Shown here: piece by piece, positions 1 to 32,000 of the stretch
How positions within the stretch are numbered: the stretch's first letter is position 1
How the letters are laid out: each line of letters opens with the position of its first letter
Origin: Vibrio alginolyticus NBRC 15630 = ATCC 17749
Lineage (GTDB): Bacteria; Pseudomonadota; Gammaproteobacteria; Enterobacterales; Vibrionaceae
NCBI RefSeq assembly: GCF_000354175.2
Contig: NC_022359.1
Span: forward strand, 1,710,001 to 1,742,000
Length of the DNA stretch: 32,000 nt
Direction of reading: 5' to 3'
The notes under the pieces: model-generated
What the model saw: only the letters and a program-made list of their open reading frames with translations
Told to the model about the DNA's origin: nothing
Database searches by the model: none
Program-made: the position numbers and the translations under genes

Positions 1-34
1 AAGTCAAAGAGAAACATAGATATTTGATACAACA

Positions 35-62
35 AGAGGCGCAAATTCGCGCCTCTTTTTTG
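35..62 (+). terminator. Rho-independent terminator, probably for a + strand gene ending left of the window; may also serve the convergent GNAT gene
   Basis: Stem agaggcgc (35-42) / gcgcctct (49-56), 6-nt loop, followed by a run of six T. Confidence 0.7.
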
Positions 63-100
63 ATTTTCACTAGAACAAGTCAAGCTAACCCGTGCTTTCC

Positions 101-523
101 CTAGCCTACAATTTCCTTTTGTAGAAAGTACTTGTGGATGCCCTCTGCAGGATAGCCTGAGTACTGCCCCACTTTCTCAAAACCCAATTTGAGATAGAAC
201 TCAAGAGCTTGAAAGCTGTAGGTATCCAAATAAACATGGGTAACCCCATGAGGCTTTACTTTTTGTTCTAGCATCGACATTAATTGACTACCGAGACCAG
301 AGGTTCGACTTTCAGCGTCTACCCACAAAAACTCCACAAACACCGTATTTTTAAACATTTCGCCAGTCAAGCCACCCATGATCTTGCCATTCTCATCTTT
401 TGCGAAACAGCCTACAGCATGCACTTCCCCTTCAGGTAAATGCAGTCGGTTATAAGATCGAATACCTTCACGAACAAAATCAAGGTCTGTTTGATCTGGA
501 TTTAAACAAAATTCAAGCTTCAT
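101..523 (-). CDS. GNAT family N-acetyltransferase
   Basis: 140 aa. Acetyl-CoA-binding-type core (...VDAESRTSGLGSQLMSMLEQ...) and a C-terminal FYLKLGF segment typical of GNAT folds. Confidence 0.85.
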   Translation of the reverse strand: MKLEFCLNPDQTDLDFVREGIRSYNRLHLPEGEVHAVGCFAKDENGKIMGGLTGEMFKNTVFVEFLWVDAESRTSGLGSQLMSMLEQKVKPHGVTHVYLDTYSFQALEFYLKLGFEKVGQYSGYPAEGIHKYFLQKEIVG

Positions 524-552
524 ATATCCTCTCCTTAGGAAACACCAATATC

Positions 553-582
553 CTAAAACAAAAAGCCAGCAATTGCTGGCTT
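553..582 (-). terminator. Rho-independent terminator of the LysE-family gene
   Basis: Stem agccagc (564-570) / gctggct (575-581), loop aatt. On the minus strand it is followed by tttttgtttt. Confidence 0.75.
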
Positions 583-602
583 TCTGATGGAATATGATAA
601 CT

Positions 603-1235
603 TTACAAGGCGAAACTACTCAGCATCCACAACGCCAGAATAACAAACACTAACCCCATTAGTTTATGTTGATACGTGCGGAATTTTTCGTTCTCGAGCA
701 GCCCTTTGCCCAATGTGCCTGCTAACCCAACAAGTAATAAATTGAATGACAAGCCAAGAACGTTCAACAATAACCCTAGCGCTAGCATCTGCTCACCGGA
801 AGATGCCGTGATATTGCTTGAGACAAACTGCGGCAAAAACATTACAAAAAAGACCAAGGCTTTAGGGTTGAGCAAATTACTCATCAAAGCACGTTGATAA
901 TAAGTTGATGCCATTTTGTTTTGACCATCAAGCTCTGGAGCCGAAGATGCCTCAGCTCGTAAGCAGTCCCAACCCATTTTTAACAAGTAAGCGCCACCTA
1001 GTAGATGAAGGACTTTAAGGGCTATTGGGCTCATGGCAATCAGGGTAGATACTCCCATCGCAGCAAGCAAAGTAAGAATAACACCAGACGTCGCATTGCC
1101 TAAGCTAGCAAAAAGACCGACCTTCTTACCGTAACTCATACTAGAGCTCGCTATCAGCAACATATCGGGCCCTGGTAACAGCAACAAAGCCACTACTGCG
1201 GTGAGATAAACAGGAAGTACAGATAAATCAATCAT
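603..1235 (-). CDS. LysE/RhtB family amino-acid efflux translocator
   Basis: 210 aa, about 6 TM. N-terminus ...LLLPGPDMLLIASSS... matches the LysE-family PGP motif. Confidence 0.85.
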   Translation of the reverse strand: MIDLSVLPVYLTAVVALLLLPGPDMLLIASSSMSYGKKVGLFASLGNATSGVILTLLAAMGVSTLIAMSPIALKVLHLLGGAYLLKMGWDCLRAEASSAPELDGQNKMASTYYQRALMSNLLNPKALVFFVMFLPQFVSSNITASSGEQMLALGLLLNVLGLSFNLLLVGLAGTLGKGLLENEKFRTYQHKLMGLVFVILALWMLSSFAL

Positions 1236-1464
1236 GATGGAACCGCTTTTCTACAACAAGGCGGCGAATGTTATACCAACAAAATAACATCATCCAGCCC
1301 AAAATAGCCAAGATAAGTCAAAAAATAAAAATCATAGTTTGCCCAGTTGAAAAGTAGCAATCAATTCGCCTGTTTATCAAAATCGAATAGCAATTTTGTA
1401 CAAAAATAAGCACGATGGATCCGTTACACTTCTAAAATGATTTTCTTGAGCAGACCGGATAAAG

Positions 1465-2292
1465 ATGAAAGAAAAGAATAAGGAAATCGCTACCTTCAAG
1501 ATAGCTCAAGAGCTCGGCGGTTTAGAACTTCTCGATGCAAAGTATGAGAAGCAGAATTTTTCACGCCATAGCCACGAAGGTTACACTATTGGTGTCATCG
1601 AAAAAGGGGCACAACAATTTTTTAGGACGGGCGGGAATCATATCGCGCCACAGGACAGCATCATCCTTGTTAATGCAGATGAAGTACACAACGGGCATTC
1701 AGCCTCGGAAGGCGGTTGGGAATACAAAGCAATGTACCCTGTACCTCAGCAGTTTCAAACTTTAGGACAAGAGCTTGGTTCACCAAATGTAGCTCTGCCC
1801 TATTTCCCTCAACCTGTGGTTTACGATCCTGAGCTGGCTAGTCAGTTACGATTGGTATTTGAAACACTAGAACAATCAGACAACCGTTTATTGAGAGAAA
1901 CTTTGGTTTACGGCACGTTGATCAAGCTAGCCAGTAAACACAGCACTCATCGGGCACCACTGAAAGAGTCAACCAGAGCTCAGCGACAAGTGCAGCTAGT
2001 CAGAGAATTTTTGGAAGACTTTCCACAAACGGACGTCTCACTAGAAGAACTCGCCAAACTGTCTGGATTAAGCCCTTTTCATCTGCTGAGAGAGTTTCAA
2101 AAGCAATTTGGCTTTCCGCCTCATGCCTATCAAATTCAGCAACGTTTACGTATGGCGAAGAAGCTACTAAAAATGGGACAAAAAATTTCAGACGTGGCAC
2201 AAGAATGCGGCTTCCATGATCAAAGCCATCTGCATCGACACTTTAAAAAAGCCATGGGCGTCACTCCCGGCCAATACGTCCGTCACAGCTAA
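1465..2292 (+). CDS. AraC family transcriptional regulator (N-terminal cupin-like ligand domain, C-terminal HTH)
   Basis: 275 aa. C-terminal AraC HTH signature (...LSPFHLLREFQKQFGFPPHAYQIQQRLRMAKKLL...GFHDQSHLHRHFKKAMGVTPGQY). Confidence 0.85.
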   Translation: MKEKNKEIATFKIAQELGGLELLDAKYEKQNFSRHSHEGYTIGVIEKGAQQFFRTGGNHIAPQDSIILVNADEVHNGHSASEGGWEYKAMYPVPQQFQTLGQELGSPNVALPYFPQPVVYDPELASQLRLVFETLEQSDNRLLRETLVYGTLIKLASKHSTHRAPLKESTRAQRQVQLVREFLEDFPQTDVSLEELAKLSGLSPFHLLREFQKQFGFPPHAYQIQQRLRMAKKLLKMGQKISDVAQECGFHDQSHLHRHFKKAMGVTPGQYVRHS

Positions 2293-2371
2293 AGCAGCAA
2301 TATTGTACAAGGCGTTATGCGACTACCGAGCTATCTTGGTAATCTGATTTAGGAATAAATAAGAAGAAACT

Positions 2372-3082
2372 ATGGACCACACTTTGCCGTTACAAAAAGA
2401 ATCAAAAGCCACGCTATTTTGGCAAGGTACACTTGCGATGATGCCTCTGAGTATCGCAGTGCTCCCTTGGGGCTTACTCGCAGGCTCATTCGCAATTGAT
2501 ACTGGGCTTCACCCTTTGGAAGGACAAGCACTATCCGCCATTCTGTTCGCAGGTTCTGCACAGCTCGTCGCGATGGGTATGATTAAAACGGGAGCAGGTC
2601 TAGTGACCATGTTACTGACAACGTTTTTTATCACCTCTCGACACTTCCTCTACAGTGTATCGATGCGCAGTAAAATTGCACCGCTCCCTCTAAAATGGCG
2701 ATTATCACTCGGCTTCTTACTTACTGACGAGCTGTTTGCGATTGTAGGCCACCATTCCGATAAACAATTTAATCGCTGGTATGCACTTGGGGCTGGTCTG
2801 AGTTTTTACCTGTTTTGGAATGTCGCGACATTGACGGGCATTATTGCGGGAAGTCTAATCCCTGAACTGAACGAAATGGGTTTGGAATTTGCTGTAGCCG
2901 CTACTTTTATCGCGATAGTAGTACCCACCATTAAAAATGCAGCGGTGCTCGCGAGTGTTATTGTGGCTTTGGTGAGCTCAGTTGCCCTAACCTATTATCA
3001 AATTGAGGGAAGTTTGATGATTTCGAGCATTTTAGCCATGCTTACTGGTTACTTTGTGGAACAAGTAAAGGAGAAACGCTAA
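2372..3082 (+). CDS. azlC: AzlC family branched-chain amino acid transport protein
   Basis: 236 aa polytopic membrane protein with AzlC/YgaZ-like sequence. Its stop overlaps the start of the small AzlD-like partner. Confidence 0.85.
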   Translation: MDHTLPLQKESKATLFWQGTLAMMPLSIAVLPWGLLAGSFAIDTGLHPLEGQALSAILFAGSAQLVAMGMIKTGAGLVTMLLTTFFITSRHFLYSVSMRSKIAPLPLKWRLSLGFLLTDELFAIVGHHSDKQFNRWYALGAGLSFYLFWNVATLTGIIAGSLIPELNEMGLEFAVAATFIAIVVPTIKNAAVLASVIVALVSSVALTYYQIEGSLMISSILAMLTGYFVEQVKEKR

Positions 3083-3393
3083 TGATCATGTTGGCTATTT
3101 TGCTGATGACGGTACTTGTTTTCACCAGCCGCTACTTGTTTTTAGAACCCAAGCTACCATTGCGATTAGGGACGCGCACTCAAAAAGTACTCAATTACGC
3201 TAGCCCCGCAGTACTGACTGCGATCTGGGCACCGATCGTTTTCATTCCCGATGGGGAGCTCAGCGTCAATGTGCAAAACCCATTTTTACTGGCTGCCGTA
3301 CTGGCTGCTTTAATCGCGTATTTTACTAAAAATGTTCTTTTAACGACGGTTATCAGTATGGTGGTATTTCTCGTTCTACGAATTTGGCTTTAA
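3082..3393 (+). CDS. azlD: AzlD family branched-chain amino acid transport protein
   Basis: 103 aa, 3-4 TM. TAATG stop/start overlap with azlC (translational coupling); canonical azlCD pairing. Confidence 0.8.
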   Translation: MIMLAILLMTVLVFTSRYLFLEPKLPLRLGTRTQKVLNYASPAVLTAIWAPIVFIPDGELSVNVQNPFLLAAVLAALIAYFTKNVLLTTVISMVVFLVLRIWL

Positions 3394-4007
3394 TCCGCCA
3401 ACCACTCAATCTCCAACAAGGTGACATCGCCACACTTTAATCGACCAAGGAAGATGTCACCTTCATGTACCTCACCAACGCCCTTTGGTGTACCAGTCAT
3501 CACTACATCGCCATCTTGAAGTGTTGTGTAACTGGTTAATTCATCCAGGATAGTTAGCGGCGGATAGAGCATTTGGTTAACGTGACCTTTTTGTACACGA
3601 ACACAGTTGATTAAGAGCTCAAGGTTAAGATCATTGATATCAATGTTATCCAAAGAGACAAACCGACTAAACACAGCAGAGCCATCAAATGCCTTAGCTC
3701 GCTCCCACGGCAACCCCTGATTTTTAAGCGAGGATTGCAAACCACGCTTGGTCAGATCCAATCCCAAACCAACCGCTGAATAACGTCCATCCTTGATCAA
3801 AAAGCAGATTTCAGCCTCATAATGAAGGGGCTCTTGATGGAATGAACGCAGAGTTGTTGATACGGAAGTTGCGGGTTTATTAAATACAACCATTTGCTCA
3901 GGCATTGCATTATTAAGCTCATGAATGTGTTCAACGTAATTTCGTCCAACACAAAGCACTTTACCCACTTCTACTTTCTTTTCTTCAACTTGAATAACAC
4001 TCATCAT
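3390..4007 (-). CDS. Fumarylacetoacetate hydrolase (FAH) family protein
   Basis: FAH-type sequence (...KVLCVGRNYVEHIHEL...VVFNKP...GDVVMTGTPKGVG...). The track ORF starts at a TTG (4019); I prefer the ATG at 4007 or 4004, behind agggaaga. Confidence 0.8.
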   Translation of the reverse strand: MMSVIQVEEKKVEVGKVLCVGRNYVEHIHELNNAMPEQMVVFNKPATSVSTTLRSFHQEPLHYEAEICFLIKDGRYSAVGLGLDLTKRGLQSSLKNQGLPWERAKAFDGSAVFSRFVSLDNIDINDLNLELLINCVRVQKGHVNQMLYPPLTILDELTSYTTLQDGDVVMTGTPKGVGEVHEGDIFLGRLKCGDVTLLEIEWLAD

Positions 4008-4159
4008 TCTTCCCTGCAAAACAAAAATCCCATCATAATCTAACCTATTGACTTAACGACACTAAATAGCAACCTCTAGTGTAAAAAATAAGACATTCAC
4101 CCCGTTTTGAGTTTTGTATCATCTAATTGAAACAGCAAAGTATTTGTAAAACAAATAGA

Positions 4160-4185
4160 CAAAAAAGCCAGCACGAGGCTGGCTT
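4160..4185 (-). terminator. Rho-independent terminator of the 4226-5284 porin gene
   Basis: Stem agccagc (4166-4172) / gctggct (4178-4184), loop acgag. A T-run follows on the minus strand (a-run 4161-4166 on plus). Confidence 0.8.
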
Positions 4186-4225
4186 TAGATCAATGAGCTT
4201 GAATAATAGTTCTCGCTAAACCCTA

Positions 4226-5284
4226 TTATAGGTAGTAACGAGCACCTAACGCCCATTTGTCATCAGTTTCACGACCATTGTCGTCATTTAGGTCAAACTG
4301 GTAACCCGCGTAACCAACAAATTTAGGCGTGAAGTTGTATTCTGCTTGTAGTGCCATTTCTTCACGAGCAGTTTCTGTTTTAGAGTTCTTAAACTCTTTA
4401 CCTTCCACCATCTCATAGTTAACACTCAAGTTTAGGCTGTTCGCCAGAGCGTATGCGATGATCGCCTCGTACGCATCACTTTCTTCTAAACGGTCACCTT
4501 TTGCACTGAAGTTCATGTTTTCGTTTGAACCATAAACTGCAGCAAGGAATAGGCCTTGGCCGTACGCACCGTAAGATGCTGATACAACGTGTGATTCCGC
4601 CGTGTGCTTACCTGCATATGCAGGGTGCTGGAAATCACCGCCATTGTAAGAGTAACCGATTTTAGCGCCCATGATTGAGTAAGAAAGCGCAGCTTGCACA
4701 CGGTCATCGTATTTAGCACCGCCAGTTATAACTCCAGCATCGTTGCGCGTGTAATCATCGTTTGCACCCTGCCAACCAAGACCAAAGTTGATCACACCCG
4801 CTTCACCCAGCTCGATGGCATTACGGTAAGAAAGCATTTTATCCGCACGGCCAGTGCCAAGGTTTCCATGATCGTCATAGATGAAGTCGTTGGCAAACGC
4901 GATTGGCATATCTGCAATACCTGCGACATCGTAGTAAGGTGACCATTGCGTACCACCTACTGCACGACCATAAACCTCATGTGTTATACCTAAGTAACCT
5001 AGACGGGTTTTAAACGACTCTTCACCACCGTCTAAGTAGTTTAGCGCCCATTCACCACGTGCGTCTGCGGTGAAGCCATTACCCAAATCCTGTGTCGCAG
5101 AGATATTGATACGAGGAGAGTTAGTACCCACATCCGTGTCACCTTGCTCTGATCCATTTAAATTAACAGAAACGTGGCCGCCCATCGAAAATGTTGTGCC
5201 ATCGTTATTATATAGTTCCACTGCAACTGCTTGAGTACCGAAGGTTGCTGCCGCGATTGCCGCTGCTAATAATTTTTTATTCAT
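4226..5284 (-). CDS. Gram-negative general porin (OmpU-like family)
   Basis: Signal peptide MNKKLLAAAIAAATFGTQAVA, then alternating beta-strand pattern (VELYNNDGTTFSMGGHVSV...). I start at the ATG at 5284, not the track's 5296, because MDLE before the signal peptide is atypical. Confidence 0.85.
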   Translation of the reverse strand: MNKKLLAAAIAAATFGTQAVAVELYNNDGTTFSMGGHVSVNLNGSEQGDTDVGTNSPRINISATQDLGNGFTADARGEWALNYLDGGEESFKTRLGYLGITHEVYGRAVGGTQWSPYYDVAGIADMPIAFANDFIYDDHGNLGTGRADKMLSYRNAIELGEAGVINFGLGWQGANDDYTRNDAGVITGGAKYDDRVQAALSYSIMGAKIGYSYNGGDFQHPAYAGKHTAESHVVSASYGAYGQGLFLAAVYGSNENMNFSAKGDRLEESDAYEAIIAYALANSLNLSVNYEMVEGKEFKNSKTETAREEMALQAEYNFTPKFVGYAGYQFDLNDDNGRETDDKWALGARYYL

Positions 5285-5893
5285 TTCTAAATCCATTACT
5301 TATTAGTTGGTTAGTCAGTTTTAGACCCGGCTTTGGTTCACTTTCGTAAAAACGAAATGATGAACAAAGAGAGGAATACAAAGGCTATCCGAGGCATCGT
5401 TTCCACCAGATTACTTTTACCTTTGTGTAACAACTGCCGACACTTTATTTGATTAGTTCCTGACAACCGAGTGAAAAGATCTCAGACAAAACCTAAAAAG
5501 CAATCGTTTACTTAGTCTTTAAGAAATCGAGAAATAAAAACCTTACAATAAGAAATGCTTTAGAGAGAGTTAGCTCACAAATAGCTGATGATTCGCTATT
5601 TTTAGGCCAAACTTCCCTGCCAAATTGAAATGTTTACTTACATTTAGGGTCAAGAAGCAATTCAGGAACTTTTTGAAAAAAACACAGTCTTTAACGGAGA
5701 GGAAAAAACCTCAAAAAAGATAAACCTTTCTTTTTATAAGTGGTATGAGAAGGGGAACTTATTCTTTCCAGCAATAAAAGTGCAATCAAATCATAACTTA
5801 ACAGAAATCTATCTTTCATTTTCAGCCTTTACCTTAGCGTCATCAACACATCGGGCAAGAAAGCCCATCGATTACAACTAGGGTAATAAGAAA

Positions 5894-6865
5894 ATGAAAA
5901 AGGCAGCACTAACTACTGCAATTCTTACAGCATTGGTATCAGCACCATCATTCGCAGCAACTGTATACAAAAACGACGGTACTGAATTAAAAGTTGGCGG
6001 CCGCGTTGAGTTTCGTGGTGACTTCATCGGTTCAGACGGTGCTGAAGTTGAAGGTTCCATGGAAGATAAAAGCCGTGCTCGTCTAAACCTAAAAGGTAAA
6101 ACAGACATCGGCAACGGCCTTTCTGCTTTCGGTGTTTACGAAGCCGAACAAAAAACGGGCAAGAGTGAATTCAAAAACCGCTACATGTATGCAGGCGTCG
6201 ACTCTGATATCGGTGCTTTCTCTGTAGGTCGTCAAGACATGGCTGCCGTCATCATCTCTGACATGACGGATATCACTGAATTCTCTGGTGTTCAGCAAGT
6301 TATTGATTCGTCTTCTGATAAGCAAGACAGCGTTTTCGCATACCGTGGTGCGTTTGATGCACTACAACTTCAAGCAACCTACCAAGCAAACTCTAGCGAT
6401 AACGAAGATAAATACGGCATCTCTGGAATGTACTCACTACCAATGGGCCTCGACTTTGGTCTTGCATACTCTGGTGGCGATGTAGATAAAGATAACTCTG
6501 AAGATCAAATTCTAGGTGGTATCGCTTACTCGATGGATAACCTATACCTAGCAGGTACTTATTCTCAAGGTTCCCTGACTGACTCTGAAGACTTTACGGC
6601 TTACGAGCTAGTCGCAAGCTACAAAGTAGCAAGCAAAGTGACGCTTGCAGCTCTATACACAGCTCAAGAGAATGATCCAGACAACGGTTCAAAGTACGAC
6701 ACCGTTGAAGGTATCGAGCTTGTTGGTTACTACAAACTAAACAGCAACTTCCGTACTTACCTGTCTTACTACATCAACCAACTTGATGAAGCAAAAGATG
6801 CAACAACAGGTCTAGTAACAGAAGGCGAAGATACACTGCGCCTAGGCGTACGTTACGATTTCTAA
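5894..6865 (+). CDS. Gram-negative general porin (OmpU-like family)
   Basis: 323 aa. Signal peptide MKKAALTTAILTALVSAPSFA, beta-barrel pattern (ATVYKNDGTELKVGGRVEFRG...) and canonical C-terminal beta-signal ...LRLGVRYDF. Confidence 0.9.
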   Translation: MKKAALTTAILTALVSAPSFAATVYKNDGTELKVGGRVEFRGDFIGSDGAEVEGSMEDKSRARLNLKGKTDIGNGLSAFGVYEAEQKTGKSEFKNRYMYAGVDSDIGAFSVGRQDMAAVIISDMTDITEFSGVQQVIDSSSDKQDSVFAYRGAFDALQLQATYQANSSDNEDKYGISGMYSLPMGLDFGLAYSGGDVDKDNSEDQILGGIAYSMDNLYLAGTYSQGSLTDSEDFTAYELVASYKVASKVTLAALYTAQENDPDNGSKYDTVEGIELVGYYKLNSNFRTYLSYYINQLDEAKDATTGLVTEGEDTLRLGVRYDF

Positions 6866-6894
6866 TTCACTCTTGTCCTAAGAGCGAGTCCACT

Positions 6895-6922
6895 TGGCCA
6901 GCACCTTTGCTGGCCATTTTTT
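6895..6922 (+). terminator. Rho-independent terminator of the 5894-6865 porin gene
   Basis: Stem tggccagca / tgctggcca, loop cctt, followed by tttttt. Confidence 0.85.
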
Positions 6923-7210
6923 ATGTAACCCAACACAACTCGATAAGTTTTCACACTATCGAAGCATCGCTCAGCAATGAAAAACGACCGTAACGACGCC
7001 TACTTCTGCCCTCTTTTAATGCGATTGCTCACTAAGTTAGTGCGTTTGATCTAATCGACAACATAGAAAAACCAAAAAAAACATTTAAAATCAAACAGAT
7101 AAAAGTTGGCACGTGTTCTGCAATATTATTTATGCAAATGCATGGCAGCGTTTGTGCTTCTCGTTCTTTGTACCTGTTATAACAGGCACGTCCTTTGAAT
7201 TGGTAATGTC

Positions 7211-7236
7211 GCCTCCCTCTGGGAGGCATTTTTTTA
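7211..7236 (+). terminator. Orphan intrinsic terminator-like hairpin in the leader of the EamA gene (possible attenuator or sRNA 3' end)
   Basis: Stem gcctccc (7211-7217), loop tct, gggaggc (7221-7227), then a+ttttttt. No supported CDS lies upstream on this strand. A second hairpin sits at 7170-7189. Confidence 0.6.
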
Positions 7237-7297
7237 TTGGCGCGAAAAACAATAGGACGTATGATCCCGCCACCTCTATCAAACTGGAATTTTTCAA

Positions 7298-8188
7298 TTG
7301 AATCATCATCCTGTTCAAGGTGCGTCCTGGATGCTAACAGCTGGCTTGGCATTCGCCATAGTGAACAGCTTCGCCCAAATTGCTAGCATCAACTTTGGTG
7401 TCTCTTCCACCACATTTGCGTTATTCCAATATGCAATCGCCTTATTTGTTATTCTGCCCTACCTACGTACACTTGGGATTAGACGTTCTTTAAGAACCCA
7501 ACACTTTGGCTGGCATGCATTCCGCATTTTTCTCTCTGTTATCGGGATTCAACTTTGGTTATGGGCTCTCGCTTACCCAGTTCCAATTTGGCAAGGTATT
7601 GCACTTCTCATGACCTCCCCGTTATTTGCCACAGTTGGTTCTGGCTTGTTACTCAAAGAGAAAGTAGGTACTGCACGCTGGTTAGCGACATTGACGGGGT
7701 TTGTTGGTGCCATGATCATTCTTGAGCCTTGGGCAGACTCATTTACATGGGCGACCCTGCTCCCTGTTGGCGCCGCATTTTTCTGGGCAGCGTATTCATT
7801 AATGGTTAAAAAAATGTCGGTAAACGATCCGCCATCAACCATGGTTGTCTATTTATTGCTGCTGATAACACCATTTAATATCTTGTTAGCGATACCGACG
7901 TTTACTATGCCAGATACGTGGACGATATGGGGTGTGCTTTTAGCCGCAGGTGCACTTACAGCACTCGCTCAATGGGCTATCGTTAAAGCATATGCAGTAG
8001 CAGACGCCTCATTTGTGCAACCATTTGATCACGCCAAACTGCCTTTGAATGTTGTTGCTGGTTGGTTGGTGTTTGGTTGGGTGCCACCTGGTCGTTTATG
8101 GTTAGGTGCTGCGATTATTATTGCATCTATTGCGTTTATTACGCATTGGGAAGCGAAAAAGACAAAGTTAGTTGAAAGAAAAATCTAA
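7298..8188 (+). CDS. DMT superfamily / EamA family transporter
   Basis: 296 aa, about 10 TM, with two EamA-like halves. Start uncertain: TTG at 7298 or ATG at 7331. Confidence 0.8.
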   Translation: MNHHPVQGASWMLTAGLAFAIVNSFAQIASINFGVSSTTFALFQYAIALFVILPYLRTLGIRRSLRTQHFGWHAFRIFLSVIGIQLWLWALAYPVPIWQGIALLMTSPLFATVGSGLLLKEKVGTARWLATLTGFVGAMIILEPWADSFTWATLLPVGAAFFWAAYSLMVKKMSVNDPPSTMVVYLLLLITPFNILLAIPTFTMPDTWTIWGVLLAAGALTALAQWAIVKAYAVADASFVQPFDHAKLPLNVVAGWLVFGWVPPGRLWLGAAIIIASIAFITHWEAKKTKLVERKI

Positions 8189-8231
8189 TTTAAAAGTTCT
8201 ATATTTTCAGGAAAGGAAATGAGGAACCCAT

Positions 8232-8846
8232 ATGAGTCAACCAATCAAAATTACACTGTATCGCTGGGCTGGTAGTTGGGGCCCATTCAAAGTCAATATT
8301 CCTTGTGGTGAATGTACATTAACCAAAGATATTTTAAAGGATACTTTTGAAAACGAACTAGCCGATGTGCCCGTTGAACTTGAAGTAAAAGATTGGTTAT
8401 CGCACTGGTGGGAACCATTAAAAGCTGGTGCTTGGCATGCACCCATTCTTCTTGTCGAAGGGAAAGTTATCAGCCAAGGAGAAGCATTGAATCGGGGTGT
8501 GCTTGTACAGTCTGTTATTGCTGAGTGGGTAAAACGCGATGAGCTAAAAGGCAACATTGTTTATGGTAAAGCAACTTGCCCTTACTGTGTCAAAGCCAAA
8601 CAATTACTTGACGAGGCTGGCGTTCAGTATGAGTACCATGATGTAGTTAAAGACAGCGCCGCCTTATACCGCATGATTCCTGAAGTAAAAGCCATCATTG
8701 GCGAAAAAACACCGGTAACAGTGCCGCAAATTTGGTTAGATGGAAAATATATTGGAGGCGCTGACGATTTAGAAAAGTGGTTATCAGCAAAGGGGCTAGA
8801 TAAAGTGCCTAACAATGTTGTGGAGATACCAAGCCAATCCGCGTAA
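8232..8846 (+). CDS. Two-domain glutaredoxin-like protein (N-terminal CGEC thioredoxin-fold domain + C-terminal CPYC glutaredoxin)
   Basis: The C-terminal half has the classical Grx motifs (KATCPYCVKAK...TVPQIWLDGKYIGGADDL). The N-terminal half repeats the logic (PCGECT...APILLVEGKVISQG). SD ggaaatgaggaa lies upstream; 43 bp after EamA. Confidence 0.8.
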   Translation: MSQPIKITLYRWAGSWGPFKVNIPCGECTLTKDILKDTFENELADVPVELEVKDWLSHWWEPLKAGAWHAPILLVEGKVISQGEALNRGVLVQSVIAEWVKRDELKGNIVYGKATCPYCVKAKQLLDEAGVQYEYHDVVKDSAALYRMIPEVKAIIGEKTPVTVPQIWLDGKYIGGADDLEKWLSAKGLDKVPNNVVEIPSQSA

Positions 8847-8940
8847 TTCTAGATTTAAATGTCATCAATCTTTGAGTAGCGTTTTGCCAATGTTGTGCAA
8901 TATGTTGGCTACTTACTAACAACAAAACAGAGAAAAGCAA

Positions 8941-8970
8941 AAAGCCCTGATTTTTCAATCAGGGCTTTTT
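8941..8970. terminator. Bidirectional Rho-independent terminator (glutaredoxin gene on +, 44-aa gene on -)
   Basis: Stem aaagccctgatt (8941-8952) / aatcagggcttt (8957-8968), loop tttc, flanked by an A-run upstream and a T-run downstream. Confidence 0.85.
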
Positions 8971-8973
8971 AAA

Positions 8974-9108
8974 TTATTTCGCCAGTTTTTTAATAACACG
9001 AGCAAAAACAGAAGCTTTTTTCTTCTTCGCTTTACCGTAAAGCGCTTTGTGCATCGCGTCTTTTGCAATCATCTGGCCAATATAAGCACCACCAAGTTCG
9101 TTACCCAT
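8974..9108 (-). CDS. Small highly basic protein, 44 aa (not in the ORF track)
   Basis: My own translation: MGNELGGAYIGQMIAKDAMHKALYGKAKKKKASVFARVIKKLAK*. SD aggagaagg ends 3 nt before the ATG. Plausible promoter TTGTTT-16-TAAAAT upstream. The stop abuts the bidirectional terminator. Confidence 0.6.
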   Translation of the reverse strand: MGNELGGAYIGQMIAKDAMHKALYGKAKKKKASVFARVIKKLAK

Positions 9109-9241
9109 GACCTTCTCCTGAATGTATTGACTTAACTATGTAGTAATTTTACACCACAATTAGATAAAAACAAGACTCCAGTCACATTTATTTTGTAATT
9201 AACTTTCAGTTTGATTTTCGTGGATTTCTTGAAATGAGCGT

Positions 9242-9589
9242 CTATCGCTTAGGTTGTTGGTATGTTTTACCCGCTGCGACGTACGTATCTTTCTGTTTGA
9301 TTTCAAAGAATGTTTCAAAGAACCACGCAGCAAACTTGATCAAGTGATCGCCTTCATTCATGACGTGCTCTACGTATTCTTGCTCTTCTCCGGATTCATC
9401 TTCTTGAGTGGTAATATGGTAAATACGTTTCTCACCATCAACTTCTGCAAGGCCAAACTGACCCGTTAGGGATTGCGCCGTTTGTGCAACTTCTTCTTCC
9501 TCACACGCCTTGAAGATTTCAAGTGCCTTTGGCATGCTTTCTTGCTGAGTAATTTCTTTTACCAGTGTTTCAAATTCGTTTTGTTGCAT
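9242..9589 (-). CDS. Hypothetical acidic cytoplasmic protein
   Basis: 115-aa ORF, ATG preceded by aggtga, Glu/Asp-rich. I recognise no domain. Confidence 0.55.
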   Translation of the reverse strand: MQQNEFETLVKEITQQESMPKALEIFKACEEEEVAQTAQSLTGQFGLAEVDGEKRIYHITTQEDESGEEQEYVEHVMNEGDHLIKFAAWFFETFFEIKQKDTYVAAGKTYQQPKR

Positions 9590-9765
9590 TCTTTCACCTA
9601 ACGATTAGAGATCGGATAGCCATTGGGCAGAAATGTATTCCAAGCTTGAGAGAAGTATCAAGGTTCGCCCTCTTCCTTTCAAACCAAGTCATTCAGTATA
9701 CACAACAGGCCAGACTTAATTTAGCTGCGCATTTTAGAAAGCCGACCTTCTGGTTGCAAGTATAT

Positions 9766-10959
9766 TCAGATGGAAGTTTCTGCTTGAACCGTCCCTTCTG
9801 GAACTTTACGAAATTGGCTTAGTACAAGAACAAAGCAAGAAAGTAACGCAATAAACAAATAAAACACCCCAAGCTGCTGCTGATTCGTAACCCATGAGTC
9901 TACTAAGTACCCACCAAACAAACCTGCTAAACACATTTGAATAGAACCAGATAGCGCAGAAACCGCGCCTGCCTGTTGCTTATGTGGTGAAAGTAGCAAA
10001 CTGATCGATACCGGGAATGACATTCCTTGAGCAAAACTTAAACACGTGAATGCCGTCAGCAATGAAAATACGCTGAAGGGGGTAACCAACAACATGAAGC
10101 CAGCAACAGCAACAATCGCGAAACTCATCAGCAAGATTTGCTGAGCTTTGTAACGAGCATTGATCAAATTCAGCACTAAGCTACCCGTCAGCAAACCAAC
10201 TGATGGTATGATCATCAAAGAGCCGTAATCTGCCGCCGTTAATCCTAACTCTTGTTGCATTAAAAATGGATACAAGGAGAGCGTAACCAGAGCCGATAAA
10301 TAACTAAGCCAGTTGTAGCTCGCACTACCAATCACTTGTGTATTCGTTAACAGACGCAAATAGTTCGCGCTTACTTCGCCTACTTTAAATTTTCTCTTCG
10401 GATAAGGCAGCGTTTCTGGCAGCACCAATAAACCAAGTGTAAAAATTGCCATTAAATAAATCAGCACAAACACGAAGACAGCATGCCAACTCAGGTGAAA
10501 AGCGATCCAGCCACCAAACAGCGGAGCAATAATTGGCATCACAGATGCCGTGACTGAAATATAAGATAGCGCTTTGGTTAATTGCATACCGTCATAACTA
10601 TCACGCAGTACTGACCGACCAAGTACCGAAGCGCTGCCCGCTCCTAGGCCTTGCAGTAACCGTCCCGCTTCAAGGGCAACAATGTTGTCCGAAAACGCGA
10701 TGCAAATAACCGTACCAACTAGATATACACTTTGCCCCAGAATAAACACTGGCCGACGACCAATCGCATCAGACAATGGGCCGTAAAAAAGCTGAGAGAT
10801 ACCGAAGCCAACGAGAAATAGCGTGACGAGATTCTGAATCGAATGTTGCGGCAAATTCAAGTCATGACCAATCAATGGCAAAGAAGGAAGATAAATACTA
10901 ACGCCAACTTGGCCTGTGGCAATGATCATCATCGCTAATAACAATGGTGTTTTACGCAA
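9766..10959 (-). CDS. MFS transporter, DHA1 Bcr/CflA-type drug efflux
   Basis: 397 aa, 12 TM, with the MFS motif GPLSDAIGRRPVF. TTG start preceded by aggagga. Confidence 0.85.
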   Translation of the reverse strand: MRKTPLLLAMMIIATGQVGVSIYLPSLPLIGHDLNLPQHSIQNLVTLFLVGFGISQLFYGPLSDAIGRRPVFILGQSVYLVGTVICIAFSDNIVALEAGRLLQGLGAGSASVLGRSVLRDSYDGMQLTKALSYISVTASVMPIIAPLFGGWIAFHLSWHAVFVFVLIYLMAIFTLGLLVLPETLPYPKRKFKVGEVSANYLRLLTNTQVIGSASYNWLSYLSALVTLSLYPFLMQQELGLTAADYGSLMIIPSVGLLTGSLVLNLINARYKAQQILLMSFAIVAVAGFMLLVTPFSVFSLLTAFTCLSFAQGMSFPVSISLLLSPHKQQAGAVSALSGSIQMCLAGLFGGYLVDSWVTNQQQLGVFYLFIALLSCFVLVLSQFRKVPEGTVQAETSI

Positions 10960-11064
10960 ACGTTCCTCCTACTTTGTGACAGATTGATGGCAAACAGTGT
11001 ATATTTGATACTCAAAGATGATAATCAGCTAAGTTGGAAAGGAATTAATTCCCAAGGAGATACA

Positions 11065-11952
11065 ATGGACTGGATTCAAAGCGTGAAGAGTTATATTCGT
11101 GTGGTCGAAGAAGGTAGCTTTAATGCAGCAGCGCGGAAACTCAATACCACCAGCTCAGCTATCAGTAAGCGAGTTCAATGGCTAGAAGATAAAATTGGCG
11201 TTCAACTACTCAAACGTACGACCCGCTCAATTAGCCAAACTGAAGCTGGTGCTCTGTTTTATCAACGAGCAAAAAGTCAGCTTGATTCATGGCAATCGGT
11301 ATTAGATGAGACTCGCTCAGTCAACCAATCACCAGCAGGGCTATTAAAAATTGGGGCAACGCTGGCCGTTGGATCCAAGTTTCTAGTTCATTATCTTGAT
11401 GATTTTCTTGAGAAATATCCAGACATCACACTTCAATTAACAACAACGCTACCAGGCCAATTGCCAGAGCTAAGCTTAGACCTGTTTATTAGCCGGGAAT
11501 TAGAGCAACTGAACTCTCTAAGTTTCAAAGCCACAGCGCTTTTCGAACATAAAGCACAGTTTTACGCCGCGCCTAGTTACCTAAAAAAATATGGAACACC
11601 GCAATGCGTTGAGGATCTGACAGAGCATAATGTCCTGATTTGGGGAGAAAAACCCTCACGAGAAATCAAAACAAATCGAGGTAAGCGTATCAGCTTGTCC
11701 GGTAACTTTGCCACGACCAACCCAGAAGCGCTGTTTCATGGTGCCAAAAGAGGCATGGGTATTTTGATGACGAACAACGTCATGATCAAAGATGATCTCA
11801 AATCCGGCGCGTTAGTCCCTATCCTGCCCGATATCACAGCGGATAAAGCCACTGTATATGCCTACTATCCAAAGCTGGATTATCAGCATACCCGGACTAA
11901 GCTATTCCTCGATTATCTCAAATCACGATTAGAAGAGGAGAAGCGCGCCTAG
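11065..11952 (+). CDS. LysR family transcriptional regulator (divergent from the MFS gene)
   Basis: LTTR N-terminal HTH (MDWIQSVKSYIRVVEEGSFNAAARKLNTTSSAISKRVQWLEDKIG...). I use the ATG at 11065 behind SD aaggag; the track's 10984 start adds a non-LTTR extension. Confidence 0.85.
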   Translation: MDWIQSVKSYIRVVEEGSFNAAARKLNTTSSAISKRVQWLEDKIGVQLLKRTTRSISQTEAGALFYQRAKSQLDSWQSVLDETRSVNQSPAGLLKIGATLAVGSKFLVHYLDDFLEKYPDITLQLTTTLPGQLPELSLDLFISRELEQLNSLSFKATALFEHKAQFYAAPSYLKKYGTPQCVEDLTEHNVLIWGEKPSREIKTNRGKRISLSGNFATTNPEALFHGAKRGMGILMTNNVMIKDDLKSGALVPILPDITADKATVYAYYPKLDYQHTRTKLFLDYLKSRLEEEKRA

Positions 11953-12135
11953 CTTAGCGTTTTTATCGCTATACCTTTAAAAGGTTCAAGCATAAAAACA
12001 TGAAAATAATGATTTGTTCGTTCACAAAATTTGAAAAATCTGCCTTAGTAACCGATAGTTTATTTGATGCATATCAAATAATAATTCGTCGTGTCTTACA
12101 CGATATGTTAATAACAACGCTAGGTGAAATGCTCG

Positions 12136-13956
12136 ATGGGTCAGGTACAAATCAGTTTCCACAAAATTGATGAGATATTGAAGCTAAACGGCACGGCTCA
12201 GCTAAACCGAGTCACGTTAGATATTCATCAACACTTGCAGAGCCATTGCACTTGCGTTGTAGAAGTTGCGCATCTTCAGCATTCGGCTCATACCATTTCC
12301 TTCGCCAGCAATGGAAAAATTACAGACAACCTAAGCTACCACCTTTCAGGCACCCCCTGTGAAAAAGTGGCGAAAGACATTGGCGAACATATTTTCTATC
12401 AAGACCAGGTATACAAGCGTTTTCCTGAAGATCAGATGTTTCAAGAAGATGGCATTCAAGCTTACATTGGCCTGCCATTGAAGACACAAAATGGCGAAGT
12501 TCTGGGAATTTTACTGTCTACCTTTACCCGAAGCATCCACGCGAAAGAAGCGCAAGATATCCTCGACTTCCACCGATTTTATGCCAATGTCATTATTCAT
12601 AGCTTACGTGAAAAGTGGGTCAGTGAACGTTCAGATAAGCTTCTTAATCAGCTTAGCTATGAGGTATCGCATGATAACCTAACTGGACTGCTCAACCGTA
12701 GCTGTTTAGCTGATACCTTGGAGACATTAACGCAGCAAGCGACTCGTCCATTCAGTTTGGCGTATCTTGATATCGATAATTTCAAATCGATCAATGATAT
12801 CAACGGAAACTATATCGGCGACCAAATCATTAAGTTCACAGCTAACGCCATTCAACAGAGTTTGTCGTCGCCAAACAATGCGTTCCGTGTCGCAGGAGAT
12901 GAATTCGCCTTCATCACGTACGACGAAGATCCTGTAGCCGTGTGTCAGGAAGTACTCGACAAAATTGAAAGTGGCTACAGCGACAAATCTAACCGGATTT
13001 CTTTCACCGTTAGTATTGGCATTGCGCGTGCCCCAGTACATATGTTGAACAGCGATGAGCTGATTTTGAATGCCAGTCTCGCTCTCAAAGATTGTAAAAA
13101 ACACCGCGATACACGGATTCAGCATTACGACACACACCTTAGTGCGTTATACCACCGTAGGACGCAGCTTATTGAGGCAATGCGAATCCAGCTAAGTACT
13201 GATATACAAGACAGCGATGAGTTGTATGTAGTGGTTCAACCGATCGTCGATATCACGAGCGACCGCTGGAATTACTTTGAAATTTTGACTCGTTGGAATA
13301 GCAATATCTATGGAAATATCTCTCCAGCGGAGTTCATTGAAGCTGCCGAACAATCAGGCCTGATTATCGAGTTAGGAGAACGGATTATTGAACTCGCGTG
13401 TATCGCAAAGCAAGAACTCGAAGCGAACCTAGGCTATAAAGTCAAACTCTCCATCAATTGCTCAGCGTATGAGTTGGTTGATTCCAACCGTTATATTAAT
13501 CACTTAACCAACATGGTTGAAAAGTATCAGCACGAAGCAAAAGACTTTGTTATAGAGCTCACCGAGACCGTCTTACTCTCACAAAGTGGCCGTGAACAGA
13601 TGGTACTTAACTCGTTGCGATACTTGGGTTTTAAAGTCGCACTGGATGATTTTGGTACGGGATACTCAAGCTTGAACTATATACACAATTATCCGATTGA
13701 TAGCATCAAAATCGATGCTACCTTTGTGCAGAACATGCTCTCAAATACAACCTCTGAACAAGTAGTGTTTTTGATAGCGCAATTGGCAGAGCTGCTCGAT
13801 GTGGATTTGATTGCCGAAGGCGTAGAAGACGATAGAGCACTACAAAAGTTAATTGAAATGGGCTGCCACTACATCCAAGGTTATTTTTACTCTCGTCCAC
13901 ACAGTGTTGAAGAAATCGTACACCTGATAAATGAACGTGAAGTACGGAGTGCCTAA
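12136..13956 (+). CDS. GAF-GGDEF-EAL c-di-GMP signalling protein (GGDEF site reads AGDEF; EAL motifs intact)
   Basis: Motifs DNLTGLLNR, FRVAGDEFAF, then EAL-domain EILTRW, ELTE, DDFGTGYSSLNYI, KID, EGVEDD, QGYFYSRP. ATG at 12136 preferred over GTG at 12124 (aggtga 8 nt upstream). Confidence 0.85.
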   Translation: MGQVQISFHKIDEILKLNGTAQLNRVTLDIHQHLQSHCTCVVEVAHLQHSAHTISFASNGKITDNLSYHLSGTPCEKVAKDIGEHIFYQDQVYKRFPEDQMFQEDGIQAYIGLPLKTQNGEVLGILLSTFTRSIHAKEAQDILDFHRFYANVIIHSLREKWVSERSDKLLNQLSYEVSHDNLTGLLNRSCLADTLETLTQQATRPFSLAYLDIDNFKSINDINGNYIGDQIIKFTANAIQQSLSSPNNAFRVAGDEFAFITYDEDPVAVCQEVLDKIESGYSDKSNRISFTVSIGIARAPVHMLNSDELILNASLALKDCKKHRDTRIQHYDTHLSALYHRRTQLIEAMRIQLSTDIQDSDELYVVVQPIVDITSDRWNYFEILTRWNSNIYGNISPAEFIEAAEQSGLIIELGERIIELACIAKQELEANLGYKVKLSINCSAYELVDSNRYINHLTNMVEKYQHEAKDFVIELTETVLLSQSGREQMVLNSLRYLGFKVALDDFGTGYSSLNYIHNYPIDSIKIDATFVQNMLSNTTSEQVVFLIAQLAELLDVDLIAEGVEDDRALQKLIEMGCHYIQGYFYSRPHSVEEIVHLINEREVRSA

Positions 13957-14010
13957 CGTACTGAACAGACTGCTGTCCTAGAATTCAAATCTAGTTAATG
14001 CACAAAGTAA

Positions 14011-14047
14011 AAGAGACCAAGCTATGCTTAGTCTCTTTTTGTTTTTT
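14011..14047 (+). terminator. Rho-independent terminator of the GGDEF-EAL gene
   Basis: Stem aagagac-c-aagc / gctt-a-gtctctt, followed by ttttgtttttt. Confidence 0.8.
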
Positions 14048-14062
14048 GAGCGAAGTACTTTA

Positions 14063-15346
14063 TTACAGCACTGCTTTCTCTTTATCGCGTAATAGTTTAT
14101 CCATTTCATCTCTGTTCGCGACAAAAGTAGCCATCTCTTTCTTAGGAACAGAACTCGCCATTGGGATATTTGCTCGCATAGCGTTAACTGGACGGCCGTA
14201 TTCAATCAACTCATAGTGAAGGTGTGGCCCAGTCACTCGACCTGTTTTACCAGAAAGACCGATACGCTGGCCTCGAGAAACCTTTTGCCCTTTCTTCACC
14301 AAAATCTTACTTAGGTGTAAGTAACGGGTTTTGTATTTGCTGCCGTGCTCAACAACCACGTAGTTACCCGCATAAGGGTGTTTACGAGTCATGATCACTG
14401 TACCATCACCAGTAGAAACGACTGGTGTACCGGTTGGTACAGCAAAGTCAGTGCCGTTGTGCGGCGCAACACGCCCCGTTACTGGATGTAAACGATTAGG
14501 ATTAAAGCCAGAACTGATACGCCAACGGCTACTTACAGGGTAACGCTGGAATGCGCGCTGTAAGCTTTCACCTTTGGCATTGTAGAATTGACCATCAGTA
14601 TGAAGGTAAGCGGTGATCTCGCGGCCGCGATTATAAATCTTAATCGCCTCAATTTCGTTCTTACCTGTTGGTACACCATTGATGCTTTGTGAGCGACGAA
14701 CAACTTCAAATCGATCACCTGCACGAAGATCACGTCCAAAGTTAAGTTGTTCTTTGAGTAAGCTTACGACTTGACTCACTTCCGCCGACGTTAAACCTAA
14801 ACGACTGGCAGAAGAAGAAAAACTGCCTTGAATAACGCCAACTAAAGGTTCTTGGCTCCACACGCCAGGAATGGAAATATCAGTAAAGTCATAGCTACCA
14901 TCACTATTCAGCTTGTAGACCACTTTATCTGCAATAGAAAATTGCAGTTCCATTTTCGCTAACTCGCCTGTTGCATCATCACGCCAGAAACGGAGCGTAT
15001 TGCCCGGCTTAAGTGTATCAAGTGCCAAGTAGTTCAAATCCGTTTCCATTACTTTCATTAACGAGCTGTAACCGAAACCGAGCTGACTAAAAATAGTGCT
15101 TAGGTTGTCACCTGTTTGGATTTGATATTCGAAGTTCGGGGGAGTGACAACTTCGGCAGTTGTCGCATCAAGAATTTTTTCAACGACCTGAGATTCAGGT
15201 AGGTTCAATGCGATGGTTTTGGTTAAAGATGACTCTTTGAGAGAGTGAGAAACACCAATCGCAACTAAAACTGGCAAGGAGTATAACAGCAGCGCTCTAC
15301 GACTTGTCAGATTCGGCAACCGTCTTGTAATTTCATTTGTAGACAC
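14063..15346 (-). CDS. mepM: M23 family murein DD-endopeptidase, MepM/YebA-like
   Basis: 427 aa. N-terminal TM anchor, LysM/OapA-like segment (YQIQTGDNLSTIFSQLG), M23 catalytic motifs HNGTDFA and GPHLHYE. Collinear with my memory of E. coli YebA. Confidence 0.85.
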   Translation of the reverse strand: MSTNEITRRLPNLTSRRALLLYSLPVLVAIGVSHSLKESSLTKTIALNLPESQVVEKILDATTAEVVTPPNFEYQIQTGDNLSTIFSQLGFGYSSLMKVMETDLNYLALDTLKPGNTLRFWRDDATGELAKMELQFSIADKVVYKLNSDGSYDFTDISIPGVWSQEPLVGVIQGSFSSSASRLGLTSAEVSQVVSLLKEQLNFGRDLRAGDRFEVVRRSQSINGVPTGKNEIEAIKIYNRGREITAYLHTDGQFYNAKGESLQRAFQRYPVSSRWRISSGFNPNRLHPVTGRVAPHNGTDFAVPTGTPVVSTGDGTVIMTRKHPYAGNYVVVEHGSKYKTRYLHLSKILVKKGQKVSRGQRIGLSGKTGRVTGPHLHYELIEYGRPVNAMRANIPMASSVPKKEMATFVANRDEMDKLLRDKEKAVL

Positions 15347-15470
15347 GGGAATTACTATCTCCTTTCAAACAAGGCTCATAGCTTATGCATTCCCGAATAA
15401 GAAATCACTAGGAAATTTCGAGATCTAGCGCAGAAAATACTGAATTTTTACAGAACTCAAAAAAAATTCA

Positions 15471-16100
15471 TCACTGTTGCATATGTAAGTTATTCCCTAC
15501 ACGCTGTAATGTGGATGAATTGAATTGATTTGGCGTGTCTGCCATTGCTTGATCGTCACCGTGCGCTAAATATGAAAGCGTGATAGTTGTATCACTTTTC
15601 CATTCGAGCTGAGTAAATTTCACGCGGTCACCAACAAAAATACTGTCTAAAAGGACAACTCGGCTCGGCAAGGGGTCAAACTTGAGCAAGCCAACATAGT
15701 TAAACGAACCGCTACCTTGTGTCGTTACAATCATCGGTGCAACAACCCATGAAACACCTTCAATCTCACGCTGACTAATCGACGCAGTTGGAACAAGTAC
15801 CTGACCTTTCGTCACACCTGCATCATAGTCACCTATCAAATAGCCGTTTTCTTTATCCCACTCATCAAGAAAAGTGACCGCACCCTGCTCGGGGACTTGG
15901 ATCGTCCAAGGATTACGTGCAGTGATACCAAGCGTCTCTTGCACAATAACGTTCGTTTCTACTTTTGTTTGAGGAAACTTAGCCATGATCTCGTCATCAG
16001 ACAAACTAAAGCGATAAACACCCGCGATCACAACCACAACCAATAAAACGATTGGAATAAGTAGAATAAGTGGTATCGGCAGGATTTTTTTGTGAGTCAT
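15471..16100 (-). CDS. Hypothetical single-pass membrane-anchored (periplasm-facing) protein
   Basis: 209 aa. SD aaggaag 5 nt before the ATG. N-terminal TM helix ILPIPLILLIPIVLLVVVVIAGV. I recognise no domain. Confidence 0.6.
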   Translation of the reverse strand: MTHKKILPIPLILLIPIVLLVVVVIAGVYRFSLSDDEIMAKFPQTKVETNVIVQETLGITARNPWTIQVPEQGAVTFLDEWDKENGYLIGDYDAGVTKGQVLVPTASISQREIEGVSWVVAPMIVTTQGSGSFNYVGLLKFDPLPSRVVLLDSIFVGDRVKFTQLEWKSDTTITLSYLAHGDDQAMADTPNQFNSSTLQRVGNNLHMQQ

Positions 16101-16300
16101 GAAGACTTCCTTGTTTCAAGGTATAAACGAAAAGCGAGTATACCATTGTATACCCAAATGATTTCACCTCTTCAAGTGTTTCAAAATTAAACTAAACTGA
16201 TTGTATCCAAATAGTTTCAAGTCCAGAGCTCATAACGAGCTAGTGACATAAGCTCTGTGCTCTAGGTCTATTGGTGTATTGGGACAAATAGGTAATCACG

Positions 16301-16702
16301 ATGACAAAAACCATTCATACATGCGAGTGCGCCTGCGGTTTAGTTGAGATCCGTTGTAAGGGAGAGCCCACCCATACGTCTGTCTGCCATTGCTTCGAGT
16401 GCCAAAAACGAACTGGCAGTGTTTTTGGGGTACAAGCTCGCTTTGAAAAAGAGCACGTCACTTTAAACGGTGAAGTCACTAGCTATACCCGAATTGGCGA
16501 TGATGGCGGTGAGGTTCAGTATGACTTTTGTCCATCCTGCGGCACAACAATGAGGTTGTTTGTTTCTGCATACCCAGAAATCATGATCATTCCCGTCGGT
16601 CTATTTACCGATAAAGAGTTCCACCAACCTACCGTTTCAGTCTATGAACAAATGAAACACGGGTGGGTGAGTTTCGAATGCACAACGGAACACATCTGCT
16701 AG
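16301..16702 (+). CDS. GFA (glutathione-dependent formaldehyde-activating / CENP-V) family protein
   Basis: 133 aa. Zinc-cysteine pattern C-x-C...CHCxxCQKxxG...CxxCG typical of the GFA family. Confidence 0.8.
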   Translation: MTKTIHTCECACGLVEIRCKGEPTHTSVCHCFECQKRTGSVFGVQARFEKEHVTLNGEVTSYTRIGDDGGEVQYDFCPSCGTTMRLFVSAYPEIMIIPVGLFTDKEFHQPTVSVYEQMKHGWVSFECTTEHIC

Positions 16703-16855
16703 CGAGCAATCCGCGTTCACGTATTTATTTTGGCTCGGACAACCGCCCTATAAGTGAGATTTTTTTGAGAATGATCAATCGAGTTTTACTGTAAAGGGTT
16801 TCGTAACTCGGTGTGAGCGTTATAATCGGCTCCTAATATTTGGTGGGGGTTTATT

Positions 16856-17527
16856 GTGATTTCCAGACTTCCTCGTTGGGTGGAATATGGCGCGTTTCTA
16901 CTAGCTCTTCTCGCGGGCTGCGTCAACGCCGTTGGTCTTCTCGGCTTTCAACACCAAGCGATAACTCATCTTTCGGGAACCGTAACTCAGCTAGGGAACA
17001 GCTTGCTAACAGGTGTGGATAGCTCCATTCACCTGCTCTTCATCGTATTTAGCTTTTTGATTGGCGCTGCCTTTAGCGGCTTTTTTATTGAAAGCAGTGC
17101 GTTAAAACTAGGGCGAAGATATGGTGTTGCACTGTGCATAGAAGGGAGCTTGCTCTTACTCAGCTTGGGCTTTTTGGTGCAAGGGGATTTGTACGGCCAA
17201 TATCTAGCATCAGCAGCATGTGGATTACAAAACGCAATGATCACCACGTTTAGCGGCGCAGTAGTCAGAACCACACATATGACCGGAATCATCACCGATC
17301 TAGGGATTATGATTGGAGAGAGCTTGAGAGGTCGTCAATTTGACCGACGTAAAGCAAAATTATTCCTATTCATTTTCTTTGGCTTTTTGTTTGGCGGCGT
17401 CGCGGGAGCGGCTCTATTTACGGTATATGGTTTATATACGCTGGTTTTCCCAGCAATATTGGCTTTTTCTACGGCTCTGATTTACTGGAGTTACCTATAC
17501 ATACTTAGCCGTCAACAAAAAGCATAA
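16856..17527 (+). CDS. YoaK family (DUF1275) membrane protein
   Basis: 223 aa, about 6 TM. N-terminus ...LLALLAGCVNAVGLLGF...ITHLSGTVT is characteristic of DUF1275. GTG start behind ggtggggg. Confidence 0.75.
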   Translation: MISRLPRWVEYGAFLLALLAGCVNAVGLLGFQHQAITHLSGTVTQLGNSLLTGVDSSIHLLFIVFSFLIGAAFSGFFIESSALKLGRRYGVALCIEGSLLLLSLGFLVQGDLYGQYLASAACGLQNAMITTFSGAVVRTTHMTGIITDLGIMIGESLRGRQFDRRKAKLFLFIFFGFLFGGVAGAALFTVYGLYTLVFPAILAFSTALIYWSYLYILSRQQKA

Positions 17528-17534
17528 AATTTCG

Positions 17535-17570
17535 ATCCGATTGAAGCGACATGCTTCAATCGGATTTGGC
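17535..17570 (+). terminator. Probable terminator hairpin after the YoaK-family gene
   Basis: Perfect 13-bp stem atccgattgaagc / gcttcaatcggat, loop gacat. Only a short T tail (tttgg) follows. Confidence 0.6.
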
Positions 17571-17982
17571 TCAATAGGTTCACACTGCAACGGTACAAGA
17601 AACGCTGAACGGTATTTTGACACCACTAAAAACCTTAGAATAGATAAGGCTAACTGAATTTCTGGCTAAGAAGTTAGTCAGATCAAAATCACATTTGTTT
17701 ACCATTTTATTATTCCAGTCACAATGCGCCCCATAATTCACTGCGCAATTCGCCTCTCGTGCTACAATTTTCTAACACAAGCAACATATTCGCATACACT
17801 TAGACGTTATTTGACCAATTACCCGACAAATCGGCTGAATAACTAGATGTATTTAATGAATAGTATTGCAATGGATGCAGTTTGCGGATACCCTCCGCAA
17901 AACTGTGATTAAATACGGATGTTTAGTGAATATTTATGTCATGGAAATGGCAAGTATTGACTAGTAGTAACACGAGACAACT

Positions 17983-19347
17983 ATGCATAACACCACTAAT
18001 GCTACTGAAGCTCCTAAGGGCAACTTTTGGATGTTTTTCATCCCTTCCCTAATTGGTCTTCTACTCTTTATGGCTCCGATCTCTTACGATGGCGGCCTAA
18101 CCATTCCCGTTGCAGTGATGGCAAAAGTCATCCCAGCGGTGTTAGGCGATACCTTGATTGCTATCGTCACCAGTATCATCGCTTTCATGGCCGTTGCTTC
18201 TGTTCTTTGCAAAATTTTTAAGCCAGCTGCAATTTTACGTAATGGTTTTTTAAACGGTCTCTTCAACCCATCTCCACTTTGGCTCGTTGTTCGTTTAATC
18301 GGCGGCGCTGCCGTGTTAATGACGTTTTTCCAAGTGGGTCCAAAAGCAATTTGGGAAGAGAACACTGGCGGGCTTGTTCTTACTGGTCTCCTACCTACTC
18401 TGTTTGCCGTTTTCATTTTCGCGGGTTTACTGCTTCCGCTTCTTTTGAACTTCGGTCTTCTGGAGCTATTTGGTGCGTTACTCAGTAAAATAATGCGTCC
18501 GGTATTCAACCTACCTGGCCGCAGTGCAATTGACTGTATGGCATCTTGGTTAGGCGACGGAAGTGTTGGTATCTTGCTAACCAGCAAGCAATACGAAAAT
18601 AAGTTCTATACTCAGCGTGAAGCGGCTGTTGTCGGGACCACTTTCTCAGCAGTATCGATCACGTTTAGCTTAGTTGTTATCGCTCAGGTAAAACTAGAGC
18701 ACTTATTTTTGCCTTTCTACGGCGCTATCTGTCTAGCTGGTATCGTAGCTGCGATTATCATTCCTCGCCTGCCTCCGCTTAGTCTGAAGAAAGATCGCTA
18801 CATTGACGGCAGCAACCCAGATAAAGACGCAGATGCAGTGCCAGAAGGCCACACCACATTCTCTTGGGGTATGGATCTAGCTCTTAAGCGTGCTGGTCAA
18901 GTCACATCGGTTCAGTCTGTATTTAAAGAAGGCGTACACAACGCAGTCGACATGGTATTTGGCGTACTACCTGTAGTGATGGGTCTTGGTACCGTCGCAT
19001 TGGTGATTGCAGAATACACGCCTGTATTTGCAATTCTGGGTCAACCGTTTATCCCATACCTAGAGCTACTGCAAGTCCCTGAAGCTGTTGCAGCATCACA
19101 GACAATCGTTGTTGGCTTTGCAGATATGTTTATTCCAGCAATTTTAGCGGCCTCAATCGATAACGAAATGACACGTTTTGTTATTGCAGCAATGTCAGTA
19201 ACTCAGCTTATCTACATGTCGGAAGTAGGTGCCCTACTATTAGGCAGCAAAATTCCAGTAAACATTGTAGAGCTCTTCGTAATTTTCATTTTACGTACGT
19301 TAATCACGTTACCTGTGATTGCTGGCGTTGCTCATCTTATTTTCTAA
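17983..19347 (+). CDS. Polytopic membrane protein with nucleoside-recognition (Gate) domains, YjiH-like
   Basis: 454 aa, more than 10 TM. Resembles proteins annotated as YjiH family or transporter gate domain; the family assignment is from memory. Confidence 0.55.
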   Translation: MHNTTNATEAPKGNFWMFFIPSLIGLLLFMAPISYDGGLTIPVAVMAKVIPAVLGDTLIAIVTSIIAFMAVASVLCKIFKPAAILRNGFLNGLFNPSPLWLVVRLIGGAAVLMTFFQVGPKAIWEENTGGLVLTGLLPTLFAVFIFAGLLLPLLLNFGLLELFGALLSKIMRPVFNLPGRSAIDCMASWLGDGSVGILLTSKQYENKFYTQREAAVVGTTFSAVSITFSLVVIAQVKLEHLFLPFYGAICLAGIVAAIIIPRLPPLSLKKDRYIDGSNPDKDADAVPEGHTTFSWGMDLALKRAGQVTSVQSVFKEGVHNAVDMVFGVLPVVMGLGTVALVIAEYTPVFAILGQPFIPYLELLQVPEAVAASQTIVVGFADMFIPAILAASIDNEMTRFVIAAMSVTQLIYMSEVGALLLGSKIPVNIVELFVIFILRTLITLPVIAGVAHLIF

Positions 19348-19367
19348 AATCGAGACGTCAATTAACA

Positions 19368-19396
19368 AAGGCTCCGCATCGTCGGGGCCTTTTTTA
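19368..19396 (+). terminator. Rho-independent terminator
   Basis: Stem aggctccg / cggggcct (one G-T wobble), followed by tttttt. Confidence 0.8.
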
Positions 19397-19654
19397 TACC
19401 TAAAACTCCGTCCACATTAGGCTTTTAGTAAAAAGCTCATAATTTACGAAGACAAAACTTCAACAAAACACCTTTCAGCACCAACAAAATTTTCATCACC
19501 TCACCTGTAAAGCCAGTTAATGCCACTGTTTGTTAAGCAATTCTTTTCATTATGACGATTTCATTAATCGAGCTCGCAAACATGATCACACTCACAAGTT
19601 TTAACGTAAACTATCGTTTTGTTTAAATTTAGTTAAAAAAGACGACAAATGAGT

Positions 19655-19681
19655 TCATGTTTTTGACAAAGATGTCGATAA
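19655..19681 (+). promoter_or_regulatory. Candidate sigma-28 (FliA) promoter for the chemoreceptor gene
   Basis: TCATGTTT-N11-GTCGATAA against the consensus TAAAGTTT-N11-GCCGATAA (6/8 and 7/8 matches, exact 11-nt spacer), about 100 nt upstream of the MCP start. Confidence 0.45.
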
Positions 19682-19783
19682 AAATATAACCAAACACAAT
19701 AGGTTTCTCTTTATGCCCAATTCGCTCGGTTTAAAAGAGGCGAAAGCAAAGTGGAACCAACCGGGAGAATCAGAGGAAAGCTC

Positions 19784-21655
19784 ATGAAATTCAGACATAA
19801 GGTTGTCACAGCCTCTTCATTTTTGCTGCTAATTACCGTGTCGTTATTGTCGACACAACAAGTTATGACCATCCGCTCCCAAACTCAGGAGCAAATCGAC
19901 TCAAGTGTCAACGAGATATTGACCAGTGTTGGTAACACTGTGCAATCAGAAATGAATGCAAAGAAGGATCTCGCTCGCTCCATTACTGAAGTGATTGAGC
20001 TTGATCCCAGTTCACATAGCTATGTTCAAAACATACTTGAAAGACCCACGCCAAAAAGCAGCTTCCTTGCCATCGGTTTTGGTTATGAAAGTAATGGCTT
20101 TGTGATTGAAAATGACGACGGCTGGGATGCGGGTCCAGACTACGACCCACGTCAGCGTCCTTGGTTTATTGCAGCTAAGAGCAAAGGCGATTTGGTCGTA
20201 ACCGATCCGTACGTCGATGCGTCTTCGAAAAACGTTATCATCTCTGTTGGTACGCCAGTAAAAGAAAATGGCCAGTTTTTAGCCGGTATGTTTTATGACC
20301 TCGAATTAACTACCCTTTCAGATCTGGTCAACCAAGTGAATCTGTTTGATGCTGGTTACTTATTTCTGGTCACCGCTGATGGCACAACCATTGCTCACCC
20401 TCAAAGTAAATACAACGGTGAGAAAGTCGGTAGCTACCTCCCACAAATCGAACTTACGCAATCAGCACAACATGTTGAGATTGATGGCAACCGCTACATG
20501 GTTAACCTGACTCACATTCCTGGAGAGAACTGGTACGTAGGTTCGGTGATCGATGAAGCGGTTGCCTATTCTGCCGTAGGAGAGCTCCGTAACAACGCTA
20601 TTATTTATTCAATCATTGCCGTGATTGCATCTATTATCGCCCTAACTCTGTTGATTCGCACTCTCATGCGTCCTTTGGACACGCTAAATAATGCGATTAA
20701 AGATGTAGCATCAGGGAAAGGCGACCTTACACAACGCCTCGAAACAGATACTGACCAAGAGTTTTCTGAGCTTGCCACAAACTTCAATACGTTCATGGAG
20801 AACTTACAACAGCAAATCATTGAGTCGAAACGTATTTCTGATCAAATTTTAAACGGAACTCAAATCACCGCTGAGGGCGCAAAAGACTCGGCAGGCGCAA
20901 TTCACACTCAGCTGCAAGAGCTAGAACAACTTGCTACCGCGATGCATGAGATGTCTGTCACCGCGACAGAGGTTGCTAATAATGCGCAAGGTGCGGCAAG
21001 TGCAGCCAAAGAAGCCGACCAAGCAACGGTTGAGGGGTCTTCTATCGTTGGTGAATCGACACAAACGATAAACATGCTTTCCGATAGCATTGACCTTGCA
21101 GTCGAAGAAGTACAAGTGTTGGAATCTGCTACCGCTAATATCGAAACGATTCTAAAAGTCATCAACGATATTGCGGACCAAACAAACTTACTCGCGTTGA
21201 ATGCCGCAATCGAGGCTGCACGTGCGGGAGAATCTGGCCGAGGCTTCGCCGTTGTTGCAGATGAAGTACGTACACTGGCACAACGTACTCAAGAGTCGAC
21301 AACAGAGATTCGTACTATGATTGAGCAACTACAATCTGGCGCTTCATCTGTGGCAAATGCCATGCATCAAAGCAAAGGTAGTGCTATAGAGGCCGTTGAA
21401 AAAGCGGGTTTAGCAAATAGTGCGTTACAACGCATTCGTGACGCGATTCAGCGTATTTCAGATATGAACTTGCAAATTGCCTCAGCAGCGGAAGAGCAAA
21501 GCCTTGTCGCTGAAGAGATCAACAACAATACGGTGAATATTAAAGACCTATCGACTCAAGTCGCCGAATCGGCAAATCGAACCAACGACGCGATGCAGGC
21601 GCAACAAGAAGATGTACATAAACAAGATCAAATCTTAAATAGATTTACTGTCTAA
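19784..21655 (+). CDS. Methyl-accepting chemotaxis protein with a periplasmic dCache-type sensor
   Basis: TM, Cache-like region, TM, HAMP, then the conserved signalling hairpin ([34 protein letters not shown]). ATG at 19784 behind gaggaaa preferred over GTG at 19751. Confidence 0.9.
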
Positions 21656-21669
21656 CACTCATTTAAGCG

Positions 21670-21705
21670 AAAACAGCGAGCACCGGCTCGCTGTTTTTGT
21701 TTTTA
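21670..21705. terminator. Rho-independent terminator after the MCP gene; may also act on the convergent His-rich gene
   Basis: Stem aaaacagcgagc / gctcgctgtttt, loop accg, followed by ttgttttt. Confidence 0.85.
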
Positions 21706-21799
21706 ACCCTCTACCCTAGTATTGGTCGATGTTACATGTGCCATGTTGGTGCTATTAAGCTCAACATTACAAGAACGCCGACTATGTGTCCTTTCAAGT

Positions 21800-22147
21800 T
21801 TAATTGAACTCGACATGGATATAGCGATCATTAGAACGACGATAATAGCGGTCGTCCACTTTTAGATAAGTGAAATCTCCAATCTTTATGTAGGTACTAT
21901 TCCGAGGAATTCGGTCATGGTAATAGTAACTGCGCCTTGGTCGTCGGGTCTCCACATAAATAACGTCACGATGTTTGTGTTTATGTTTATGCTTGTGCTT
22001 GCGCTTGTGTTTATGATGGTGGTGATGTGCATGATGGTGATCGTACCGATGTCCATGCTTATGCTTCGGGTCAGCCACCGCTTCTGTACTCAACACACCT
22101 AAAGACAACATAACGCCAACCATGGCAAAAGATAATTGCTTTGACAC
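21800..22147 (-). CDS. Secreted histidine/lysine-rich protein (possible periplasmic metal-binding protein)
   Basis: 115 aa. Signal peptide MSKQLSFAMVGVMLSLGVLSTEAVA. Mature N-terminus DPKHKHGHRYDHHHAHHHHHKHKRKHKHKHKHKHRD, then a Tyr/Arg-rich C-terminal domain. GTG start behind aagagg. Confidence 0.7.
   Translation of the reverse strand: MSKQLSFAMVGVMLSLGVLSTEAVADPKHKHGHRYDHHHAHHHHHKHKRKHKHKHKHKHRDVIYVETRRPRRSYYYHDRIPRNSTYIKIGDFTYLKVDDRYYRRSNDRYIHVEFN
21968..22066 (-). repeat. Imperfect hexanucleotide (AARCAY)n coding repeat specifying the His/Lys tract
   Basis: Plus strand reads atgtttgtgtttatgtttatgcttgtgcttgcgcttgtgtttatgatggtggtgatgtgcatgatggtg. About 17 His in about 36 residues. Confidence 0.8.
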
Positions 22148-22321
22148 AACAGAGCCTCTTATTCATATCAACATCGATATAATAGAAGGGTGAATCACTG
22201 TACATGTCAGCCTTTCGCTAAGGAGTTTTACTAAAAAGTCAGCGCTAACCGTGATTATCAGAGAAACGTCAAACATCACAAATGCTGATGACTTTGAGTG
22301 GCCTGGGTTCGGCTATGAATA

Positions 22322-22360
22322 CAAAAAAGCCGCCCGTTTGACTACGAGCGGCTCAGTTTT
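22322..22360. terminator. Terminator of the TyrP-like gene (T-runs on both strands)
   Basis: Stem agccgcccg / cgagcggct (one mismatch), with aaaaaa upstream and ttttt downstream. Confidence 0.7.
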
Positions 22361-22379
22361 TAAATAAGCTAGCGTGATT

Positions 22380-23537
22380 TTATACTGCTTGGGCAAACAG
22401 CAAGAAACAGCCGAATAGGAAGATCATGCTCATTCCCATTGCGCCGCCACCAGCTTCATAAATATTGTCATCTTCTACCGGCACTTGGCGCACTTTCATG
22501 GTCATTGATAATGGGACAAAGACCGCGAGAAACACGAGAATAATCCCCGCGTAGCTGAGAATAGCTAGGAAGTGTTCTGGCGCAAATACAGCACCTAATA
22601 GTGGTAGCACAAAAGTAGTAACAAAAATCACTGGCTTACTTGCTTTCAGTAGGTCTGCATTTTGATCGTATAGCGCCATTGCAACACCTAAGAACGACGT
22701 TAGTAGTGCCAAACCAGTAAACATGGATAGGATGAACTCTAAGCCCTCGTATTGCTGACCTAGTACCGATATCAACTCTGTTACGTTGGAGTATTGAACA
22801 AGCTCATGAGGTGGTAGGTTGCCGACAACCGCTAACAACCATAATAGGTAACAAACAAGCGGAATAGTTGAGCCCACGATAATCATATTACGCAGCTGTG
22901 TTTTACTCGCTTCTTTGTTGTAAGTTACAAGCGATGGGATCACGACCATAAAACCGAAACTGGTGAAAAGCACCGAACTGGTTTTGATAAGTGCCATTTT
23001 ATCGTCGCTCACAACCTCATCAAGTCCTTCAAACGAGACGCTTGGTGCAAGCGCAAAAAGTGTCAGGATCAGCGCTACGATCATGCCTAGGAACAAACCG
23101 CGATTCAGCTTATCTACTACCCCTGTACCTGCCGAAACAATGATACCAACTAAAAGAGTAAAACCGACTTGGCTTGAGATCGTAGATGTTGGAAGCCCAA
23201 TTGAGGCTGTTACTTTTTGTACCAGATCACCCGCACCAATGATGTAAGCCATTAATAGACAAACTAACAGGGCGTAAAGCAAGCTGTTGGTTACCAACTG
23301 ACCTCCTTTACCAAGCGTTTCGCGAGCAATTGCATTCATGCTCACACCACCACCTACTTTGCAACTGGCTTCAAGAAGGAGCAGCGCAGCATAAGTCGTT
23401 CCAGCCCAGATGAACAACATAAGAAGAGTGCCCCAAAGGAGGCCAAATTGAGCAAGCACCATTGGTATAGCAAGCATACCAGCGCCAAGAGCAGTACCTG
23501 CAACGATCAGGGAGCTGCCGACAAGTTTTAGGTTCAC
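22380..23537 (-). CDS. Aromatic amino acid:H+ symporter, HAAAP family (TyrP/Mtr/TnaB-like)
   Basis: N-terminus VNLKLVGSSLIVAGTALGAGMLAIPMV matches the TyrP/Mtr signature. About 11 TM. GTG at 23537 behind agaggt preferred over the track's TTG at 23558. Confidence 0.85.
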   Translation of the reverse strand: MNLKLVGSSLIVAGTALGAGMLAIPMVLAQFGLLWGTLLMLFIWAGTTYAALLLLEASCKVGGGVSMNAIARETLGKGGQLVTNSLLYALLVCLLMAYIIGAGDLVQKVTASIGLPTSTISSQVGFTLLVGIIVSAGTGVVDKLNRGLFLGMIVALILTLFALAPSVSFEGLDEVVSDDKMALIKTSSVLFTSFGFMVVIPSLVTYNKEASKTQLRNMIIVGSTIPLVCYLLWLLAVVGNLPPHELVQYSNVTELISVLGQQYEGLEFILSMFTGLALLTSFLGVAMALYDQNADLLKASKPVIFVTTFVLPLLGAVFAPEHFLAILSYAGIILVFLAVFVPLSMTMKVRQVPVEDDNIYEAGGGAMGMSMIFLFGCFLLFAQAV

Positions 23538-24260
23538 GGTTAATACCTCTAAATTCAATCCGTTAATTTCTCGCCAGTTGTGCTTTATCTAAAGCACACA
23601 ACAAAACGCTCCGACTTAGTCAAAATTTGGTTACAAGAGCACTATGTTACAAGAGCCCTGTATGGCTAAGAAAACATGCAACAAAAGGTGGTTAATCATT
23701 TGCACATGAACACTTGAGAGTCATTTTTGGCGATGTCATCGTTGATGAAATGTGCGCAACTTTGGGTTCGAAGCAAAATTGTTCATCTTAATTCATCAAC
23801 CCCATTCGTTATGAATGGATTTGGTTCGAAAAGATTGTAAGGCATAAGCAGGACGATTGAAAAGCAAAAGGTCAATCTTATAGCGATATATTTTAACAAC
23901 TCTTATCTTTTACCTAAGATGTGTTGTTTTTTTCGTCACTAATTAGTCTTTTATCGCTTAAAGAGAAGGAAGAACGTGCTCAATGGCTCAATTTGGCTGG
24001 GTGTACAGATTAATTTACAGTTTAAGTGAAGGTGTTAGATTCCAAGGACGTAGCCTAGATCGGACAATATCGCTATTATTCGCTGCGTACCGACACTGTT
24101 TGGTTCACATACCTCTAAACACTGATTTACGGTTCGAAAATATAGGTAAATGAGTGTCCGAATGCTGGGTGTGGTTCCCCAGCATTTGCATCCTTTCTTT
24201 TAGATGTCATCAATTGATCGAAATTGCATAAATCTTGTATCGCCCGACTTTACGACTGTG

Positions 24261-24572
24261 TTAATACGCTTTATCTAGCGCGCCAATGATATAAGTTAAC
24301 ACTGGAATACCCATATCGGCGACCTGCTTCTCAGTCTCACTCATATTTTCATGCGCCATCCGCAGCTCTACTTCACTTATCGATTCTTTGTGAAGGTAAA
24401 GCTCTTTGTAGTTCATCAATCGCTGTTGTGACTGTTGAATCAGTGTCACAACATTCTCTTTAGTCTCACGATGTTGCTGATCAATTTCACTAAATAAATG
24501 ATCTAAAATGCGTTGCATTTTGCGAATAGAAGCTTTCGTTTCTATTGATTTGTATGATTGATACTTTTCCAT
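24261..24572 (-). CDS. Hypothetical helical protein (no recognised domain)
   Basis: 103-aa ORF with a predicted all-helical, charged composition. No clear SD. Divergent from the XRE regulator. Confidence 0.5.
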   Translation of the reverse strand: MEKYQSYKSIETKASIRKMQRILDHLFSEIDQQHRETKENVVTLIQQSQQRLMNYKELYLHKESISEVELRMAHENMSETEKQVADMGIPVLTYIIGALDKAY

Positions 24573-24713
24573 TGAGTTAATAACTGACTAAAATATTTAC
24601 GTTTTTATAAGACAGTTATTTTTATACTGATTGCAAAGCAGGTAAATATGTGGTGGTTAAACTGGTCCACTTCTTGCTCCGTTTAGGTCAAAACTGTCCT
24701 TTCAGGAGAGCAC

Positions 24714-25046
24714 ATGCAGGTAGACCCAATAATTCAAGCACTGATCGCAAGACGAAAATCGAATGGCCTCTCCCGTGAGCAAATGGCAAACATCGCTGGA
24801 ATGAGCGTAAAAACATATCAAAGGATCGAGCGCGGAGAGTCCGATCTTAAACTCTCACAATATCGTGCCATATTGCGTTCGCTTCATTTGACTGACCTAG
24901 ATATTGCTTTAGATGTACGTGATGTTCAGCATGTCACAGCAAATGACTTAACGGCCGTAGCGCGATTGCTCTCACCGGAAGCTCAGTCCCTGCTCGTTCG
25001 CCTGTTATCGTTAATCCTTGAACAAAAGAACAAGAAAGGTGATTAA
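24714..25046 (+). CDS. XRE family helix-turn-helix transcriptional regulator
   Basis: 110 aa. HTH_3-type core (LSREQMANIAGMSVKTYQRIERGESDLKLSQYRAILRSL). SD aggaga 4 nt upstream. Confidence 0.8.
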   Translation: MQVDPIIQALIARRKSNGLSREQMANIAGMSVKTYQRIERGESDLKLSQYRAILRSLHLTDLDIALDVRDVQHVTANDLTAVARLLSPEAQSLLVRLLSLILEQKNKKGD

Positions 25047-25109
25047 CCACATTACTCATACTCAAACGATGAATGCCCTGTTGAGCGTTGAAACATGAAC
25101 CGTTTAGAC

Positions 25110-25140
25110 AAAAAAAAACTCGTCAAATGACGAGTTTTAT
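25110..25140. terminator. Bidirectional Rho-independent terminator (XRE gene on +, lipoprotein gene on -)
   Basis: a9 run, then stem actcgtc / gacgagt, then tttta. Confidence 0.8.
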
Positions 25141-25156
25141 TCTTTATATCAGTCCG

Positions 25157-25537
25157 TTACTCTAGGCTTTTCAATTCCGATGTATCAACGCCTTTTATTG
25201 CATCTTTCGCCACTTTATCAGGATCAAAGACATCACGTTCTTCATATGAATTATCAATCATGCCTTGTCCTATCGCGGTCGCCTGCTTTTGTAACTTGTT
25301 ACCCTCTACCTCACCAGCATCCCAGCCTTGTCGATAATCTGAGTCGGTTTGATACCTTGTTTCGTCCTTAATATAGTGTTCAAAATCATTCCCTGCCTCT
25401 TGCATACCACTATGCCGACCGTCATGAAAGCCTTGGATATAAGCTTCATCATAACCGCTCTCTTTTAACGCGCTGTCACTCGTACCACAGCCTGAGAGGA
25501 GAACAAAAAATAGCGAAACGAATACCTTATGAAACAT
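25157..25537 (-). CDS. Small lipoprotein, function unknown
   Basis: 126 aa. Lipobox LLSGC after a hydrophobic h-region. SD gagg 7 nt upstream. Acidic mature part. Confidence 0.7.
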   Translation of the reverse strand: MFHKVFVSLFFVLLSGCGTSDSALKESGYDEAYIQGFHDGRHSGMQEAGNDFEHYIKDETRYQTDSDYRQGWDAGEVEGNKLQKQATAIGQGMIDNSYEERDVFDPDKVAKDAIKGVDTSELKSLE

Positions 25538-25704
25538 ATTTAGGCCTCAAAGCTTTCAAATAAATTAATCATAGTTCGCGATTTCAACTTCTGCTTACTT
25601 CAGGCTATTAGATAGCATTGTGACTCGACGAAGCCTGTGAACTTGAGTCCCTACAGTGAGTACAAAGCTGGACAAAGCATCACACCTACTGATAAACATT
25701 ATAC

Positions 25705-26091
25705 TCAACGCGCGTTTAATACTTCCATCGCAAGTGCTTCATCATCTTGCTCAGCCAAACCGCTAATGCCAATTGCACCGACGATTTTCCCCTCTTGTTC
25801 TATAGGCACACCACCCATAAAGCCTGTGATCTTCGGGTCAGTCCAATAACTCAACTGCTTACCCGTCTCACGAGCCCAAGCACCCAGATTGCCGCTAGGC
25901 TGACGGTCTCTAGCCGAGGTGTAAGCTTTGTTCTGGGCCAACAAACCTGCTTGCAGACTCACATCATCCATTCGGGCAAAACCGAGCAATTCTCCATGTG
26001 TATCAACCACGGCAACCGCAATGTTTTGCTTGCGAGCAGTCGCAATTTCCAATGCCGTTTGAATCAGAGTTTGAACTTGTACGTATTTCAT
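25705..26091 (-). CDS. GlcG/HbpS-like haem-binding family protein (DUF336)
   Basis: 128 aa with typical DUF336 sequence (...AVAVVDTHGELLGFARMD...GGVPI...GAIGISG...). SD aggagag. 9 bp after the AKR gene. Confidence 0.8.
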   Translation of the reverse strand: MKYVQVQTLIQTALEIATARKQNIAVAVVDTHGELLGFARMDDVSLQAGLLAQNKAYTSARDRQPSGNLGAWARETGKQLSYWTDPKITGFMGGVPIEQEGKIVGAIGISGLAEQDDEALAMEVLNAR

Positions 26092-26100
26092 TTTTCTCTC

Positions 26101-27081
26101 CTACGGGATCTCATGACCAAGGGTTTTCTCGAGCAAGCCATACCAATGGCTGCGCGACAGCGTGACGTTTTCCACTTGAGCACAAGCGCGAATACGTTGT
26201 GGGTTTGCAGTACCAATAACAGGCTGAATTTGGTTTGGATGACGCGTCAGGAAGGCTAAAACAATCGCCTCAGACGACACGCCATATTCAGCTGCCAGCG
26301 CCATCACCATCTCCGCCGTCTGTCTGGTGTTGTGATCATCAGAATGTAAGCCACGCTCTGAGAATCTTCCTTGCGCCATACTGCCCCACGCTTGCAGTTG
26401 GATATTGTGCTTACGGGCATGTTCCAGTGTTCCTGCAACGTAATCAGATGCCGACGAAGGAAGCCCCATGCCTTGCTTGATGAAGTCAGACTTAGCCAGA
26501 CTCATTTCCAACTGGTTCGCCACGATAACTTCACCCGTAGCTTGTTGGAGAAGATCAATTTGAGCACTGTTCATGTTAGAGACACCAAAGTGGTTAACTT
26601 TGCCAGCTTGTTTCAGTGCTTGGAGCGCTGTGCCCAGTTCTTCAAATTCAACCAAAGGATCCGGGCGATGCAGCATCAAAACATCAAGGTTTTCCACGCC
26701 AAGGCGTTCAAGAATGCTCTCAACAGAAGCCGTCACCCATTTAGCAGAGAAGTCATACTGCTTCACACCTTGCTCATCTCCTAGACGGATGCTGCACTTG
26801 GATTGCAGATAAATTCGTTCTCGTAACGTTGAGTCATTGGCTAAGATGCGCCCAAATACTTCTTCTGCCTTACCGAATTTGTAGATATCCGCATGATCAA
26901 AGAGATTAATGCCTACCTCTAATGCTGCCTCTACAGCGGCATAAGCTTGGTTTTCATCTTGGGCGGTTAATGGGTTGCGATTCCACTCCCCTCCAAGCCC
27001 CATGCAGCCGAAGACCAAGCGGCTAACGTTAGGTAAGGTTTTGGCGAGCGGTAGTGTTGGGTTGTTCATCGTTGTTCTCAC
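26101..27081 (-). CDS. Aldo/keto reductase family oxidoreductase
   Basis: AKR motifs (LVFGCMGLGG, DHADIYKFG, LMLHRPDP, GVSN). The start may be the ATG at 27069 rather than the GTG at 27081. Confidence 0.85.
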   Translation of the reverse strand: MRTTMNNPTLPLAKTLPNVSRLVFGCMGLGGEWNRNPLTAQDENQAYAAVEAALEVGINLFDHADIYKFGKAEEVFGRILANDSTLRERIYLQSKCSIRLGDEQGVKQYDFSAKWVTASVESILERLGVENLDVLMLHRPDPLVEFEELGTALQALKQAGKVNHFGVSNMNSAQIDLLQQATGEVIVANQLEMSLAKSDFIKQGMGLPSSASDYVAGTLEHARKHNIQLQAWGSMAQGRFSERGLHSDDHNTRQTAEMVMALAAEYGVSSEAIVLAFLTRHPNQIQPVIGTANPQRIRACAQVENVTLSRSHWYGLLEKTLGHEIP

Positions 27082-27197
27082 TTTTCCGATTTCTGCATTT
27101 TCAATTTCTGAAATTAACTCGAACCATCTTACCGTTCGTAAAAATTAGTTTAATACCGTAAAATCGAATTCATTATCCTCGTTAGCGAACAATCGAG

Positions 27198-28073
27198 ATG
27201 ACAGATTACAAAAGAATTGAAAAACTGATGCTGTTTGCCGAAGTGGCTCAAACACTCAACTTTTCTAGGGCAGCGGAGCAACTTGGCATTTCTAAAAGTT
27301 ACCTGTCAGAACAAGTCAAGCGATTGGAATCGGAACTCGCTACGCCTTTGATTGTTCGAACTACACGCAGCGTGAGATTGACGGCAGAAGGTGAATCGAT
27401 CTTTGCGCAAGCGGAAGATCTCAAACGACGCGTAATGGAAATGGAAAAGAGTTTAAGTCAGCAATCTGAGCAAATAGACGGCCTGATTCGGCTTACCGCT
27501 CCCAAGATGTTTGCTGAAGCGGTACTGCATGATTTATGTGTGGCGTTTCGCGCTCTACATCCAAACGTAGAGTTCGATATCCTTTCTAGCTATCAAGCGT
27601 TTAATCTGACGGAAACCAGCGTCGACTTTGCGTTTCGAGCGACAAGAACGCCGCCAGAGAATATGATTGCTCATCACCTTTTGGACTACTACCACTGGCT
27701 GGTTGCCTCTACTGAGTATCTGCAAGAACAAGGCACGCCGGAGACATTAGGTGATTTAAAAAGCCATCAATGCTTAACCACGTTGCATCAAAAAGAATGG
27801 CCTTTAAAAACGGGAACGGTTCAAACCCAAGGTTGGCTTTCAAGCAATGAAAACCGCCTACTCAAAGAATCGGCCCTGTCCGGCAATGGCATCGCTCGAT
27901 TAGCAAGTTACTTTGTCGAGCAAGACGTTGATAATGGCCGACTAGTGCAGGTTCTATCGGAAGAAACGGACCACCAGCACAACGCAGTGTACTTGGTGTA
28001 TCCGCAACTTATCTATCAATCGGCGAAAACCAAAGCCTTCATTGAATTCGTGAAGCAGCACTTTGCTAAATAA
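27198..28073 (+). CDS. LysR family transcriptional regulator (divergent from the AKR-GlcG operon)
   Basis: 291 aa. LTTR HTH (LMLFAEVAQTLNFSRAAEQLGISKSYLSEQVKRLESEL). Confidence 0.85.
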   Translation: MTDYKRIEKLMLFAEVAQTLNFSRAAEQLGISKSYLSEQVKRLESELATPLIVRTTRSVRLTAEGESIFAQAEDLKRRVMEMEKSLSQQSEQIDGLIRLTAPKMFAEAVLHDLCVAFRALHPNVEFDILSSYQAFNLTETSVDFAFRATRTPPENMIAHHLLDYYHWLVASTEYLQEQGTPETLGDLKSHQCLTTLHQKEWPLKTGTVQTQGWLSSNENRLLKESALSGNGIARLASYFVEQDVDNGRLVQVLSEETDHQHNAVYLVYPQLIYQSAKTKAFIEFVKQHFAK

Positions 28074-28082
28074 CTAAGGCAG

Positions 28083-29840
28083 TTAATCCGCTGACCACAC
28101 CGAGCGAATATCTGGCCAACCCCAGTTAGTTAAAGCGACGTCTTCTAACACACCTTGGAAGCGCAAAGTTTGTGTATGGTGGAACATAGGTGCAATCCAA
28201 TACTCGCTGATCAACGTCGATGCAATTGGCTCCAATGCATTAAGGTACTCCTCAAGTGGAACGAAAGATCTGACTCTCTGTAGTTGTTCATCTAACCATT
28301 GTGCGTTCTTTTCTCCCAAAGTGTGGAATAGCACAGCGTTGCTGAAGAAGTTCGTGAACGCTGAGGCATGACGATTATCATCTAGGTTTATGTTCGTTAC
28401 GACCATTGTCTCATTTAGCTCACCGTTCTTAGCCTTCTCGTTCAGCTCACGGTAGGAATACATAACAATTTCTACTTTACTGCCAACACTCGCCAAACGA
28501 TTAGAAATAGCCCGCGCACAGCGACGCAATGCGGTATAGTTATATCCTGCTATCGTAATGTGTTTAGGTAACTTAAGCGGCTCACTGAACGGACGGAGCA
28601 CTGGCTTCCAACCTGGTAGCAGGTTATAAGCGGGTATACTCCCAAACACAATATTCTCGCGGCGCATCACTTCGGCCAAGTGCTCAGGTTGAATTAGCTC
28701 ACTAATATAACGGCGCTGCGCTAAAGAGAGTTTGTGCTTAGCGTGCTGATTAAATAAGGTGAATAAGCAACCATCTTCTATTCGGCTACGCTTGCTCGCC
28801 GATGAGTTTTCTCGGTTTTGCGTCGACATATAGTGTCCACACAAATCCTCCTCGGGCGAAGCATCCCTTTGCAACGTATTTGCTGCCAATGACGGGTTCT
28901 CCATTTGCTCGTCATTAACAATCCAGATAGTCACCAAATCCGTTAGAACTCTACATGCGTAGTAACCATTAAATGCTTGCAGTTTTAAACGACTTTCATT
29001 GTGCTCGACAACAGAGAATGGGCCACTTCCGACCACCAGCTTGTTATTCGCTACGTTAACTTGGCTTACTGGTTGAATGCCGTATTTCACCCCAGAAATA
29101 AGTCCAGCAAAGCCCAAGTCAGCTCGATTAAGCTTAAAAACAACTTTCAATGGCGTTGGCGCAGTGATGTTAGCGACATGTGCCAATTCTTTTTCGTAAT
29201 ACTGTAGTGAACTCAATTTTGCAAACAAGCTAACCACTGTTTCTGCATCAATGGAATTACCATTATGAAAAGTCAGACCTGGACGAAGGTAGAAAGTCCA
29301 TTCGTAGGTGTCTTCGTCATAACGCCAGTGATGTGCGAGTTCTGGTTGCACTTTCCCATTGTGATCACTCGAAACTAAGCAACAATAGATTTGCCTTAAT
29401 AAGAAACGTTCGCTGCTACGCTGAAGTTGATGTGGAACGACGCGCTCAAACATTCGCTTATAGGTTAATTGAATATTGAGCTGTCCTTCTTGAACAGAAG
29501 CACCAGACGTTGTTTTTAACAAACGGCCAAATGCCATTTCGTCTTCATCTAATATCGCCAGTGCTTTTTCATACTTGCCTAACTTGATACGTTCAAGAGC
29601 CAAGCTCTCTTTTAAAACGTCTAACTCCATATTCAGAATAAGAGTCGATCGTTGGTTCCGCCCAGCTTTCGGGTGCCAGCTCAACCACGCCTTCTGCTGC
29701 ATCTGCGTTAGCAGGCTACGAGCATGCCGAGAAGAAGTGAACATGATGTCGGCAATGTCCTGTAACGTGGTTTTTGTTTCATCACCAACGCTAAACGAGA
29801 GTAATCGTTGGTAATAGCGAAACAAATTGAGATCAGACAC
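28083..29840 (-). CDS. SgrR family transcriptional regulator (N-terminal winged HTH + family-5 solute-binding-protein-like domain)
   Basis: 585 aa. N-terminus (LFRYYQRLLS...TTLQDIADIMFTSSRHARSLLTQMQQKAWLSWHPKAGRNQRSTL) is collinear with my memory of E. coli SgrR. GTG start. Confidence 0.85.
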   Translation of the reverse strand: MSDLNLFRYYQRLLSFSVGDETKTTLQDIADIMFTSSRHARSLLTQMQQKAWLSWHPKAGRNQRSTLILNMELDVLKESLALERIKLGKYEKALAILDEDEMAFGRLLKTTSGASVQEGQLNIQLTYKRMFERVVPHQLQRSSERFLLRQIYCCLVSSDHNGKVQPELAHHWRYDEDTYEWTFYLRPGLTFHNGNSIDAETVVSLFAKLSSLQYYEKELAHVANITAPTPLKVVFKLNRADLGFAGLISGVKYGIQPVSQVNVANNKLVVGSGPFSVVEHNESRLKLQAFNGYYACRVLTDLVTIWIVNDEQMENPSLAANTLQRDASPEEDLCGHYMSTQNRENSSASKRSRIEDGCLFTLFNQHAKHKLSLAQRRYISELIQPEHLAEVMRRENIVFGSIPAYNLLPGWKPVLRPFSEPLKLPKHITIAGYNYTALRRCARAISNRLASVGSKVEIVMYSYRELNEKAKNGELNETMVVTNINLDDNRHASAFTNFFSNAVLFHTLGEKNAQWLDEQLQRVRSFVPLEEYLNALEPIASTLISEYWIAPMFHHTQTLRFQGVLEDVALTNWGWPDIRSVWSAD

Positions 29841-30073
29841 TGAATCAACCTTAGATCTGTGAAGTTTGTGGATAGGAATAGTTTACTTAAGTTGGCGGTA
29901 ATAAAATAAGAAAACTTCCTAATTATCTGTTCCCCTTTTCCACAATTAACCTCCAAATTCGGCTTTAAAGCCCCATATATTTACGTTATTAGGAAAAAAG
30001 CCAACAAAAGCACTCTCTTTTTTATATCCCCTTTTATACACATAATTTACTCGTCAGCGTAAAGGAGGAAGAA

Positions 30074-30184
30074 ATGAAGAAGCCAATGATGGCGTACTTT
30101 TTTCAGCAACGCCTAGCTCAATCGAGTAATAAAATAGAAGTGATGACTCTGGTTTATCTTAACGATATGTTCCAGTGGTCATAG
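30074..30184 (+). CDS. 36-codon ORF with a strong SD, divergent from the SgrR-family gene (SgrT-like candidate; not in the ORF track)
   Basis: My own translation: MKKPMMAYFFQQRLAQSSNKIEVMTLVYLNDMFQWS*. SD aaaggagg ends 5 nt before the ATG. A -10-like cataat lies at 30041-30046. Confidence 0.5.
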   Translation: MKKPMMAYFFQQRLAQSSNKIEVMTLVYLNDMFQWS

Positions 30185-30193
30185 CCTAACCTC

Positions 30194-30256
30194 AAGCAGA
30201 ACTTAGCTCCTGATACTACACCCCCACTTCGTTGTATCTTAAGTTCTGCTTTTTCA
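30194..30256 (+). terminator. Long structured hairpin plus T-run closing the small-ORF transcription unit
   Basis: 12-bp outer stem aagcagaactta (30194-30205) / taagttctgctt (30240-30251), inner stem gatac/gtatc, 17-nt C-rich loop, then tttttcatctttt. Confidence 0.6.
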
Positions 30257-30405
30257 TCTTTTGCACTCTACTACCTTATTGCAGGTTACTAAAAGTTAAC
30301 TAGTTGAAACACAGCAAAACAGAGTCTACATTGAAGTCTCATCCCCCAATCGCTTTGTTGAGAAAGGGGCATTCATGGATATACACCACCAATTCGGGAG
30401 TCAAT

Positions 30406-30945
30406 ATGGCAACTTCAGTGAAACTTAAAGCGGGCGACAGCTTCCCTCATCTTCAAGCCACTTTGCTAGATGGTTCAAGCGTAACGTTGGGTCAGCCGCA
30501 AGGTGATGCGACTTGGCAAGCAGTATTCGTTTATCGTGGTAAACACTGCCCTCTTTGTACTAAGTACCTCAACGAGCTTGAGAGTTACAAACAGGCTTTC
30601 GCTGATGCTGGCGTCGATATTCTTGCCGTTTCTGGCGATTCAAAAGCACAGCTAGAGGGGCATCTAGAGAAACTCGAAATCAGCTTCCCTATCGCTTACG
30701 GCCTGACCGAAGAACAAATGAAAACGCTAGGCTTGTATGTATCTATTCCTCGATCTGAACAGGAAACCGATCATAATTTCGCAGAACCAGGTCTGTTTGT
30801 GGTGAATGAACACGGCGACTTACACGTGGTGGATATTTCAAACAACCCGTTTGTTCGCCCTGAGCTTGGCGCGCTATCACGCGGATTGGCATGGATTCGC
30901 GATCCAAACAATAACTACCCTATCCGTGGCACATTGGATTACTAA
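30406..30945 (+). CDS. AhpC/TSA (peroxiredoxin-like / redoxin) family protein
   Basis: Thioredoxin-fold pattern (...AVFVYRGKHCPLCTKYLNEL...ILAVSGDS...). ATG at 30406 behind gggag preferred; the track's TTG start at 30304 adds 34 implausible residues. Confidence 0.75.
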   Translation: MATSVKLKAGDSFPHLQATLLDGSSVTLGQPQGDATWQAVFVYRGKHCPLCTKYLNELESYKQAFADAGVDILAVSGDSKAQLEGHLEKLEISFPIAYGLTEEQMKTLGLYVSIPRSEQETDHNFAEPGLFVVNEHGDLHVVDISNNPFVRPELGALSRGLAWIRDPNNNYPIRGTLDY

Positions 30946-31021
30946 TATCTTCTACACCCAAGTAAACTTTCTATCCTTAAATAAGCTAAGATTCTTGCCT
31001 TAGTGAGAATAACTTGGAATG

Positions 31022-31048
31022 CATATCAGATCCGTGAGATCTGATATG
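31022..31048. repeat. Perfect 11-bp inverted repeat (hairpin or operator) downstream of the redoxin gene
   Basis: catatcagatc - cgtga - gatctgatatg. No adjacent T-run. Confidence 0.6.
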
Positions 31049-31457
31049 TATCAACAAGTTGGAAATAGAGTCCTTGTTCATTATACAACGCCTTGATGAA
31101 AAACAAGATCAGTGAAGCCCAGGCTCCCCTCAAACAACGTTAGTTATTTACTTCTAAGTCACTTTCGCGATAAATACATGAAATTAAGACTAAAAACTTA
31201 GACTTAACGGATATATAAATCATAACGGTACCTACACAAGTAGTTGGCTAGCGATTATTATCCTATTGCAACTCACAATTGTGCAAATCTAATAATTCAT
31301 ACCATAAATGAAAACATAGATACCGTAAGAGACAAAATAAAAGCAAACGATTAAATTACCAATAAAACACCGTTCAATTAAAATAAAAAACATTTCACTT
31401 TATAAAAATGTAATTAATCGTTATTTGCAATCACACATCTTAATTGAGAAATACAGT

Positions 31458-32000
31458 ATGAATAAAATCTCTTTGCTTTATATGGCCGTTTGTATCGGAT
31501 TAGTTGGATGCGGTTCAGGAGGAAGCGACAACGATCCAGCAAAAGATATACATCCCACCATTTCAAATCCGGAACAAGTCAACGCAATGACGGTGGACAA
31601 AGGTCATTTCTATTGTTCTGTAAACCAACAAAAACTGGAACACGGAGGGACATCTGCAACTATGTCCTACCTGATTGAAAAGAAAAGAAATTCTACGGTT
31701 GTCGACGATTATGAATGTACCGAATACGGTTTAAAGAAAGGTGAGTCAATTATCGTCACTAAAAGTGCAATTGAAAACTTTTCATACTCAAAACATTATA
31801 AAAGCACGAAGAAGAATGACATTAATAGGTTTAAAATCATCTACCCTACAGGGCTTACGACTCCGATTAATAAAGATTATGAAAAAATTACGATCACGTA
31901 TAATACGGAGAGACCTGACGTTAACATTAAGATAATTCAATATTTTGACGAAAAGTCTAAATTATATACCATCAAAAAATATGAAAGCCACGTTAACGAC
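31458..32000 (+). CDS. Lipoprotein, function unknown; 5' partial view, the ORF runs off the window end (not in the ORF track)
   Basis: My own translation from the ATG at 31458: MNKISLLYMAVCIGLVGCGSGGSDNDPAK..., lipobox LVGC. 181 codons are open to position 32000. Very AT-rich. Confidence 0.65.
   Translation, partial: MNKISLLYMAVCIGLVGCGSGGSDNDPAKDIHPTISNPEQVNAMTVDKGHFYCSVNQQKLEHGGTSATMSYLIEKKRNSTVVDDYECTEYGLKKGESIIVTKSAIENFSYSKHYKSTKKNDINRFKIIYPTGLTTPINKDYEKITITYNTERPDVNIKIIQYFDEKSKLYTIKKYESHVND

What the first reader, a model, noticed from the sequence alone, without database searches (positions are those of the whole stretch)
29841..30262. SgrR-family regulator divergently paired with a short-ORF plus structured-RNA unit: an sgrS/sgrT-like dual-function sRNA candidate outside the enterics
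The gene at 28083-29840 (-) is a clear SgrR-family regulator. A 36-codon ORF, missed by the 60-aa track, sits 233 bp from its start on the opposite strand at 30074-30184. Its product is MKKPMMAYFFQQRLAQSSNKIEVMTLVYLNDMFQWS. A near-consensus SD (aaaggagg, 5-nt spacer) precedes it. Upstream is a -10-like cataat (30041-30046) with a poor, T-rich -35, which is the pattern of an activator-dependent promoter.

After the stop comes a 12-bp stem (30194-30205 / 30240-30251). It encloses a 5-bp inner stem and a 17-nt C-rich loop (tacacccccacttcgtt), followed by tttttcatctttt. This implies a roughly 200-nt unit made of a short ORF, an untranslated structured 3' part and an intrinsic terminator.

In enterobacteria sgrR is divergently paired with sgrS, a roughly 230-nt sRNA. 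That sRNA encodes the roughly 40-aa SgrT at its 5' end and a base-pairing seed at its 3' end. To my knowledge sgrS homologues have been described in Enterobacteriaceae and Aeromonas, not in Vibrio-like genomes. From memory (not an alignment), E. coli SgrT has Tyr-Phe at about residues 8-9 and ends ...LMQWE... The peptide here has Y8-F9 and ends ...DMFQWS.

The intergenic region also holds a perfect 12-bp palindrome, GGCTTTAAAGCC (29961-29972). It has two direct copies of TCCCCTTTTnnACAnnTAA (29931-29949 and 30027-30045). The second copy overlaps the predicted promoter, so these are candidate regulator sites.
Basis: partly seen in the sequence, partly recalled or inferred. Interest (0 to 1): 0.7.

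Follow-up and report, generated by a model that had tools for sequence, protein, structure and literature searches.

The report
SgrS/SgrT-like small RNA in Vibrios
Next to an SgrR-type regulator gene, this Vibrio alginolyticus window carries a small gene unit conserved across Vibrionaceae, made of an optional 36-aa peptide and a hairpin RNA whose invariant loop is complementary to the ribosome-binding site of the glucose transporter gene ptsG, so it looks like a diverged and so far unrecognised counterpart of the enterobacterial SgrS/SgrT sugar-stress RNA.

Summary
Comparison of about 45 Vibrionaceae loci shows a real, conserved unit lying divergent from an SgrR-family regulator gene.

- **Promoter.** It matches a profile of enterobacterial sgrS promoters (E=0.008; 0 of 2000 shuffles reach its score).
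- **Small ORF.** It is under purifying selection (pN/pS 0-0.17 in close pairs). Its family aligns colinearly with SgrT (hhalign P=0.002; 0 of 300 column shuffles reach the score).
- **Terminator hairpin.** The stem covaries (107 of 108 cells are canonical pairs across 12 lineages). The loop keeps GCUCCUGA...CCCCCA.

The ORF has been lost repeatedly (V. parahaemolyticus, V. diabolicus, V. alfacsensis, V. scophthalmi) while promoter and hairpin remain. sgrT is patchy within sgrS in the same way.

The invariant UGCUCCUGA is the exact complement of the ptsG Shine-Dalgarno region UCAGGAGCA in V. cholerae and E. coli.

It is not a sequence member of Rfam SgrS or Pfam SgrT, and the seed differs.

No expression data, regulator-dependence data or target data exist.

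The literature I could search names no such RNA, and states that V. cholerae lacks SgrS. I rate it a new variant of a known kind, of high interest.

The parts
28083..29840 (-). SgrR-family transcription regulator (585 aa; N-terminal SgrR_N winged helix plus SBP_bac_5 solute-binding domain)
   Evidence: Pfam SgrR_N 1.6e-31 and SBP_bac_5 8e-27. It is 24% identical to E. coli SgrR (185 bits) and scores 150 bits against YbaE. Orthologues are 57-86% identical across Vibrio.
29903..29939 (+). Regulator-proximal conserved block AAAATAAGAAAACTTCC...CTGTTCCCCTTTT. It is probably the regulator's own promoter and autoregulatory site. GTTCCCCTTTT is the reverse complement of the enteric box AAAAGGGGAAC next to sgrR.
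   Evidence: Conserved in all Vibrio loci, including the Splendidus-clade loci that lack the RNA unit. The enteric promoter HMM (positions 1-11) hits it on the minus strand. The identical 11-mer lies upstream of E. coli sgrR.
29990..30046 (+). Predicted SgrR-type activator-dependent promoter of the small-ORF/RNA unit. It comprises TAGGAAAAAA (29990-29999, about -62), CACTCTC plus a T tract (30011-30023), the TCCCCTTTT box (30027-30035, about -27) and the -10 CATAAT (30041-30046). Predicted start is near 30053.
   Evidence: Promoters from 17 Vibrionaceae loci align without gaps. An nhmmer profile of 38 enteric PsgrS promoters hits window 30005-30049 on the + strand at E=0.008, and 0 of 2000 shuffles reach its score. 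The same profile gives no hit in the E. coli ybaE-cof intergenic region.
30062..30068 (+). Shine-Dalgarno AAGGAGG, 5 nt before the ATG
   Evidence: Read directly from the sequence. A comparable SD is conserved upstream of the ORF in the other species.
30074..30184 (+). Small ORF of 36 aa, MKKPMMAYFFQQRLAQSSNKIEVMTLVYLNDMFQWS. It belongs to a Vibrionaceae peptide family with core MA.YYQQRL..S...E..AL..M.eL..W and is a probable remote SgrT homologue.
   Evidence: Orthologous ORFs are present in 24 loci. pN/pS is 0-0.17 for close pairs and 0.6 or less overall. The exact peptide was seen on 879 V. alginolyticus contigs and is annotated only as 'hypothetical protein'. hhalign against SgrT gives P=0.0019 over 40 colinear columns, and 0 of 300 column shuffles reach the score.
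30185..30193 (+). Short A/C-rich single-stranded linker between the stop codon and the hairpin
   Evidence: Unpaired in the fold of the 3' part alone. Relatives have A/C-rich linkers of variable length here.
30194..30251 (+). Conserved terminator hairpin with a 12-13 bp outer stem. Its internal and apical loops carry the invariant motifs GCTCCTGA (30206-30213) and CCCCCA (30221-30226), the proposed base-pairing seed.
   Evidence: dG -19.5 kcal/mol, z -5.7. The stem covaries: 107 of 108 cells are canonical over 9 pairs in 12 lineages, and 8 of 9 pairs vary. The loop motifs are invariant. Unpaired probability is 0.81-0.99 for CCCCC in all lineages and 1.00 for CUCCU here. Covariance model R1 scores 90.5 bits here.
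30252..30262 (+). T-rich tail (TTTCATCTTTT): the end of the intrinsic terminator and a likely Hfq-binding 3' end
   Evidence: Read directly from the sequence. A U-rich tail follows the hairpin in nearly all lineages.

Best explanation
The region 29990-30262 is a diverged Vibrionaceae counterpart of the enterobacterial sgrS-sgrT gene.

**Proposed mechanism.** The adjacent SgrR-family regulator binds GGAA/TCCCC-type boxes at about -62 and -27. It then activates a promoter with a weak -35, giving a + strand transcript of roughly 205 nt (about 30053 to 30256-30262).
- The 5' half of the transcript is translated into a 36-aa peptide distantly related to SgrT.
- The 3' half is a Rho-independent terminator hairpin. 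Its exposed loops (GCUCCUGA and CCCCCA) base-pair with the translation-initiation regions of target mRNAs.
- The best candidate target is ptsG. Its Shine-Dalgarno region UCAGGAGCA and an upstream GGGGG are exact complements of the two motifs. Pairing would block ribosome binding.
- The RNA module is the indispensable core and the ORF is an accessory.

**Shown here:**
- sequence features;
- conservation;
- stem covariation;
- purifying selection on the ORF;
- promoter and peptide similarity to the sgrS/sgrT system;
- complementarity to V. cholerae and E. coli ptsG.

**Inferred only:**
- that the transcript exists and where it ends;
- activation by the regulator;
- Hfq dependence;
- actual pairing and its effect;
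- the peptide's function;
- the inducing signal.
For: **1. Linkage.** The motif GCTCCTG-N(0-25)-CCCCCA occurs once per locus, always upstream of and divergent from the regulator. Downstream genes differ between species (redoxin, ArsR/ACR3, HAD hydrolase, genes on the other strand).

**2. Structured RNA.** Across 12 lineages, 107 of 108 stem cells are canonical pairs and 8 of 9 pairs vary. Arms taken from different species pair at only 58%. The loop motifs are invariant and predicted to be unpaired.

**3. The RNA is independent of the ORF.** Promoter and hairpin persist where the ORF is deleted (V. diabolicus L005, V. parahaemolyticus L020, V. alfacsensis L025, V. scophthalmi L027, L035, L036). 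They also persist where it carries stop codons (L019). Enteric sgrS loci without sgrT behave the same way (PMC2760817).

**4. The ORF is coding.** pN/pS is 0 for three jasicida/owensii-type sequences (2-3 synonymous, 0 non-synonymous changes). It is 0.11-0.17 for rotiferianus/AND4, YIC-376/natriegens and cholerae/vulnificus.

**5. PsgrS-like promoter.** The nhmmer profile of enteric sgrS promoters hits the predicted promoter on the correct strand. The hits are L097 (4e-5), L034 (1.5e-3), L039 (3.4e-3) and the window (8e-3, with 0 of 2000 shuffles reaching the score). It does not hit E. coli ybaE-cof.

**6. Peptide resembles SgrT.** hhalign gives 40 colinear columns at P=0.0019. No column shuffle of 300 reaches the score (null 9.0 +/- 2.0, observed 19.2).

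**7. Target.** UGCUCCUGA is a perfect 9-bp complement of UCAGGAGCA, which lies 6 nt before the V. cholerae ptsG AUG and is also present in E. coli ptsG. CCCCC complements GGGGG at about -50. The order of the two sites is consistent with antiparallel pairing.
- In 263 kb of Vibrionaceae DNA, ptsG is the only gene with TCAGGAGC at an SD position.

**8. Precedent.** VcdR of V. cholerae represses ptsG, nagE, treB and ptsHI through four consecutive cytosines in its 3' part (PMC8672173).
Against: - No transcript, 5' or 3' end, regulator-dependence or target data exist for this locus.
- Rfam SgrS does not match even at E<=10. The SgrS seed CUGAGUAuUGGUG is absent.
- Pfam SgrT hits none of 9 family peptides at E<=10. 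The hhalign probability is only 14%.
- By duplex energy, the ptsG translation-initiation region is not exceptional: 20 of 199 background regions score as well. A C-rich, anti-SD seed pairs with many strong SDs.
- CUCCU is partly paired in several lineages (unpaired probability 0.22-0.64).
- The ptsG leader could be checked only in V. cholerae and E. coli, not in V. alginolyticus.
- The regulator is about equally distant from E. coli SgrR and YbaE (185 versus 150 bits).
- Splendidus-clade vibrios and V. tubiashii keep the regulator without the unit. Aliivibrio-type loci keep the ORF without the RNA motif.
- A preprint reports that V. cholerae copes poorly with sugar-phosphate stress (PMC13060122).
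Confidence: 0.6

Rival explanations
1. This is an ordinary small-protein gene with its own intrinsic terminator. The transcript is only an mRNA. The conserved hairpin loop reflects terminator or mRNA-stability constraints, not trans-acting base pairing.
For: - The ORF is under purifying selection and has a strong SD.
- Aliivibrio-type loci keep the ORF without the RNA motif.
- No known RNA family matches.
- By duplex energy, ptsG is not an outlier.
Against: - At least seven loci have lost or disrupted the ORF but keep the promoter and hairpin.
- Terminator loops are normally free to vary. Here the stem varies and the loop is invariant.
- The loop is complementary to the ptsG SD.
Confidence: 0.15
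2. The conserved loop acts in cis or binds a protein. One possibility is an anti-Shine-Dalgarno element that folds back on the ORF's own AAGGAGG to gate peptide translation. Another is a decoy or sponge for an RNA-binding protein or another sRNA. In either case it is not an mRNA-targeting seed.
For: - CUCCU is complementary to any AGGAG SD, including the ORF's own.
- E. coli SgrS has a 5' structure that limits sgrT translation (PMC2760817).
- The full-length fold is only modestly more stable than shuffles (z -2.5).
Against: - The motif is retained unchanged in lineages with no ORF to regulate.
- The 8-9 nt match extends beyond the generic AGGAG core to the ptsG-specific flanks (UC...CA).
- The full-length MFE fold does not pair the loop with the ORF's SD.
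Confidence: 0.12
3. This is a 5' leader or attenuator of the downstream gene. Here that is the AhpC/redoxin gene at 30406-30945, so the ORF would be a leader peptide and the hairpin a regulated terminator.
For: - The unit lies upstream of the redoxin gene on the same strand in the window and in some Harveyi-clade loci.
- A weak Rfam Phe_leader hit overlaps 30002-30105 (18 bits against a cut-off of 55; E 2.5).
Against: - The downstream gene differs between species or lies on the opposite strand: ArsR/ACR3, HAD hydrolase, CMD, VTT, RsgA.
- No alternative antiterminator structure is conserved.
- A separate promoter-like site, TTGAAA-17-TACATT, lies at 30304-30332 between the hairpin and the redoxin gene.
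- The peptide has no run of regulatory codons.
Confidence: 0.03

Closest known systems
SgrS/SgrT with SgrR of Escherichia coli and other Enterobacteriaceae (Rfam RF00534; Pfam PF15894)
   Same: - It is transcribed divergently from an SgrR-family regulator gene.
- Its promoter has the same geometry (GGAA box about -62, T tract about -36, TYCC box about -27, AT-rich -10) and matches the enteric PsgrS profile.
- The small ORF is in the 5' half, and the base-pairing part and intrinsic terminator are in the 3' half.
- The ORF is patchily lost while the RNA part is kept.
- The peptide is colinearly similar to SgrT.
- The RNA is complementary to the SD region of ptsG. It overlaps the last 4 nt (UCAG) of the E. 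coli SgrS target site CACCCAUACUCAG, as read.
   Different: - There is no covariance-model match, and the 13-nt SgrS seed is absent.
- The proposed seed (GCUCCUGA...CCCCCA) sits inside the loops of the terminator hairpin, not in a single-stranded stretch before it.
- The peptide does not reach the Pfam SgrT threshold.
- The intergenic region is about 230 bp rather than 67 bp, and holds an extra inverted box.
- There is no setA downstream.
- The regulator is only 24% identical to E. coli SgrR.
Aeromonas and Photorhabdus SgrS homologues (Horler and Vanderpool 2009, PMC2760817)
   Same: - They are divergent outliers, accepted as SgrS homologues on synteny with an SgrR homologue plus at least three of four criteria: an orphan promoter, an SgrT-like ORF, ptsG complementarity and a terminator.
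- Their seed deviates from the consensus and their SgrT identity is very low. The Vibrionaceae unit meets the same kind of criteria.
   Different: Their sequences could not be obtained here, so no direct comparison was made. Vibrionaceae were not among the 22 homologues of that study.
VcdRP (Vcr082) of Vibrio cholerae, a dual-function RNA (PMC8672173)
   Same: - It is a Vibrio dual-function RNA with a small ORF upstream and a 3' base-pairing site made of consecutive cytosines.
- That site represses ptsG and other PTS mRNAs.
- It ends in a Rho-independent terminator.
   Different: - It is a different locus (between vc2278 and vc2279, not next to an SgrR-family gene).
- The transcript is 306 nt.
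- The peptide, VcdP, is 29 aa and unrelated, and binds citrate synthase.
- It is repressed by CRP.
- Its ORF and seed are conserved together in all species tested, unlike here.
DsvR (VCA0578), the SgrR-like regulator of V. cholerae (bioRxiv 2026, PMC13060122)
   Same: - It is an SgrR-family regulator in a Vibrio with the same domain architecture.
- It is proposed to bind an 11-bp box shared by its own upstream region and its target promoters.
   Different: - It is probably a paralogue, not the orthologue.
- The V. cholerae protein closest to the window's regulator (P0048, 57% identity) lies on ~3.0-Mb contigs, the size of chromosome 1. It sits next to a trypsin-like protease gene, whereas vca0578 is on chromosome 2.
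- The preprint states that V. cholerae lacks SgrS upstream of dsvR. The unit described here sits upstream of the other paralogue.

Membership tests
SgrS RNA (Rfam RF00534) | Match to the SgrS covariance model | tested here: not met
   There is no hit in the window at the gathering score or at E<=10. There is none in nine Vibrionaceae homologous loci. The positive control, E. coli sgrS, scores 228.8 bits in the same run.
SgrS RNA (Rfam RF00534) | Nearly invariant 13-nt base-pairing region CUGAGUAuUGGUG near the 3' end (PMC2760817) | tested here: not met
   A search allowing up to 2 substitutions finds it in the enteric metagenome loci but in none of the metagenome Vibrionaceae-type loci scanned. 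It is also absent from the window's sequence as read. The Vibrionaceae RNA instead keeps GCUCCUGA...CCCCCA.
SgrS RNA (Rfam RF00534) | Transcribed divergently from an sgrR-family gene, from an SgrR-type promoter | tested here: met
   The regulator has SgrR_N plus SBP_bac_5. The enteric PsgrS profile hits window 30005-30049 at E=0.008, and 0 of 2000 shuffles reach the score. Actual dependence on the regulator cannot be tested here.
SgrS RNA (Rfam RF00534) | Complementarity to the translation-initiation region of the cognate ptsG mRNA | tested here: met
   For V. cholerae, UGCUCCUGA pairs with UCAGGAGCA 6 nt upstream of the AUG, and CCCCC pairs with GGGGG at about -50. E. coli ptsG has the same SD. 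The ptsG leader of the window's own species could not be fetched.
SgrS RNA (Rfam RF00534) | Inverted repeat followed by a T run (intrinsic terminator) at the 3' end | tested here: met
   The 12-13 bp stem, at -19.5 kcal/mol, is followed by TTTTTCATCTTTT and is conserved with covariation. The simple scanner misses it because it only accepts loops of 3-8 nt.
SgrS RNA (Rfam RF00534) | Induced by sugar-phosphate stress, Hfq-dependent, represses ptsG | not testable with these tools
   This needs experiments.
SgrT peptide (Pfam PF15894) | Match to the SgrT profile HMM | tested here: not met
   E. coli SgrT scores 3.3e-13. None of 9 Vibrionaceae peptides is reported at E<=10.
SgrT peptide (Pfam PF15894) | Family-level (profile-profile) similarity to SgrT | tested here: inconclusive
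   hhalign of 20 Vibrionaceae peptides against 14 diverse SgrT sequences gives 40 colinear columns, P=0.0019 and probability 14%. No column shuffle of 300 reaches the score. This suggests remote homology but does not prove it.
SgrT peptide (Pfam PF15894) | Encoded in the 5' part of the transcript that is divergent from the SgrR-family gene | tested here: met
   The position is the same in 24 loci.
SgrT peptide (Pfam PF15894) | Inhibits the PtsG transporter | not testable with these tools
   This needs experiments.
SgrR regulator family | N-terminal SgrR_N DNA-binding domain plus C-terminal SBP_bac_5 domain | tested here: met
   Pfam 1.6e-31 and 8e-27.
SgrR regulator family | Orthology to E. 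coli SgrR rather than to the paralogue YbaE | tested here: inconclusive
   BLASTP gives 185 bits (24% identity) to SgrR and 150 bits (25%) to YbaE. No phylogeny was made.
VcdRP dual-function RNA | Locus between the vc2278 and vc2279 homologues, with a 29-aa VcdP | tested here: not met
   This is a different locus, and the peptide is unrelated at 36-60 aa.

The most novel reading that the evidence does not exclude
Vibrionaceae, including V. cholerae, V. vulnificus, V. parahaemolyticus and V. alginolyticus, possess a true evolutionary descendant of the SgrR-SgrS-SgrT system that has gone unrecognised. There are two likely reasons:
- the RNA replaced its seed with an anti-ptsG-SD motif carried in the loops of its own terminator hairpin;
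- in V. cholerae the unit sits next to a different SgrR paralogue (on chromosome 1) than the one studied as DsvR.

The RNA represses ptsG and other PTS mRNAs, and the peptide acts like SgrT on the transporter.
Probability: 0.4. Interest if true: 0.85.

Novelty: new variant of a known kind. Interest (0 to 1): 0.75.

Why it matters
**Current view.** SgrS/SgrT is the textbook dual-function RNA. Its known range is Enterobacteriaceae plus Aeromonas (PMC2760817). A 2026 preprint states that V. cholerae lacks SgrS and may lack any equivalent (PMC13060122).

**What would change.** If this unit is functional, a whole family of important pathogens has an SgrR-linked RNA/peptide module.
- It is an evolutionary series in which regulator, promoter and peptide are kept while the seed is replaced. 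The ORF is lost again and again. In Aliivibrio the RNA is lost while the ORF stays.
- That makes the interplay of coding and base-pairing functions, and seed turnover in sRNAs, directly testable using natural variants.

**Further consequences.**
- It would add a third RNA regulator of ptsG in V. cholerae, next to TarA and VcdR.
- It gives a candidate regulon output for an uncharacterised SgrR paralogue.
- A seed located in the loops of a terminator hairpin is unusual for Hfq-type sRNAs.

Tried and rejected
1. **Equating the regulator with DsvR (VCA0578).** Rejected. The closest V. cholerae homologue lies on ~3.0-Mb contigs (chromosome-1 size) next to a trypsin-like protease.
   - Numbering it VC1648 and the ORF VC1647 is my inference from neighbouring genes. 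It is not verified.
2. **VcdRP as the identity.** Rejected: it is a different locus and peptide.
3. **Shallow SgrT comparison.** With E. coli-type sequences only, hhalign aligned just the C-terminal 11 columns (P=0.037). It was superseded by deeper alignments built from metagenome loci.
4. **PWM of Vibrionaceae promoters scanned on the E. coli sgrR-sgrS locus.** The sgrS promoter ranked second of about 5000 positions, but with p about 0.04 locally and not significant over 2.6 kb. The reverse test with nhmmer was clearer.
5. **Duplex-energy screens against neighbouring genes of V. parahaemolyticus.** These were uninformative, because duplexfold allows unrealistically large interior loops.
6. 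**Covariance model R1, built from Harveyi-clade hairpins.** It is too narrow.
   - It gives only weak hits for V. vulnificus, V. scophthalmi, L034 and L041, and misses V. cholerae and Photobacterium.
   - I therefore counted covariation on a hand-registered stem table in Python, not with the count of structure pairs.
7. **Literature and supplement searches.** I looked for an existing name using vca0578, vc1647/48, Vcr tables and the V. parahaemolyticus 2026 transcriptome map.
   - No paper names this RNA.
8. **The 12-bp palindrome GGCTTTAAAGCC as an operator.** Rejected, because it is not conserved.
9. **The 36-aa query was too short for the search for homologous proteins.** The representative search found only 5 relatives, all Vibrio-type.
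Full report
**1. Observation**

The window comes from Vibrio alginolyticus chromosome 2. An identical regulator is found in CP014044.1, and the exact peptide is annotated 'hypothetical protein [Vibrio alginolyticus]'.
- The gene at 28083-29840(-) hits Pfam SgrR_N (1.6e-31) and SBP_bac_5 (8e-27).
- The 36-codon ORF lies at 30074-30184, with AAGGAGG five nucleotides upstream.
- CATAAT is at 30041-30046.
- The perfect 12-bp inverted repeat is 30194-30205/30240-30251, with an inner 5-bp stem, a C-rich loop and a T-rich tail.
- The direct repeat TCCCCTTTT..ACA..TAA and the palindrome GGCTTTAAAGCC are both present.

The 3' hairpin folds at -19.5 kcal/mol (z -5.7; 0 of 200 shuffles fold as well). No Rfam family matches, even at E<=10.

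**2. The unit is conserved across Vibrionaceae and travels with the regulator**

I collected loci encoding relatives of the regulator from three sources:
- species genomes;
- exact-protein look-ups;
- metagenomes.

In Harveyi/Alginolyticus-clade species the ~60-nt hairpin is almost invariant, while the regulator protein drops to 74-86% identity.

V. natriegens, V. cholerae, V. vulnificus, V. scophthalmi, V. cincinnatiensis, a Photobacterium and several metagenome lineages have a hairpin at the same place. Its outer-stem sequence is completely different, but its loop keeps GCUCCU(G/A)(A) followed 0-20 nt later by CCCCCA.

I registered nine stem pairs in 12 lineages.
- 107 of 108 cells are canonical pairs.
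- Eight of the nine pairs vary, each showing at least three pair types.
- Arms taken from different species pair at only 58%.

The motif GCTCCTG-N(0-25)-CCCCCA occurs once in the window, against 0.02 expected. It occurs exactly once per locus in 25 loci, always divergent-upstream of the regulator.

Downstream neighbours differ between species: redoxin, ArsR/ACR3, HAD hydrolase, or genes on the other strand. The element therefore belongs to the regulator, not to the downstream gene.

CCCCC is predicted unpaired (0.81-0.99) in every lineage. CUCCU is fully unpaired in the window's clade and partly paired elsewhere.

**3. The ORF is a real but dispensable gene**

Homologous ORFs lie between promoter and hairpin in 24 loci. 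The core is MA.YYQQRL..S...E..AL..M.eL..W and lengths run from 32 to 68 aa.

Substitutions are mainly synonymous.
- Three jasicida/owensii-type sequences differ by 2-3 synonymous and 0 non-synonymous changes in the core.
- pN/pS is 0.11 for rotiferianus versus AND4.
- It is 0.12 for YIC-376 versus natriegens.
- It is 0.16 for cholerae versus vulnificus.
- It is 0.6 or less for all pairs.

Yet the ORF is often missing.
- It is cleanly deleted in V. diabolicus and V. parahaemolyticus.
- It carries stop codons in Vibrio sp. ES.051.
- It is absent in V. alfacsensis, V. scophthalmi, L035 and L036.

All of these keep the promoter and hairpin. Conversely, Aliivibrio-type loci keep the ORF, followed directly by a VOC/glyoxalase-like gene, and lack the RNA motif. 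Splendidus-clade vibrios and V. tubiashii keep only the regulator.

The RNA module and the ORF are therefore separable. Within Vibrio the RNA module is the more persistent part. Horler and Vanderpool described the same pattern for sgrS and sgrT. I also saw it in enteric metagenome loci that have an SgrS seed and setA but no SgrT.

**4. The promoter is of the sgrS type**

Seventeen Vibrionaceae promoters align without gaps. The alignment runs RGGAAYAAA (about -62), CTCTCTTTTT (about -42 to -31), a TYCC box (about -27) and CATAMT (-10).

E. coli PsgrS has an annotated +1 at 77367. It shows GGGGAAC, a T tract, TTCCC and AATAAT in the same register.

A PWM built from the Vibrio side gave only weak support. 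The reverse test was clear.
- An nhmmer profile built from 38 distinct enteric sgrS promoters hits the Vibrionaceae intergenic regions on the correct strand at the predicted promoter.
- The hits are L097 at 4e-5 over the full length, L034 at 1.5e-3, L039 at 3.4e-3 and the window at 8e-3 (window 30005-30049).
- None of 2000 Markov shuffles of the window's intergenic region reaches the observed score.
- The profile finds nothing in the intergenic region of the E. coli paralogue pair ybaE-cof.

The second conserved box, TTGTTCCCCTTTT at 29927-29939, is the reverse complement of the AAAAGGGGAAC box that abuts sgrR in enterics. It is retained even where the RNA unit is gone. It is probably the regulator's own promoter or autoregulatory site.

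The 12-bp palindrome is not conserved.

**5. Relation of the peptide to SgrT**

Pfam SgrT recognises E. coli SgrT (3.3e-13) but none of nine family peptides. With only E. coli-type SgrT sequences, hhalign aligned just the C-terminal L..L..LMQW motif (P=0.037).

The metagenome loci supplied 14 diverse SgrT sequences of Salmonella-, Klebsiella- and Serratia-like types, and more Vibrionaceae peptides. With these, hhalign aligns 40 colinear columns:
- MA.YYQQRL..S with RQFYQ.YFTAT;
- a central W/L-E element;
- AL..M.eL..W with L.mL..LMQW.

This gives P=0.0019 and probability 14%. None of 300 column-shuffled SgrT alignments reaches the score (null 9.0 +/- 2.0, maximum 17.9, observed 19.2). I read this as probable remote homology, not as proof.

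**6. Candidate target**

The E. coli ptsG leader reads ...CACCCAUACUCAGGAGCACUCUCAAUUAUG. I obtained the V. cholerae ptsG locus through an IMG/VR hit and the last protein look-ups. It reads ...GGCUACGGGGGUAUGCCG...AACUUAAUCAGGAGCAUAAACAUG.

The invariant UGCUCCUGA is a perfect 9-bp complement of UCAGGAGCA, which lies six nucleotides before the AUG in V. cholerae and is also the SD region of E. coli ptsG. CCCCC complements the GGGGG at about -50. The order of the two sites fits antiparallel pairing.

In 263 kb of Vibrionaceae DNA the 8-mer TCAGGAGC occurs 29 times.
- Twenty-one are the antisense strand of the RNA gene itself.
- Seven lie inside coding regions.
- One lies at a Shine-Dalgarno position, and that one is ptsG.

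The site overlaps the 3' end of the E. coli SgrS target CACCCAUACUCAG.

Caveats:
- By duplex energy, ptsG is not an outlier (20 of 199 background regions score as well).
- I could not fetch the ptsG leader of V. alginolyticus.
- VcdR of V. cholerae already shows that a run of cytosines in the 3' part of a dual-function RNA can repress ptsG, nagE, treB and ptsHI. That makes the mechanism plausible and also warns about low specificity.

**7. What it is not, and what is known**

- It is not VcdRP, which lies between vc2278 and vc2279 and encodes a 29-aa peptide.
- It is probably not linked to DsvR/VCA0578. The closest V. cholerae homologue of the window's regulator (P0048, 57% identity) lies on ~3.0-Mb contigs next to a trypsin-like protease and an 815-aa protein.
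- Its small ORF is UniProt Q9KRJ4, annotated as hypothetical. From the neighbouring genes I infer VC1648 and VC1647, but could not verify this.
- The DsvR preprint says V. cholerae lacks SgrS upstream of dsvR. That is compatible with my result if the unit belongs to the other paralogue.
- A gene labelled VC1647 is listed among bicyclomycin-upregulated transcripts in V. cholerae. This is weak evidence of transcription if my numbering is right.
- No searchable paper mentions vc1647 or vc1648, or links an SgrR-family gene to a Vibrio sRNA.
- All family peptides are annotated only as hypothetical proteins.
- The regulator is about equidistant from E. coli SgrR (185 bits) and YbaE (150 bits).

**8. 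Verdict**

This is a Vibrionaceae-wide unit, linked to an SgrR-family regulator, that works on paper like sgrS/sgrT and probably shares ancestry with it in regulator, promoter and peptide. Its base-pairing module is different.

It fails the sequence-membership tests for Rfam SgrS and Pfam SgrT, so I file it as a new variant of a known kind.

Confidence in the overall mechanism is 0.6. It covers three claims: a regulator-activated dual-function RNA, a loop seed that pairs with ptsG-type translation-initiation regions, and an accessory SgrT-like peptide. Transcription, regulation and targets remain untested.

Noticed in passing
None of the related Vibrio intergenic regions has it.
   Followed up: yes
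window 30217-30231 and 30382-30396: The loop sequence TACACCCCCACTTCG recurs in the same orientation as TACACCACCAATTCG (87% identical), about 10 nt upstream of the redoxin start at 30406 (D4). A similar ACCACCAA(A/T)TCGGGAG is seen upstream of the redoxin gene in L007, L008 and L010. Its meaning is unknown.
   Followed up: no
L020 4691-6758 (V. parahaemolyticus): Here the regulator is followed by a PTS operon of the mannitol family type (EIIA_2, then EIIC+EIIB) and a zinc alcohol dehydrogenase. This hints at a link between the regulator and PTS sugar metabolism. It is absent from the window, where a LysR gene and an aldo-keto reductase follow.
   Followed up: partly
L029, L038, L039, L110 (Aliivibrio-type loci): The small ORF (about 60 aa, with a longer acidic C-terminus) is kept and is followed immediately by a VOC/glyoxalase-like ORF (MKIEHIAIW...). 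There is no GCUCCUGA/CCCCCA hairpin. Here the ORF survives without the RNA module.
   Followed up: partly
L014-L018 (Splendidus clade), L026 (V. tubiashii): The regulator orthologue (59-74% identity in L014-L018) and its proximal boxes are retained, but the whole ORF/RNA unit is missing. In L014-L018 a convergent ABC-ATPase-like gene and its terminator take its place.
   Followed up: partly
L114-L140 (IMG/VR contigs): Thirty viral/prophage contigs carry ptsG, and most of them, including one from V. cholerae (L140), begin or end exactly at its start codon. This suggests prophage regions bounded by ptsG in several enteric species and V. cholerae, or a systematic trimming artefact at that gene.
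   Followed up: no
L113 3814-3912 (E. coli ybaE-cof intergenic): By eye, the paralogous SgrR-family gene ybaE also has GGAAC ... TTCC boxes about 31 nt apart, upstream of the divergent HAD-phosphatase gene cof. The PsgrS profile does not hit it. In V. cholerae a HAD hydrolase gene follows the small ORF/RNA unit.
   Followed up: partly
window 30304-30945: The longest ORF for the redoxin gene starts at a TTG at 30304 (213 aa). Gene callers and the Pfam match support the 179-aa product starting at the ATG at 30406. A sigma-70-like site TTGAAA-17-TACATT at 30304-30332 may be that gene's own promoter.
   Followed up: partly
L037 (metagenome), about 340-400 nt upstream of the regulator: One lineage has the two loop motifs in the reverse order (CAUCCCCAAUGGCUCCAAG), inside a hairpin with a U tail that follows a family ORF. 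This may be a rearranged seed or a chance resemblance.
   Followed up: no
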